Source of the DNA: an uncultured delta proteobacterium
GTDB lineage: Bacteria > Desulfobacterota > Binatia > UBA9968
Length of the DNA: 64,000 nucleotides
Assembly (NCBI GenBank): GCA_963727625.1
Contig: CAVSHR010000005.1
Location: 704,001-768,000 of the forward strand
Direction: 5' to 3'
The position numbers and the translations under genes were made by a program. The notes under the pieces are model-generated. The model made no database searches. It saw only the letters and a list, made by a program, of their open reading frames with translations, and was not told the origin of the DNA. Below are positions 1-64,000 of this stretch, one piece after another; the stretch's first letter is position 1, and each line of letters begins with the position of its first letter.

Positions 1-413
1 CAGAGGCTGTCCGGCGACGGGAACTGGTCCAGCGGGATTTCCCGCTCCACTGTGCCCGCCCCGCCCGTTCGGTCGTGTTCGAGGAATGCATCGCCATTCG
101 AGCTATAGGCGAACGGCACATCGAGAATCTCGGCGTATTCGAGCGCTTGTTGCATACCGGCGCCGACGGTCTCGTTATTGTCTTTGGCTTCGATGACCGC
201 GATCGGAATGCCGGGCTTGTAGTAAAGAAGATAGTCAGCCTTCTTGGCTTCTCCGCGTTTCACCGTCCTGCCACGAACGATCACGCGGCCTTTGGTGAAA
301 TAGACCTCTTCCCGAAGTTGGATCATCAAGTCCCATGCGCCGCTTGGTGGCACCAGCGCGGGAGTGATGAACTTAGTGCGGATGTCCGCTTCGGTGAGTT
401 CTTTTTTGTTCAT
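1..413 (-). CDS. hsdR: Type I restriction enzyme subunit R, EcoAI-like (5' part only, runs off window edge)
   Basis: Manual minus-strand translation from ATG at 413: MNKKELTEADIRTKFITPAL...EEVYFTKGRVIVRG...KADYLLYYKPGIPIAVIEAKDNN...GMQQALEYAEILDVPFAYSSNGDAF. This has the HsdR_N nuclease motifs D..EAK and QxxxY. Confidence 0.88.
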   Translation of the reverse strand, partial: MNKKELTEADIRTKFITPALVPPSGAWDLMIQLREEVYFTKGRVIVRGRTVKRGEAKKADYLLYYKPGIPIAVIEAKDNNETVGAGMQQALEYAEILDVPFAYSSNGDAFLEHDRTGGAGTVEREIPLDQFPSPDSL

Positions 414-644
414 GGGTCGCGTCTGTGCTGCTACTACGCGGGTGTCGAGGCCTCACAGCTAAAGATCGCGTCGGATTGTGGATCGAAAGTCAGCGTAAAA
501 TTTTTTCGTAGATTACTGCATCCGGCGGGTTTTCGGCAAGAGCGACGGTTAAAGGTGCGGGGTGGGTTCAATACCGCAGGATCGGGTCCGCGATGTCTGA
601 TGTTAGCGGCGGATGAGGCCGCGACATTTTTTCATTGCCATCGG

Positions 645-968
645 TCAGAACGAAAGCCAGGATAGAATAAGCACCAGCACGGCTCCGGCGATCATGCCGC
701 TGACCGCGCTCTTGGTTTTACGCGCGATGACGACGGCGACGGTCAGAGCCAATACGCGCCGCGGCGCGGCGGCGGTTTCCAGACGAGCCCCCGACATGAA
801 AAGTGTGACGGAAATAATGCTGCAAACCAGACCATAGGAAACGTAGCGCAACCAACGGTCCCACGCCTCGGGAAATTTCTGCCCGGCAAAAAGAAGCTGC
901 GGCAAGGCGCGCATGGCGAACGCCATGAGCCCCATGATCAGGATGATTTGGACGCGCGTAATTTCCAC
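645..968 (-). CDS. azlD: AzlD-domain branched-chain amino acid transport protein
   Basis: Hydrophobic ~107 aa (MEITRVQIILIMGLMAFAMRALP...WLRYV) overlapping the azlC 3' end. GTG at 968 preferred over the longer track ORF. Confidence 0.7.
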   Translation of the reverse strand: MEITRVQIILIMGLMAFAMRALPQLLFAGQKFPEAWDRWLRYVSYGLVCSIISVTLFMSGARLETAAAPRRVLALTVAVVIARKTKSAVSGMIAGAVLVLILSWLSF

Positions 969-1684
969 TCTTCTACCCCCCAAACCAGAGTTGCGACGAC
1001 GATCGCCATGATCAGCCAGCCCCAACCCGGACTGGCGAGCGCGCCGGGGAGCGCCGCAATCAAGCTGCCGGCGCAAATCAGCGGCATCGCCCAGCCTTTC
1101 ATTTCCACAACCAGCAAGCCGGCGAAATAACCGGGTAAAATAAATCGCAGCGCTTCGTCGTAATCCGAGGTAAAACCCAGCGCGACGCCGAATCCCGCGC
1201 CGGTCCCGACGACCCAAACAGTGAAACTGGTTACGCCGACGCCCAGGAAAAAAGCCAGGTTGCCGTAGCCACCGGGCAATCGCCCTTCTGCTGAATCAAC
1301 GCCAACCCCGGCTCGTTCTTTTTGAAATTGCAGGTACGGCACGATGAAGCTGCTGGCGCTGACCACTTGCGACGAAATCAGCAGTGGCAAACGCTTTACG
1401 CCGCGAAAGAACGGCGCCAGCGCCGTGCTCATCGGCAGGAATCGCAAATTCATGAGAAACCCCGCAACCAGAACTTGCAGCGCCGACATATTTTCGGCGA
1501 GCGGACCGAGCACGGCAAATTGCGCCGGCCCGGAATAAACCCAGGCGGACATGAGAATGACTTCATCAAGCGAGAGGCCGTGGCGCTGGGCGGCAATGCC
1601 CCAGGCGAGCGATGACGGCACGAAAGCGATCCAGATCGGAATCGCCGCTTTCATCCCCTGGCGAAAACGCCGTGCAAAAGACAT
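938..1684 (-). CDS. azlC: AzlC family permease
   Basis: MSAWVYSGPAQF and NLRFLPMS motifs typical of AzlC, multiple TM helices. Confidence 0.85.
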   Translation of the reverse strand: MSFARRFRQGMKAAIPIWIAFVPSSLAWGIAAQRHGLSLDEVILMSAWVYSGPAQFAVLGPLAENMSALQVLVAGFLMNLRFLPMSTALAPFFRGVKRLPLLISSQVVSASSFIVPYLQFQKERAGVGVDSAEGRLPGGYGNLAFFLGVGVTSFTVWVVGTGAGFGVALGFTSDYDEALRFILPGYFAGLLVVEMKGWAMPLICAGSLIAALPGALASPGWGWLIMAIVVATLVWGVEEWKLRASKSS

Positions 1685-1867
1685 TCCTCTCGCTTAACGG
1701 AGCAAAAAGAAAAGATCAATCGGAGGCAAAAATTTGCCGGAATTCGACAGATGCAAATACTGGTCTGTGGGCCGGGACGGCCCGTAGAATAAAACTCGAA
1801 ACATCGCGATTTCAGATCGTGATCGCCGCTTTGCCGCGGCAACCGCGATCCTGGAATTGCAGAAAGA

Positions 1868-2707
1868 TCAGGTTGTCCGGTGAATTCCCGCGCCGGTCAA
1901 ATAATCGTAAAGATTGGCCACGTTCATCCGCATCACGCGCGGCGCCATGCCGTCTTGGCCGACATCCATTGGATATTTGTCGGTCAAGGCGGTTAGGCTT
2001 GCCATGCACCGTTCTTTATTCATCCCGGCTTCGATGCCGCGCCGCACGTAGTCCACCCACTCGCTAAGAAACGCGCCCTGCTCGTCCAAGTAGCGCTTAT
2101 CGCATACCGGTCCATGGCCCGGTACGAGCGTTTCCTCGTCTAGGGCGCGCAGCGATTCGAGCGCCGACAGCCAATGGTCCGGGTTGCCTTCTTGGATCCA
2201 GGTTTGCACCCGGCAAAAAATATTGTCGCTGGTAAACACGACGCCTTCTTCCTCGACGACAACGGCGGCTTGATAGGGCGTGTGGCCGGGCATATGGATC
2301 ATGCGAAAAGTATGATTGCCGACGTGCAACGTCATTCCTTCGTCAAACGTGATCACCGGCGCATTGGGTTTATAGTTTTCCAGCAGCTTGGGTTCCTCGG
2401 GCCCAAAGGAAGCCACGCGTGCGACATGGGCTGGCAGCTCGGTGGCCAGAATGCGCGCGCGCACACCTTCGTGTGCGACCACCGGCGTATCGAAGAAAGC
2501 GTTGCCGGTCCAGTGGTCGCCGTGGGGCTCGGTATTGATGATGTAGCGCAAGCGGCCGCGCCGCTCGATTTCGGTTTTAAGCCGGACCGCGTCGCTCGGC
2601 TTGTGCGGCGTATCGATCAGCACGATCCCGTCCGAGGTCACCACGATGCCGTGATTGGCGCCCTTCAGGCCGGTTTCCACGAATACGTTGCTGCTCAGCT
2701 GCTTCAT
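1868..2707 (-). CDS. MBL-fold metallo-hydrolase (cyclase-like)
   Basis: VLIDT, INTEPHGDH (variant of THxHxDH), PGHT, FTSD and VPGHG motifs. Confidence 0.85.
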   Translation of the reverse strand: MKQLSSNVFVETGLKGANHGIVVTSDGIVLIDTPHKPSDAVRLKTEIERRGRLRYIINTEPHGDHWTGNAFFDTPVVAHEGVRARILATELPAHVARVASFGPEEPKLLENYKPNAPVITFDEGMTLHVGNHTFRMIHMPGHTPYQAAVVVEEEGVVFTSDNIFCRVQTWIQEGNPDHWLSALESLRALDEETLVPGHGPVCDKRYLDEQGAFLSEWVDYVRRGIEAGMNKERCMASLTALTDKYPMDVGQDGMAPRVMRMNVANLYDYLTGAGIHRTT

Positions 2708-2774
2708 CAGTCACCTCGCGCTACAAGGCCGCAGATGCCCGCCGAATTCAGCCAGAAGCCCGAGACTTTTTAAC

Positions 2775-3767
2775 CTACTCTACTTTGTAGCCCAGCTCCT
2801 TAGCCACCTCGCGCGCGATTCGTGTGTCGGCAATTTCGTCCAGCGAAATCTTCTTGCCGGCAAACTGCCCGAGCATCTGCAGCGCCTTGACGATCTGTTC
2901 CATGCCCTGGCGGCTCGGCACGCCGTTGCCGGCGGCGCTGCGGCGGGCGTCCGCGAACATCTCTTCGCCAACTTCGCGGTCGACTCTTATCGTGCGCATG
3001 ATCAGATCGATCGCTTTTTCTTTCGACTGCAGTAAGGTTTTCTTGGCAGTTTGCAAAGAGAGAATCACCCGCTTAAGTTCATCGCTGCGGTTCTGAATCG
3101 CCGCATTCGATGCCGTAAGCCCGCCCAGTGGCATCTGCACATAATCGCCGATTTCTAATAACGCGCGAAAGCCTTTTTTCTTGGCGTGATAATTCAATGG
3201 CGAATTGAGCTGGGCAGCTTCGATGACGCCGCTTTCCAAGCCGCTCAACAGCTGCGGCGCCCCTAGCGCAACAAGCACAAAGTCTTTCGGATTTTCGCCG
3301 ACGGCTTCCAGAGCGATACGGAGCGCCACGTCCGACGTTCCACCTAGTCCGGTGAGGCCGATGCGTTTGCCACGCAATTCTTTGAGCGATTTAAATTCAG
3401 GCCGGGCCAGCACCGTGTAAATCAGCGACTCCGAAGCAAACCAAACGGCCTTAGAAGGCAAACCTCTGAGTGTTGCCGCCACCGAGTTGGGGCCGACTCC
3501 GGCGACGTAGTGAAGCTCGCCGCTGGCCAACGCCGAATTGGCCGCTTGCGAGCGCATCTGAATGCTTTCGACTTCGAGACCGTTTTGCTCGAAGATTTTC
3601 CACTGCTGCGCGGCAAACAAGGCCAGGCAACAGATCGACGTGTTGGGATACGAAATACGGATCCTGGTTCTACGCTCCTGTGCGGACCCCGGCACTGCGA
3701 GCGCAACAGCCGCCGCGATGATCGCTGCGGTCACTCCGAAGCGAGTTCCGTGATTCTTTGATCTCAT
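2775..3767 (-). CDS. ABC transporter substrate-binding protein, NitT/TauT (SsuA/THI5-like)
   Basis: Signal peptide, FEQNGLEVE, LKELRGKRIG, LESGVIEAAQL; 330 aa. Confidence 0.8.
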   Translation of the reverse strand: MRSKNHGTRFGVTAAIIAAAVALAVPGSAQERRTRIRISYPNTSICCLALFAAQQWKIFEQNGLEVESIQMRSQAANSALASGELHYVAGVGPNSVAATLRGLPSKAVWFASESLIYTVLARPEFKSLKELRGKRIGLTGLGGTSDVALRIALEAVGENPKDFVLVALGAPQLLSGLESGVIEAAQLNSPLNYHAKKKGFRALLEIGDYVQMPLGGLTASNAAIQNRSDELKRVILSLQTAKKTLLQSKEKAIDLIMRTIRVDREVGEEMFADARRSAAGNGVPSRQGMEQIVKALQMLGQFAGKKISLDEIADTRIAREVAKELGYKVE

Positions 3768-3788
3768 AATAAACCTCCTGAAATTTAT

Positions 3789-5585
3789 TTACCGCCCGTT
3801 GAGCCCAGCGGAATTAGCGGGCAGTTTCCCGCGTCCCCTGAGTTCCCGGGTCTCCGCTTCGTCAAATGCAAATTTTCTCCCGTTCTGCTTGATCACCACG
3901 CCGTAATCGCGGCGCGCGGCGTCTAAGGACACATATCCCGAGCGAACGTCCGCGAGCACGCGCTCCGGATCCCGTTCCAACGGATTCCAGAAACCGCCGC
4001 CACCGCCGACTTCGACAAGAAAACCGTCTTCGCAGGCAAGCGTCGCATGGCCGATCGTCTTGCCCGTCGGCAACCTTTCGATCGAGCCATCCTTGCGCAC
4101 GATGCTGAAACGATTTGCCTGCGCGTCCCTGCCGCCGTGCAGTCCCCAGGGCGCGCACTTGGTGCGCTCCATCGCCGACAGTACGCTCCCCGGCGCGAGC
4201 ATGCGCACCTCCTGGGCCACGCCCAGGCCGCCGCGAAATTTCCCCGCGCCGCCCGAATCCTGGCGCAATTTGCGATAAGAAATAAAAATCGGCCCTTTCC
4301 CTTCGCCCGCCTCCACCGGCGTGTTGTGGGTATCGCCGTCGTTGATGCAAAAAGTCGCGTTTTGCCCGTCGCGGTCATGCAGAGCGCCCCAGCCGCCGCC
4401 GGACAGCGTCTGAGGAAAATGAAAGGCCCGGCCGGTTTTCGGATCAAGGCCGAAGGTGCGCGGCGCCGCCAGATCGGCGTGATGGCCGGCGAGCACGTTT
4501 TCTGGACAGGCCGGCGCCAGCGCTTTGAAGATCGTATCGGCCACGGTCATCGGCACGGTCATCCAGGTGCGCACCGGCGCCGGCTTGGTCGCGCTCACCA
4601 CCCGGCCGGGGGGGAGAATGATCTTCAGCGGGCGAAACGAGCCTTCGTTGATCGGCAAATACAGCGGAGTAGTCAGAAATTTAAAGGCGACTTCGGAGGC
4701 CGAGCGGCCCGCGGTAGCGCCGGAATTGTACGGCCCGGCGACCTGCGGGCTCACCCCGCTCAAATCGACGGTCATCTCTGCGCCGCGCACTTCGACGCGG
4801 ACCTTGATCGGAATAGGTTTACCCAGATTAACGCCGTCGTCGTCCATGGAAGACTCGGCTTCGTAGACGCCGGCGGGAATTTTTTCCACCGCGGCGCGCG
4901 CCAGCTTCTCGCTTTGATCGAAGATCAACAGCACGCTTTCTTTAAAGGTCTCGGTGCCGTAGCGTTGCAGCAACCGCGTCAAGCGCCGCTCGCCGGTGCG
5001 AATGGCTGCGAGCTGAGCGCGAAAATCGCCCATGGCGAATTCGGGCAAGCGGCAGTTGTTGCGGATGATCGCCGTGAGCTCCGCGTCTTGCTTGCCGGCT
5101 TTAAAAATCTTCACGAACGGCATTTGCAGCCCTTCGGAAAAAATATCCCGCGTCACTGCGCCGAGCACGCCGCCGACATCCTGCCAATGCCCCATGGATG
5201 ATGAAAACGCGATCAATTCGCCGTCATAAAAAATCGGCAGCGTAAAAATCATGTGATTGAGATGGCTGCCCATCACCTGCGGATCGTTGGTAAGGAGGAT
5301 GTCGCCGGGAAAAATATTTTTTTTGCCCCAGTGCCTGAGCTTCGCCTTGACCGCATCGGACAAGCCGCGGATGAACATCGGCAGGCCAAGACCGATAGAG
5401 ATCGTGTTGCCGTCGGCGTCGAACAGGCCTACGGTAAAGTCCTCCGCCTCGTAAATGATCATGTTGTAGGCGGTGCGCATGAGGTTGGTCTTCATCTCAT
5501 CGGTGATCGCCACCACCGTGCTGCGGATCACTTCGGCGGTGAAGGCGTCTATTGTCGATGGATTTGGTGTCATCTCGGCGCTCAC
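3789..5585 (-). CDS. Hydantoinase B/oxoprolinase family protein (downstream paralogue)
   Basis: LMRTAY..IYEAEDF, PGDILLTND, HWQDVGG, EGLQMP, DSGGAGKFRGGLG, GGGGFWNPLERDP..VLADVRSGYVS. Confidence 0.9.
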   Translation of the reverse strand: MSAEMTPNPSTIDAFTAEVIRSTVVAITDEMKTNLMRTAYNMIIYEAEDFTVGLFDADGNTISIGLGLPMFIRGLSDAVKAKLRHWGKKNIFPGDILLTNDPQVMGSHLNHMIFTLPIFYDGELIAFSSSMGHWQDVGGVLGAVTRDIFSEGLQMPFVKIFKAGKQDAELTAIIRNNCRLPEFAMGDFRAQLAAIRTGERRLTRLLQRYGTETFKESVLLIFDQSEKLARAAVEKIPAGVYEAESSMDDDGVNLGKPIPIKVRVEVRGAEMTVDLSGVSPQVAGPYNSGATAGRSASEVAFKFLTTPLYLPINEGSFRPLKIILPPGRVVSATKPAPVRTWMTVPMTVADTIFKALAPACPENVLAGHHADLAAPRTFGLDPKTGRAFHFPQTLSGGGWGALHDRDGQNATFCINDGDTHNTPVEAGEGKGPIFISYRKLRQDSGGAGKFRGGLGVAQEVRMLAPGSVLSAMERTKCAPWGLHGGRDAQANRFSIVRKDGSIERLPTGKTIGHATLACEDGFLVEVGGGGGFWNPLERDPERVLADVRSGYVSLDAARRDYGVVIKQNGRKFAFDEAETRELRGRGKLPANSAGLNGR

Positions 5586-5617
5586 TCTGCCTTCGAAGCT
5601 AAGATCCTATCCACAAC

Positions 5618-5727
5618 GATTTTAGACTTAGGATTTTTGATTTTAGATTGTCGGACTGGCCAGGAGCGTGAATCTGAACAACTGTGTTCCTGTTCTTTTC
5701 GCAATCCAAAATCGAAAATCCAGAATT
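5618..5727. repeat. Inverted pair of heptamer tandem arrays (GATTTTA... / AATCCAA...)
   Basis: GATTTTA GACTTAG GATTTTT GATTTTA GATTG at 5618-5650 and CAATCCAA AATCGAA AATCCAG AATT at 5702-5727. Confidence 0.75.
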
Positions 5728-5752
5728 TACGCTGCACGGAGAAAAATGACCA

Positions 5753-7525
5753 TTACGAGCCATTGGCTCGGCGTAAAGCCAAAGTGGCTGCGGCATCGAG
5801 CTTGAACCGCCGCCCTTGCTGTTCAACGACGACCCCGTACTCCCGTCGTGCCGCTTCCAAAGTCACGTAACCCGAGCGCACGTCGGCGAGAACTTTTTCC
5901 GCCTCCCGCTCCAACGGATTCCAGAAACCGCCCCCGCCGGCGGTCTCGATGAGAAAACCTTCACCTGCTTCGAGCTCGGTCGGCTTGATCTTTCCCGTGG
6001 CGAATTTTTCAACCTTGCCATTATGGCGCAGGATCGAGATCCGGTTCGCCAGTGCCGCGGCGCCGCCGTGCAGCCCCCAAGGCGCGCAGAGGGTCCGCTC
6101 CATGCGCGAGAAGATGGTCGCCGGCTTGCGCATGCGCACCTCCTGGGACACGCCTAGGCCGCCGCGAAATTTTCCCGGACCAGCCGAATCCTGGCGCAAT
6201 GATCTTTGCTCGACGATGATCGGGCTTTTCGCTTCGGTCGCCTCGACGGGCGAGTTATGCGTGTCGCCGTCGTTCAAGGCCACCGTCGCGCTCATCCCGT
6301 CTTGGTCCGACTTCGCGCCCCAGCCGCCGCCCGGATGGCCGATATGCGACCAGAAGAATCGCCCGGTTTCGACGTCGAAGCCGTGCGGGTTGACGATGCA
6401 CAGGTCGGCGTAGTGCGCCGCCAGGGTGCGCTCCGGGCAAGCGTCGGCCAAAGCTTTGAAGATCGTGTCGCATACGGTCATCGGCACGGTCATCCAGACG
6501 CGCACCGGCGCCGGCTTCATCGCGCTCACCACCCGGCCGGGGGGGAGGATGATCTTGAGCGGGCGAAACGAGCCGTCGTTGATCGGCAACAGCAGCGGCG
6601 TGGTGATGCACTTGAAGACCACTTCCGCCGCCGATCGGCCGGCGGTGATGCCCGAATTGTAAAATCCCGCCACCTGCGGGCTCACCCCGGTCAAATCGAT
6701 GGTCATATTCGCGCCGGCGACTTCGACGCGGACTTTGATCGGGATATGCTTGCCGAGGTTGACGCCGTCGTCGTCCATGAACGACTCGGCTTCGTAGACC
6801 CCGTCGGGAATCTGCCGTACCGCGGCGCGCGCCAACTTTTCGCTCTGTTCGAACACCCGGCCGATGCTGTCTTTGAACGCTGGATTGCCGTAGCGTTGCA
6901 GTAAATGAAGCAGGCGCCGCTCGCCGGTGCGGATCGACGCCAGTTGCGCGCGCATGTCGCCCATCGCCCGTTCCGGCACGCGCACGTTGGCCTTGATGAT
7001 CGAAGTGATCTCGGTATTTTCCACGCCGGCGCGGAAGTGCTTCACGAAGGGCAGCTGGAGCCCCTCGGAAAAGATATCCCGGGTGACGCCGCCGAGCTGC
7101 CCGCCGATGTCCTGCCAGTGGGCCATCGACGAGGCGAACGCCACCAGCTCGCCTTCGTTGAAAATCGGCAGCGTGTAAATCATATGGTTAAGATGGCTGC
7201 CCATGATGTAGCTGTCGTTGGTCAGGAGAATATCGCCGGGCTCGATGTTCTCCTTGCCCCAGAAGGAGATCTTCGACTTGATCGCATCCGACAAGCCGCG
7301 AATGAACATGGGTAGGCCGAGGCCGATGGAGATCGTGTTGCCGTCGGCGTCGAACAGACCGACGGTAAAATCTTCCGCCTCGTAGATGATCGTGTGATAC
7401 GCCGTGCGCATCAGATTGGTCTTCATCTCGCCGGTGATCGCCACCACGGCGCTGCGGATCACTTCGGCGGTAAAAGCATCGACGGTGCCTGCGTTTGCCG
7501 CAGCATGCTTCATTTCAGATTGCAT
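5753..7525 (-). CDS. Hydantoinase B/oxoprolinase family protein (upstream paralogue)
   Basis: Same motifs as 3789-5585, with long identical peptide stretches between the two copies. Confidence 0.9.
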   Translation of the reverse strand: MQSEMKHAAANAGTVDAFTAEVIRSAVVAITGEMKTNLMRTAYHTIIYEAEDFTVGLFDADGNTISIGLGLPMFIRGLSDAIKSKISFWGKENIEPGDILLTNDSYIMGSHLNHMIYTLPIFNEGELVAFASSMAHWQDIGGQLGGVTRDIFSEGLQLPFVKHFRAGVENTEITSIIKANVRVPERAMGDMRAQLASIRTGERRLLHLLQRYGNPAFKDSIGRVFEQSEKLARAAVRQIPDGVYEAESFMDDDGVNLGKHIPIKVRVEVAGANMTIDLTGVSPQVAGFYNSGITAGRSAAEVVFKCITTPLLLPINDGSFRPLKIILPPGRVVSAMKPAPVRVWMTVPMTVCDTIFKALADACPERTLAAHYADLCIVNPHGFDVETGRFFWSHIGHPGGGWGAKSDQDGMSATVALNDGDTHNSPVEATEAKSPIIVEQRSLRQDSAGPGKFRGGLGVSQEVRMRKPATIFSRMERTLCAPWGLHGGAAALANRISILRHNGKVEKFATGKIKPTELEAGEGFLIETAGGGGFWNPLEREAEKVLADVRSGYVTLEAARREYGVVVEQQGRRFKLDAAATLALRRANGS

Positions 7526-7565
7526 ATGCCAATACTCATCGCAAAATTGCCAACTTGAGGCTTTC

Positions 7566-7598
7566 CGTCATTCCCGCGCACGCGGGAATCCAGGTCAC
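7566..7598 (+). repeat. CGTC-tagged REP-like palindrome (ATTCCC-N8-GGGAAT core), left copy
   Basis: CGTCATTCCCGCGCACGCGGGAATCCAGGTCAC; inverted partner at 8355-8386. Confidence 0.8.
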
Positions 7599-7607
7599 TT
7601 CCAACCG

Positions 7608-7688
7608 CTATAGAATGTCGCCCCAGAGATCTTTCCAGCCCGGATTCTTCTCCTCGATCAGTTCCAGCTTCCAAGCTCGGTTCCATTT
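7608..7688 (-). pseudogene. C-terminal remnant of GIY-YIG nuclease family protein
   Basis: Reads KWNRAWKLELIEEKNPGWKDLWGDIL*, the typical tail of small GIY-YIG proteins. The 5' part is absent (in-frame TGA at 7695-7697). Confidence 0.75.
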
Positions 7689-7827
7689 TTGGGGTCATCG
7701 CGTAATGGAGTGGGTGGAAACGGATGCTTGTTAAGATGAAACCCTCCTATACCGGATCGCAAACATTCACAATTCCTATGAAGAGATTTGGCATGATTTA
7801 GGGATAACAGCCTGCTGATTTTGGGAC

Positions 7828-8235
7828 CTACGGTATCACTCTCCCATGAACGGTCCCTCCCTTTGGTAAAGGGAGGTTAGGAGGGATTTTCATGGCTTGA
7901 AAGATCGATTCCAGCACCGCCTCTGTTTGGAGCAACACTTCTCGGTCGTCAAAACGCAAAATTTTTAGTCCTTGCTGTTCCAGCTCCTTGGTCCTTTGTA
8001 GGTCGTATTTTACTGCTCGAGCCTCCAAATGCTGAGCGCCGTCCAGTTCTACGACTAGTTTTGCTGCCGGCGCATAAAAATCAGCGATGTACTTACCGAT
8101 TGGTTTTTGCCTATAGAACTGCACGCCGTGGATTTGTTTTCGTCGCAAGTGATGCCACAGATGTAGCTCGGCGTCGGTCGGATTGGCACGCAAGGTTCGC
8201 GCTTTAGCCTTAAGCTGGTGGTTGTAAGGTAACAT
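7828..8235 (-). CDS. DUF559 / very-short-patch-repair-like endonuclease
   Basis: MLPYN..LKAKARTLRANPTDAELHLW..LR..QFYRQKPIGKYIADFY...LVVELDGAQH...D..R...L...G..ILRF. Start ATG at 8235. Confidence 0.88.
   Translation of the reverse strand: MLPYNHQLKAKARTLRANPTDAELHLWHHLRRKQIHGVQFYRQKPIGKYIADFYAPAAKLVVELDGAQHLEARAVKYDLQRTKELEQQGLKILRFDDREVLLQTEAVLESIFQAMKIPPNLPLPKGGTVHGRVIP
7854..7891 (-). repeat. Palindromic repeat (CCTCCCTTT-N3-AAAGGGAGG), left inner copy
   Basis: Reverse complement GAAAATCCCTCCTAACCTCCCTTTACCAAAGGGAGGGA resembles 8239-8273. Confidence 0.75.
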
Positions 8236-8238
8236 CGC

Positions 8239-8273
8239 GAAAATCCCCCCATCCCCCTTTTTCAAAGGGGGAG
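8239..8273 (+). repeat. Palindromic repeat (TCCCCCTTT-N3-AAAGGGGGA), right inner copy
   Basis: GAAAATCCCCCCATCCCCCTTTTTCAAAGGGGGAG immediately upstream of the DUF559 start. Confidence 0.75.
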
Positions 8274-8354
8274 TTGAAACCTTCAAGAACAGCATTTCTT
8301 ACCAAGCTCACCCACTCAATCACGCGCGATTCTATTTTTTAGATCTGCTCTCGT

Positions 8355-8386
8355 GTGGCCTGGATTCCCGTTTGCACGGGAATGAC
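8355..8386 (-). repeat. CGTC-type REP-like palindrome, right copy
   Basis: Reverse complement GTCATTCCCGTGCAAACGGGAATCCAGGCCAC matches 7567-7598 at 28 of 32 positions. Confidence 0.8.
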
Positions 8387-8403
8387 AGACAAGAATCCGC
8401 ACC

Positions 8404-10470
8404 TCACGACTGCCCCAAGGTCATGACCAAATGACCGAACGCGTTCACCGTCACGGTATCGCCCGGCTCAATCACGGTGGTCGACGCAGCCTCCTCGATG
8501 ATCGCAGGGCCGGCGATAACGTTACCGCGCAATAGCTTGCTACGATCGTATACCAGCGCTTCCACGGCGGCCCTGCCGTCGAAGTTCACCTTGCGTACTC
8601 CGCGCCGGGCATTCTCAGGCGGATGACTCCCGCCCTGGGGAATCTGCGGGAACTGCGGTTTTCCCAGTCGACCGATCGCCGACACGCGCAGGCTGACAAT
8701 GTCGGCGGACTCCTCCGGCGCACTGTGGCTGTAACGCAGCTCATGTGCTTCGTCAAACAGCCGCTTGATCTCGGCCCGCGCCGACTCGTCGCCGACCGCA
8801 GCCGGCACGCGCACCGCCACCGCATGCTCCTGGCCGACGTAACGCATATCGGCCGCGCGCTCGAAAACAATTCGGTCGGCCGAAATGCCCGACGCCTCCA
8901 GCGCTTGCCTGCCCTCCGCTTCGAGCCTCTGGAACTGATCTTCCAACTGAAACATTTCCAAATCGTCCATGCGCTCGAAAAGTGTCTGAACGTAATCGCG
9001 GCGCAGATCGGCCATCAGCATGCCAAGAGCGGAAAAATGGCCCGGTGCGTTGGGAATAATAATTTTCTTGATCGATAGCTCTTTGGCGACCGACGCGGCA
9101 TGCAGCGGCCCGCCGCCGCCATAGGCGACTAGCGTGAAGTCGCGCGGGTCGAGGCCGCGTTCGAGCGTCACGTGGCGGACCGCGTTGGCCATCGCCGCGG
9201 TGGCCACTTGCAGCATACCGGCGCCCGCCCGTTCCAAACTTACGGATAGCGGCTGCGCTAGCTTCTCGCGCAGGGCTTTTTCCGCGGCGCCGCGATCGAG
9301 ACGCATTTCGCCGCCGAGAAAACGTTCCGGCGAAAGCCGCCCGAGTATCACGTTGGCATCCGTGACCGTTGGTTCGTTGCCGCCGCGGCCGTAACTCGCC
9401 GGGCCCGGCTCGGCCCCCGCGCTGCGCGGTCCAACATGCAGACCGCCGCCTTCGTCGAGCCAAGCGATGCTGCCGCCGCCGGTGCCGATTTCGACGATGT
9501 CGAGCACGGGAATGCGGACCGCCAACCCTTCGTTATAACCACCGATGAAATAATCCGGCGAAAGGCTCGGCTCGCCGCGCCGGATGACGCAGGCCTTGGC
9601 GGTGGTCCCGCCCATGTCGAAGGCGATAGCGGCGTCGAGATCGAGCATTTCACAGAGCGCCATGGTGCCAACCACGCCGCCCGCGGGGCCTGATTCCATC
9701 ATTTGAATGCATTGGCGCCGCGCCATCTCGACATCGGACAAGCCGCCGTTGGATTGCATGATCATCAGGCTGCCCGTAAAGTGCTGGTCGCGCAGGCGGC
9801 GTTCCAGATCGCCCAGGTACCGGCTTACCTTCGGCCCGACATACGCGTTGGCGGCAACCGTCGAGGTACGTTCGTACTCGCGATACTCGCGCGATAGCTC
9901 ATGGGAGGCGCTGAGAAATAAACTGGGGGCGGTCTCGCGCAGAATTTCGCACATGCGGAGCTCGTGATCGGGCGCGCGGTACGAATGGAGAAAAAGGACC
10001 GCCACCGCTTCGAAGCCTTCTTCTTTGATGATCCGCGCCACCTCGCGCGCTTCTCGCTCATCGAAAGGCGTGCGGACCGAGCCGTCGGCGAGCATGCGCT
10101 CGGTGACTTCGAAAATATCTTCCCGCGGCACCAGCGGGCGATGCTTGCGAAAACGCGGATTAAAGGATTCCGGGCGGTTGATCCGGCCGATCTCGTAGAC
10201 GTCACGAAAACCCTTGGTCGTGACCAGCGCGGTCTTGGCGCCCTGACGTTCGATCACCGCATTGATCACCACGGTCGAGCCATGAATCAGGCTGGAGACT
10301 TCGTCGAAACGCACCGCAGCTTTGGTCAAGCCCTCCAACACGCCGCGCGCCAGCTCCACCGGCGTGGACAGCGTCTTAGCCAACGCCAACGCGCTCTTCG
10401 CCTCGTCAAAAACGACGACGTCGGTAAACGTTCCACCGATATCCACCGCGACACGCAAGCTGCCCTCCAA
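8404..10470 (-). CDS. Hydantoinase A/oxoprolinase family protein (ATP-binding subunit)
   Basis: VDIGGTFTD, TTKGFRD, REYERTST, ESGPAGG, DMGGTT, GPRSAGAEPGP, PTVTDAN, RGLDPRDF, DMRYVGQ. Confidence 0.92.
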   Translation of the reverse strand: MEGSLRVAVDIGGTFTDVVVFDEAKSALALAKTLSTPVELARGVLEGLTKAAVRFDEVSSLIHGSTVVINAVIERQGAKTALVTTKGFRDVYEIGRINRPESFNPRFRKHRPLVPREDIFEVTERMLADGSVRTPFDEREAREVARIIKEEGFEAVAVLFLHSYRAPDHELRMCEILRETAPSLFLSASHELSREYREYERTSTVAANAYVGPKVSRYLGDLERRLRDQHFTGSLMIMQSNGGLSDVEMARRQCIQMMESGPAGGVVGTMALCEMLDLDAAIAFDMGGTTAKACVIRRGEPSLSPDYFIGGYNEGLAVRIPVLDIVEIGTGGGSIAWLDEGGGLHVGPRSAGAEPGPASYGRGGNEPTVTDANVILGRLSPERFLGGEMRLDRGAAEKALREKLAQPLSVSLERAGAGMLQVATAAMANAVRHVTLERGLDPRDFTLVAYGGGGPLHAASVAKELSIKKIIIPNAPGHFSALGMLMADLRRDYVQTLFERMDDLEMFQLEDQFQRLEAEGRQALEASGISADRIVFERAADMRYVGQEHAVAVRVPAAVGDESARAEIKRLFDEAHELRYSHSAPEESADIVSLRVSAIGRLGKPQFPQIPQGGSHPPENARRGVRKVNFDGRAAVEALVYDRSKLLRGNVIAGPAIIEEAASTTVIEPGDTVTVNAFGHLVMTLGQS

Positions 10471-10480
10471 AAGGATAAAG

Positions 10481-10552
10481 TTGGAGTGTTGGAGTTCTGG
10501 AGTATTGGGCCAGCACCATCACTCCATTGTTCCACTACTCCATGACTCCAAT
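10481..10552. repeat. Inverted octamer tandem arrays (TGGAGTRT / ACTCCA)
   Basis: TGGAGTGT TGGAGTTC TGGAGTAT TGGG followed by CCATCACT CCATTGTT CCACTACT CCATGACT CCAA. Confidence 0.75.
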
Positions 10553-10557
10553 CTGTT

Positions 10558-10989
10558 TTAGCCGCACCGATGATTGGCGAGATATTCGTTTAACCACTTG
10601 TCCCAGGTGTTATCGATCCTGCGGATCGCGCCCAGTTGCGAATCTTCGCCGTCGTTCTCCTCCACCAGCGCAACCACGCGCAGGTCGACGCCGGCGAGGT
10701 GCGGATCGGCGCAAAAATGATCGCGCACCATCACCGTGCCGGCTGTTTCCAACTCGGCCAAAGCGCAATCCACCTCCGCCGCGCTGATCTGCAACCGCCC
10801 CAGGGACGCGTACAACTCGGTCATGAAGCGCGCCTTCTTGTCGCGTGCACGCAGTAGGTCAAGCACTCTTTCGCGGAGATTTTTTTCTTTTGCGACGTTA
10901 TCCGTTTCGGTAGTGCGATGCATCGTGACCGGCATGACTGATCCTGCGTGATACTCAGAACTCTTAATGAACCGATGGGACGTTGTCAA
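10558..10989 (-). CDS. Hypothetical protein, possible winged-helix fold, His/Cys motifs (start may be downstream)
   Basis: Only substantial ORF between hyuA and selA, with protein-like composition (RDHFCADPHL, WLNEYLANHRCG). Confidence 0.7.
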   Translation of the reverse strand: MTTSHRFIKSSEYHAGSVMPVTMHRTTETDNVAKEKNLRERVLDLLRARDKKARFMTELYASLGRLQISAAEVDCALAELETAGTVMVRDHFCADPHLAGVDLRVVALVEENDGEDSQLGAIRRIDNTWDKWLNEYLANHRCG

Positions 10990-11087
10990 TCAACCGATTC
11001 AAACCCGGGAAGCGGGCGCGCGATTGCGACGAGGTAAAGCGACCATGTTGAATTTACCCCCCTCACTGTGCAAATCTTTGATTTCTT

Positions 11088-12494
<1,407 letters not shown>

Positions 12495-12506
12495 AGGAAC
12501 GGTTCG

Positions 12507-12540
12507 CAATCCACAATCCAAAATCGCAAATCCAAAATTG
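12507..12540 (+). repeat. Heptamer tandem array (AATCCAA family)
   Basis: CAATCCAC AATCCAA AATCGCA AATCCAA AATTG between selA and selB; same family as 5702-5727. Confidence 0.75.
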
Positions 12541-12544
12541 ACTC

Positions 12545-14458
12545 ATGCCCTACATTATCGGCACCGCCGGCCATATCGATCACGGCAAGACCCGCTTAAT
12601 CAAAGCGCTCACCGGCACGGACACCGACCGGCTCAAGGAAGAAAAAGAGCGCGGCATCTCGATCGATCTCGGCTTCGCCCACCTCGACCTGCCGGACGGC
12701 ACTTCCGCGGGCATCGTCGACGTGCCCGGCCATGAGCGCTTTATCAAAAACATGCTCGCCGGCGCCCACGGCATCGATCTGGTCCTGTTCACCGTCGCCG
12801 CCGACGATGGCGTGATGCCCCAGACCGAAGAGCATTTGGACATCGTTCATTTACTCGGCGTCAAGATGGCGATCTTCGTGATCACCAAGGCGGACTTGGT
12901 TCCTCCTGGGCGCCTCGCCGACGTTGAAGAAGAGATCGACATCCTCACCCTCGGCACGACCTTGGAAAATTCGCCGAAGGTGACGGTCTCTTCCGTCACC
13001 GGCCAAGGCCTCGACGAGCTGAAACAGTTAATTTCGACGACGCTAAAATCCCGCACCCTTTCAGCCCCCAACGGCTACTTCCGCCTGCCTGTCGACCGCG
13101 CCTTCGTCCTGCAGGGCCACGGCGTCGTCGTCACCGGTACGGCGCTCAGCGGCGAAATCAAGGTCGGCGAGCAGGTGCGCTGTTTGCCGGGTGATCATCT
13201 TTTTCGCATTCGCAGCCTGCAGGTGCACGGCCATTCGGTCGACAGCGCCGGTTGGGGCCAGCGCGTCGCGATGAATCTCACCGGCCCGGAGCGCGCCTCC
13301 ATCGAGCGCGGCCAGGTGATCTGCCACGAAAAGCTGTCGCTCACCTCGGACCGTTTCGATGCTTTTCTCGAAGTCCGGCCGGCGGCGACAAAGGGCATCA
13401 AGAATCATCAGCGCCTGCGCATCCATATCGGCGCGGCGGAGCGCTTGGCGAAAGTCGTCGTGCTCGGCGGTGCGGAAAAGCTAAACGCCAAAGATTCGGC
13501 GTACTGCCAGATTACGCTCAACAAACCGCTGCTGGTCATGCGCGGCGACCATTTCGTCGCCAGGGACGAGACCGCGCGCCGTACCCTCGGCGGCGGCGCG
13601 GTGGTGCATCCCTGGGCCAATCGCCATAAAAGCGGCGAAGCCGGGCTCCTGAGCCGACTCAAGTTGCTGCATGTCGGCGAGGTCGCCGAAGTCGTCGAGA
13701 ATTTTCTCGGCGAAAGCGCCGCCTTCGCCCTGCCGATCGACGCGATCTACCAATTTCTCAACTTGCGCGAAGAAGAAGCGCGGCAAAAAATCGACGCGCT
13801 TAAAGGCGTGCGCGTGCTCAGCGCCGAAGGCGAGAAAGTCTATACCATCGAGGCCAAGTGGAACCAGCTCAAAGCCCGCCTGCTAAAAACCCTCAAAGAG
13901 TTTCACGCCGCGCATCCGTTGATTCCCGGCATGGACATGGAAGAGTTGCGCGGCAAGCTCGGCTTCGAGCTATCGCCGAAAATCTTCCGTGTCATCGTCG
14001 AACAGTTCATCAACGAGAAGCTAATCGCCAAGGAAGAAAACCTGCTGCGCCTGGCCGGCCATCGCCTCCAGCTTGGCGGCCAGGAAAAAACCCTCATGGA
14101 TAAAATCAAGAAGCTGCTCGGCGAGCAACCTCTGGCGCCGCCCGATTTGAAAGAGATCGAAAAGCAGGCCGGCGTGCCGCGCCAGCGCTTGAACGAGGTC
14201 ATCCGCCTTTTAGAACGGGACGGTTCGATCGTCCGCGTCACCACCGACATGTACTTCCTGGCCAGCAGCATTGAGCAGTTGCGCGCGACGCTGCAAAATT
14301 TCCTGACCGAAAAAGGCGAGATGACCGCGGCTTCGTTTCGAGACTTGATCGGTTCGAGCCGCAAATACACTATTCCGTTACTGGAATTTTTCGACCGCGA
14401 CGGCCTGACCATCAGAATCGGCGATATCCGCCGTCTCAAATCTCGATCGTCCGTGTAA
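12545..14458 (+). CDS. selB: Selenocysteine-specific elongation factor SelB
   Basis: [40 protein letters not shown]; C-terminal SECIS-binding [13 protein letters not shown]. Confidence 0.97.
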
Positions 14459-14474
14459 AAATTGAGTTTCCACG

Positions 14475-14503
14475 TTGAAATTTGCCGCCGGTCGATTTAA
14501 AGT
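14475..14503 (+). promoter_or_regulatory. Candidate sigma70 promoter of selD
   Basis: TTGAAA-17 nt-TAAAGT, ending 9 nt before ATG 14513. Confidence 0.35.
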
Positions 14504-14512
14504 CATCGAGTT

Positions 14513-15568
14513 ATGATGTTGAAAAAGAAGAAAGCCGTGCGCTTGACGCAAGAGGTTAAAGCCGCGGGTTGAGCCGCAAAGCTCGGCCCCGCCGACCTCG
14601 TGCAAGTCTTGCACGGCCTGCCTAAATTTAAAAATTCCGATATGCTGGTGGGCACCGAAACCGGCGACGACGCCGGGGTCTATCGTCTGCGCCCCGACCT
14701 GGCGATCGTCAACACAGTGGATTTTTTCACCCCCATCGTCGACGATCCCTATCTCTTCGGCCAGATCTCTGCAGCCAACTCTTTGAGCGACGTCTACGCC
14801 ATGGGCGGCGAGCCCAAGACCTGCATGAACATAGTCTGCTTTCCCAAGGGCAAGATGGATATCGAAGTTCTCGGCGCGATCCTTAAAGGCGGCGCCGATA
14901 AGGTCATCGAAAGCGGCGCCGTCGTCATCGGCGGCCACAGCATCATCGACGAAGAAATCAAATTCGGCATGGCGGTCACCGGCGTCATTCATCCGGACAA
15001 GATTCTGCGCAACGTCGGCGTCCAGGAAGGCGACGTGCTGGTTCTGACCAAGCCGCTGGGCACCGGCATCATCACCACCGCGCTCAAAAAAGGCAAAGCT
15101 TCGGACGAAAGCGTCAATGAAGCGGTCAAGTCGATGGCCACGCTCAACGCCGCCGCTTCGACCGTCATGCGCAAGCACCCGGTGCATGCCTGTTCCGACG
15201 TCACCGGATTTGGGATCCTCGGCCACGCCAACGGAATGGCGAGCGGCAGCGGCGTCACGCTGGTCATAGAAGCGGCCAAGCTGCCGCTGATGCGAGCTGC
15301 GGCGCGCCTCGCCGAAAAAGGCTATGTCACCGGCGGCTGCAAACGAAACCAGGAATACTTGAACGATAAGATGGTGATCGAGAAATCGATCCGTGAAGGC
15401 TTGGTTCAGGTCGCTTTGGACCCGCAAACTTCAGGCGGCTTGCTGATCGCGATCGCCAAACGGCACGCGGCCAAGCTGATCGACGATCTGCACACCGCCG
15501 GTGTCGCCTGCGCCGCCGAAGTCGGCTACGCCACCTCCTTGCAAAAACCTTGGGTTCGCCTCGTCTAA
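14513..15568 (+). CDS. selD: Selenide, water dikinase (selenophosphate synthetase), Sec-containing
   Basis: MMLKKKKAVRLTQEVKAAG-U-AAKLGP with in-frame TGA at 14570-14572, continuing into DDAGVY, TVDFFTPIVDDPY, NSLSDVYAMGG, GGHS, DVTGFG, DPQTSGGLL. Confidence 0.95.
14598..14616 (+). promoter_or_regulatory. Candidate bacterial SECIS hairpin
   Basis: CGTGCAA-GTC-TTGCACG stem-loop; loop starts with G, 33 nt after the UGA. A second small hairpin TCGGC-CCC-GCCGA lies at 14583-14595. Confidence 0.55.
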
Positions 15569-15717
15569 ACCGGCGCTTGTATACCCGCCGCTTTCAGTCT
15601 CCGATTCGACATTATGAATGGCTCAAGCCATAATGTTGACGGCGCTGATCGCCGGCAAATGACAGATAATCTCACAGCAAGGATTCATTCAATCAGCCGC
15701 GCAATGGGCGTTCTTTT

Positions 15718-17823
15718 ATGAGCAACCTGCTGCACCATCTGGCGCGCCTTTACCAAATACAGAGTGAATTCCAAGACGGCCTGGGCCAGTTGCGCAAGGC
15801 GCCGCCCGAGGCAATCCTGAGCGCACTCCAATCGCTCGACGCGCCGGTCCACTCCATGAAAGACGTCGCCTGGGCTTTGCGCCAGCGACGCCAGGCCCTG
15901 TGGCAAAGCGCTATCGAGCCCGTCACCATCGCCTGGCAGAATCAACCGCTGTTCATCCCGCTGCGGTTGCCGAGCCGGCTGGCCGAGACACTGGCCGATT
16001 ACGAAATTGTTCTGGAAAGCGGCGAGTGCATCCGCGGACGATGTGAAGAGAATATCGATCGTAAGCCGCGCTTTAGGGAAGTGGAGGGCGCAGCCTACGT
16101 GGCCCGCAGCCTGCTCCTGCGCCGGGAGATTCCCCTGGGTTATCATCGACTGCGGCTGCGGGTCAGTGATCTCCGATTGGAATCGGCGCTCTTCTCCGCG
16201 CCGCTCGAAGCCTACGCAGCAAACCCGTCGAGCGGCAAACGCTGGGGCGTGTTCTGTCCGCTCTACGCGCTCGGATCGGCGACCAACTGGGGCGCCGGCG
16301 ATTACTCCGACCTGGCGGCGCTGGCGCGTTTCGTCGGCGGCCTCAACGGCTACGCCGTCGGCACCTTGCCGATGCTCGCTAGTTTTCTGGACGAGCCGTT
16401 CAATCCCAGCCCCTACTCGCCGGTCAGTCGGCTGTTCTGGAACGAGTTCTATCTCGACGTCACGCGAATTCCGGAATTCGCCGCGTCTACAAAAGCTCAA
16501 TCCTTGGTTAGCTCCGAGGAATTTCGCGGCGCACTGGCGCGCCAGCGCGCCGCGCCGCTGGTCGACTACCGCAGCATCATGGCGCTCAAGCGCAAGACGA
16601 TCGAAGCGCTTCTCGATTTTGTCATGACGGGGTCGCCAACCCGGCGCGAGAGCTTTGAAGATTTTATCGCCGGGCATGCCAAAGTCGAAGATTACGCCGC
16701 TTTTCGCGCCAGAGTCGAGCGTGAAGGACGGAGTTGGCAGCAGTGGGAAGCGGGCGAGCGCGCCGGTATCCTGCAAATGGAGCAGCGCGACGAGCCGGCG
16801 AAATTGTACCATCTCTATGTTCAGTGGCAGTGCGAAGAGCAGACCCGTTGGCTGCAAAATGAAACCAAGGCCAATAGCGCCAAGCTCTATCTCGACTTTC
16901 CCCTCGGGACGAATCGGGATGGCTACGATGTCTGGCGCGAGCGCGATCTGTTCGTTCTCGGCGCCAGCGGCGGCGCTCCCCCCGACGGTCTTTTCGTCAA
17001 GGGACAGAACTGGGGCTTCCCGCCTTTACACCCCGAAGCGATCCGCCGGCGCGGCTACGGTTACTATATCGATTGCGTGCGCCATCACATGTCCTACGCC
17101 GCCATGCTGCGCATCGATCACGTCATGGGCATGCATCGCGCCTTCTGGGTGCCGGAAGGGTTCGGCGCTGCCGAAGGTTTGTACGTGCAATATCGCGCCG
17201 AGGAGTTCTACGCCATCCTGAGTCTCGAATCTCATCGCCATCAGGTCGAGATTGTCGGCGAAAATCTCGGCACTGTGCCGGACTATGTGAACCACGCTCT
17301 CGTGCGCCATGGAATACTCGGCATGTATGTGGGCCAATTCGGCGTCAATGCCGACCCGGATCGCGCCCTGGAGGCCACACCGGCGCAGACCGTGGCCAGT
17401 CTCGGCACCCACGATACCGCAACGTTCATGGGGTTTTGGAACGGCAGTGAAATTCGCGACCGTTTGGCTTTGGGGCTGATCGATCGAGAGCAAGCTGACC
17501 ACGAGCAGGAATATCGCGCCGCCCAGCGCGAAGCGCTCGTAGCCTTTTTGCGCCGGCGCGGCTTGGTCGACGACGGCAATTCCGCCCCAGACGCCGTGCT
17601 AAAGGGTTGGCTCACCTATCTGGCCGGCGGTGAGGCGCAATTTCTGCTGGTCAATTTCGAAGACCTTTGGCTCGAAGAGGCGCCGCAAAATGTTCCCGGC
17701 ACCTGGGTGGAACGGCCCAACTGGCAGCAGAAGGCCCGCTTTAGCCTCGACGAGATTCGGGCCATGCCGAACCTGTTAAATTTGCTAAAAATCCTTAGCG
17801 ACAAGCGCGCCGTGATCCGCTAG
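15718..17823 (+). CDS. malQ: 4-alpha-glucanotransferase (GH77)
   Basis: SPYSPVSR, GAPPD, GQNWGFPP, LRIDHVMG, VGENLG, GTHDT, QNVPGT..PNW. Confidence 0.93.
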   Translation: MSNLLHHLARLYQIQSEFQDGLGQLRKAPPEAILSALQSLDAPVHSMKDVAWALRQRRQALWQSAIEPVTIAWQNQPLFIPLRLPSRLAETLADYEIVLESGECIRGRCEENIDRKPRFREVEGAAYVARSLLLRREIPLGYHRLRLRVSDLRLESALFSAPLEAYAANPSSGKRWGVFCPLYALGSATNWGAGDYSDLAALARFVGGLNGYAVGTLPMLASFLDEPFNPSPYSPVSRLFWNEFYLDVTRIPEFAASTKAQSLVSSEEFRGALARQRAAPLVDYRSIMALKRKTIEALLDFVMTGSPTRRESFEDFIAGHAKVEDYAAFRARVEREGRSWQQWEAGERAGILQMEQRDEPAKLYHLYVQWQCEEQTRWLQNETKANSAKLYLDFPLGTNRDGYDVWRERDLFVLGASGGAPPDGLFVKGQNWGFPPLHPEAIRRRGYGYYIDCVRHHMSYAAMLRIDHVMGMHRAFWVPEGFGAAEGLYVQYRAEEFYAILSLESHRHQVEIVGENLGTVPDYVNHALVRHGILGMYVGQFGVNADPDRALEATPAQTVASLGTHDTATFMGFWNGSEIRDRLALGLIDREQADHEQEYRAAQREALVAFLRRRGLVDDGNSAPDAVLKGWLTYLAGGEAQFLLVNFEDLWLEEAPQNVPGTWVERPNWQQKARFSLDEIRAMPNLLNLLKILSDKRAVIR

Positions 17824-17969
17824 AATTGATGCAATTTTGCCCGTCGACGGGTCGGTTTCGCGATTCTTGCGGCAATTTTTCGGAAGCGGCGATTCTCTGG
17901 ATTGGGCATGCAGCTAAAAACCGAAATGGCCGGCGCTCATTCAATTGCCCGGCGAAAAAACAACGCTCG

Positions 17970-19409
17970 ATGAAAATCGCAATGATCGCCTCCGAGGTAA
18001 ACCCCTTCGCCAAGACCGGAGGTTTGGCCGATGTCATCGGCACACTGGCCGTTGCACTGGAACGGCTCGGCCACAAGCTATGCGTCGTGGCGCCAGCGTA
18101 TCGCTGTGTGCTCCAGGGCGGCTTTTCCTTGCGCGAGAACGCGACCAAGCTTTCGGTCCCGCTTACCGATCGCCAGGAAGAAGCCGGCATCATGGAAACC
18201 ACCGTCGGCAAGGATGTGCCGGTTTACCTGATTCGCTCCGACAAATATTTCGATCGGGAATACCTTTACGGCGCGCCGAACGGTGATTATCCGGACAACG
18301 CGGAGCGCTTTGTTTTTTTCTGCCGCGCCGCTCTCGAATTACTGCGGGATCATCCCGTCGACATCGTGCACTGCCACGATTGGCAAGCCGCCTTGGCCGT
18401 GGTTTTTCTCAAGACCCAGCCATCCCGCTATGCCGAAAACGCCGCGGCAAAGACCGTTTTCACGATCCACAATCTTGGTTTTCAGGGGGTCTTCTGGCAA
18501 CCGGATTGGCATCTGTTGACCCTCGACGCCGCCTATTTCACGCCGCAGTTTTTGGAGTTTTACGGCAATATCAATTTTCTCAAGGGCGCTTTGGTTTTCG
18601 CCGACAAAATCACCACCGTGAGCCCCACCTATGCCAAGGAGATTATGACCACCGAGCAAGGCTTCGGGCTGCAAGGTGTGTTGCAGCTGCGTGCCGCGGA
18701 TCTCGTCGGCGTCCTCAACGGGGTCGACGACCAGCAATGGAATCCGTGGACCGACCCGTTCCTGAAACATCACTACGGCGAGCACAGCTTGACGATCAAA
18801 AGAGACTGCAAAAAAAACCTCCAGCGCGCCATCGGCCTGCAAGACAAACCTAACACGCCGCTCATCGCGATGATTTCGCGTTTGACCTCACAGAAAGGCT
18901 TCGACCTGATCGAAGACAGATTCGACGCGTTGCTCGAGCGCGATGTCCAGGTCGTCTTGCTCGGAAGCGGCGATCCGCGCTTCGAGCAGTTTTTCCGAGC
19001 CGTCTCTACGCGTTATCCGGGCCGGGTAGCGGTGGACATTGGTTTTAACGAGGCGCTGGCGCACCGGATCGAAGCCGGTGCCGATCTCTTCTTGATGCCG
19101 TCGCGCTACGAGCCCTGCGGCCTCAATCAAATGTTCAGTCTAAAATACGGCACCATCCCGATCGTCCGAGCCGTCGGCGGCTTGAGAGATACCGTGCAAG
19201 ACTACGACAGCGAAAATGAGACCGGCACGGGATTTGTCTTTCAATCCTATGACGGCCCGGCGTTGCTCGCCGCGATCGATCGCGCCCTGTCCGTTTACCG
19301 CGACAAGAAATCCTGGACGGCGCTGCGGCGCCGCGCCATGGCCATGGACTTTTCTTGGGATCGTTCAGCCAAACTGTACAGCAACTTGTACCAGCAACTT
19401 TTGCACTGA
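17970..19409 (+). CDS. glgA: Glycogen synthase
   Basis: MKIAMIASEVNPFAKTGGLADV, HCHDWQ, TIHNL, PSRYEPCGLNQ. Start ATG at 17970. Confidence 0.95.
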   Translation: MKIAMIASEVNPFAKTGGLADVIGTLAVALERLGHKLCVVAPAYRCVLQGGFSLRENATKLSVPLTDRQEEAGIMETTVGKDVPVYLIRSDKYFDREYLYGAPNGDYPDNAERFVFFCRAALELLRDHPVDIVHCHDWQAALAVVFLKTQPSRYAENAAAKTVFTIHNLGFQGVFWQPDWHLLTLDAAYFTPQFLEFYGNINFLKGALVFADKITTVSPTYAKEIMTTEQGFGLQGVLQLRAADLVGVLNGVDDQQWNPWTDPFLKHHYGEHSLTIKRDCKKNLQRAIGLQDKPNTPLIAMISRLTSQKGFDLIEDRFDALLERDVQVVLLGSGDPRFEQFFRAVSTRYPGRVAVDIGFNEALAHRIEAGADLFLMPSRYEPCGLNQMFSLKYGTIPIVRAVGGLRDTVQDYDSENETGTGFVFQSYDGPALLAAIDRALSVYRDKKSWTALRRRAMAMDFSWDRSAKLYSNLYQQLLH

Positions 19410-19433
19410 AGGGAGCATACACCAAAGGGGCCT

Positions 19434-20684
19434 ATGATGTACATTCTAGGTGTCGTTTTGGCCGGTGGTCGAGGCGAGCGCCTCTACCCCTTGACACAGC
19501 ACAGAGCAAAACCCGCGGTGCCCTTCGGCGGCCGCTACCGTATCATCGATTTCGTGCTGTCGAATTTCGTCAACTCCGGCATCCTGTCGATCTACGTGCT
19601 CACCCAATTCAAGGCGCAGTCGCTTTTGGAGCACCTCGATCGAGGTTGGCGCACCAACGATTTTCTCGGCGAACACTTCGTCACGCCGGTGCCGGCGCAA
19701 ATGCGCTCGGGTGTCGAGTGGTACCAAGGGACGGCGGATTCGGTGTATCAAAACTTATATCTGCTCGAGCGCCATAACCCGAAATTGGTCGCGGTTTTCG
19801 GTTCCGATCATATTTACCGTATGAACGTGCGCCAGATGATCGACGAGCACCAGCGAAACTCCGCCGACGTGACCGTCGCGGCCCTGCCGGTCAAGATCGA
19901 GGAAGCCTCGCAGTTCGGCGTCATCGCGGTGGATGCCGACTGGCGCATCATCGGCTTCGACGAAAAGCCGAAACACCCAAAATCGATTCCAGGAGAACCC
20001 GAATATGCCCTAGTCTCCATGGGTAATTACCTCTTTAACAACGAAGTTTTAATCGAGGCGCTCAACGCCGACGCAGCCGACGAAACCAGCAAGCATGATT
20101 TCGGCCACAACATTCTGCCGGCGCTGATCAAAAGCCAGCGGGTATACGGCTATGATTTTCGCAAGAACCGGGTGCCGATCCCGTCCAAAGGCGAAGAACC
20201 GAGTTACTGGCGCGATCTCGGCACCTTGGACGCCTACTACGAAGCGAGCATGGATCTTTGCTCCATCGATCCGTCCTTCAATCTTTATAACCGCAGCTGG
20301 CCGCTGCGCACGGTGGGCTACGCCGACCCGCCGGCGAAGTTCGTGTTCGACTGGAAAGACCGCCAGGGCATGGCGCTCAATTCCATCGTTGCCGAAGGCT
20401 CGATCATCAGCGGCAGTTACGCGCGCAACTGCGTGGTCGGCCGCAACGTGCGCATCCACAGCTTCAGCCAAGTCGAGGATTCGGTGATCATGGACTGGGT
20501 GGAAATCGGTAGGAACTGCCGTATCCGCCACGCCGTCATCGACAAGGCCAACGTCATCCCGTCGGGAACGGAGATCGGATATGACCTAGACAAAGACCGA
20601 CAGCTCTACACAGTCTCACCGAACGGCGTAGTCGTATTGCCGCGCGCACCGCGCAAAACAACCTGGGTCATGACCGATCCCTAA
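19434..20684 (+). CDS. glgC: Glucose-1-phosphate adenylyltransferase
   Basis: LAGGRGERLYPLT..RAKPAVPFGGRYRIIDF, WYQGTAD, SMGNY, HDFG, YWRDLGT. Confidence 0.96.
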   Translation: MMYILGVVLAGGRGERLYPLTQHRAKPAVPFGGRYRIIDFVLSNFVNSGILSIYVLTQFKAQSLLEHLDRGWRTNDFLGEHFVTPVPAQMRSGVEWYQGTADSVYQNLYLLERHNPKLVAVFGSDHIYRMNVRQMIDEHQRNSADVTVAALPVKIEEASQFGVIAVDADWRIIGFDEKPKHPKSIPGEPEYALVSMGNYLFNNEVLIEALNADAADETSKHDFGHNILPALIKSQRVYGYDFRKNRVPIPSKGEEPSYWRDLGTLDAYYEASMDLCSIDPSFNLYNRSWPLRTVGYADPPAKFVFDWKDRQGMALNSIVAEGSIISGSYARNCVVGRNVRIHSFSQVEDSVIMDWVEIGRNCRIRHAVIDKANVIPSGTEIGYDLDKDRQLYTVSPNGVVVLPRAPRKTTWVMTDP

Positions 20685-20866
20685 ACGGCATGGTTCTGAC
20701 GCAAAGAAAGGATTTGTGGCTAATCATCTGGGTAAGCCAAGAACGCTGATGGGACAAAGGTCGATGAGCATGGCGCCCGCCTCACTCACGGCACATTGCC
20801 GCCAAGATACGACACCAGACCCGCGAGCCACGTGACTCGCTCACCGTCCCGCAGTTCGAACCGCCC

Positions 20867-23293
20867 ATGGACCGATACATCTGCATCCACGGCCACTTTT
20901 ACCAACCGCCGCGCGAGAATCCCTGGCTCGAAGCGGTCGAGTTGCAAGACTCCGCGGCGCCCTATCACGATTGGAACGAGCGCATCACCCGAGAGTGCTA
21001 TGCGCCCAATTCGGTCTCGCGCATCGCCGATGACCAAGGCCGCATCATCAAGCTGGTCAATAACTACGCCAAGATCAGCTTTGATTTCGGTCCGACTCTC
21101 CTCAGTTGGCTTAAAGTGAAAGCCCCCGATGTCTATGCCGCCATTTTGGCGGCCGACCGGCAGAGCCGGGAAATTTTTTCCGGCCACGGCTCGGCCGTTG
21201 CTCAGGTTTACAATCATGTCATCATGCCGCTCGCCAATACTCGCGACCGGGTCACGCAGATCGTCTGGGGCATCGCCGACTTCGAGCATCGCTTCGGGCG
21301 CGCGCCCGAGGGCATGTGGCTGGCGGAGACCGCGGTGGACATGGAAACCCTCGAATTGCTCGTCGACGCCGGCATTCGATTCGTCATCCTGGCGCCGCAT
21401 CAAGCGGAGCGCGTGCGCCGCATGGACGAGCAGGCCTGGCATGAGATCAACGGCGAACAGATCGATACCACGGTCACCTATCAGCAGCGCTTGCCCTCAG
21501 GGCGCGCTATCGCGGTATTTTTTTATCTCGGCGCGGTCGCGCGCGCGGTTGCCTTCGAAGGTTTGCTGTCGAAGGGCGAGCGTTTCATCGACCGCTTGGT
21601 CGGCGCTTTCGCCGCCGACCCCGCCCGGCCGCAGCTCGTCCATATCGCCACCGACGGCGAATCCTACGGCCATCATCACCGTTTTGGCGACATGGCGCTC
21701 GCCTATGCTCTGGACCAGATCGAAGCGCGCCAACTGGCGCACCTGACCAATTACGGCGAATTTTTAGAAAAATACCCGCCTGAACACGAAGTCGAAATCG
21801 TCGAGAAAAGTTCCTGGAGCTGTATCCACGGCATCGACCGCTGGTGGAGTGATTGCGGCTGTAACACCGGCGCCCATGCCCATTGGAATCAGCGCTGGCG
21901 CACGCCGCTGCGAAACGCTGTCGATTGGCTGCGCGACGAGGTCTCGCCGCGATGGGAACTCAAAGCATACCAGTTCTTTCAAGATCCTTGGGCGGCGCGC
22001 GACGCCTACATCGAAGTCGTGCTCGATCGCTCGGCAAAGAATATCGAGAACTTTTTTGCGCGCTATGCTGCTCGACCGTTATCGGCGGCGGAAACCACTA
22101 CGGCGCTCAAACTACTCGAGTTGCAGCGCCACGCCATGCTCATGTACACCAGCTGCGGCTGGTTTTTCGACGATCTCGCCGGCATCGAGACGATTCAGAT
22201 TCTGCAGTTTGCCGGCCGCACCTTGCAATTGGCCCAGGAGCTATTCGGGAACTCGTTAGAGGAGCAGTTCGTGCGCCGCTTTGCGGCGGCGCAGAGCAAC
22301 AGGCCCGAGGAAGGCGACGGCGCGCGCATCTATGAGCGCCGGATCCGGCCGGCCAAAGTAGACTGGCCGAAGCTCGCCGGCCACTACGCGCTGAGCAATT
22401 TGTTCGAAGGTTTTCCCGAGCGTAGCGCGGTCTACTGCTACGATGCCAAAGTCGCGGACCCTCGGGTGTTCAGCGCCGGCCGCGCCAAGCTCGGCATCGG
22501 CCGAGTCGAGCTCACGTCTAGGATTACCCGGGAGACGGCGCGGCTCATCTTTGCGGTGCTGCATCTCGGCGACCACAACATGAGCGGCAGCGTCCGCGAA
22601 GACCTCGACGACGACAGCTACCAAGAGAGCGTTCGCGCCACGATGGAGCCATTTATGCGCGCCGACCTCACCGCCGTGATGCGCGAGATGGAAAGGCGCT
22701 TCGGCGGCTCGAATTATTCGCTGCGCTCGCTGTTTCGCGACGAGCAGCGAAACGTCTTGAACATGATCCTCGCCGCCGATTTGCAAGAAGCGGAATCTTT
22801 GTACCGGCAAATCTACGAACCCCGTGCGCCGCTCATGCGTTTTCTCACCGACCTCGGCATACCGCTGCCCGAGGGCTTTTCCGCGGCTGCGGATATTGTC
22901 GTCAACCACCAGTTGCGCACCGCGTTGGCGCCGCCGAGCATCGATCTAAAGCGGGCGTTCGAGCTTTTCGAATCCGCCCGCTTGGAAGGCGCTTCGCTGG
23001 ATGCGCCGACGTTGGAATTCGCCTATCGCCAATCGCTGGAGCATTTGGCGGCAGCCGCTTTGGCAAATCTGACTTGGGCCGAGCTCGAAGGATTGCATGA
23101 AGCCGCCGCCGCGCTTCCACGGCTGCCGTTCACCGTCGATCTGTGGCAGGTCCAGAATCTCTACTACCAAATATTGACGCAGGACTATCCGCGCCGGCTG
23201 GAGGCGCAACGGCAAGGGGACGAAACCGCGCGCGTTTGGAATAAACTATTCCGAGAGATCGGCCGCCTGCTGCGCGTCAAAGCGGCCGAGTGA
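20867..23293 (+). CDS. GH57 family glycoside hydrolase with DUF3536 domain
   Basis: CIHGHFYQPPRENPW, GMWLAETAVD, ATDGESYGHH, SWSCIHG, MYTSCGWFFDD. Confidence 0.9.
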   Translation: MDRYICIHGHFYQPPRENPWLEAVELQDSAAPYHDWNERITRECYAPNSVSRIADDQGRIIKLVNNYAKISFDFGPTLLSWLKVKAPDVYAAILAADRQSREIFSGHGSAVAQVYNHVIMPLANTRDRVTQIVWGIADFEHRFGRAPEGMWLAETAVDMETLELLVDAGIRFVILAPHQAERVRRMDEQAWHEINGEQIDTTVTYQQRLPSGRAIAVFFYLGAVARAVAFEGLLSKGERFIDRLVGAFAADPARPQLVHIATDGESYGHHHRFGDMALAYALDQIEARQLAHLTNYGEFLEKYPPEHEVEIVEKSSWSCIHGIDRWWSDCGCNTGAHAHWNQRWRTPLRNAVDWLRDEVSPRWELKAYQFFQDPWAARDAYIEVVLDRSAKNIENFFARYAARPLSAAETTTALKLLELQRHAMLMYTSCGWFFDDLAGIETIQILQFAGRTLQLAQELFGNSLEEQFVRRFAAAQSNRPEEGDGARIYERRIRPAKVDWPKLAGHYALSNLFEGFPERSAVYCYDAKVADPRVFSAGRAKLGIGRVELTSRITRETARLIFAVLHLGDHNMSGSVREDLDDDSYQESVRATMEPFMRADLTAVMREMERRFGGSNYSLRSLFRDEQRNVLNMILAADLQEAESLYRQIYEPRAPLMRFLTDLGIPLPEGFSAAADIVVNHQLRTALAPPSIDLKRAFELFESARLEGASLDAPTLEFAYRQSLEHLAAAALANLTWAELEGLHEAAAALPRLPFTVDLWQVQNLYYQILTQDYPRRLEAQRQGDETARVWNKLFREIGRLLRVKAAE

Positions 23294-23491
23294 GCCAGCC
23301 GGGGTTGCGCCGCCATGATTTCGGTGAAGTCAATGCCTCGGCGAACAAGTTCGAATGCCGCGCAGATGCGGAGTGAGAGATAATAACGATTGGCCCGCGA
23401 TTGCTCAATGATTAAACAAAATGACTGGAATCGATTGCTCGAGGCGGCCCGCTCGTGTTTAATTCATTTATAGTCTACAACTAAGCTCGTT

Positions 23492-24673
23492 ATGTTTACG
23501 CCGTTCTTTAACATCGGCATCGCCGACGTCATCGATATCCTGGTCGTCGCCGTTTTGCTCTACACCGCCACGGCGTTCCTCAAACAAACCCGAGCCGCTT
23601 TCATCATTCGCGGCATTTTTATCATCGCGGCGATTTACATCATCGCCAGATACCTCGATCTGCAATTGACCGCGTGGATCTTCCAGGGTTTCTTCGCGAT
23701 CTTTTTGATCATTATCGTAGTGATTTTCCAGGAGGAGCTCCGGCAGATATTTGAACGGATCGCCGTTTGGAGCTTGGCGCCAAAAGCCTTCAGGCCGCTG
23801 CGCTCCAACACTGTCGATACCCTCGTCGGCACGCTGGCCGACCTCGCCAAGGACAGAATCGGCGCACTAATCGTTATTCAAGGCAAAGATCCCATCGCCC
23901 GGTATGTGATGGGCGGGATTGAATTGGAAGGCAGTATTAGCGAACCGCTGCTGAAAAGCATCTTCGATCCGCACTCGGCAGGACATGACGGCGCGGTCAT
24001 CGTCGAGAACGACCAGGTCACTCTTTTCGCGGCGCATCTGCCGCTGTCGAAAGACTTTCAACAATTGGCCAACGTCGGCACTCGCCACAGCGCGGCGCTG
24101 GGACTAGCCGAGCTGAGCGATGCGCTGTGTATCGCGGTCTCCGAAGAGAGAGGCACGATCTCGGTGGCCAGAGACGGCCATCTGCGGCAGATCGAAAACA
24201 TTCAAGAGTTGGGACAGCTGCTCGAGAGGTTTCTTGGGGAAAAGTTTCCCTCGTCGGATCGGCGCATTCCTTCGGCGTCGCTGATCAGAGAAAACTGGCT
24301 CGCCAAACTGGTGAGCTTTTCCTTGGCCATCGGGCTTTGGTACGTCTTGGTCCCCGGATCGAGCACCGTCGAAGTGACCTATAAACTCCCGGTGCAGGTG
24401 CAAAACCTGCAACCCGAGTATCACGTCGAAGATGTCCAACCCTCCGAGGTCAACGCGACTTTTACCGGTCCCAAGCGGGCTTTTTATTTCTTCGATCCGA
24501 GTAAACTCAAGGTAGACGTCGATCTATCGACCACCGAAGCGGGCCGCAAGACGCTGCGCATTTCAGAGCAGAACGTGCGTCATCCGCAGACGCTCACTTT
24601 GCAGCAGCTCGTCCCGACGACGGTGAGAGTCCTGGTGCGAAAAACCCCGCGGGAGCAGGAGGACAAAAGCTAG
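23492..24673 (+). CDS. Diadenylate cyclase (CdaA/DisA_N) fused to CdaR/YbbR-like domain
   Basis: 3 TM helices, IFQEELR, IGALIV, HDGAV, GTRHSAA, VSEERG.IS, then NWLAKLVSFSLAIGLW and a beta-rich YbbR-like tail. Confidence 0.85.
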   Translation: MFTPFFNIGIADVIDILVVAVLLYTATAFLKQTRAAFIIRGIFIIAAIYIIARYLDLQLTAWIFQGFFAIFLIIIVVIFQEELRQIFERIAVWSLAPKAFRPLRSNTVDTLVGTLADLAKDRIGALIVIQGKDPIARYVMGGIELEGSISEPLLKSIFDPHSAGHDGAVIVENDQVTLFAAHLPLSKDFQQLANVGTRHSAALGLAELSDALCIAVSEERGTISVARDGHLRQIENIQELGQLLERFLGEKFPSSDRRIPSASLIRENWLAKLVSFSLAIGLWYVLVPGSSTVEVTYKLPVQVQNLQPEYHVEDVQPSEVNATFTGPKRAFYFFDPSKLKVDVDLSTTEAGRKTLRISEQNVRHPQTLTLQQLVPTTVRVLVRKTPREQEDKS

Positions 24674-24802
24674 CCGGACCAAACGACACGCACCGTCGCG
24701 AGACGCATTGCCTCTCATCGAGCCGATGCGATCTGCCCGTCTTAATTTGACCCTTAATCGCGGTTTTCCACCCCGCTGGCGGAAGCAAACTTCACCCCAT
24801 GC

Positions 24803-26713
24803 TCAACCTTCGCTCTTGAGAAACGACACCGATAGCGGTGGCAAGGTGATGGCCAACGAATAGGGCCGGCCGTGCAACGGCACCGGCGCCGCTTCCACGC
24901 CGCCCATGTTGCCCATGCCGCTGCCCCAGTACTCGGCGGCGTCACTGTTGAGCGCCTCTTGCCAATAACCGCCGCGCGGCGCGCCGATGCGATAACTGTA
25001 GCGCGGCACCGGCGTAAAATTGCACACTGCAATGATGATCGTCGGCGTCGTCTTGCCTTTGCGCAACAGCGTCACGACGCTGCTTTCCACGTCGCTGCAG
25101 TCGATCCACTCGAAGCCCGCCGGGTCGCAATCGCATTCATGCATGGCGGGCTCGTCTTTGTAGAGATGATTGAGGTCGCGCACCCATTTCAATAGCCCGG
25201 CGTGGGCGGGCTGGTCCAGCAGTGCCCATTCGAGACTCGCGTCATGAGTCCACTCGCGCCATTGACCGAATTCGCCGCCCATGAACAACATTTTCTTCGA
25301 CGGCTGAGCATACATGTAGCCGTACAGTGCGCGCAAGTTGGCGAATTTCTGCCAGTCGTCGCCGGGCATCTTGCCGATCAACGAGCCCTTGCCGTAAACG
25401 ACCTCGTCGTGGGACAGCGGCAGGACGAAGTTTTCGTGAAACGCGTAGAGCATGCGAAAGGTCAGTTTGTCGTGGTGGTAGCGGCGGTGCACAGGGTCCT
25501 GACGCATATATTCCAGCGTATCGTGCATCCAGCCCATGTCCCACTTGAAACCGAAGCCCAAGCCGCCCAGATAATTGGGCCGCGAAACCATTGGCCAAGA
25601 GGTCGACTCCTCGGCGATCGTTTCGACCTCGGGAAACTGCTCGTAGACTTCCGCGTTCAAATAGCGCAAAAATTCGATGGCATCGATGTTCTCGCGGCCG
25701 CCGTGCTTGTTGGGAATCCACTCGCCCTCTTTGCGAGCGTAGTCGAGATAGAGCATGGACGCCACCCCGTCCACCCGCAGGCCGTCAACGTGATATTTGT
25801 CGAGCCAATAGACCGCATTGCTGATCAGAAAGCTTTGCACCTCTTTGCGGCCGTAGTTGAAGATATAGCTGTTCCACTCCGGGTGATAGCCCTGGCGCGG
25901 ATCGGCATGTTCGAACAAATGCGTGCCGTCGAAAAACCCCAAGCCATGTTCGTCGCTGGGAAAATGCGACGGGACCCAATCGAGAATCACGCCGATACCC
26001 CGTTGATGCAACGTATCGATCAGAAACATGAGGTCCTGCGGCGTGCCGTAATTGCCCGAGGGCGCGAAGTAGCCGGTGATTTGATAGCCCCACGAGCCGA
26101 AGAACGGGTGATCCATGATCGGCATGAGTTCGACGTGGGTGTAGCCCAGGTGATGCAAGTGGTCCGCCAGCTGCGGCGCCAGCTCGCGATAGGATAGCGA
26201 GCGGTTGCCTTCCTCGACGATGCGTTTCCATGACCCCACGTGCATCTCGTAGATCGCCATCGGTTTGGTGAGGCCCTGGCGCTGGCGCCGCTCGGCCATC
26301 CACTGTTGATCGTTCCATCGATAATCGAGATCCCAGACGATCGATGCAAATTTGGGCGGGATCTCGTTGAAAATCGAGAAGGGATCGGCCTTGTCGGCAC
26401 GGTAGCCGTTGAAGCGCGATCCGACGTGGTATTTGTACAGAGTTCCTTTGCCGACTTCTGGAAAGTATCCTTCCCAGATGCCGGAGTCGCCTTTGGGCCG
26501 GAGTAAATGCTTGGCCTTTTCCCAGCCGTTGAACTCGCCGATGATACTCACGTGATTGGCGTTTGGCGCCCAGACTGCAAAGTAAGTCCCTGCTTTCCCC
26601 TCTTGTCTGACAAGGTGCGCTCCGAGTTTATCGTAGAGGCGAAAGTGGCTGCCTTCGTTGAAGAGAAAAAGATCGTCGTTCGTCAGCAAGCTAACGGGAT
26701 TCTGGCTGTCCAT
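24803..26713 (-). CDS. glgB: 1,4-alpha-glucan branching enzyme (GH13)
   Basis: FAVWAPNA, IYEMHVGSW, SWGYQ, DWVPSHFP, DGLRVDGVASMLY, AEEST, LPLSHDEVV. Alternative GTG start at 26722. Confidence 0.96.
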   Translation of the reverse strand: MDSQNPVSLLTNDDLFLFNEGSHFRLYDKLGAHLVRQEGKAGTYFAVWAPNANHVSIIGEFNGWEKAKHLLRPKGDSGIWEGYFPEVGKGTLYKYHVGSRFNGYRADKADPFSIFNEIPPKFASIVWDLDYRWNDQQWMAERRQRQGLTKPMAIYEMHVGSWKRIVEEGNRSLSYRELAPQLADHLHHLGYTHVELMPIMDHPFFGSWGYQITGYFAPSGNYGTPQDLMFLIDTLHQRGIGVILDWVPSHFPSDEHGLGFFDGTHLFEHADPRQGYHPEWNSYIFNYGRKEVQSFLISNAVYWLDKYHVDGLRVDGVASMLYLDYARKEGEWIPNKHGGRENIDAIEFLRYLNAEVYEQFPEVETIAEESTSWPMVSRPNYLGGLGFGFKWDMGWMHDTLEYMRQDPVHRRYHHDKLTFRMLYAFHENFVLPLSHDEVVYGKGSLIGKMPGDDWQKFANLRALYGYMYAQPSKKMLFMGGEFGQWREWTHDASLEWALLDQPAHAGLLKWVRDLNHLYKDEPAMHECDCDPAGFEWIDCSDVESSVVTLLRKGKTTPTIIIAVCNFTPVPRYSYRIGAPRGGYWQEALNSDAAEYWGSGMGNMGGVEAAPVPLHGRPYSLAITLPPLSVSFLKSEG

Positions 26714-26836
26714 CAGTGGCACACCTTCCTTCCATTCACATCGATTGAAGCGTTATCCGTCACGGCCGGACCAAAGCCGTGAAGAGCCGGTCGACGCTCT
26801 TTGAAATTGACAAGACCCGTTGCCGCGCCGCAGCGG

Positions 26837-29800
26837 TTACTCGCGGTCCGCCAGCAATTGTAAAATCCCCGCAATCGGCAGGTCCACCCAGTCGGGCCGG
26901 TTGTTGAGTTCGTAGCTCAGTTCGTAGACCGCCTTTTCCAGCAAATAGATATCCAGCAGCAAAGCAATTTCCGTCCGCGCTTTCGGCATGAAAGCCGCCT
27001 GGCGGGTAGCCTCGAAATAACCCTTGAGAAAGTTCACCGATACCCAAAATTTCCAAAAATCCGCCCAGGGTCGCACTTGCGTAGCGTCTTCGGCTCGCGG
27101 AGCGTCGCTTTTGAGCGCAGCCACCGCGGCATAATTGAACGAGCGCAGCATGCCGGCGACATCGCGCAGCGGCGAGCGTTTTAGACGTCGCTCCGAAATC
27201 GGCCGCGCCGGCTCCCCCTCGAAATCGATGATGATAAAATCCTTGCCGGTAAACAGCACTTGGCCGAGATGGTAGTCGCCGTGGCAGCGGATGCGCATGG
27301 CGGTGATTTTGGTTTCGACAATCTCGCGAAAGCGCGCGAACAGCGATTCCTCCAGCTTGAGAACTTTTTCGGCGTCAACGCGTACCTCTTGGCCGAGTCC
27401 TTTGAGTCTTTTCCCGAGCAGCGTGAGCGATTGGTCGGCCAACGTCCGCATGCTCTGATAGAGCGAGCGGCGGTACAGAGCTGTGAAAGATTCCGGCGCG
27501 AACGCGGGATCCTTCAGCTCCGAGCTAAGAGCCCGGTGCAGCTCGCCGGTGCGCTGTCCCAAGAGATGGGCCGATGGCAAATACGAGCCGATCAATTCGC
27601 GTGCCAAGTCGGGAATCTCCTCGTCGACAAATTTTGCCGGGGAGGCTGTCGGCACAACCGCAGCCTGAACGTCCGGTTTGCGCGCCAACACTTCATCGAA
27701 AAAATGATCCAGGCTGTCCAGTGTGTAGCGCCAGGCGTCGCCTTCGTTTGCGACCAGGCCTTGAAGGATGCCGAGTGTCGCCGGCTCGCCGCGACCCTTG
27801 CGCAATTCAAACGAGCCGGCCAACGCCGGAGTGTGGGCAAAACGGGCCTTTTCCGTAAGAAACCGGCCGATCTCCAAATCGGGATTCAACCCTTCGGTGA
27901 CGCGGCGGAAGAGTTTGAGAATCATGCGATCGCCATAGACTACAGAGGTATTGCTCTGTTCTCGTTTGAGAATGACCGGCTCCAGGTTGGCTTCGGCACC
28001 GCCGCTAATTTTGCGAAAGATCTTCGACGGCTGCGCCGCCAGTTCTGCGCCCTGCCCTTTGTAACGCCGCGCGCGGCCGACGGCGCTAAGGAGTGACTTG
28101 GCGAAATTCGCATCGTATAGGGCGTCGTGAAGCACCCCGTCGATCTCCTGATCGTGATTTTTAACCTTCAATTGGGCAACGATGCTTTGCGGGCTCGCCT
28201 GGCGTAGCCCGAAGGCGCGCTCCCCCGCGGCGAACATCAACGGCAGGACGTAGACCGCCGGTGTGGCGCCGAGAAACTGGATTTCCCAGGTGGTAAAAAA
28301 CGCGCTCGCGCCGTTCACATGAAACGGAATGATGTCGACCTTCTTCACCGAGCGAATTTGTTGCGCCTTGCCCCCGAACCAGCGGCAACTGAGGAAATAA
28401 GCCGGCAAGGTGCGTTCCAGGAGCGTCAGCGCCTTGTTTGCGAGGATATGCTCCCAGGAGCCCTCGACCTCCAATTTCGCCGGCTCGAACCCTTCGATGG
28501 TCGCGCCGGTTTTGGCCGCCTGCGGTTGTTCGAGCTTGAACCAATAGAAATTATGCGGTCCGAAGGTAAGGAAATAGGGGAGCTCGCCGATCGGGGGAAA
28601 TCGCGTTTGGCCGAATAACTCCACGGGCACCATGCCTTTATAGGCGGAGAGATCGATCTCCGCGCAATTGACGAAGCGTGACAGGTTGGCGGCGATGAGA
28701 ATGATTTCATCCTGGTAGCGCCGCAGGAAGACCAGCACCTTGCGGTTTTCCGGCAGCAGAAATTCGATGCTGCCTTCGTTGAGGGCCCGGTAACTCTTGC
28801 GCAAGAGCACAAGCCGCTTCATCCACCAGAGCAGCGAGCTGGGATTTTGCTGATGCGCTTCAACGTTGACGGTTTCGTAGTGGTGCTCGGGATCGACGAT
28901 CACGGGCAAAAACAGCTTCTGCGGATTGGCGCGGGAGAAACCGGCGTTGCGGTCGGCGCTCCATTGCATCGGCGTGCGCACGCCGTTGCGGTCGCCGAGG
29001 TAAATATTATCGCCCATGCCGATTTCATCGCCGTAATAAATCACCGGCGTGCCGGTGAGCGAAAACAGCAGGCTGTTCAAGAGCTCCATGCGGCGCCGGT
29101 TGTTGCCGAGCAGCGGCGCCAGGCGCCGACGGATGCCGAGGTTGATCCGCGCGCGCGGATCGTTGGCGTAGACCTTGTACATGTAGTCGCGGTCCTCATC
29201 GGTGACCATCTCCAGGGTCAGCTCGTCGTGATTGCGCAAAAACATCGCCCACTGGCTATTCTCCGGAATCGGCGGCGTCTGCTCGAGAATATCGATGATC
29301 GGGAAGCGGTCTTCCATGTGCACGGCCATGAACAGCCGCGGCATCACCGGAAAATGAAACGCCATGTGACACTCATCCCCGTCGCCAAAATACTTAACCG
29401 CGTCTTCCGGCCACTGATTGGCTTCGGCGAGCAGCATGCGGTTCTTGTATTTTTTGTCGACATGCTGGCGCAGCTCTTTGAGAAAGGCGTGGGTCTCGGG
29501 AAGATTTTCGCAGTTGGTTCCTTCGCGCTCGTATAAATAGGGCACGGCGTCCAAACGCAGGCCGTCGACGCCCATGTCGAGCCAGAAGTCCAACACGCTG
29601 AAAAGCGCTTTTTTCACTTCCGGATGATCGAAGTTCAAATCCGGCTGGTGCGCATAGAAACGGTGCCAGAAATAGGCCTTGGCCACCGGGTCCCAAGACC
29701 AATTGGATTGCTCGAAGTCTTTAAAGATAATCCGCGCCTCCTGGTAGCGCTCCTGGTTGTCGCTCCAAACGTAAAAGTTGCGCGCGCTGCTGCCCGGCTT

Positions 29801-30193
29801 GGCCTCGCGCGCGCGCTGAAACCAGGGATGCTGCTCGGAAGTATGATTGATGACCAGCTCGGTGATGACACGGATCGATCGGCGGTGCGCCTCGCGCAGG
29901 AACACCTTGAAGTCCTGCAGTGTGCCATAGTCCGGATGAATGTCGGTATAGTCGGCGATGTCGTAACCGTCGTCGCGCAGGGGCGAGGGATAAAACGGCA
30001 AAATCCAAAGCGCCGTGACGCCGAGATCCTGAAGATAATCGAGCTTTTCAGTTAGACCGATGAAATCGCCGATGCCGTCGCCGTTGCCGTCGCAAAAAGC
30101 CCGCACATGGGCTTCATAGATCACCGCCTCTTTGTACCAGCGCGGCTGAGCTTCCAGAATCGTCGAGGCTGAACTTTGAGTTTTGCGCTTCAT
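26837..30193 (-). CDS. treS: Trehalose synthase / maltokinase fusion (TreS-Mak)
   Basis: N-terminal [39 protein letters not shown]; C-terminal [34 protein letters not shown]. Confidence 0.94.
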
Positions 30194-30208
30194 GGGGATC
30201 GCTTTCGT

Positions 30209-32215
30209 TTACAGAAAATAATCGAAATCCTGCTCCCGGTGCAGTCGGTGGCGCACGCGAAAGATCTGCGCCGGCACGCTCGCCGGATCGAGCTGCACGT
30301 AATTATTCGTTCCATGCCATAGGTAACGGGCGCCGGTGAGCAGCTCGTGCATCTGATAGGGCTGCAGCGGATCGAGCCCGAGCTCTTCGGTGGACAGGTT
30401 CACCCAGCCGGCCTGGCTGTGGTGCGGGTCCAGATTGACCACGACTACGATCACGTTGCTCAAGTCTGCGGTTTGCTTCGTGTAGCAGAGGATCTGTTCG
30501 TTATCGACGGCGTGAAAACGCAAGCTGCCGTCGCTCTGCAGCGCGCGATTTTCCCGGCGAATCCGGTTGACCATGGCGATCAACTCTTTGAGGCTCTCCG
30601 GACTTTCCCTGCGCCAATGCTTGATTTCATATTTTTCCGAATCCAGATATTCCTCGCTGCCGGGATCGCGCGGGCGGGCTTCGAGCAGCTCGAAGGCCGG
30701 GCCGTAAATCCCGTAGCTGGCGCCGAGCGTCGCCGCCAATACCAATCGCGCCATAAAACCGGCGCGGCCGCCGAACTGGAGATATTCGTTTAGAATGTCC
30801 GGCGTATTCGGCCACAGGTTGGGACGAAAATATTCGCACACTTCGGACTGGGTGAGCTCGGTGAAATACTCGGTGAGCTCAGGCTTGGTGTTGCGCCAGG
30901 TGAAGTAGGTGTAGGACTGGCTGAAACCGAGCTTGGCCAGACGGTACATCAGCTTGGGACGGGTGAACGCCTCGGCGAGAAATATCACGTCGGGATGTTT
31001 CTGCTTCACCGCACCGATCAGCCATTGCCAAAACGGCAGCGGCTTGGTGTGCGGGTTGTCGACGCGAAAAATGCGAACATCCTGCTCGATCCAAAAATCC
31101 ACCACACTCTTCAGCTCCTCCCAGAGCTCGCGCCATTCATCCGAGGTAAATTCCAGCGGATAAATATCCTGATATTTTTTCGGCGGGTTTTCGGCGTACT
31201 GCACCGAGCCATCGGGCCGCCAGCGAAACCAGTGCGGATGTTCTTTCACGTAAGGATGGTCGGGGCTGCACTGGTAAGCAAGATCCAGAGCGATCTCGAT
31301 GTTCAGTGACTTGGCTTTTTTTACCAGGCTCTTGAAATCTTCGAGCGTGCCGAGCTCCGGATGAATCGATTTGTGGCCGCCCTCGGCGGCGCCGATCGCC
31401 CAAGGGCTGCCGGGATCGTCCGTGCCGATCACAGCGTTATTCTTGCCCTTGCGGTGCGTGCGGCCGATCGGGTGAATCGGCGGGAAATACAACGTGTCGA
31501 ATCCCATGGTGGCGACGTAAGGGAGCAACCGTTCACAGTCTTTGAAAGTCCCGTGCTTACCGGGCTCGTCCGAGCAGGAACGCGGAAACACTTCATACCA
31601 GGAGCTAAAGCGCGCTTTTTCGCGGTCGACCGCCACGCCGAGCTCTTTGCCGTAGCGCGTGGCCAGGCTTCGATCGGGATATTTTTCGACCAAGTTGCCA
31701 AGCTCATCACCGAGCGCAGTATCAAGCTTGGCTGCTAAACTTGGCTTCTTTGCGCTTAAGCTCTGGGCCCAGTCGGTGAGTTTTTTTGCGTCGGCGCCGC
31801 CGGCGCGTTTGGCCGCTGCTTCGATCATTTGCGCCCCGGTCAGCATATCCAAATCCGTGTGCTCGCCGACCTCGGCCTTCTTGCCCAGATCGCGGCGCCA
31901 GGACTTGAATCGATCGGCCCAGGCGATCAGCGTGTACACGTAACGGCCAACCTCGGCGACGATAAAGACGCCGCGCCAGCGGTCATTGACCAGCGGCTCC
32001 ATCGGCGTTTCGCTCCAATCGCTGTCCTCGGCGCGCCGGAAAAGCAGCGCGCAGGAAATCACTTCGTGACCGTCAACGAAAACATCGGCTTCAACGGCGA
32101 CCCGCTCACCTGCTGTGCGCTTGATTGAAAACAGACCGCCGTCGATCTCGGGCACCACGCCTTCGATGACGATGCGGGTTCGCCCTTCATGCAATGGTTT
32201 CCATAGTTCTTCCAT
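30209..32215 (-). CDS. glgE: Alpha-1,4-glucan:maltose-1-phosphate maltosyltransferase
   Basis: WYEVFPRS, PPIHPIG...RKGKNN, QCSPDHP, YAENPPKKYQDIYP, FRVDNPHTKP, AEAFT. Start ATG at 32215 with AAGGA RBS. Confidence 0.94.
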   Translation of the reverse strand: MEELWKPLHEGRTRIVIEGVVPEIDGGLFSIKRTAGERVAVEADVFVDGHEVISCALLFRRAEDSDWSETPMEPLVNDRWRGVFIVAEVGRYVYTLIAWADRFKSWRRDLGKKAEVGEHTDLDMLTGAQMIEAAAKRAGGADAKKLTDWAQSLSAKKPSLAAKLDTALGDELGNLVEKYPDRSLATRYGKELGVAVDREKARFSSWYEVFPRSCSDEPGKHGTFKDCERLLPYVATMGFDTLYFPPIHPIGRTHRKGKNNAVIGTDDPGSPWAIGAAEGGHKSIHPELGTLEDFKSLVKKAKSLNIEIALDLAYQCSPDHPYVKEHPHWFRWRPDGSVQYAENPPKKYQDIYPLEFTSDEWRELWEELKSVVDFWIEQDVRIFRVDNPHTKPLPFWQWLIGAVKQKHPDVIFLAEAFTRPKLMYRLAKLGFSQSYTYFTWRNTKPELTEYFTELTQSEVCEYFRPNLWPNTPDILNEYLQFGGRAGFMARLVLAATLGASYGIYGPAFELLEARPRDPGSEEYLDSEKYEIKHWRRESPESLKELIAMVNRIRRENRALQSDGSLRFHAVDNEQILCYTKQTADLSNVIVVVVNLDPHHSQAGWVNLSTEELGLDPLQPYQMHELLTGARYLWHGTNNYVQLDPASVPAQIFRVRHRLHREQDFDYFL

Positions 32216-35060
32216 CTGAGTTTTCCTTAATGCTCGGCAACTCGCCCGAGGTTTCTTCGTTGCGCAGCAACGCCACCGGAAAATCTTTGAAGACGCCGCC
32301 GAGTTCAAGTGTTTTATTCGGCGCCGCAAGCGCCGTTTTCAGAGTATGACCGGTGAGCACGTCGACCCACCGGCCTGGCGCCGAGTCCGGCAAACTAAGA
32401 GCTGTGCCGCGCCAAAACTCGTCGCCCAGCGGCGTGCCGCCGCGATAAGCATCTCTGCCGATCAAGCGCGGCACGATCGCCAGTACCCAAGTCTGATCCT
32501 TGCGCCGAGCAAAAGCGCAAACCCGATCGGCCATCTCGCCGCTGGCGTGTAACGGCAAATAATCGCCCGTACCGAACAGCTCGCGATGGTCACGGCGAAA
32601 GCCCAACAGCTTGTGCAGCAAATAAAGCTTGATCCTGCCATCACGCCATTGGGAAATCAGCTCGCGCAGCAGTGCTGCACGATCTTTCGACTCACTGATC
32701 TTGAGCTCGCCCAGCAGGCGCCGCCGGGCGGCGAAATCCACCGGGCGGCGGTTATCCGGATCGACAAAGCTCAGATCCCAGAGCTCCGTTCCCTGAAAGG
32801 TGTCCGGGATGCCGGGCGCGACGATTTTCAGCAGTGTTTGCGCCAGCGAATTGAACATGCCGGCGTAAGCGACCTTCTCGACAAAGGGCAGAAACTCGTC
32901 GAGGAAACCGTTGTCCGCTGAGGGGGTCAGAATCGCGTCGGCAAATTTCACGAAGGAGGTCTCGTAAGCCAGATCCGGTTTGAGCCATTCCGTGTGCACC
33001 TTGGCTTCCCGCACCGCTTTGATGAGATAAGCGTTGAGTCTTTCCGAAAAGCCCGGGTCGGGCGCGTCTTGCAGCGGATAAGAGCCGATCAAGGTCTGGT
33101 ATAAGAAATATTCGTCATTACGGTCGGGGACTTCGAGGCCTTTAATCTTGCTCTTTTTCGCTCGGTTGGTTCGGCTCCACGATTTGAGCCGATTGTCCCA
33201 CTCCTCCGGCAACTCCGAAAGCAGATTGATTCTCGCGCGTGCGTCCTCACCGCGCTTGCCGTCGTGGGTGGCGGTGGCGTTCATCGTGTAAGGCCAACTC
33301 TTAAGGCGCCGCCGATTAAACTCATGAAACTCCTGCGGCGAGACGCCGAAACGATCCGGGTCGCCTCCGACATCGTTGAGCGAGATCAAGCGATTGTAAA
33401 CGTAGAACGTCGTATCCTCGAAGCCCTTGGCCATCAGCGGCCCGGTCAGCTGCTGGAAGCGCATGACGAAATGGGTCCAGCTGTGTTTTTCTTCATCGCT
33501 GTGATGATTGGCAAAATCGAGCAGTAAAAACCGTTCGATGAACTTGAGTTCGAGCAGCAAGCCGGCGTTAGCGGTCTTGGCGCGTTCGACGGCGGTATTC
33601 AACCAGGCGCGGTCCGCGACGCTGAAGTGGCCCGGGCTGACGTAGCTTCGATAGACTGGAAAAAACGCCAGCACTTCCACCAGGGCACGTTTGAGGCCGT
33701 ACAGGGTCACGTCGGCGGCGTGGCGGTCGCGGCTGGAAACGGTTTTCAACAAATAGGCCAGGCTTTCGATATCGCCGGCCATGTACTTGCCGATGATCAA
33801 GCGTTTTTTCTCGACCAGCAGCGCGCCGCAAGAAGTTTCGCTGTCGGCGAAACGGCTATAAATTTGGCTGAACTTGCGGCGTTGCGCGCGCGCGCAGAAC
33901 AGGCCGTTGACGAAATTTAGAAACTCATAGCCGGTGGTTCCCTGAACCGGCCAATTTTCCGGCAACTCTTCATCGAAGCCAAGAATTTTCTCCACCGCCA
34001 GATAGACGTCGCCGGCGGCGCGGCGCAGTCGTTGCAAATATTCCAGCGGGTCATACAAGCCGTCCACGTGATCGATTCTGAGCCCGGTAAATTGGCCCTC
34101 GCGAGCGAGCTTCATGATCAGCCCATGGGTGTGATTGAAAACTTTCTCGTCCTCCATGCGCAGCGAAATCAGCTCGTTGATGTTGAAAAACCTCCGGTAG
34201 TCGAGCTCCTCCGCCGCGACCTTCCAGAACGACAGGCGATACCATTGCTGCGCCAGCAGCCGCTCGAGCAGGTTGAAGCTTTCCGGCTTGCCTTCGCTGC
34301 CGTTGAAACGGCTGAGATTGGCGTCGAAATGGCGCTTGATCTCCGCGTCGCCGCTATAAAGCTCCCAGAGCATGTGCTTGACGAATGCGATCTGGTCCGC
34401 GCGCTCGCGGCTCTCTTCCTTCGGCGGAATGTTTTTGAGCGTGTAGAGAATTCCCAACAGCTTGATGAAATCCAGATGACTGGCGCCCAGCCGTTTGCGC
34501 AACGCGCCAAGATCATGGGCGATCACGTCGGCGTAGGATTCGATGTTGACGGGAAACTGCATCGAAGCATAACGGATGCTCAAGCCGTTCTGATCATAGT
34601 TCAGCGTGATCTCGCCGTGCTCCAGACAATCGCCGTAGAATCCGCCGAGGAACGGCGCCAAAATCTTACCTTTCATGCTGTCGTAGGGGTGATTCCAATC
34701 GACATCGAAGAAATCGTAATACGGCGACGCCGGGCCGTTTTCGAGCACGTCCATGAGCATGTGATTTTGCCGGTCATAGGCCATGTGATTGGGCACGATA
34801 TCCTGAAGCCAGCCGAGATCGCGTTGGCGCGCCGCATCAGTCAACGCGTTGAAATCGGCGGCGCTACCAAGCTCGGGATTGAGCCGGTTCGGATCGACCA
34901 CGTCGTAGCCATGCTCGCTGCCCTGTCGGGCATGAAAGATCGGCGAGGCATAGATATCGCTAATGCCCAGCGCTTCAAGATAGTCGAGGATTGCCTTCGC
35001 GTCCTTGAAACCGAAGGATGGTGTAAACTGCAATCGGTAGGTCGACGCGGGTATTCTCAT
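32187..35060 (-). CDS. treY: Malto-oligosyltrehalose synthase
   Basis: PASTYRLQF, GSEHGYDVVD, DIVPNHM, YRRFF, GLRIDHVDGL, VEKIL, THDGKRGED, VDPDNRRPVD. Confidence 0.95.
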   Translation of the reverse strand: MRIPASTYRLQFTPSFGFKDAKAILDYLEALGISDIYASPIFHARQGSEHGYDVVDPNRLNPELGSAADFNALTDAARQRDLGWLQDIVPNHMAYDRQNHMLMDVLENGPASPYYDFFDVDWNHPYDSMKGKILAPFLGGFYGDCLEHGEITLNYDQNGLSIRYASMQFPVNIESYADVIAHDLGALRKRLGASHLDFIKLLGILYTLKNIPPKEESRERADQIAFVKHMLWELYSGDAEIKRHFDANLSRFNGSEGKPESFNLLERLLAQQWYRLSFWKVAAEELDYRRFFNINELISLRMEDEKVFNHTHGLIMKLAREGQFTGLRIDHVDGLYDPLEYLQRLRRAAGDVYLAVEKILGFDEELPENWPVQGTTGYEFLNFVNGLFCARAQRRKFSQIYSRFADSETSCGALLVEKKRLIIGKYMAGDIESLAYLLKTVSSRDRHAADVTLYGLKRALVEVLAFFPVYRSYVSPGHFSVADRAWLNTAVERAKTANAGLLLELKFIERFLLLDFANHHSDEEKHSWTHFVMRFQQLTGPLMAKGFEDTTFYVYNRLISLNDVGGDPDRFGVSPQEFHEFNRRRLKSWPYTMNATATHDGKRGEDARARINLLSELPEEWDNRLKSWSRTNRAKKSKIKGLEVPDRNDEYFLYQTLIGSYPLQDAPDPGFSERLNAYLIKAVREAKVHTEWLKPDLAYETSFVKFADAILTPSADNGFLDEFLPFVEKVAYAGMFNSLAQTLLKIVAPGIPDTFQGTELWDLSFVDPDNRRPVDFAARRRLLGELKISESKDRAALLRELISQWRDGRIKLYLLHKLLGFRRDHRELFGTGDYLPLHASGEMADRVCAFARRKDQTWVLAIVPRLIGRDAYRGGTPLGDEFWRGTALSLPDSAPGRWVDVLTGHTLKTALAAPNKTLELGGVFKDFPVALLRNEETSGELPSIKENSDGRTMETIA

Positions 35061-37267
35061 AGCAGCGCGCCATTCTTTCTTCCGCGCCTTGAGCGTCGCG
35101 TCACGACGCGGGGCTCACTCTTTTCGGCGTCCGCTTCAACGTTTTTCGGCAAGCGCATCAATACCAGTGAACGGGAACTGATCTCGTACGGCTCGCCGCC
35201 GCGCACTCGCCGCGGTTTTCTGACGTCCAGGCTCGTATCATAGGTGTCAAAAATCACTTGCCAACGCAGCTTGCGCCGATGGGCCGGCAAGGTGAACGAA
35301 ACCGCTTCGTGGTGCGCGTTGAGGAGAATTAGCAATGTGTCGTCGACGATTCGGTTGCCCCGGCCATCCCGCTCCTCGATGGCGTCGCCGGCGAGGCGCA
35401 GCGCGAAGCAACGCGTCTCGGGATTGCTCCACTCCTCGTCGCTCATCTCTCTTCCGTCGGGACGAAACCAGGCAAGGTCTTTCACCTCCGAGCCGCGAAT
35501 GTGCCGGCCTTGAAAAAAGTTGCGGCGCCGGAGCACCGGATGGGCACGCACCAGTCGAATCATAAAGCGCGTGAATTCAAGCAGCTCGCGCCGCGGCCGA
35601 TCCAATTGCCAATCGATCCAGGAAAGCTCGTTGTCTTGGCAATAGGCATTGTTGTTGCCTTTTTGGGTTCGCCCAAATTCATCGCCCGACAAGAGCATCT
35701 GCACACCCTGGGACAAAAACAGCGTCGCCAGGAAATTCCGTTTTTGCCGCTCGCGCAGTGTCAGCACTTGCGGGGCGTTGGTTTCGCCTTCCACGCCGCA
35801 GTTCCAGCTGAGATTGTCGTTGTGGCCGTCGCGGTTTTCTTCGCCGTTGGCCTCGTTATGCTTGTCGTTGTAGCTGACCAGGTCATTGAGCGTGAAGCCG
35901 TCGTGGGCAGTAATGAAATTAATGCTGGCGTAGGGTAACCGGCCGTTGTGTGCATAGAGATCGCTCGACCCTGTGAGGCGAAAGCCGAGGCCGCCGACTT
36001 GGCCGCCGTCGCCTTTCCAGAAGTGCCGCACGGTATCGCGGTAAGCCGCATTCCATTCGCCCCAGAGAACCGGGAAATTGCCCACCTGATAACCGCCCGG
36101 TCCCAGGTCCCAGGGTTCAGCGATCAGTTTTACCTGAGAGAGGATCGGGTCCTGCTGAATGATGTCGAAGAACGCGCCGAGACGATCGACGTCGTGCAGC
36201 TCGCGCGCTAAAGTTGAAGCCAAATCGAATCGGAAACCGTCCACGTGCATCTCCATCACCCAGTAGCGCAGGCTGTCCATGATCATCTGAAGCACGCGCG
36301 GATGGGTCATATCGAGTGTATTGCCGCAACCGGTGTAGTCCATGTAGTAGTGCCGGTCGTTCTCCACCAGTCGGTAGTACGAAGCATTGTCGATGCCGCG
36401 GAAGCACAGCGTCGGGCCCATGCGGTTGCCTTCACCGGTGTGGTTGTAGACAACATCCAAGATGACTTCGATGCCTTCGCGATGCAGCGCCCGCACCATG
36501 CTTTTAAATTCTGTGACCTGCTGGCCGATGACCCCGGCGCTCGCATAGCGCACGTCGGGCGCGAAGAAACCGATTGAATTGTAGCCCCAATAATTGGTCA
36601 GACCGCGGTCTTTCAAGTGCTTGTCGGCGACGAACTGATGCACCGGCATCAATTCCACCGCGGTGATGCCAAGGCCCTTGAGGTAATCGATGACCTCCGG
36701 ACAGGTGAGCGCGGCATAGGTGCCGCGCAGCTCCGGCGGCACCGCCGGATGGCGCATGGTGAAGCCTTTGACGTGCAGCTCGTAAATGATCGTCTCGTGC
36801 CAGGGTGTGTTCGGCGGCGCGTCGTTGCCCCAACTGAACGCCGGATCGACGACCACGCATTTGGGTATTCCCGGGGCGCTGTCGGTATTGCTGCGCGAAA
36901 GATCTTGGTCCCTATGGCCGATGGCGTAGCCGAATAGCGCGTCGCTCCACTGAATCGTGCCGGCGATCGCCTTGGCGTAAGGGTCTAAAAGCAATTTCGC
37001 AGGATTGAAGCGATGACCAGATCGGGGTTCGAAGGGACCATGCACGCGATAACCGTAAAACTGCCCGGGCCGCGCCTCAGGCAAATAAAGATGCCAAACC
37101 TGATGCGTTTGCTCCCTGACCGGGATGCGGGTTTCCCGCTGCGCATCGGCGCCGTCGAACAAGCAGAGCTCGACCTTGGTCGCGTTCTCGGAAAAAAGCG
37201 AGAAATTCACCCCGGCACCGTCCCAGGTCGCGCCCAGCGGATAGGGTTTCCCCTGCCAGATCTTCAT
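35057..37267 (-). CDS. glgX: Glycogen debranching enzyme (isoamylase GlgX/TreX)
   Basis: GKPYPLGATWDG.GVNF, NYWGYN, DVVYNHT, DGFRFDLA, LIAEPWD, TAHDGFTL, GNNNAYCQDN. Start ATG at 37267. Confidence 0.95.
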   Translation of the reverse strand: MKIWQGKPYPLGATWDGAGVNFSLFSENATKVELCLFDGADAQRETRIPVREQTHQVWHLYLPEARPGQFYGYRVHGPFEPRSGHRFNPAKLLLDPYAKAIAGTIQWSDALFGYAIGHRDQDLSRSNTDSAPGIPKCVVVDPAFSWGNDAPPNTPWHETIIYELHVKGFTMRHPAVPPELRGTYAALTCPEVIDYLKGLGITAVELMPVHQFVADKHLKDRGLTNYWGYNSIGFFAPDVRYASAGVIGQQVTEFKSMVRALHREGIEVILDVVYNHTGEGNRMGPTLCFRGIDNASYYRLVENDRHYYMDYTGCGNTLDMTHPRVLQMIMDSLRYWVMEMHVDGFRFDLASTLARELHDVDRLGAFFDIIQQDPILSQVKLIAEPWDLGPGGYQVGNFPVLWGEWNAAYRDTVRHFWKGDGGQVGGLGFRLTGSSDLYAHNGRLPYASINFITAHDGFTLNDLVSYNDKHNEANGEENRDGHNDNLSWNCGVEGETNAPQVLTLRERQKRNFLATLFLSQGVQMLLSGDEFGRTQKGNNNAYCQDNELSWIDWQLDRPRRELLEFTRFMIRLVRAHPVLRRRNFFQGRHIRGSEVKDLAWFRPDGREMSDEEWSNPETRCFALRLAGDAIEERDGRGNRIVDDTLLILLNAHHEAVSFTLPAHRRKLRWQVIFDTYDTSLDVRKPRRVRGGEPYEISSRSLVLMRLPKNVEADAEKSEPRVVTRRSRRGRKNGALL

Positions 37268-37298
37268 GTAGCCTTCAATAATCGCGCTCGCCTTAGGC

Positions 37299-39146
37299 TC
37301 ACGCACTCGTTTCACTTCGAAAAAGCGCCAGCGAGCGTGCCGGCAGCGTAAATCGCTGTGATGCGCCACCCTTGATTTCGTCGGGCAGCACACTGCCGGC
37401 GCCGCGCCATTCGGGCTCCGCCGAATCGATGATCTTGAGCCAGCGTCCCGCTGGTACGGACAGTTCGACGGACGCCGCGGCCAAATCCAAATTAGCGATC
37501 ATGAGCGCGCGATCGTCGCCGCTCCGGCGCTGTACCAGCAACAATTTTGTTTCTTCAACCGCCGTGACGTCCATGTTTTGCTTGGTCAACTCGGCGAGAG
37601 CGGGCGTGGTCTTTCGCAACCGGATCAGCTCGCGATAAAAATCCAACAAGACTTTATGCTCGCCGGTGTTCGCTAATTCATGACGCAGCTTCGCGCTGAC
37701 AAACGTCGCCTCGTCCTGCGGATCGGGGATCTCGCCTTGCCATTCGAAGCTGGCAAATTCCATGCGCCGGCCGCGCCGCACCGCTTCTATGAGCCCGGCA
37801 TCGGAATGGCTGACAAAGTAAGGAAACGGCGCCTGCTCACGGTATTCTTCGCCCATGAATAAAAGCGGAAGGTATGGCGACAAAATGACCAAACCAGCAG
37901 CAAGCTTGAGATTCTCGAAAGACACCGTCTCGGTCAAACGGTCGCCGCGCATGCGGTTGCCGACCTGATCATGGTTTTGCGCGAACACCACGAAGCGCTG
38001 CGCCGGCAGATCGCGCGACGAGCTGCCATGGCGATGGCGGCGAAACTCGGAGTACTCGCCCGAATAGGCGAAGCCTTCGCGATAGGCTTTGACCAGTTGG
38101 GCGATCTCACCGTAGTCGCGGTAGTAACCGTTTCTTTCGCCCGTGAGCAAAGCGCGCAGGCAATGATGAAAATCATCGTTCCACTGCGCATCCAGACCGT
38201 ATCCGCCGCGCTCGCGCTCGCGCACCAAACGAGCGTCGTTGGTCGCGCTTTCAGCGATCAGAAACATGCGCCGGTTGAGCCGCTCCGCTTCGGCATGAAC
38301 GGCAACGGCCAATTCTTCGAGAAAAGTAAACGGCGAATGGTCGAGAATCGCGTGCACCGCGTCGAGGCGCAACGCATCGACGTGAAAATCGACAAGCCAA
38401 TGAAGCGCATTTTGGATGAAAAACTGGCGCACCTCGTCGCTCTGCGGGCCGTCGAAATTGAGCGCCGCTCCCCACGGTGTCTGGTAGCGCTCGGTAAAAT
38501 ACGGTCCGAAGTCCGAGAGGTAATTGCCCTCCGGTCCGAGGTGGTTGTAGACCACGTCTAAAATCACGGCGAGACCGCGCTGGTGACAGGCGTCGATCAG
38601 CCTTTTTAAACCTACAGGTCCGCCGTAGGAATTTTGCGCGGCGAACGGCAACACGCCGTCGTAGCCCCAGTTTCGCGCGCCGGGAAATTGCGCCACCGGC
38701 ATGAGCTCTATCGCCGTGATGCCGACGTCCTTCAAATAATCGAGAAATGGAATAACCGCCTCGAAGGTGCCCGCCGGCGAAAAACAGCCGACATGAAGCT
38801 CATAAATAACGTAATTTTCGAGTGCGATGCCGGACCAGTCGGTATCGCTCCAGCGAAACTCATCTTCGAGGACGGCCGACGGTCCATGCACGCCCTGCGG
38901 TTGGAATCGCGATGCCGGATCGGGACGCTGCTTATCCGGCCCTAAATGGTAAAGATAGGGATCGCCCGGATGAACGTCTTCGACCACCGTTTCATAATAA
39001 CCGCGCCCGGTTCGTTCCAGCGGGATCAGCCGATCGGTTCTCAGCAGCCGCACGCCAAGCTGAGCGATCGACGGCGCCCAAACCCGAAAGCGGCACGTAT
39101 TCTTGCCCAGGTAATTAGCACCGAGTCTGTTCAGGATTTGCTCCAT
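37299..39146 (-). CDS. treZ: Malto-oligosyltrehalose trehalohydrolase
   Basis: FRVWAP, PDPASRFQPQGVHGPS, NWGYDGV, LRLDAVHAI, QNHDQVGNR, LFMGEEY. Confidence 0.95.
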   Translation of the reverse strand: MEQILNRLGANYLGKNTCRFRVWAPSIAQLGVRLLRTDRLIPLERTGRGYYETVVEDVHPGDPYLYHLGPDKQRPDPASRFQPQGVHGPSAVLEDEFRWSDTDWSGIALENYVIYELHVGCFSPAGTFEAVIPFLDYLKDVGITAIELMPVAQFPGARNWGYDGVLPFAAQNSYGGPVGLKRLIDACHQRGLAVILDVVYNHLGPEGNYLSDFGPYFTERYQTPWGAALNFDGPQSDEVRQFFIQNALHWLVDFHVDALRLDAVHAILDHSPFTFLEELAVAVHAEAERLNRRMFLIAESATNDARLVRERERGGYGLDAQWNDDFHHCLRALLTGERNGYYRDYGEIAQLVKAYREGFAYSGEYSEFRRHRHGSSSRDLPAQRFVVFAQNHDQVGNRMRGDRLTETVSFENLKLAAGLVILSPYLPLLFMGEEYREQAPFPYFVSHSDAGLIEAVRRGRRMEFASFEWQGEIPDPQDEATFVSAKLRHELANTGEHKVLLDFYRELIRLRKTTPALAELTKQNMDVTAVEETKLLLVQRRSGDDRALMIANLDLAAASVELSVPAGRWLKIIDSAEPEWRGAGSVLPDEIKGGASQRFTLPARSLALFRSETSA

Positions 39147-39662
39147 TGAAAAGTTTCGATTTTTCCGCCCAGCCGGTCAGCTTGAACAACGATGAAAAGC
39201 ACCGCTGGCGCAAAGCCAAGTGCGATTTTTCCGTTTTCGTCCACAAGCCCAATAATAATAAAATTTGACGCTAAAAAAATACGCTGCAGCGGATAAATTG
39301 CGGCGCTCGGTCGCGTCCCAATCACAGCTCCCAGGTTTCTAAACGGCCTTTGGAAAGAATCGACTTCTCGACGTGCGCTAAGACAACTTGTCTCTTTTCG
39401 CCAGTGTCCCTATCGGCACTCACCGAACCCAACGTCCGCGCTCAATTCGAGCGGAGACTGAGATTTTTTCGCTCGAGGAGTTTAGTTTACACTATCTTGA
39501 GCTTCAGGCAACGCCGAAACGTATCGTCATCGGCGGTGGTTGTTCTCCATGCTCACCGTGAGTTCCCGCGTTACCCACGCGAAGGCTGTATTTACGGGCG
39601 ACGGCAGGTCTTGAGCCGCGCTTGACCGATCCTGCAACGATCGAATAGGGTAGGGATGGACA

Positions 39663-41072
39663 ATGGATGACACGACTTCCAAGCCGATCGCCAGCATTTT
39701 GTACGTCGAAGACGATTTAGCCTCGGGACGGCTAGCGCATGCCATCGTCGAGCGCGAAGGTTATGCCGTCAAAGTAGTGTCAACCGGACAAGAGTTTTTG
39801 AAAGCTCTCGCAGAGAACAAACCGGATTTGATCCTGGTCGATCTCCACTTGCCCGACGCATCGGGATTGGATCTGCTGGCAAAATCGCGCCTTCGTTATC
39901 CGGAAGTGCCGGTGATCGTCGTGACCGCGTCCAACGCGGTGAGCGACGTGGTCAGTGCCCTCAAAGGCGGCGCCACCGATTATGTTACCAAGCCGGTGGA
40001 CCATCAACGGCTCATCGTCTCTTTGGCCAACGCGCTAAAATTGCTGCGCCATCAGCAAGACCTTGCCAAGCTCCGCTCCGAGCTCAATGAAACCTATCGG
40101 CTCGAACATATCATAGGCAGCGGGCCCGCCATGGAAAATGTTCGCCATATGATTCGTCAAGCAGCACCGAGCGATGCCACGGTGATGATCCTGGGCGAGA
40201 GCGGCACCGGAAAAGAGCTGGTTGCCCGGGCGCTGCATCACGCGAGCCCAAGAGCCGGCAAGCCCTTCGTCGACGTTAACTGCGCCGCGCTTACCGAGAC
40301 TTTGATCGAAAGCGAACTTTTCGGTCACGAACGGGGCGCCTTTACCAGCGCGATTTCCCGGCGCCGCGGTAAATTCGAACAGGCCAACAGCGGCTCGCTG
40401 TTTCTCGACGAGATCGGCGACATGCCGTTGTCGACCCAGGGGAAAATTTTGCGCGTCTTGCAGGAACGCAGCTTTCAGCGGGTCGGCGGCGAGGACCATA
40501 TCACGGTCAATGTGCGCGTGATTTGCGCGACCAACCGCAATATCGAGGAAGCGGTTCAAACCGGCGCGTTCCGAGACGATCTATTTTATCGCATCAACCT
40601 GTTCGCCATCGAAGTGCCGCCACTGCGCGAGCGCATCGCCGACATCCCCGAGCTGGCGCGCCATTTTTTGGCGGTGAGCAGCCGGTCCGGCAAATACCCT
40701 GCGCGCATTCTCTCGGATGCTGCCATTGCCGCGCTGTGCGAACATCGCTGGCCGGGAAACGTCCGCGAGCTGCAAAATACCATCGAGAGAGCGATGATGG
40801 TATGTCCCGACGAGGAGATTCAAGTCTCGCACCTGCCCGCGACGGTGCTGCAGCGTCCGCGCGGCAATTCCCAATCGGCGCAATCTGTTTCGTCCAAGCC
40901 AAGCCAAAATTTAGTTGAAGCGGTGGAAGCGTTCGAGCGCGCGAAGATCATCGAAGCCTTGGAAAAGTGCGATTGGAACAAAACTCAAGCGGCGCGCCAG
41001 CTCGGTGTCACCCGGCGGATTTTGTCATACAAAATGACTACCCTCGGCATCGAAAAAGCACCCACCGAGTAG
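39663..41072 (+). CDS. Sigma54-dependent response regulator (REC-AAA+-Fis HTH, NtrC family)
   Basis: REC domain, GESGTGKE, ESELFGHERGAFTSA, FLDEIGD, FRDDLFYR, WPGNVREL, C-terminal HTH. Confidence 0.93.
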   Translation: MDDTTSKPIASILYVEDDLASGRLAHAIVEREGYAVKVVSTGQEFLKALAENKPDLILVDLHLPDASGLDLLAKSRLRYPEVPVIVVTASNAVSDVVSALKGGATDYVTKPVDHQRLIVSLANALKLLRHQQDLAKLRSELNETYRLEHIIGSGPAMENVRHMIRQAAPSDATVMILGESGTGKELVARALHHASPRAGKPFVDVNCAALTETLIESELFGHERGAFTSAISRRRGKFEQANSGSLFLDEIGDMPLSTQGKILRVLQERSFQRVGGEDHITVNVRVICATNRNIEEAVQTGAFRDDLFYRINLFAIEVPPLRERIADIPELARHFLAVSSRSGKYPARILSDAAIAALCEHRWPGNVRELQNTIERAMMVCPDEEIQVSHLPATVLQRPRGNSQSAQSVSSKPSQNLVEAVEAFERAKIIEALEKCDWNKTQAARQLGVTRRILSYKMTTLGIEKAPTE

Positions 41073-41239
41073 TCCCAAAAGCTCCCGGCAAACCTGCCAA
41101 AGCATCTATCCCGCACCGGCGAATCTAATGGTGATTTTCGCTGGCTTTGCGTCGAAATGTCCAATTTTGTCCGTTTTTGTAAGATTAAGTTCGATCCACG
41201 TTTAAAATTATTCATCCCTTTTCGCCAAAATAGTCGGAA

Positions 41240-41285
41240 ATTCAAGAACTTGACAGCAACTACGCCACTTGGCTCGGTGGTTGCT
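41240..41285 (+). promoter_or_regulatory. Sigma54 (-24/-12) promoter with upstream IHF-like site
   Basis: TGGCTCGGTGGTTGC at 41270-41284 with exact GG-N10-GC spacing; ATTCAAGAACTTG at 41240-41252 is one mismatch from WATCAANNNNTTR. Confidence 0.6.
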
Positions 41286-41365
41286 TTTTGATCGTTTGGT
41301 CGTGATTTATAAGCCCGCCAATTCCTGTGCGTGGCTAGTGACAAGGGAGTCAGGCAAATCTCGAT

Positions 41366-43180
41366 ATGAAAAGACCGTTAGGTCGAAGTCTTAGCGCGTG
41401 CTTGGCGGACGCTTGGTTCGGCGGCACAACGCTCACACTCAAGCCGATTCGCGCGCTGATCGACGCCAGCGCAAAGCTGGGCAAAGGCGACCTGAGCACC
41501 CGTACCGCCATGGAACAGCTTCGTGGCGGGATCGGCCAATTAGCCGGCGCGATCGATCAGATGGCCGACGCGATTCAGGTTCGCGACGCCGAACGCATAA
41601 AATCCCAGCAAACCCGCGCCCTGCTTGCCGCCATCGTGGAATCTTCCAGTGACGCCATCATCAGCCGCACCCATGAGGGCATCTGCACGAGTTGGAACAA
41701 GGGCGCGCAAGATCTTTTCGGCTATAGCGCCGACGAAATAATCGGCAATTCACTTATGGTCCTGGTGCCCGAGGATCAGGTGGATCGGGTGCTGCAAAAC
41801 TTCGACATAGTCAAGCGCGGCAGTCCTATCGACTCATACGAAGCGGTGCGAATCAGAAAAAATGGTACCACAGTCGACGTTTCAGTTACCGTATCGGCCA
41901 TCATCGCCGAAGACGGCAGGGTTATCGGCGCCGCTTCGATCATGCGAGACATCAGCGAGCACAAGCGCTCCGAACGCGAGCTGCGCGCGCTGCACGAAAT
42001 TAATTTGGCGATCTCGTCGACCCTGGACCGGCAAGCGATATTGCAGATTTTACTGGAAAAGATCGAATTGCTGCTTCCCTACTCCGCCAGCCACATCAGA
42101 CTGGTCAATGAAGCCACTGGAAAACTCACGCCCGTGGCCTGCCGCAACTTGGACGAGACAGCGTGGAAGGCAGGCGACTCACCATCGGAGGGTTCGATTC
42201 TAAACTGGATCCTTCGGTCTCGACAGCCTGTAGTCTTGCGCAATTTGCACGCCGAAAAGCGGTTTCGGCGCCCGGAATTCTATCACCAGCAAGGGTTAGT
42301 TTCCTACCTCGGCCTGCCGTTGATGGTCAACGAAGAAGCAATCGGCGTGCTATCGCTTTTGACTAAAGAAGAACACGAGTTTACCCAGGACGAGATCCGC
42401 TTCGCCCAAACTTTGGCCAAGCAAGCGAGCATCGTCATATACCATTCCCAACTTTACGAGGAAACCAAAAGTCTCGCGGAAAAGCTGGAGGTGGGCGGCG
42501 AGCACATTCGAGCGCTGGCCAGTGGGCTGATACGCGCGCGCGACGAAGAAGCTAGACGCATCGCGAACATCTTGCATGACGAGTCCGGGCAGATCCTGGC
42601 CATGGTCTACATCTCGTTGGATGAGTTGGCGAAAGGACTCTCCGACTCCGACCGAGAACGGGTGCAAAGGATCAAGAATTTGTTGGATGAGATCGAGAAT
42701 CGGCTGCGCGATCTTTCCCACAACCTTCATCCCGCCCTGCTCGATCATTTGGGGTTGGCGCCCAGTCTCGAAAATCTCGCCGCTCAGATTTCCAAACGCT
42801 CTGGAATTCAGACCATGATTCATAGTCAATTGAACGGGCGGCTCCCGCCGCCGTTGGAACTGACCCTCTACCGCGTCCTCCAGGAAGCGATTAGCAACGC
42901 GGTCCGCCACTCGCGCGGGAAAACGATCCGGGTCCGACTCTTGGAAAACAACGGGCTGGTCCAGTGCGCGATTCAGGACGATGGCATCGGCTTTCAGTCC
43001 GCCAGTCTCGCCCACGGCAGCAAACCGATGACCCGCGGCCTCGGCATTCCCGGCATGCGCGAGCGAATCGAAGCCATAGGCGGAACCTTTCAGATCCTTT
43101 CCAGCCCGGGCGAAGGAACCAAATTGTATCTATCCATTCCACTGGAGAAACCCAATGACGCAGCGAATCCTGATTGCTGA
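41366..43180 (+). CDS. Sensor histidine kinase HAMP-PAS-GAF-HisKA_3 (NarX-like)
   Basis: HAMP-like N-terminus, PAS (AIVESSSDAII..WNKGA), GAF, RRIANILHDESGQ, QEAISNAVRH, DDGIGF. Confidence 0.88.
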   Translation: MKRPLGRSLSACLADAWFGGTTLTLKPIRALIDASAKLGKGDLSTRTAMEQLRGGIGQLAGAIDQMADAIQVRDAERIKSQQTRALLAAIVESSSDAIISRTHEGICTSWNKGAQDLFGYSADEIIGNSLMVLVPEDQVDRVLQNFDIVKRGSPIDSYEAVRIRKNGTTVDVSVTVSAIIAEDGRVIGAASIMRDISEHKRSERELRALHEINLAISSTLDRQAILQILLEKIELLLPYSASHIRLVNEATGKLTPVACRNLDETAWKAGDSPSEGSILNWILRSRQPVVLRNLHAEKRFRRPEFYHQQGLVSYLGLPLMVNEEAIGVLSLLTKEEHEFTQDEIRFAQTLAKQASIVIYHSQLYEETKSLAEKLEVGGEHIRALASGLIRARDEEARRIANILHDESGQILAMVYISLDELAKGLSDSDRERVQRIKNLLDEIENRLRDLSHNLHPALLDHLGLAPSLENLAAQISKRSGIQTMIHSQLNGRLPPPLELTLYRVLQEAISNAVRHSRGKTIRVRLLENNGLVQCAIQDDGIGFQSASLAHGSKPMTRGLGIPGMRERIEAIGGTFQILSSPGEGTKLYLSIPLEKPNDAANPDC

Positions 43181-43787
43181 TGATCACACCATTGTCAGAG
43201 ACGGCCTGAAGGGCGTTTTGCTCGGCCAAGGTTTCGAGATCGCGGCCGAGGCATCAAACGGACGCGAAGCCGTGGACTTGAGCCGCAAGCTGCGTCCGCA
43301 CATCGCCATCTTGGACATTGCGATGCCGCTTCTCAACGGTATCGACGCGGCGCGGGAAATCGCCGGCGCCTGCCCGAACACGAAAACTATTCTACTGACC
43401 ATGTACAAAGAGAGGCAGTTCATTCTCGAGGCCTTGCGCGCCGGCATCAAAGGCTACGTGCTAAAAACCCAGGCCGCCGCCGATCTCGTCAACGCGATCC
43501 ACGCGGCGCTGGCAGGCGAAACTTATCTCAGCCCGGGGGTTTCCGACAGCATCGTGCAGGCCGCGCTGACCAAGGACTCGCCGGCCCTCGACCCGTTGAC
43601 TCCACGGGAACGGGAAGTTTTGCAGTTGATTGCCGAAGGGAAAAGCAACAAGGAGGTTTCCCAGCAGCTCGGGATGAGCGTAAAAACCGTCGAATCCCAT
43701 CGGCGCAACGTGATGACCAAACTCGATATTCATGAAACCGCAGGCTTGGTTAGACACGCGATCAAAATCGGTCTCATCCCTCCATAA
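43155..43787 (+). CDS. NarL/LuxR family response regulator
   Basis: IADDH..LDIAMP..GYVLK; LTPREREVLQLIAEGKSNKEV..KTVESHR. Confidence 0.93.
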   Translation: MTQRILIADDHTIVRDGLKGVLLGQGFEIAAEASNGREAVDLSRKLRPHIAILDIAMPLLNGIDAAREIAGACPNTKTILLTMYKERQFILEALRAGIKGYVLKTQAAADLVNAIHAALAGETYLSPGVSDSIVQAALTKDSPALDPLTPREREVLQLIAEGKSNKEVSQQLGMSVKTVESHRRNVMTKLDIHETAGLVRHAIKIGLIPP

Positions 43788-43936
43788 TCCCCGCCATCAA
43801 TCCCCGATCCGCTCCATCCGTGGGGTGTTTTATTGCAAGATCTAAGGTTTTTACCCGATATCACTCCCCTAACCGATAGTCTACGCTTTTTATCGGCGGA
43901 TCGGCACTGGGGCCAATCATCGCCAGCGAGGGAGTT

Positions 43937-44734
43937 ATGACCGCGACGATAGTGACCGTGGATGACGATCGGAGTTTCCGCGATATTGTGAGGGGACTGC
44001 TGCGCCAAGACGCCGGAATCACGTTAATCGGCGAAGCAGAGAACGGCGAGGAAGCCGTGCGCCAGACGCGCGCGCTTCATCCGGACGTGGTTCTGATGGA
44101 CCTTACCATGCCGCGGGTCAACGGCTTCGATGCGACTCGGAGAATCAAAGCGTACCAGCCGCAAACTAGAGTCATCATCCTGACTGTTCATGCCGAATAC
44201 GACTATGAACAAGCGGCGCTCGGCAACGGTGCCGACGCCTTTATCGCCAAAAAGCGGCTGAGTTCGGATCTGCTGCCGACCATTCACGCCTTGACGGAGC
44301 CGAAGCGACCCGAATCGGCAGCGCAGGATGAAGACTTGGATGCCATCCTCTTGATCGATAACGACAGCGAGTTTCGCGGTCTGACCGCGGCTTACCTTCG
44401 CGCCAACTTGAATACGGTGATCGAAGAATGCGCCAGCAACGAAGCCCAGACCCTGACGTTGCCCGCCGGCTTGAAGCCCAGAGTCGTTGTGGTCGATGCT
44501 GCGCACGACAACGCGAAATTTCTGAACGGCCTGCGCGGGCGTTTCCCGGTTTTTGGCATTATCGCGCTTACCTCCGGCAACTCTGCAAGATTCAAAGAAT
44601 CCGCCCTGGCGCCGGGGGCCGATGCCTGGGTCGCCAGGAATCGAATCACCATCGACCTTATTCCGGCAATCAGGGCATTGATCCCCTTTCCGTCGAAATT
44701 GGACCGGGCTCTCTATATAGCGGACGAGCTTTAA
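43937..44734 (+). CDS. Tandem receiver-domain protein without output domain
   Basis: Canonical first REC (VDDD, LMDLTMP, T, K) and a degenerate second REC (IDND, VVDA, WVARN). Confidence 0.8.
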   Translation: MTATIVTVDDDRSFRDIVRGLLRQDAGITLIGEAENGEEAVRQTRALHPDVVLMDLTMPRVNGFDATRRIKAYQPQTRVIILTVHAEYDYEQAALGNGADAFIAKKRLSSDLLPTIHALTEPKRPESAAQDEDLDAILLIDNDSEFRGLTAAYLRANLNTVIEECASNEAQTLTLPAGLKPRVVVVDAAHDNAKFLNGLRGRFPVFGIIALTSGNSARFKESALAPGADAWVARNRITIDLIPAIRALIPFPSKLDRALYIADEL

Positions 44735-44980
44735 ATTTATCGTCAACGGCAGTTGCGAAGGGAAATAAATTGCTTACGGGCAAAACAAACGTTAGCGATT
44801 TTTTTGGATCGGCTCAGCAATCTGCTTGTCAAACACGGAAGGAAAAATTGGCCGGCCATCACCGCGCTCGCTTTTATTCTACGCGGCGCGGCCGTCTGAC
44901 TGAAACAATCGATGTCGTCCAAGCCGCTACCGGAAAATCAGCGACGCGGTGGCAGCGGCGCAAGAGCTTGAAAATCGACG

Positions 44981-47107
<2,127 letters not shown>

Positions 47108-47145
47108 ATTTTGATTATCGCGGAACCCGAGCTCGGAGGGCAATT

Positions 47146-47538
47146 ATGGCGCCGGAGTCTGTCTTGATCGTCGACGACAATGTGGTTAACACAAAACTCG
47201 TTCGCGTCCTGTTGGCGGGAGAAGGCTACGAGGTGCGCACGGCCGGCGACGCCGACGAAGCATTGCAAGTTCTGCACCGGTTTCATCCGGGGCTGATTCT
47301 CATGGATATCCAATTGCCGGGCATCGACGGCATCGAGCTGATTCGACGCCTGAAAGCGGAGCCTGCGACGCGCGACATCCCGGTCATCGCACTGACGGCC
47401 TACGCGATGAAAGGCGATAGGGAACGCATCATCGCCGTCGGTTGCGCCGGCTATATTTCTAAGCCGATCGACACGCGGGCTTTGCCCATTTTCATCAAGG
47501 GATATTTGCAAAGAACGGCACCCAAAAGCGGCCATTAG
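47146..47538 (+). CDS. Single-domain response regulator (DivK-like)
   Basis: LIVDDN, LMDIQLPGIDG, PVIALTAYAMKGD, YISKP. GGAGG RBS before ATG 47146. Confidence 0.9.
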   Translation: MAPESVLIVDDNVVNTKLVRVLLAGEGYEVRTAGDADEALQVLHRFHPGLILMDIQLPGIDGIELIRRLKAEPATRDIPVIALTAYAMKGDRERIIAVGCAGYISKPIDTRALPIFIKGYLQRTAPKSGH

Positions 47539-47971
47539 TAGGCATTCGAGCAACCCTCGCCGCAGCACAGGACGCGCAATCGGTCGTAAAACTCCTCTCA
47601 GCGTACTCAACCTAGCTCCAGATCATAGACAAGAGGGTACTTGCGGCGCGCCTATCCAAGACTGAGCTCATTGCTGGACCTACCCGCGGGATCGGGTCTG
47701 GAACCGAAATTGCTCAAAAATCAGATGGTCCGAAAATGAGACTTGGTACGACGAGAAAAATTAAGACAATTTTGGCAATGCCGGGAAATTGTTCGCCCGT
47801 AATGGGACTTTGGCGTAGGTTACAAAATGGCTGGTTGCGAGCGAAATTTTGAAACATTGTCCAGCGCCGACGCCAACTGTCCAGTGGATTGCGTGAATTT
47901 ATCAAGAACCTCTATCGAGCCGATGACTACCGGCCTCGCAAACGCGGCCGCTGGAGGAGACGGCTAGCGCC

Positions 47972-50806
47972 TTGCCAATTCTCGCTCAAGATCGGCGCGC
48001 CGCCGCTTACCTCGACTACAGCATCCTCGCTTCGTCGGTGTTGTCGGCGGCCCTGGGACTTTTGAGCACCGCCGAATGGTACAGCGGCAACACGGCTCTG
48101 CTAAAAATTCTTGCCGGGGCGGTCGCCCTGCAACCCATCACGGCCATCGGCTTCATACTCTGCGGCGCGGCCCTGTTTACGGCGCAACGCGGCGCGCGTG
48201 GGGCTACGTTGCTAATCGGCGCCGGCACCGGTTTGTTGGGATTAGTGACTATCTCGGAGTATCTCATCGGCTTCGATCTGCGCATCAACGAAGCTCTCTT
48301 GGGAATAACCTCCGGTCCGGTAGCCGCCGACCTCGCCCGAATGGCGCCATCGACGGCACTATGTTTTCTTTTTGCCGGAACGGCATTCTCCCTCGCATCC
48401 CTTGGCGAAAACGCGCCAATCCAGCCGATGTTCGTCGGTTTGCTGGGCGGCGTCCTTTTCAGTATCGGAGCGATCGCCTTTGCCGGCTACTTGACCGGCC
48501 TCAGCGCCACCTATGAATGGGATCAGCTCAACGGCATGGCACTGCCCACAGCAATGGGGTTTGTAACCGTGGGAGGCGGTTTGGTCGCCCTCGGCTGGCG
48601 CCATGGAAGCGGTGTGGCAAACAGGTCGCTGCCCTGGCTGCCTCTATTCGTGGGCGTTAGCGGCCTGACGGCGACGCTGATCCTCTGGCATGCTCTTCTC
48701 GCCTCGGAGGATTCGAAAATCCACCAGCTCATCCGCAACCAGGAAATCAATGTCCATAATCGAATCACGTTGAACATCAACTCGACCCTGTTTGAGTTGA
48801 TGCGCAGCGCCACGCGTTGGCAACGCTTCAATCTCGAGTCCCCCGCGCGAATCCAAGACGAGGCGGGACTGCTCATTCAGTGGCTGCGCGGCTTGCGCGC
48901 CATCGGCTGGCTCGACGAAAATAACCGCTTACGCTGGATTATCCCAAAAGGAGAATACCCAACGCTGGTCGGCGCCGATCTGAGCGCTGATCCGCATAAT
49001 CAGGCGGCGCTGGAAACCGCGCGCGCCGAAGGAATGGCACTGATCGCGGCGCCCGATGGAACGCCGGGCAGCGATCGATATTTCATCTACGCGCCGATCT
49101 CCGACAAACGGAAATCTCGCGGCTTCATGATCGGCATTTTCCATGCCCAAGAATTGTTCGACCAGCTAATCGACGATGAAGCTTTCATCGGTTACTCGAT
49201 CGAATTGTTTGACGGCGGTCAGGAAATCTATCAGCGCAGAGGCTCCGACTCGCAATACCGTGCTTGGGCCGAGGAGTCGTTGATATCGCTTGGTAAGATA
49301 ACCTGGACCGTCCGGGTTTGGGCCAAGCCGTCCACAATGGCCGCCATGGACTCCAACGCGGATCTGCTGGCGCTGCTGATCGGCCTGTTGGCCACCGCGC
49401 TAATTACCGCCGTCACCTATCTAGCCCAGAGCGCGCGGCGGCGTGCCCGGCAAGCCCAGGCAGCCAACGACCGGTTGGAAAGCGAGATCGCCGAGCGCCG
49501 GCGCGCCCAAGAGCAAATCCAATTACAGTTGGAACGAATATCGATCCTGCGGGAAATCAATCTGGCGGCGACGTCGACTCTAAGCCTCCAGCCGATGTTG
49601 AATTTGCTGCTGGAGACCATCCAGCGCCTGCTGCCTTACAGCGCACTGCTGGTTTGGCTCAAGGACCCGGTCAGCGGCGACTGGAAGCGCGCCGCCTGCC
49701 GCAACCTGGATGAAGAGGACTGGATGGGCAGAGCGCTCCCAGCGGTCCCGAAACTCGTGCTCGCCGCCGCGGAATCCAAGAATGCCGTCGTCATCAGCGA
49801 TATCCGGAGCGACCCGAGAACCCTCGATCGCGCCTTTTATCAACGGAACGGGTTGATTTCCTACCTCGGCGTCCCGCTGCTGACCAAAGGCGAGACCTTG
49901 GGGTTGCTGGTCTTTCTGACCCGCGCGGCGCACGAATTCACCGAAGACGAAGTCCAATTTCTCTCTTCGGTGGCGAGCCAAGCGGCCGTGGCCATACACA
50001 ACTCGCAGCTCTACGAGAAAATCCAGACACAAGCGCGTGCGCTCGAAGAAGCCAACAAGCTTCAGGCAGATTTTACCGCGATGATCGCCCATGATTTACG
50101 CTCGCCGCTCTCTAACGTCATCGGCATCGCCGAGATGATGGACCAGGGGCTTTTCGGACCGCTTTCGGAAGAACAAAAGAACTGGCTTGGCCGCATGCGC
50201 AATAACGCCAAGAATCTCGTCAGCTTGGTGAGCGACTTTCTCGACGTATCCAAGCTCGAAAGCGGGCGTATCGAACTGCATCGGGCTTTAACCGACGTCG
50301 CCGACCTTGCCTGCGCGACGGTCGCAAACTATAAGTCTGTCGCGGCAGCCAAGATGATCGCCTTGACCTACAGCGGCGACCCGTCGATCCCCCATATAGA
50401 GGTCGACGCGCGGCGGCTCGATCAGGTGATCACCAATTTGATCACCAACGCGATCAAGTTCACCAATGAAGGCGGCAGGATTCAAGTGCGCGTCCTACCC
50501 GGCCAAGAAAAAGAAATAAGGATCGAAATCCAGGACAGCGGCGTCGGCATTCCCCGCGCCGAAATCGCCAAGCTATTTCAAAAGTACCGCCAGGCGGATA
50601 ACGCGCGCGCTCTCGCCGATAAGGGCACGGGATTGGGCTTGGTGATCTGCAAGATGATCGTCGAAGCCCACGGCGGGAGAATTTGGATCGACAGCGACGA
50701 GGGGAAAGGCACCACTTTCTCATTTACTTTGCCGATCGGGAACAACCTGCAAGCTATTCCCGAAGGGGAGAGCCTCAACCCAGCCAGTGAAGAACTAAGG
50801 TCTTAA
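47972..50806 (+). CDS. Membrane sensor kinase (multi-TM, CHASE-like, GAF, HisKA, HATPase)
   Basis: Multiple N-terminal TM helices, periplasmic domain, GAF, IAHDLRSPL, NAIKFT, GTGLGL. Start uncertain (TTG). Confidence 0.87.
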   Translation: MPILAQDRRAAAYLDYSILASSVLSAALGLLSTAEWYSGNTALLKILAGAVALQPITAIGFILCGAALFTAQRGARGATLLIGAGTGLLGLVTISEYLIGFDLRINEALLGITSGPVAADLARMAPSTALCFLFAGTAFSLASLGENAPIQPMFVGLLGGVLFSIGAIAFAGYLTGLSATYEWDQLNGMALPTAMGFVTVGGGLVALGWRHGSGVANRSLPWLPLFVGVSGLTATLILWHALLASEDSKIHQLIRNQEINVHNRITLNINSTLFELMRSATRWQRFNLESPARIQDEAGLLIQWLRGLRAIGWLDENNRLRWIIPKGEYPTLVGADLSADPHNQAALETARAEGMALIAAPDGTPGSDRYFIYAPISDKRKSRGFMIGIFHAQELFDQLIDDEAFIGYSIELFDGGQEIYQRRGSDSQYRAWAEESLISLGKITWTVRVWAKPSTMAAMDSNADLLALLIGLLATALITAVTYLAQSARRRARQAQAANDRLESEIAERRRAQEQIQLQLERISILREINLAATSTLSLQPMLNLLLETIQRLLPYSALLVWLKDPVSGDWKRAACRNLDEEDWMGRALPAVPKLVLAAAESKNAVVISDIRSDPRTLDRAFYQRNGLISYLGVPLLTKGETLGLLVFLTRAAHEFTEDEVQFLSSVASQAAVAIHNSQLYEKIQTQARALEEANKLQADFTAMIAHDLRSPLSNVIGIAEMMDQGLFGPLSEEQKNWLGRMRNNAKNLVSLVSDFLDVSKLESGRIELHRALTDVADLACATVANYKSVAAAKMIALTYSGDPSIPHIEVDARRLDQVITNLITNAIKFTNEGGRIQVRVLPGQEKEIRIEIQDSGVGIPRAEIAKLFQKYRQADNARALADKGTGLGLVICKMIVEAHGGRIWIDSDEGKGTTFSFTLPIGNNLQAIPEGESLNPASEELRS

Positions 50807-50807
50807 C

Positions 50808-53800
50808 ATGAAGATTCTGGTCGCCGACGACGATTCGATCAACCGCAAATACCTCCATGCTCTGCTCAGCCATGAAGGACATACGGTTATCGAATGCGAC
50901 AATGGCCTGGCCACCCTCGCCTGGCTTGAAAAAAACCCCTGCGACGCAGTGATTTCAGATGTGCTGATGCCGCAAATGGACGGCTACCGGCTATGCTATG
51001 AAATTCGCACGAATAAAAATCTCAAAAACACTCCGGTCATTCTCTACTCCGCAACTTATCTCTCGGCCGCCGATGAGAAAGCGGCGATGGCGATGGGTGC
51101 CGATAAATTTATGCGCAAACCCGCGCTGCCGGAACAGATCCTCGAAGCACTCAACGAGGCGATCGAGAAGCCCCGCACTGAGCATTCGGAAGCGCCGCCA
51201 GAAAAACCTGGAGACATGCCCGCGCTGCGGGAGTACAGCGAATCGCTGGTGCGGAAACTCGAGGAAACCATCATCGAGCTCTCGGTCGCCAACGCCGCAT
51301 TGGCGGAAAACGAGCGCCGCCGGCGCGCGATCATCGAGTCCGAACCCGAGTGCGTCAAGATTCTTGCTCGTGACGGAACTCTTTTGGAAATGAACCCCGC
51401 CGGCCTGCGTATGTTCGAAGCCAATTCAGCGGAGCCGGTGATCGGAAAAAAGGTCTACCCGTTGATCGTTCCAGAGCACCGTCGCTCCTTTCAGGAACTC
51501 ACCGAAGCCGTGTTTCGGGGCGAATCGGGTACCCTTGAATTCGAGATCCTCGGACTCAAAGGCACGCGCCGCTGGCTTGATACCCATACCGCGCCCCTGC
51601 GCAATTCCAATAGCGAGATCGTCGCCGCCCTCGGTATTACGCGCGATATCACCGAACAAAAGCATAACGCAACGCTCTTGAGCGGCCAGATGCGCGTTCT
51701 CGAAATGATCGCCCGGGGTGCGCCCCTGCCCGCGACGCTCGACGCGTTACTGCGTGTGATCGAAGAGCAATCCAGCGACATGCTCTGCTCGATTCTTTTG
51801 CTCGACGCCGAAGGCAAACACCTGCGGTATGGCGCTGCGCCGCGGCTTCCGGAGCGTTACCAGCAGGCCATCGACGGCGCCGCTATCGGCGAAGGCACCG
51901 GCTCCTGCGGTAGCGCAGTCTATCGGCGGGAACAGGTCATCGTCGAAGACATCACGAGCGATCCGTTGTGGCAGGACTGCCGGCAGATTGCGCTGGCCCA
52001 TGGTCTGCGCGCCTGCTGGTCGACACCGATCTTCGACGCCCAGCAGCGGGTGCTCGGCAGCTTCGCGATGTATTTTCATGCGCCGCGCCGGCCCGAGGAA
52101 CAGTACTCAAGACTGACAGACATCGCCACCCGCATCGCCGCCATCGCGATTAGCAAACAACGCGAAGAAGACGCGCTGCGCGAAAGTGAATCTCGCTTCC
52201 GCGAGATGGCGGATAGTGCCCCTGTGATGATCTGGATTACGAGCGCGGACGGCTCCTGCACCTACCTCAATAAGCAATGGCAGGATTTTACCGGCCAAAC
52301 CGATGAAACCGGCTTGGGTTCAGGATGGCTGGATGCTCTGCATCCGAATGACCGCGAGCGTGCCGGCCGGGAATTCGCGGACGCAAATCGCCGCCATGAA
52401 TCATTTCGTATGGAATTTCGATTGCGCCGGCGTGAAGGCGAGCATCGTTGGGTGATCGACTCGGCGCAGCCGCGCCTGAGTGAGCGCGGTGAATTTCTCG
52501 GTTATATCGGATCGGTTTTCGATATCAGTGAACGCAAGCAGGCGGAAGACGAGCGGCAACGAAGCCTCAATCGGGTTCGCGCCCTGCATGAAATCAATCT
52601 GGCCATCACGTCAACGATGAACCGGCAAAGCCAGCTCGATATGCTGCTGGAAAAGATCGAGAGCTTCTTCGCCTTCCCGATTGTTTCATCGATGCGTTTG
52701 TTCCGACCAGAAACGGGACGGCTCGAGTGCCTCGCCCAGCGCGGAGTCATAGTAAGCGAATGGCTTAGCCGCGAGCCGGGGCGAACCCTCCACCGGGCAT
52801 TGCAGGTCGTCCAGAATAAGGCGCCCGTGATCGTCCCCGATATCCACAGTGATGTCCACGCAAAAGATCGACCCATGCCCGCGAGTTTCGGTCTAGTCTC
52901 CTACGCCGGCGTGCCGCTGATCGCGCGCGATCAAGTCATCGGCGTGCTCGGCGTCTATACCCAGGAGCTCCACGAGTTCAGCGCCGAAGAGATCGAATTC
53001 CTGACGACCTTGGCGGGACAGGCCGCAGTCGCCCTCGAAAACGCGCAGCTCTATGAGCAAACCGTACGGCGCCGGCGCGAGGCGGAAGCGCTGGCGAAAA
53101 TCGCCCGCTCGCTGACCGAGACCCTCGACATCAGCGCCATAGGCGAACGAGTCGTCAGCAGCGTAATGGAATTGTTTAACGTAAAGGGCGCGACGCTGCG
53201 GCTGCGCCAGCCCGACGGCTCTTTGATTCGTCTCGCCGCGGCGGGCGATGTATTTTCACAGATCCCAGGCGGTGCGGTCATACCGCCGGCAACAGGCATC
53301 GCCGGCCTCGCCTTCGCTGAACGCAAGCCCATTGCGTCCGCTGACATGCTGAACGACCCCGCCATTCAGGTAAGCGAGGCGATGCGTGATTACATCCGCT
53401 CGAGCGGCAACGGTTCGATCCTCGCTGCGCCGCTGAGCGCCCGTGAGAATCTCATCGGCATACTTTCCCTCACCGATACGGTTGGGCGCAGCTATATGGA
53501 CAACGAAGTAGCGCTGTTGCAAAGTTTCGCCGATCAAGTCGCGCTGGCGCTTTACAACGCGCAGCTCTATAAGGAATCCGAAAACCATCTCAAGCAGGTG
53601 CAAGCGCTGCGCGAGATCGAACGAGCGATTACCTCCACTTTGGATCTCGATTCCGTTCTCCACCTATTGTTAGAGAAAATTGATGTATTTCTGCCGTCCT
53701 CGGCGGTCACGACCATCCGCCTATTCAATCACAACACCGGAAAGTTTGATGACACCGCTTGTCGCAACCTTGACGAGAAAGCATGGCGCGGCAGGGCCAG

Positions 53801-55988
53801 GCGCATGAAGAGTACGATTTCGGAACAGATTGCCCAAACAAAACGTCCCGTGATCATTCCAAAGATTCAAGAAATCGCGGAAGGGGACAGGTTTTCTTTC
53901 TACCGCCAACACGGCCTCGTCAGCTATCTCGGGGTGCCGTTAATTGGTAGGGATGACGTGCTTGGGATCCTCGGTGTTTACACCACCGCCTTTCACGAAT
54001 TTACCGAACAAGAAATCGACATATTCCTGTCCGCCGGGAGTCAAGCCGCCATCGCGATCAACAATGCGCGCCTTTTCGACGACATTACGCTTGCGAAGAA
54101 TCAACTGGAGGTCACAAATCAGTCGCTGGACCGCTCCCTCATGCACCTCGATAGTCTTTATGCGACCCTCGCCCCGTTGACTCCCGGCGCCACCCATCAG
54201 GAAATTCTGAACGTGGTCATCGGCCGGCTCATCGAAACCACCGGCGCCGACGCCGGCCTGATCCGGGTCTGGGATGCTGAGGCGAAGAACTACCGGATCG
54301 TCAGTCACAGCGGCTACCCGAAGCCTTTCCTGACCCGCTTAGAGAAAATCCCGCCAGGAGGCGCCGTCGACTGGGTGGCTCAGCACTGCGAACCGATTCT
54401 GGCGCCGGACATCGCCGCCGAGGAGCGCTTTCAAGGTAAATCTCAGATGGAGTACGGTTTTCGTTCGAGCGCTATGTTGCCTTTGATCACTCAGGATGAC
54501 GTGCGCGGTGTTATACAATTGTCGAGTAAACAACTGGGCCGATTCGACCAAGAGCATCGAGACCATCTCGTGGCGATAGCCCGGCAATTGAGCATCGCCT
54601 TAGAAAACCGCCGGCTTTTCGACGACCTTAAGTCATCCCGAGACGATCTCGAAAACGCCAACGCGGCGTTGACCGATAGCAATCGCATGCTGACTGCCCT
54701 GCACACGGTCGCGTCCGTGTCCAGCCAGTCGTTGAAACTAGAGCTGATCCTAAACGCAGCGATTCAAAAAATCGCCGAAATCTTTAATTTCGATGAAACC
54801 CTCGTTCATCTTTACGACAGGAACAAAGATGCTTTCATCCTCCGAGCGGCTTTCGTGGACGATCCGAAACTCTTCTCCTCGACGCGGTCATTCAAAATGG
54901 GCGACAGCGTTGTCGGAGCCGTCGCTCAGTCCGGCGAAAAAATGATTTTTTTCGATGCGCCGAACGATCCCCGGTACCGGGCACTCAGCCGTACGAGCAC
55001 GATGAGCCAAGACGGTTACCGTTTTTTGGCGGTGTTCCCGATCAGGGGAAAAATGGCGAGTCTCGGTACCATCGACTGTATAAATACGCGCCCCCGCTCT
55101 CTCTCAACAACCGAGGTTCAATTGCTCGAAGCGATCTCGGACCAGTTGGCCGTCGCCATTGAGAACAGCTGGCTTTATGAAGACGTGCGGTCAAAAGTCG
55201 ATGAGCTCCAATTCAAGACCATCGAGCTTGAACGCGCCAATAAAGTCAAAGACGAATTTCTCGGCATGATTTCCCACGAGCTGCGCACCCCGATCAATGT
55301 CATCATGGGCTATACCTCGCTGTTCAAAGACGGCGTGCTCGGAGCAATTGGGCCACAGCAGGAAAGCGCCCTGGCGAAAATCGCCCGCGAAACCAAGGAA
55401 CTGTTGGAAATGGTCAATACGCTCCTGTATGCGACCACGCTGGAAACTGAACAGGTCACGATCGAAGCCCAGGAGTTCAGTCTGGATTCTTTGTTGGCCG
55501 AATTGCGCGCCAACTATGCGGTGACGGCACCGCAGCAGGTGATCATGGAATGGCGCTACCCTGCCGACTTGCCAAACCTCAACACCGATCGGCTAAAGCT
55601 CAAGCAGGTCCTCGACAATTTAATCGGCAACGCAATCAAGTTCACCGAAGAAGGCAGCGTGACCGTCGCCGCGCGGGTCGCCGATGGCAACGAGCGTGGC
55701 GCAAAGAGCATAGCGCCTGGCTCTGAGCCCTCAGCGCTAAGCCCTCAGCCCCCGTTTCTTGAAATCACCGTAACCGACACCGGCGTCGGCATGCCCAGCG
55801 ATAAACTCAGCACGATCTTTGAAAAATTTTACCAGGCGGACAGCTCGGGGACGCGCTGCTTCGGCGGCGTCGGCTTGGGCCTTTATATCGCAAAGCATTT
55901 TACCAATCTGCTCGGCGGGGAACTCAGCGTCACCAGTACCGAGGGCGTCGGGTCGGCGTTCACGCTGACGATTCCCTTGGGATCTTAA
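50808..55988 (+). CDS. Large soluble kinase REC-PAS-GAF-PAS-(GAF)x5-HisKA-HATPase
   Basis: N-terminal REC, two PAS, about six GAF repeats, ISHELRTPIN, GNAIKFT, GVGLGL. Confidence 0.9.
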   Translation: MKILVADDDSINRKYLHALLSHEGHTVIECDNGLATLAWLEKNPCDAVISDVLMPQMDGYRLCYEIRTNKNLKNTPVILYSATYLSAADEKAAMAMGADKFMRKPALPEQILEALNEAIEKPRTEHSEAPPEKPGDMPALREYSESLVRKLEETIIELSVANAALAENERRRRAIIESEPECVKILARDGTLLEMNPAGLRMFEANSAEPVIGKKVYPLIVPEHRRSFQELTEAVFRGESGTLEFEILGLKGTRRWLDTHTAPLRNSNSEIVAALGITRDITEQKHNATLLSGQMRVLEMIARGAPLPATLDALLRVIEEQSSDMLCSILLLDAEGKHLRYGAAPRLPERYQQAIDGAAIGEGTGSCGSAVYRREQVIVEDITSDPLWQDCRQIALAHGLRACWSTPIFDAQQRVLGSFAMYFHAPRRPEEQYSRLTDIATRIAAIAISKQREEDALRESESRFREMADSAPVMIWITSADGSCTYLNKQWQDFTGQTDETGLGSGWLDALHPNDRERAGREFADANRRHESFRMEFRLRRREGEHRWVIDSAQPRLSERGEFLGYIGSVFDISERKQAEDERQRSLNRVRALHEINLAITSTMNRQSQLDMLLEKIESFFAFPIVSSMRLFRPETGRLECLAQRGVIVSEWLSREPGRTLHRALQVVQNKAPVIVPDIHSDVHAKDRPMPASFGLVSYAGVPLIARDQVIGVLGVYTQELHEFSAEEIEFLTTLAGQAAVALENAQLYEQTVRRRREAEALAKIARSLTETLDISAIGERVVSSVMELFNVKGATLRLRQPDGSLIRLAAAGDVFSQIPGGAVIPPATGIAGLAFAERKPIASADMLNDPAIQVSEAMRDYIRSSGNGSILAAPLSARENLIGILSLTDTVGRSYMDNEVALLQSFADQVALALYNAQLYKESENHLKQVQALREIERAITSTLDLDSVLHLLLEKIDVFLPSSAVTTIRLFNHNTGKFDDTACRNLDEKAWRGRARRMKSTISEQIAQTKRPVIIPKIQEIAEGDRFSFYRQHGLVSYLGVPLIGRDDVLGILGVYTTAFHEFTEQEIDIFLSAGSQAAIAINNARLFDDITLAKNQLEVTNQSLDRSLMHLDSLYATLAPLTPGATHQEILNVVIGRLIETTGADAGLIRVWDAEAKNYRIVSHSGYPKPFLTRLEKIPPGGAVDWVAQHCEPILAPDIAAEERFQGKSQMEYGFRSSAMLPLITQDDVRGVIQLSSKQLGRFDQEHRDHLVAIARQLSIALENRRLFDDLKSSRDDLENANAALTDSNRMLTALHTVASVSSQSLKLELILNAAIQKIAEIFNFDETLVHLYDRNKDAFILRAAFVDDPKLFSSTRSFKMGDSVVGAVAQSGEKMIFFDAPNDPRYRALSRTSTMSQDGYRFLAVFPIRGKMASLGTIDCINTRPRSLSTTEVQLLEAISDQLAVAIENSWLYEDVRSKVDELQFKTIELERANKVKDEFLGMISHELRTPINVIMGYTSLFKDGVLGAIGPQQESALAKIARETKELLEMVNTLLYATTLETEQVTIEAQEFSLDSLLAELRANYAVTAPQQVIMEWRYPADLPNLNTDRLKLKQVLDNLIGNAIKFTEEGSVTVAARVADGNERGAKSIAPGSEPSALSPQPPFLEITVTDTGVGMPSDKLSTIFEKFYQADSSGTRCFGGVGLGLYIAKHFTNLLGGELSVTSTEGVGSAFTLTIPLGS
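55692..55750. repeat. In-frame inverted heptamer arrays inside the HATPase domain
   Basis: GAGCGTG GCGCAAA GAGCATA GCGC ... GCTCTGA GCCCTCA GCGCTAA GCCCTCA GCC, encoding ERGAKSIAPGSEPSALSPQP. Confidence 0.65.
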
Positions 55989-56162
55989 GGTCGCAAAGCT
56001 CCAAGCGCGGCGCGACGCCGCTTTGCTGGTTTTGGCTTAATTTCAGTGCCGCAGGAGTTCATTTTTGGCAAAACCTTTCAAGAACTTACCGAAAAATCGC
56101 TGCCACGTCTGTTGGCATAGAGCTAACTGGCTATATTCACAGCGATTTACGAATTCCAAAGT

Positions 56163-56179
56163 CTGGCATGTTAGCTGCT
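56163..56179 (+). promoter_or_regulatory. Candidate sigma54 promoter
   Basis: CTGGCATGTTAGCTGCT with GG-N10-GC spacing; IHF-like TTTCAAGAACTTA at 56076-56088. Confidence 0.5.
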
Positions 56180-56198
56180 ATAGTTAGCGTATAGCTGG

Positions 56199-57602
56199 TT
56201 GTTTGAAGTAGCCAAAAGCACTTCTCGTGCGATCGGAACCACAAATCGGAACTCAGGGCAATTTACCGTGATGATCGAATCTTTATTTCACTGGCCCATG
56301 AGAAATGGCAGCCCCAAGTCAAAACCGAGCGCGGCCAACTCAGCCGGTTCGACGAGCATTGACGGCCGGTTACGGCACGCAGATCGAAAAGACATCACCG
56401 CTGTCCAATGGTTGGTTGCGATCGCCGTTTCTTATTTCGTCCTCACCACAAACGATCTCAATCTAACCGAACCGCTGCCCGCACTTTTAATTTTAATTTC
56501 CCTCGTCTCCGCGGTCCTGCTGCAGCGCCTCCCCGAGGCCTTATTTGAGAAACGGATAGTCGAGCCCGGACTTCTCCTTGTCGACTCGTTACTCATCTTT
56601 TCAGCGATTACGACGTCGCAGCAGATACCCTGGGACCTGCTGATCCTGTTTTTCTTCTGTGTTTTTCTCGCGGCCATAGGCGAGAACCTGGTACAAATCG
56701 GCGTGGGATCCGTCCTGCTGAGCCTAGTCTTCGTGATGTTTGTTTCCCCAAACGCGGCGGAGTTTTCGACTGTCCACCCGAATTTTCTTTTCCGCGTGCC
56801 ATTCATGTTCGGCATCTCGATCTTTTACGGCTATCTGGTCAGTCAAATAAAAAAACAGAAGAAACGGGCGGAACGGATGGAAGAAGCTTCGAGATTGAAA
56901 CGGCAACTGGTCTGCGCCCTGGCGCATGACATCAAAACGCCGCTCAACGTCATCTTCGGCCACGCCGAGCTGCTTGCCGATCCGTCCGGCGGGTACTCGA
57001 CTCCGGCGGAAAGAAAAAATTCATTCAACTGCATTCGAGATAATATCGACCGGATCGTTAAGTTGATCACGGATTTTTTGGACGTTGCAAAATTGGAAAC
57101 GGCGAATCCGCAAGACGCGCTACACTTGGTTCAGTTGAATGACATCGTCCAAGATGTGGTCCGAGAGCAAATGATCATGGCTCGCGAGAAAAACCTCAGC
57201 CTGCTGCTTCAACTTGACGCCGAGCTTGAACCGGTCTTCGGCGACCCCGATCAATTGCAACGCGCGTTAAGCAATTTAGTCAGCAACGCGATTAAGTTTA
57301 CCCCAGGCGGCGGGCGCATCACCCTGTCATCTCAGATGATCGAGAAAAAAGTCGTGATGCGGGTGAGTGACACCGGGATAGGCATTCCCACAGACGAGGT
57401 CCCAAGTTTGTTCTCTGAATTCCGGCGGCTCAAAGGAGCCGAGAACATCGAGGGAACCGGACTGGGGCTTTTCATCGTCAAAACCATCGTCGAGGCTCAT
57501 GGCGGCAGCGTCTCAATGGAAAGCGAAATGGGCCGAGGGACGACTTTTACAATCCAGCTGCCACCGGCGTCGAAAGCCGTGGCACTCAGGCAAGCAGCCT
57601 AG
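56199..57602 (+). CDS. Membrane histidine kinase (multi-TM sensor, HisKA, HATPase); start may be 56271 or 56298
   Basis: LAHDIKTPLN, SNAIKFT, DTGIGI, GTGLGL. Confidence 0.87.
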   Translation: MFEVAKSTSRAIGTTNRNSGQFTVMIESLFHWPMRNGSPKSKPSAANSAGSTSIDGRLRHADRKDITAVQWLVAIAVSYFVLTTNDLNLTEPLPALLILISLVSAVLLQRLPEALFEKRIVEPGLLLVDSLLIFSAITTSQQIPWDLLILFFFCVFLAAIGENLVQIGVGSVLLSLVFVMFVSPNAAEFSTVHPNFLFRVPFMFGISIFYGYLVSQIKKQKKRAERMEEASRLKRQLVCALAHDIKTPLNVIFGHAELLADPSGGYSTPAERKNSFNCIRDNIDRIVKLITDFLDVAKLETANPQDALHLVQLNDIVQDVVREQMIMAREKNLSLLLQLDAELEPVFGDPDQLQRALSNLVSNAIKFTPGGGRITLSSQMIEKKVVMRVSDTGIGIPTDEVPSLFSEFRRLKGAENIEGTGLGLFIVKTIVEAHGGSVSMESEMGRGTTFTIQLPPASKAVALRQAA

Positions 57603-57799
57603 CAAACCCCAGGCACCAACACTGCCTTGAATGGCACACCGCAAAGCCCGCGAACACACGGTGCCTTCAAACGGTCTCGCCAGATTGTTTTAGAACCGTC
57701 CAGTAGTTTAAGCGCCCCGCGGATAATCATTGAATTTGACGCAGCGATCAGGAGCAAGTTACCTAGCGAATCGCTAGCAGGGGGCGGAGCAAGACCGGC

Positions 57800-60700
57800 A
57801 TGAAGTTGCGCAACCAACTCGTCATCCTCACCACCGCGACCTGTTTGCCAATCTTAATCTTCGCGGCCCTCCTCATCTTTTTGCAGAGCAAAAACGAAGC
57901 CGCCGGGCAACGGCAAAGACTTTCCGAAATCGCTAACGAGTTGTCATCCAACATCGATCGCGAGCTGCGCGCCGCGATTGATCGGTTGGAAGTTTTAGCG
58001 ACCTCGAGTTATTTGGATTCGGGTGATTTAGGGCGATTCTACCAACAGGCCGTGCGGGTTCTCGATATTCACGCTCCCTGGGAAGCTTTCGTGCTCGTGG
58101 ATCCGTCCGGCCAACAGGTCGCCAATACCCGGGTGCCATTTGGCTCTCCACTTCCAATGACCGGCATTCCGGTGTTTAACGCGGCGGTAGTCAAGACCCG
58201 GCAGCCGGTTGTCTCCAATCTATTTTTGGGCGGTGTCGTCAAGACCCCGGTGATCGCTATTGGCGTCCCGGTGATTCGCAATGGTGCAGTCAAGTACACG
58301 CTCACGTCGAGCGCGGCGCGGCATTTCCTAACCGACTTGTTAAAGCGACGAATGCTTCCGGCTGGCTGGCTCGCAATAATACTCGACCGCAACCGGGTGA
58401 TCATTGGCAGGCTCACCCATACCGAGCAATTTTTCGATCAACCCGCGACCCCTCTTTTCTCGGCCAAAAGCAAGAGCGAACCGCAAGGAATTTTTACCGG
58501 CGTCACCAAGGAAGGAATCCCGGTGAGCGCGGCATACCGGCGCTCCGAATTTACCGGCTGGACAGTCGGCGTCGCGGTGCCCACCGTACTCCTCGAAGCC
58601 CCCATGCGGCGTTCATTTCTGATGCTTGCTCTCGGTGGCACTGCTCTACTCATGATTGGATGCGCTTTGGCATTTTACTTCGTCAGACGCATCACCCTGC
58701 CTATCGCCTCATTATCGGAAAGCGCGGCAGCCCTGGGACGGGGCGAAACACCAGTCCCGCTGTCGTCGCCTATTTTGGAAATCAATCAAGTTGCCCAGGC
58801 GATGCAAAATGCCGCAGCCGAGCGATTCCGGGCGGAAGCGGAGCGGACACGGTTACTCCGCGCGCTGGAATCGAGCCTCAACGAAATTTATATCTTCGAC
58901 GCCGACACCTTGATCTTCGAGTTCGTCAACCACGGCGCATGCCGCAACCTCGGCTTTTCGTTGGAACAACTGCGGCGTATGACGATTTTGGATATCAAGC
59001 CGGAGTTCAGCGAAGAGTCGTTTCGTAAAACGATCGCGCCGCTGGTTCGCGGCGAAACCGAATTTCAAGTCTATTACAGCGAGCATCTCCGCTCCGACCG
59101 CAGCCGCTATCCGGTGGAAGTTCATCTCCAGAAGGTCCAGGAGATCGGCCGTGTCAGTCTGCTTGCCGTCATCCTGGACATTACCGAACGCAAGGTAAAC
59201 GAAGCGCACATCCAACAATTGAATCGGGTCTACGCCGTTTTGAGCGAGATCAATAAAGCCATCGTCCGTGTGCGCGATCCTCAAGAGCTGTTGCATCAAG
59301 CATGCCGCATCGCGGTCGAAAAAGGCAAATTCCTCATGGCCTGGACCGGACTGCTCAATGCCGAGACCGGCTTGATCAAACCCATAGCCCAGGCTGGCCT
59401 GAGCGAGGGCTACGTCGAAAATCTGCAAATCGAGGCGAGTCTGAAAACGCACGCCCTCGGCCCCACGGCCACCGCCCAGCGCGAGGGCATCCACGATGTC
59501 TGCAACGACATCGAGAACGACCCGCGAATGGCGCCGTGGCGGGACGAGGCGCTACGGCGCGGCTACCGCTCCTCCGCCGCCTTTCCGCTCAAAATCGGCG
59601 TTGAGGTGGTCGGAACCTTCAATCTTTACTCCGCCGAGCGCGGCTTTTTTAATCCGGAGGAATTGACAATTCTAGACGAGTTGGCGGCGGATATCGGTCT
59701 CGCCTTGGAAATTCACCGCTACGAATCGGAGAAACTCCGGGCCGAAAATTCCTTACGCGAGAGCGAAGAGCGCTTTCGTCAACTTACCGAAAATATCCAT
59801 GAAGTCTTCTGGCTGAGCACTCCGGACAAAAGCCGCATGATCTACGTAAGTCCGGGTTACGAATCGATCTGGGGACGCAATTGCCGGAGCCTGTACGACT
59901 CGCCGCGCGACTGGCTGAACGCGATTCACCCAGAAGATCGCGACAACGTGCTCCGAGCGGCACTGCGCGAACCGGAAGACGGAGCGTACGACCAAGAATA
60001 TCGCATCGTGCGCCCGGACGGCGCGATCCGCTGGATACGCGACCGCGCCTTTCCCGTGCGCAACGGTGCCGGCGCGGTTTACCGTATCGCCGGGATCGCC
60101 GAGGACATTACCGACCGCAAAAGAGCTGAGGAGACATTGAACAGAGCGCACGAGCAACTCGAAGCGACGGTCAACGAGCGGACCCGTGAGCTCAGCGAGG
60201 CAAACGTCAAGCTGCAGGAACTGGACCGGCTCAAATCCCAGTTTTTAGCCAACATGTCGCACGAACTACGCACCCCTCTCAACGCCATCATCGGCTTCAG
60301 CGAGCTCATGCACGACGGCAAAGCCGGCAGCCCGGTCTCCGCCGAGCACAAAGAATATCTCGGCGATATTCTCGACAGCGGCAGGCATCTGTTGAATCTC
60401 ATCAACGATATCCTCGATCTTTCTAAAGTCGAGGCCGCCAGAATGGAGCTGCTCAAAAGCACGGTCTCCATCGAGCAGATCATCGTCGAGGTCGTACAAA
60501 ACATCGCCCCGATCATGACGGTCAATTCGCTCAAATTAATCCGCGAAATTCCACCAAACTTGCCTCCCATCACCACCGACAAGCGTAAACTCCTGCAAAT
60601 CGTTCTCAACCTGGCCAGCAACGCGGTGAAGTTCACCAGCCATGGAGAAATCACTATCCGCTGCGAGGTTGTCGGTGGAAATATGAACGTGTGCGTAAGT

Positions 60701-60913
60701 GATACCGGAATCGGCATCAAATCCGAGGAGCTGCAATATCTATTTCAACCGTTCTCACAGATCAATGACAGCCTGAGAAAGCGCTATGAAGGCACGGGCC
60801 TCGGACTCTATCTATCCAAAAGACTGGCTCAGCTTCTCGGCGGAGACGTCAGCGTCATCAGTGAATATGGTAAAGGCTCAACCTTTACCTTAACCGTTCC
60901 GGTAAATGACTAG
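57800..60913 (+). CDS. Sensor kinase TM-Cache-HAMP-PAS-GAF-PAS-HisKA-HATPase
   Basis: Cache-like domain (PVVSNL..PVIAIGVPV), two PAS, GAF (GYRSSAAFPL), FLANMSHELRTPLN. Confidence 0.9.
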   Translation: MKLRNQLVILTTATCLPILIFAALLIFLQSKNEAAGQRQRLSEIANELSSNIDRELRAAIDRLEVLATSSYLDSGDLGRFYQQAVRVLDIHAPWEAFVLVDPSGQQVANTRVPFGSPLPMTGIPVFNAAVVKTRQPVVSNLFLGGVVKTPVIAIGVPVIRNGAVKYTLTSSAARHFLTDLLKRRMLPAGWLAIILDRNRVIIGRLTHTEQFFDQPATPLFSAKSKSEPQGIFTGVTKEGIPVSAAYRRSEFTGWTVGVAVPTVLLEAPMRRSFLMLALGGTALLMIGCALAFYFVRRITLPIASLSESAAALGRGETPVPLSSPILEINQVAQAMQNAAAERFRAEAERTRLLRALESSLNEIYIFDADTLIFEFVNHGACRNLGFSLEQLRRMTILDIKPEFSEESFRKTIAPLVRGETEFQVYYSEHLRSDRSRYPVEVHLQKVQEIGRVSLLAVILDITERKVNEAHIQQLNRVYAVLSEINKAIVRVRDPQELLHQACRIAVEKGKFLMAWTGLLNAETGLIKPIAQAGLSEGYVENLQIEASLKTHALGPTATAQREGIHDVCNDIENDPRMAPWRDEALRRGYRSSAAFPLKIGVEVVGTFNLYSAERGFFNPEELTILDELAADIGLALEIHRYESEKLRAENSLRESEERFRQLTENIHEVFWLSTPDKSRMIYVSPGYESIWGRNCRSLYDSPRDWLNAIHPEDRDNVLRAALREPEDGAYDQEYRIVRPDGAIRWIRDRAFPVRNGAGAVYRIAGIAEDITDRKRAEETLNRAHEQLEATVNERTRELSEANVKLQELDRLKSQFLANMSHELRTPLNAIIGFSELMHDGKAGSPVSAEHKEYLGDILDSGRHLLNLINDILDLSKVEAARMELLKSTVSIEQIIVEVVQNIAPIMTVNSLKLIREIPPNLPPITTDKRKLLQIVLNLASNAVKFTSHGEITIRCEVVGGNMNVCVSDTGIGIKSEELQYLFQPFSQINDSLRKRYEGTGLGLYLSKRLAQLLGGDVSVISEYGKGSTFTLTVPVND

Positions 60914-61030
60914 CCGTGACGCCGCGCGCAGCGAAAGCGCGAGGGAGCGGAAGATGGATACGGCGCACGCGCTTCTGCGGAGGAGAAAGCCCGCATGAAG
61001 GAGCCACTGCGAATTCGTATCGATTAGGGG

Positions 61031-61429
61031 TCAAACCATCAACGGCTGCAGGCGGCTCGGACCTTCGAGGAGCTGCTCGATGATTGAAAGCAGCTCGCCA
61101 TGGTCGACGGGCTTTTGGAAAAACGCTTTGGCGCCGGCTTCCAGACATTGTTGTCGGTTACTTCCTTCATCCCGGGCGGTCAAGACGACCACAGGGATCG
61201 ACGCCAGGGCGTCGATATTCCCGAGCCTTTCCATCACCAGATACCCGTCGCCGGCCGGAATGCCGAGATCCAGCAAGATCAAGTCCGGCGATTCCTTGAT
61301 CGCCTGACTGATCGCGGAGACGGTGTCGGCCGCCAGAACCGTGACATAGTCGTGGGCGCGAAAAAGAATTCTCAACCCCCTCGAGACATCTTCGCAATCT
61401 TCAACGATCAAGATTTTTTTCTTTGCCAT
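61031..61429 (-). CDS. Single-domain response regulator
   Basis: MAKKKILIVED..PDLILLDLGIPAGDG..LTA..FQKP. Confidence 0.88.
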   Translation of the reverse strand: MAKKKILIVEDCEDVSRGLRILFRAHDYVTVLAADTVSAISQAIKESPDLILLDLGIPAGDGYLVMERLGNIDALASIPVVVLTARDEGSNRQQCLEAGAKAFFQKPVDHGELLSIIEQLLEGPSRLQPLMV

Positions 61430-61470
61430 GAGCCTCTCCGTTATTTGTGGCATCGCGGGCCGCGTCCGCC

Positions 61471-61875
61471 TTAGCAAATCGACGATTCGATCAGCCTGGG
61501 CTGTTCATCGTCAAGCTCTCTATGGATTGCCATCATGAGCGCGTCGTTATCGAAGGGCTTCTCGAAGTAGTCCCTGGCGCCGGCCAAAATCGCGGCATCC
61601 CGATACACCTCGGCGGGCCGTGCGCTAACCACGATGATCGGAAGATTCGCCGCCGAATTTAGCTGGCTGACGATTTCCATCACGACAAACCCGTTGGTGT
61701 CCGGCAGGCCTAAATCCATCAGGATTAAATCCGGTTTACGCATCGCCGCCAACTGGATCGCCGATGCGGCATCCGGAGCCGACAAGGTCGTGTAGCCTCG
61801 CGCGAGCAAGCGCACGCTCATCGCCAGCATCAAGTCTTTATCGTCCTCGACAATCAATATTGTTTTCGACTTCAT
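61471..61875 (-). CDS. Single-domain response regulator
   Basis: MKSKTILIVEDD..PDLILMDLGLP..VSA..FEKP; AAGGAG RBS. Confidence 0.88.
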   Translation of the reverse strand: MKSKTILIVEDDKDLMLAMSVRLLARGYTTLSAPDAASAIQLAAMRKPDLILMDLGLPDTNGFVVMEIVSQLNSAANLPIIVVSARPAEVYRDAAILAGARDYFEKPFDNDALMMAIHRELDDEQPRLIESSIC

Positions 61876-61969
61876 AATCGCTCCTTTTAAAAACCGACTC
61901 GCCCGTTTAGCTAGGATGACATTGTGATCGTTCGCACCGGTTTCGCGATACGCCGTTGAAAGCCACCGC

Positions 61970-63733
61970 CTAGGCGACAGCCGCATAATCGTTTGGCCCG
62001 CCGCCGTCCAAGCTCAGTTGTTGGCGACCGGCTTTGTCGCGCTCCGCTTGAAATACCGCCTGAGAAATTCGCGCATCGATTTGCGCGGCGAGTCCATCGA
62101 TATCGAGCCCATCCGCTATCGTCGGCATTTCTATGGCCGACACGGAGCTGCGAACTCGACAATTCGCGGCGCGAAATTGCTTGCCGCGGCAGATTTCTTT
62201 TTCGACTCGCGCTGCAAGCTCTCGGCCCGACTCCAGGTCCTTCGCTTGGAGCAAATGAAAAAGTCCGCGCTCGCCCGCCAAGAAAATGTTGGGAAAGAGT
62301 GCTGCCCGCTGCGGCAGTTCCATCTGATTTAAGGCGAGCCAGGTGGTTTCATGCACGGCTTTGGCCACATCCAGAGAAGTCGCAGAATCGTATAACAATT
62401 CCACGGCAATGAGCGACAAAACGTTGGCCGCCGGGCCCTCTTGTTTCAGCAAGGACTGCAACACCTGTTGGAGCGAGAACAGCGGCACTATAAAATGGAA
62501 CTGCGTACCTTTGCCCTCTTCGCTTTCCAGCCAAATTCTGCCTCCCTGCCGTACCACCAACTCCTTGGTAATGTGCAGTCCCAAGCCCAGGCCTTTTCGA
62601 TTGCTTTCGAAGGTATTCTCCACCTGATAGAGGCGGTCGAAAATCTTTTCGGCGTCTGCCGGACTAATGCCGCAACCGGTATCGGCGACGGATACATGGA
62701 TAAACTCGCGGTCTTCCTCAAAGACCTCCGCGCACACCGTGATTTGACCGCCTTTGGGTGTAAACTTTAGTGCGTTATCGACCAGATTGGTAAGGATCTG
62801 TTTGACTCTGCGCGGGTCGACATAGAGCAGCGGCAAGTCGCCGGGAATGTTCTCCAATAGCTCGACCCCCTTGTGGCGCGCGTTTGCCGAGAAAATCCCC
62901 AGGGTCTCGGCGACGGACAAACCCAACGACACGCCGCTCGGGTGCACCGCCAACTTGCCGTTCTCGGCCCGGGTCGCTTCGAGCAAATCCCCGACCATCG
63001 CTTGCAACTGTTTAACGTTGCGCAGCGCAACTTCGAGATATTCCTTCTGCTCCGGTTTCAGCTCCCCGGCTAACCCGTCTAAAACAATCGTGACGAACTG
63101 GTACACGGCGGTAAGCGGAGTGCGCAGTTCGTGCGAGACGTTGGAGAAAAACTGGTCTTTGGTCAAGAGCTGCTGCCGGCGGTTCATCTCGAGCGCGGCA
63201 ACCTTGCGCTTTTCTCGTTTTACTTGGTCGGCCAAGTAGCCGTAGACAAGCGAGGAACCGAGCAGCAACGGAATTCTTAACAATGTATTGGAGTCGAGCG
63301 AGAACTGGGAGCCTGTCGAGACCGGGATGATGAATACTGAAAAAATTCCGACAACCAAGCAGCCGCCAATGATTTGCAGGAGGTTTTCGCCGATCGCCGC
63401 TATCAAGACGCCGGAGAAAAACACTAAGATAAGATCCCAGGGACTCTGCCGGTTGATAATAACTGCCAAACAAATCAGCACCGTGTCGACGGCAACCATG
63501 ACTTGCGGAAACGCGCGATGCGCGAAGACACGCTCAGGAAGACGCAAGAAAACCAGCATCAAGGTCAAGGGCGCAGCGAGCATCAAGAGGCTCAAGGAAT
63601 CTTGCACCAACCGATCCTCTTGCACGAGCAGCAGGTAAGAGCAGGCGATGACGACAAACCATTGGATTTGAATCAAATCACGCCGTCGCTCGCTGCCGTT
63701 CGTAATCCCCAAATGTAAAACAGTCGATAACAT
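61970..63733 (-). CDS. Membrane histidine kinase with C-terminal extension
   Basis: TM sensor, VSHELRTPLT, DNALKFT, DTGCGI, GLGLGL, plus ~165 extra C-terminal residues. Confidence 0.88.
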   Translation of the reverse strand: MLSTVLHLGITNGSERRRDLIQIQWFVVIACSYLLLVQEDRLVQDSLSLLMLAAPLTLMLVFLRLPERVFAHRAFPQVMVAVDTVLICLAVIINRQSPWDLILVFFSGVLIAAIGENLLQIIGGCLVVGIFSVFIIPVSTGSQFSLDSNTLLRIPLLLGSSLVYGYLADQVKREKRKVAALEMNRRQQLLTKDQFFSNVSHELRTPLTAVYQFVTIVLDGLAGELKPEQKEYLEVALRNVKQLQAMVGDLLEATRAENGKLAVHPSGVSLGLSVAETLGIFSANARHKGVELLENIPGDLPLLYVDPRRVKQILTNLVDNALKFTPKGGQITVCAEVFEEDREFIHVSVADTGCGISPADAEKIFDRLYQVENTFESNRKGLGLGLHITKELVVRQGGRIWLESEEGKGTQFHFIVPLFSLQQVLQSLLKQEGPAANVLSLIAVELLYDSATSLDVAKAVHETTWLALNQMELPQRAALFPNIFLAGERGLFHLLQAKDLESGRELAARVEKEICRGKQFRAANCRVRSSVSAIEMPTIADGLDIDGLAAQIDARISQAVFQAERDKAGRQQLSLDGGGPNDYAAVA

Positions 63734-63764
63734 TGCGTAATTACCGTTGCCGAATCCAAGTTCC

Positions 63765-63779
63765 GCAATTGCCGCGCCC
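63765..63779 (-). promoter_or_regulatory. Weak candidate sigma54 promoter
   Basis: Minus strand GGGCGCGGCAATTGC (GG-N10-GC), about 30 nt upstream of the start at 63733. Confidence 0.3.
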
Positions 63780-64000
63780 CATCGCGCGGTCCACCCGGTC
63801 GAGAAAGGTTGCTACAAGCTCTATTTCCCGTTGCGTTAGTCGATCCTACTTGGACCACCCTTAATGATTGTTGGCCTTTTGCGATCCCTTGTTTATTAAG
63901 GCAATATCCAGACCAACTCCGGTGGAACCCGTCCAGTCCCGTGGAGATCTAAATTTGTCGCTCTATTTTCAGCTATTTACAGAAGCACGGCCAGTCCTAA

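Follow-up and report, generated by a model that had tools for sequence, protein, structure and literature searches.

A DUF559 nuclease gene between two triplex-type repeats, within a putative ISL3-type miniature element in the hyuB-hyuA spacer

The window (the whole 64-kb stretch of DNA analysed here) holds, in the spacer between two hydantoinase genes, a small nuclease gene of the DUF559 family enclosed by three nested pairs of inverted repeats (Table 1). All three pairs had been described in an earlier sequence-only reading and are real, both in the sequence itself and in a repeat search, which placed the outer arms at 7564-7598 and 8355-8389 (35 nt, 86% complementary), gave the middle arms as 18 nt with 89% complementarity (16/18) and located the hairpin cores of the inner pair at 7859-7873 and 8255-8269, within extended modules of 39 and 38 nt. 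The pattern ATTCCCG-N6-CGGGAAT (up to 2 mismatches) has two matches in the 64 kb, both at the locus (expected 0.58), a rarity that is weak taken alone, as 13 out of 100 shuffles also give two. CCCTTT-N3-AAAGGG (up to 1 mismatch) likewise has two matches, both at the locus (expected 0.16), a number attained in 1 of 100 shuffles, and the middle 18-mer (up to 3 mismatches) matches twice in the 64 kb, with 0.00 expected. No Rfam family was found anywhere in the window. The absence of a transposase, also claimed by that reading, is true locally: 0 of the 39 non-overlapping window ORFs of at least 110 aa match transposase families. The three repeat pairs are three different kinds of thing.

Table 1. 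Features of the hyuB-hyuA spacer and its flanks (positions in the window; TM, triplex motif; arms and boxes are given in reading order)
Feature	Position	Strand	Evidence or detail
hyuB (hydantoinase B/oxoprolinase), left neighbour	5753-7525	-	Pfam PF02538, E=5.8e-149
NTS/SRM hairpin repeat, left outer copy	7566-7593	+	all 28 positions fit the NTS consensus
3' remnant of ssnA-type GIY-YIG gene, about 28 (27-28) last codons and stop (7608-7610)	7608-7691	-	28 residues translated from 7611-7694
Possible 8-bp target-site duplication, left copy in a T-run	7684-7691		partner 8334-8341; 5-6 of 8 identical, by register
Putative ISL3-type miniature element, 642 bp, without transposase, DUF559 cassette as cargo	7692-8333		ISL3-like ends
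Putative left terminal inverted repeat, contains middle arm 7699-7716	7692-7719	+	4/28 mismatches to L001 9905-9932
DUF559 (Vsr-like PD-(D/E)XK) nuclease gene	7828-8235	-	Pfam PF04480, E=1.6e-35
3' TM	7853-7891	+	pyrimidine arm CCTCCCTTT, loop GGT, purine arm AAAGGGAGG, loop TTA, mirrored box GGAGGGATT
5' TM	8238-8275	-	coding strand: TCCCCCTTT, loop, AAAGGGGGA, short loop, GGGGGGATTT
Putative right terminal inverted repeat, contains middle arm 8309-8326	8306-8333	-	alignment; outer 7 nt eroded
Short stretch from miniature element to right NTS	8332-8355	-	translation H-E-S-R-S-K-K-stop
NTS/SRM hairpin repeat, right outer copy, inverted	8360-8387	-	stem variant CGTG...AACG
hyuA (hydantoinase A), right neighbour	8404-10470	-	Pfam PF01968, E=2.6e-100

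A GIY-YIG nuclease with repeats of its own was published in 2025 as the Ssn family by Chenal et al. (PMC11893778); the enzyme cleaves single-stranded DNA beside its own hairpin repeat, the NTS, whose published consensus is CGTCATTCCCGCGMAVGCGGGAATCYRG (PMC11893778). The left outer repeat, folded as single-stranded DNA, gives -8.0 kcal/mol (z=-3.05), and the inverted right copy gives -9.5 kcal/mol (z=-4.95). The gene remnant beside the left copy aligns with the C-terminus (residues 68-94) of a protein from Neisseria gonorrhoeae that is 94 aa long (19 of 27 positions identical, 70%; pairwise E=2e-12). This 94-aa protein itself matches the Pfam GIY-YIG family (E=4e-19), and the 28-aa fragment has no Pfam match. 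Annotated GIY-YIG gene tails matching the remnant were retrieved by tblastn from 32 plasmid-collection records, and the full GIY-YIG genes of Neisseria, Azospirillum and Novosphingobium carry such hairpins on their flanks. At the locus, no full-length single-domain GIY-YIG protein (about 94 aa, cd10448) is encoded; what is left is a remnant and not a gene. The truncation of this remnant near the middle repeat, noted in the sequence-only reading, is borne out, as the remnant ends at 7692, the outer end of that repeat. The short stretch before the right NTS is suggestive of a possible further ssnA remnant, its K-K fitting the K-K-W of SsnA-type proteins. The two pieces on either side of the middle layer would join in frame only with an A-run of six A.

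On sequence similarity, we identify the outer layer as a decayed NTS-ssnA-NTS copy of the Ssn/NTS system. It shares with that system (PMC11893778) a consensus NTS on the left, an inverted variant on the right and an ssnA-type C-terminus between them; it differs in that ssnA is dead here, with 28 of about 94 codons remaining.

The complete left arm of the middle pair begins 7 nt ahead of 7699, and the arm of a relative, locus L001 (9905-9932), which reads GGCTCTTCGCGTAATCGAGTGGGTGAAA, aligns with the ends found beside annotated ISL3 transposase genes in Enterococcus faecium DO plasmid 3 and in a Ca. Manganitrophus plasmid. A blastn search with the arm returned 69 records, and in both of the two inspected (2/69) the match lies 30-60 nt beyond the end of an annotated ISL3 transposase gene. 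The ends of the miniature element begin GGCTCTTCG. The right arm departs from the L001 arm at more than 6 positions and was missed by a fuzzy search. GC content is 47-52% in the miniature element against 60-67% in the neighbouring genes. ISL3 elements generate 8-bp target duplications; in the window the duplication is ambiguous, given the T-run and the eroded right end, and in the relatives it is 8/8 in L002, 8/8 in L008 and 7/8 in L001. In these three loci the inner and middle layers together form one unit of 534-536 bp, located at unrelated sites. The window has no similarity to any of the 80 loci of the DUF559 set described below outside 7840-8339, and no synteny with them.

Judging from its ends, the middle pair is best classed as ISL3-family terminal inverted repeats. 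The element resembles ISL3 insertion sequences and MITEs in its ISL3-type ends, its small size, its lack of a transposase and, in its relatives, the 8-bp duplications at A/T-rich sites; it differs in holding a passenger gene with repeats of its own. No ISL3 transposase was found within the 64-kb window, nor were additional copies of the arm found in the 80 loci. The target duplications and the ISL3-type ends imply a transposase acting in trans, and the miniature element was thus probably moved in this way.

The sequence-only reading had interpreted the locus as three self-mobilising nuclease-palindrome systems inserted successively at one hotspot without a transposase. For the outer and inner pairs, the assignment to a nuclease gene holds, and the idea of nucleases travelling with their own palindromes survives for GIY-YIG, where it is already published (PMC11893778), and for the DUF559 association reported below. 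It fails for the middle pair, since ISL3 terminal inverted repeats and 8-bp duplications in relatives contradict its being a nuclease's palindrome. Successive insertion of the inner and middle layers at this site is likewise not shown, as both travel as a single unit. We therefore regard three such systems as very improbable indeed. The explanation that we favour overall, and consider probable, is a decayed Ssn element with an ISL3 miniature element inside it, the latter carrying a TM-DUF559-TM cargo; two insertion events and three kinds of mobile DNA would then account for the spacer. An NTS-ssnA-NTS element would have entered the hyuB-hyuA spacer and decayed to two NTS and about 28 ssnA codons. 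The 642-bp ISL3-family miniature element would have inserted in the A/T-run of the ssnA remnant, cutting it at 7692, with an intact TM-DUF559-TM cassette as cargo; its mover was presumably an ISL3 transposase encoded either at another genomic location or by a transient replicon.

The match of the cargo protein to PF04480 spans profile positions 2-108 of 109. Its conserved 119-aa core corresponds to 7879-8235, and the ORF continues through the 3' TM. All 30 columns that are invariant in the family alignment are present in the window protein, for which 1070 relatives were found. The fold is settled because a close solved relative exists, PDB 3HRL (the N. gonorrhoeae 'endonuclease-like protein', E=9e-25); 3R3P (I-Bth0305I) matches at E=0.06. 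Against NCBIfam PRK09767 the protein scores 91 bits, under the equivalog cut-off of 218, and is therefore not a YcjD orthologue. We know of no substrate for DUF559. Vsr, I-Bth0305I and 3HRL are sequence relatives of DUF559 with solved structures; Vsr differs in nicking duplex DNA at T:G mismatches and in having no flanking repeats, and I-Bth0305I in residing in a group I intron. YcjD-type proteins appear in PMC1189080 as predicted PD-(D/E)XK nucleases and Vsr relatives.

The inner pair does flank the DUF559 gene, as the sequence-only reading had stated, but its members are not the simple hairpins described there: each is a three-block triplex motif. The 5' TM terminates 2 nt upstream of the DUF559 ATG (fold -8.7 kcal/mol, z=-1.86), and the 3' TM (fold -8.5 kcal/mol, z=-2.68) was detected both by an nhmmer profile and by a generic finder of triplexes, which uses no information on the repeat family and requires 8-nt stems with at most 1 mismatch each. 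The window contains exactly two TMs in 64 kb, both at the DUF559 gene and both passing the generic finder. In the TM stem, 97.1% of cells are paired, with double changes in 4 of 9 pairs, a result matched by 0 of 500 shuffles. The mirror relation between purine arm and box covaries in 20 of 40 informative cells, compared with 3.3±1.6 after shuffling, where none of 2000 trials attain 20. Within each of four interruption classes, all three blocks stay in step.

By this build, the inner repeats would be members of the "intrastrand triplex motif" class known from E. coli as BoxC, PIT or TMECO. In E. coli these repeats have been on record since the 1990s (Holder et al. 2015, PMC4666352; also Hoyne and Maher 2000, as cited there); hundreds of genomes conserve them, and they are associated with local genome instability (PMC4666352). 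Sequences of this class fold in vitro into an intrastrand purine-motif triplex; for TMECO this was observed by CD and NMR on the isolated single strand, whereas duplex DNA gave no triplex and protection was not seen in vivo (PMC4666352). The window's motifs share with this class the succession of C-rich arm, 3-6-nt loop, G-rich arm, 3-nt loop and second G-rich block, as well as the occurrence in inverted pairs and the intergenic, widespread distribution, and the 3' TM has the same TTA 3-nt loop as type A. They differ in their stems (CCTCCCTTT/AAAGGGAGG here, CCCTCNCCC/GGGNGAGGG in E. coli) and in bracketing a nuclease gene. Holder et al. reported no mobility gene near these motifs, and the words DUF559, ycjD and endonuclease are absent from their text (PMC4666352).

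We assessed the association in a set of 80 loci representing one DUF559 subfamily, picked by similarity to the window's protein, and in 8 more distant loci picked by hand out of 36 records. With the nhmmer profile, an adjacent TM was found at 79 of 82 DUF559 genes (on both sides in 52), and the density of matches was 5.0 per kb near DUF559 against 0.24 per kb elsewhere. Repeat and nuclease also co-occur in the way that the sequence-only reading would have it for DUF559 when the family-blind finder is used: a TM lies within 160 nt of 83 out of 90 DUF559 genes, against 794 out of 20,000 random windows (4%), leaving 7 of the 90 without a TM by this strict finder. In 40 sources, the same finder detected 149 triplex sites in the real sequences and 0 in shuffles. 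The orientation of the TMs is constant, with the box facing the gene start and the hairpin past the stop.

Some genomes contain many further copies of the TM class present at the gene, as solo copies, doublets and arrays. Matches far from DUF559, counted on both strands, number 74 in L043, 40 in L059, 28 in L062, 23 in L037 and 19 in L070. In these five TM-rich loci many doublets flank ordinary genes as they do DUF559, and positions 1-1300 of L043 hold tandem arrays of doublets without genes. An identity of the inter-gene doublets with integron attC sites, prompted by L037, was considered and set aside, as the doublets show none of the expected attC core sites.

The doublets around ordinary genes would fit TMs being pre-existing landing sites between which DUF559 homes, so that the association would reflect target choice and not co-transfer. 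However, 51 of 81 sources have, by the nhmmer profile, no TM other than at the DUF559 gene within up to 20 kb, and the window has just its two TMs in 64 kb. The TM class also tracks the gene tree rather than the host: mapped on the DUF559 tree, it shows 9 changes, where shuffles give 21.3 (minimum 17), while host phyla, at least 9 of them, are scattered over that tree. Furthermore, the TMs on the two sides of a cassette are not alike, and the way in which they differ is conserved across phyla. Homing into landing sites is in our view quite improbable. Rather, the DUF559 gene has been passed on as a unit with its two TMs across many phyla. The DUF559-TM association, strong in these data, is supported and apparently new: in the literature, judged from titles and abstract openings, we found no link between DUF559 and a repeat.

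A related arrangement occurs in E. coli, where the 3' end of ycjD carries such motifs and the gene reads into a TM at its stop codon; 168 nt from this stop lies TMECO no. 9 of Holder et al. (PMC4666352). Among 60 sampled genomes, the 37 that bear ycjD have 8-24 TM places (median 15) and the 23 that lack it have 1-13 (median 2); a separate count gives a median of 16 TM places per E. coli genome. Comparison of two separate counts indicates TM-like matches without ycjD in roughly 1,500 E. coli genomes, and O157:H7 genomes retain 10 TM places. Because ycjD is confined to phylogroups A, B1 and C (PMC12817139), the copy-number contrast tracks phylogroup, and ancestry alone may explain it.

This persistence of E. 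coli TMs without ycjD is one of several points that agree with a different role, in which TMs serve a small cassette without a promoter as signals for expression or stability and are not nuclease substrates. The G-box, 6-10 nt upstream of the ATG, would act as a ribosome-binding site, the 3' hairpin would shield the transcript, and DUF559 itself would be directed at something else, such as foreign DNA, a homing target or, as Vsr is, mismatches. A box GGGGGG or GGAGGG followed by ATTT stands directly upstream of the DUF559 start codon, the same box stands directly upstream of host genes between TM doublets in L037, and the constant orientation noted above points the same way. A ribosome-binding site, however, has no need of covariation between purine arm and box, which suggests a folded three-block structure. 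PIT elements had neither promoter nor terminator activity in earlier work, as far as it is reported by Holder et al. (PMC4666352), a search of 7500-8450 gave no site resembling a promoter or a terminator, and the gene-less arrays of L043 have nothing to express. We consider a role confined to expression unlikely, though less so than the landing-site alternative.

With some hesitation, we propose instead that DUF559/YcjD-type nucleases may be the enzymes, missing so far, that partner with the BoxC/PIT/TMECO intrastrand-triplex repeats. DUF559 would be a nicking-type nuclease akin to Vsr; it would recognise the TM in its folded form while the DNA is transiently single-stranded and cut at or next to it, and such cutting would seed or maintain TM copies. 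The cassette in the window would then be a low-copy passenger, with no other TM in the 64 kb. Like Ssn/NTS, the DUF559 cassette places a single-domain nuclease of roughly 100 aa between its own structured repeats, which are multiplied in some genomes; the two differ in fold (GIY-YIG there, PD-(D/E)XK here) and in repeat, the NTS being a plain hairpin with an oriented flank and the TM a set of three blocks capable of forming a triplex. The layout also recalls REP/REPIN-RAYT systems (HUH Y1), which share a single-copy gene between inverted copies of a short structured repeat and the occurrence of that repeat as dispersed singlets, inverted doublets and clusters. They differ in enzyme fold and repeat structure, and the activity of DUF559 on its repeat is so far a proposal. 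Membership of the REP/RAYT family itself is ruled out, as 0 of 39 ORFs contain an HUH (Y1) domain, and the likeness is one of layout only.

The window offers a worked example of small selfish elements piling into one another: a triplex-repeat cassette would lie inside an ISL3 miniature element, itself inside an Ssn element that was destroyed by it. If the proposed partnership is true, it would be a third nuclease-repeat partnership next to RAYT-REP and Ssn-NTS, and a Vsr-like PD-(D/E)XK fold would recognise a DNA triplex instead of a plain hairpin. It would also explain the origin of triplex repeats, their spread between phyla and their local destabilising effect. A TM-flanked nuclease gene in at least 9 phyla is a concrete candidate for the long-unexplained origin of these repeats; for E. 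coli K-12 this candidate is ycjD, so that the question is open to experiment in a common laboratory strain. Should DUF559 read triplex-forming single strands, it would provide a new structure-specific DNA tool, comparable to what has been proposed for Ssn on single-stranded DNA.

The 878 bp spacer between hyuB and hyuA has a G+C content of 47-52%, compared with 60-67% in the two genes, and holds all three nested inverted-repeat pairs (outer, middle and inner) that the sequence-only reading had described within 7566-8386. A repeat search of the window recovered each pair in its place. As that reading had also proposed, the ORF enclosed by the inner pair encodes a DUF559 protein (PF04480, E=1.6e-35), and none of the 39 non-overlapping ORFs of at least 110 aa in the window matched transposase families. 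The remaining window is ordinary chromosome, with selA/selB, glycogen and trehalose genes and many sensor kinases. Each of the three motifs is confined to its two sites in the 64 kb, where 0.58 (outer), 0.16 (inner) and 0.00 (middle) matches are expected by chance. The outer motif is by itself not beyond chance (two matches in 13 out of 100 shuffles); it owes its meaning not to rarity but to its fit to the consensus of NTS, the hairpin repeat of the Ssn family, and to a remnant of ssnA, the gene of that family's GIY-YIG nuclease.

Features of the hyuB-hyuA region of the window
Feature	Position	Strand	Basis
hyuB	5753-7525	minus	strong Pfam match
NTS, left copy	7566-7593		published NTS consensus met at every position (PMC11893778)
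ssnA-type remnant, 28 codons	7611-7694	minus	translation; stop at 7608-7610
Miniature element	7692-8333		ISL3-like ends
DUF559 gene	7828-8235	minus	PF04480
NTS variant, right copy	8360-8387		inverted orientation
hyuA	8404-10470	minus	strong Pfam match

Two further intergenic stretches of the window carry inverted sequences. The low-G+C (47%) spacer at 5586-5752, between tandem hyuB paralogues (3789-5585 and 5753-7525), has its own A/T-rich inverted pair (GATTTTAGA... / ...AATCCAAAATCGAAAATCC) and may be another miniature element. Upstream of hyuA, at 10470-10557, GGAGT-type pentamer repeats lie opposite their complement, ACTCC, in an inverted arrangement.

The outer layer is a decayed Ssn element, a known system. 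The remnant is 70% identical to the final 27 residues of a 94-aa GIY-YIG domain protein of Neisseria gonorrhoeae, and a similar tail was found in 32 plasmid-collection records (tblastn), many annotated as 'GIY-YIG nuclease family protein'. In all three loci inspected among the 32, a whole GIY-YIG gene is closely bracketed by hairpin repeats, which are of the dRS3/NTS type in Neisseria, of the GTCATCCCCGC...GCGGGGATCCAGG type, as doublets, in Azospirillum, and an unrelated palindrome in Novosphingobium. The Azospirillum lipoferum gene (plasmid AZO_p3, L082 1150-1800), with its doublets on both sides, lies between sufB and sufC, an operon-internal insertion like that between hyuB and hyuA. SsnA is described as a GIY-YIG nuclease cutting single-stranded DNA beside its NTS repeat, and its authors point out the resemblance of NTS-ssnA-NTS to an insertion sequence and draw a comparison with REP/RAYT (Chenal et al. 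2025, PMC11893778).

The middle repeat is also present in the closest relatives of the window DUF559 gene (arm GGCTCTTCGCGTAATCGAGTGGGTGAAA, L001 9905-9932), with arms on both sides in loci L001, L002 and L008 and with the upstream arm alone in L003, L004 and L005. In the first three, the unit measures 534-536 bp and is bounded by direct repeats of flanking DNA (8/8 positions in L002 and L008, 7/8 in L001). ISL3 elements generate 8-bp duplications. Searched against the plasmid collection (blastn), the arm gave only weak matches (69 records, E at least 0.4); in both of the two records inspected, the match lies shortly beyond one end of a gene annotated as an ISL3-family transposase, and the arm aligns with these ends from the first base (GGCTCTTC). 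In the window, the left arm differs from that of L001 at 4 of 28 positions and the right arm has lost its outer 7 nt to erosion; the two copies of the putative duplication (7684-7691 and 8334-8341), in a T-run, match at only 5-6 of 8 positions, so the target duplication is established in the relatives and not in the window itself. The GIY-YIG remnant, said by the sequence-only reading to break off near the middle repeat, stops exactly at 7692. Beyond the element, the 24 nt at 8332-8355 (minus strand) translate as H-E-S-R-S-K-K-stop; with the element removed, this would match the K-K-W of SsnA-type proteins, a hint from a very short stretch. The simplest interpretation has an ISL3-type miniature element inserting into an ssnA remnant that was by then already shortened.

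For the inner layer, the 1080 candidates from a protein search with the window DUF559 included 1070 relatives. Short contigs, from a few hundred bases to a few thousand, carry many of the 120 matches listed, and the predicted N- and C-terminal extensions of DUF559 relatives encode the flanking repeats. Nearly all of 80 loci from one genome scan (at least nine bacterial phyla, 48-82% protein identity) share a flank pattern that reads, upstream, C-tract, TTT, loop, AAA, G-tract, about 3 nt and GGGGGGATTT, and the inverse downstream. A profile built from these flanks has an adjacent copy at 79 of 82 DUF559 genes (both sides 52, downstream only 25, upstream only 2, none 3), and several of the 25 have a variant form upstream. 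Its density is 5.0 per kb beside the gene versus 0.24 per kb elsewhere, both strands counted, and 51 out of 81 sources have no match away from the gene.

The association was borne out by a generic triplex finder blind to the family (blocks of 8 nt with no more than one mismatch each, separated by loops of 3-7 and 2-4 nt), which placed a motif within 160 nt of 83 out of 90 DUF559 genes (both sides in 48), compared with 794 out of 20,000 random 680-nt windows away from the gene. The 90 comprise the 82 genes and eight more distant ones, picked from 36 plasmid-collection records to span taxa. Across 40 sources, 149 real sites were found versus 0 in shuffled sequences; the window has exactly two, both at its DUF559 gene. 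The finder detected no motif at seven genes (L040, L060, L073, L080, L087, L091 and L092), the last three of which show shorter look-alikes by eye.

Far copies occur mostly in a few beta-proteobacterial genomes, as intergenic inverted doublets and a tandem array. This array, in a Gallionellaceae MAG (L043 1-1300), is gene-less and consists of inverted doublets with a period of ~123 nt. In another betaproteobacterial MAG (L037 9880-11520), the ordinary genes that follow DUF559 each lie between doublets oriented as at DUF559 itself, and the G-box precedes the ATG by a few nt, as a ribosome-binding site would. A Methylomirabilota MAG has two DUF559 cassettes 2.9 kb apart (L044 7778-8176 and 10706-11041). 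In the window, the A-run at the DUF559 3' end (7879-7895) is one A shorter than in most relatives, and the reading frame, instead of ending with the usual ...K-N-P-S-stop, runs on through the 3' motif for 16-20 residues, a form also found in several database relatives.

The inner repeat consists of three blocks, not two, and is triplex-type by sequence class. Across 75 aligned downstream copies, 97.1% of the stem is paired, with double changes at 4 out of 9 pairs, and a G-box after the hairpin mirrors the purine arm and changes with it. The classes are CCTCCCTTT / AAAGGGAGG / GGAGGG (20 sites, 16 sources), TCCCCCTTT / AAAGGGGGA / AGGGGG (34 sites, 22 sources), CCCCTCTTT / AAAGAGGGG / GGGGAG (5 sites, 4 sources) and CCCTCCTTT / AAAGGAGGG / GGGTGG (7 sites in L077 and one register-shifted site in L057). 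Mirrored identity reached 20/40 informative cells versus 3.3±1.6 in shuffles (reached by 0 out of 2000), and 31/120 versus 8.2±2.4 in an alignment-free parse covering 314 of 373 sites. Under the triplet rules, an intrastrand purine-motif triplex requires such a purine mirror repeat after the hairpin. The main rival explanation, that the motifs are expression signals, accords with the position of the G-box at a ribosome-binding site, but leaves both the mirror covariation and the gene-less arrays unexplained.

Repeats of the same class have been described as BoxC, as 'potential intrastrand triplex' (PIT) elements and as TMECO (Holder et al. 2015, PMC4666352). The text of that study gives the TMECO pattern as C-arm, 3-6 nt, G-arm, 3 nt (TTA or CCG) and G-arm, reports 23 occurrences in MG1655 and 3,610 across 262 genomes, triplex formation in vitro and common inverted pairs, and says that no transposase, integrase or mobile element was seen in the vicinity of the motifs. 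Its text mentions neither DUF559 nor ycjD, nor the word endonuclease (PMC4666352), although its supplementary gene tables may list ycjD as an uncommented neighbour.

In E. coli, DUF559 is encoded by ycjD, whose reading frame in strain KE47 enters a triplex motif that is followed by a second copy. In MG1655, a degenerate motif at the stop codon is followed by a partly duplicated ycjD 3' end bearing a degenerate motif as well, which suggests a former tandem second copy; TMECO no. 9 (Holder Table 1, PMC4666352) lies beyond it, 168 nt from the ycjD stop. The duplicate and TMECO no. 9 share the ycjD-fabI spacer (L094, MG1655 1351040-1351406). The KE47 motif has matches in 4,911 out of 5,426 complete E. 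coli genomes (median 16 places per genome), and ycjD is present in 3,378. Among 60 genomes sampled at even steps down the ranking of a joint query, the 37 with ycjD have 8-24 motif places (median 15, ycjD's own included) and the 23 without it 1-13 (median 2), as raw counts. ycjD is reported to be restricted to phylogroups A, B1 and C plus ST69 and ST182, its place being occupied by eefRABCD in other lineages (PMC12817139), so this contrast may reflect ancestry. Motifs clearly remain in genomes without ycjD.

On a tree of 74 DUF559 proteins (8 of the 82 were left out as partial or interrupted), the 3' motif class, clear in 61 rows, changes 9 times, whereas 300 shuffles average 21.3 changes and never fall below 17. 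Host phylum (65 rows) changes 13 times, below every shuffle (mean 18.7, minimum 17) yet near scattered. The gene and its motifs are inherited together and cross phyla together, which by itself does not demonstrate co-evolution.

The window DUF559 is close in sequence to 3HRL, the solved N. gonorrhoeae 'endonuclease-like protein' (E=9e-25), and distantly related to the homing endonuclease I-Bth0305I (E=0.06). The gonococcal DUF559 gene, which we take to encode the 3HRL protein, is likewise preceded directly by a triplex-type motif, whose second loop is TTA (L090 150-300); Neisseria holds both nuclease-repeat systems. YcjD-type proteins have long been predicted to be Vsr-related PD-(D/E)XK nucleases (PMC1189080).

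The locus has a three-layer anatomy, its DUF559 gene is linked to two motifs whose three blocks covary, and the motif class is multiplied in some genomes. The proposal that nucleases each travel with their own palindrome family is correct for GIY-YIG, where it was already in print (PMC11893778), and is supported for DUF559; it was wrong for the middle pair, given the ISL3-like ends and the flanking duplications in relatives. Full-text searches within one literature library found no DUF559-repeat link. The partnership of DUF559 with this repeat is supported and apparently new. We infer that the folded motif is what DUF559 acts on; the parallel with SsnA and RAYT suggests that it would bind the single-stranded motif and nick beside it.
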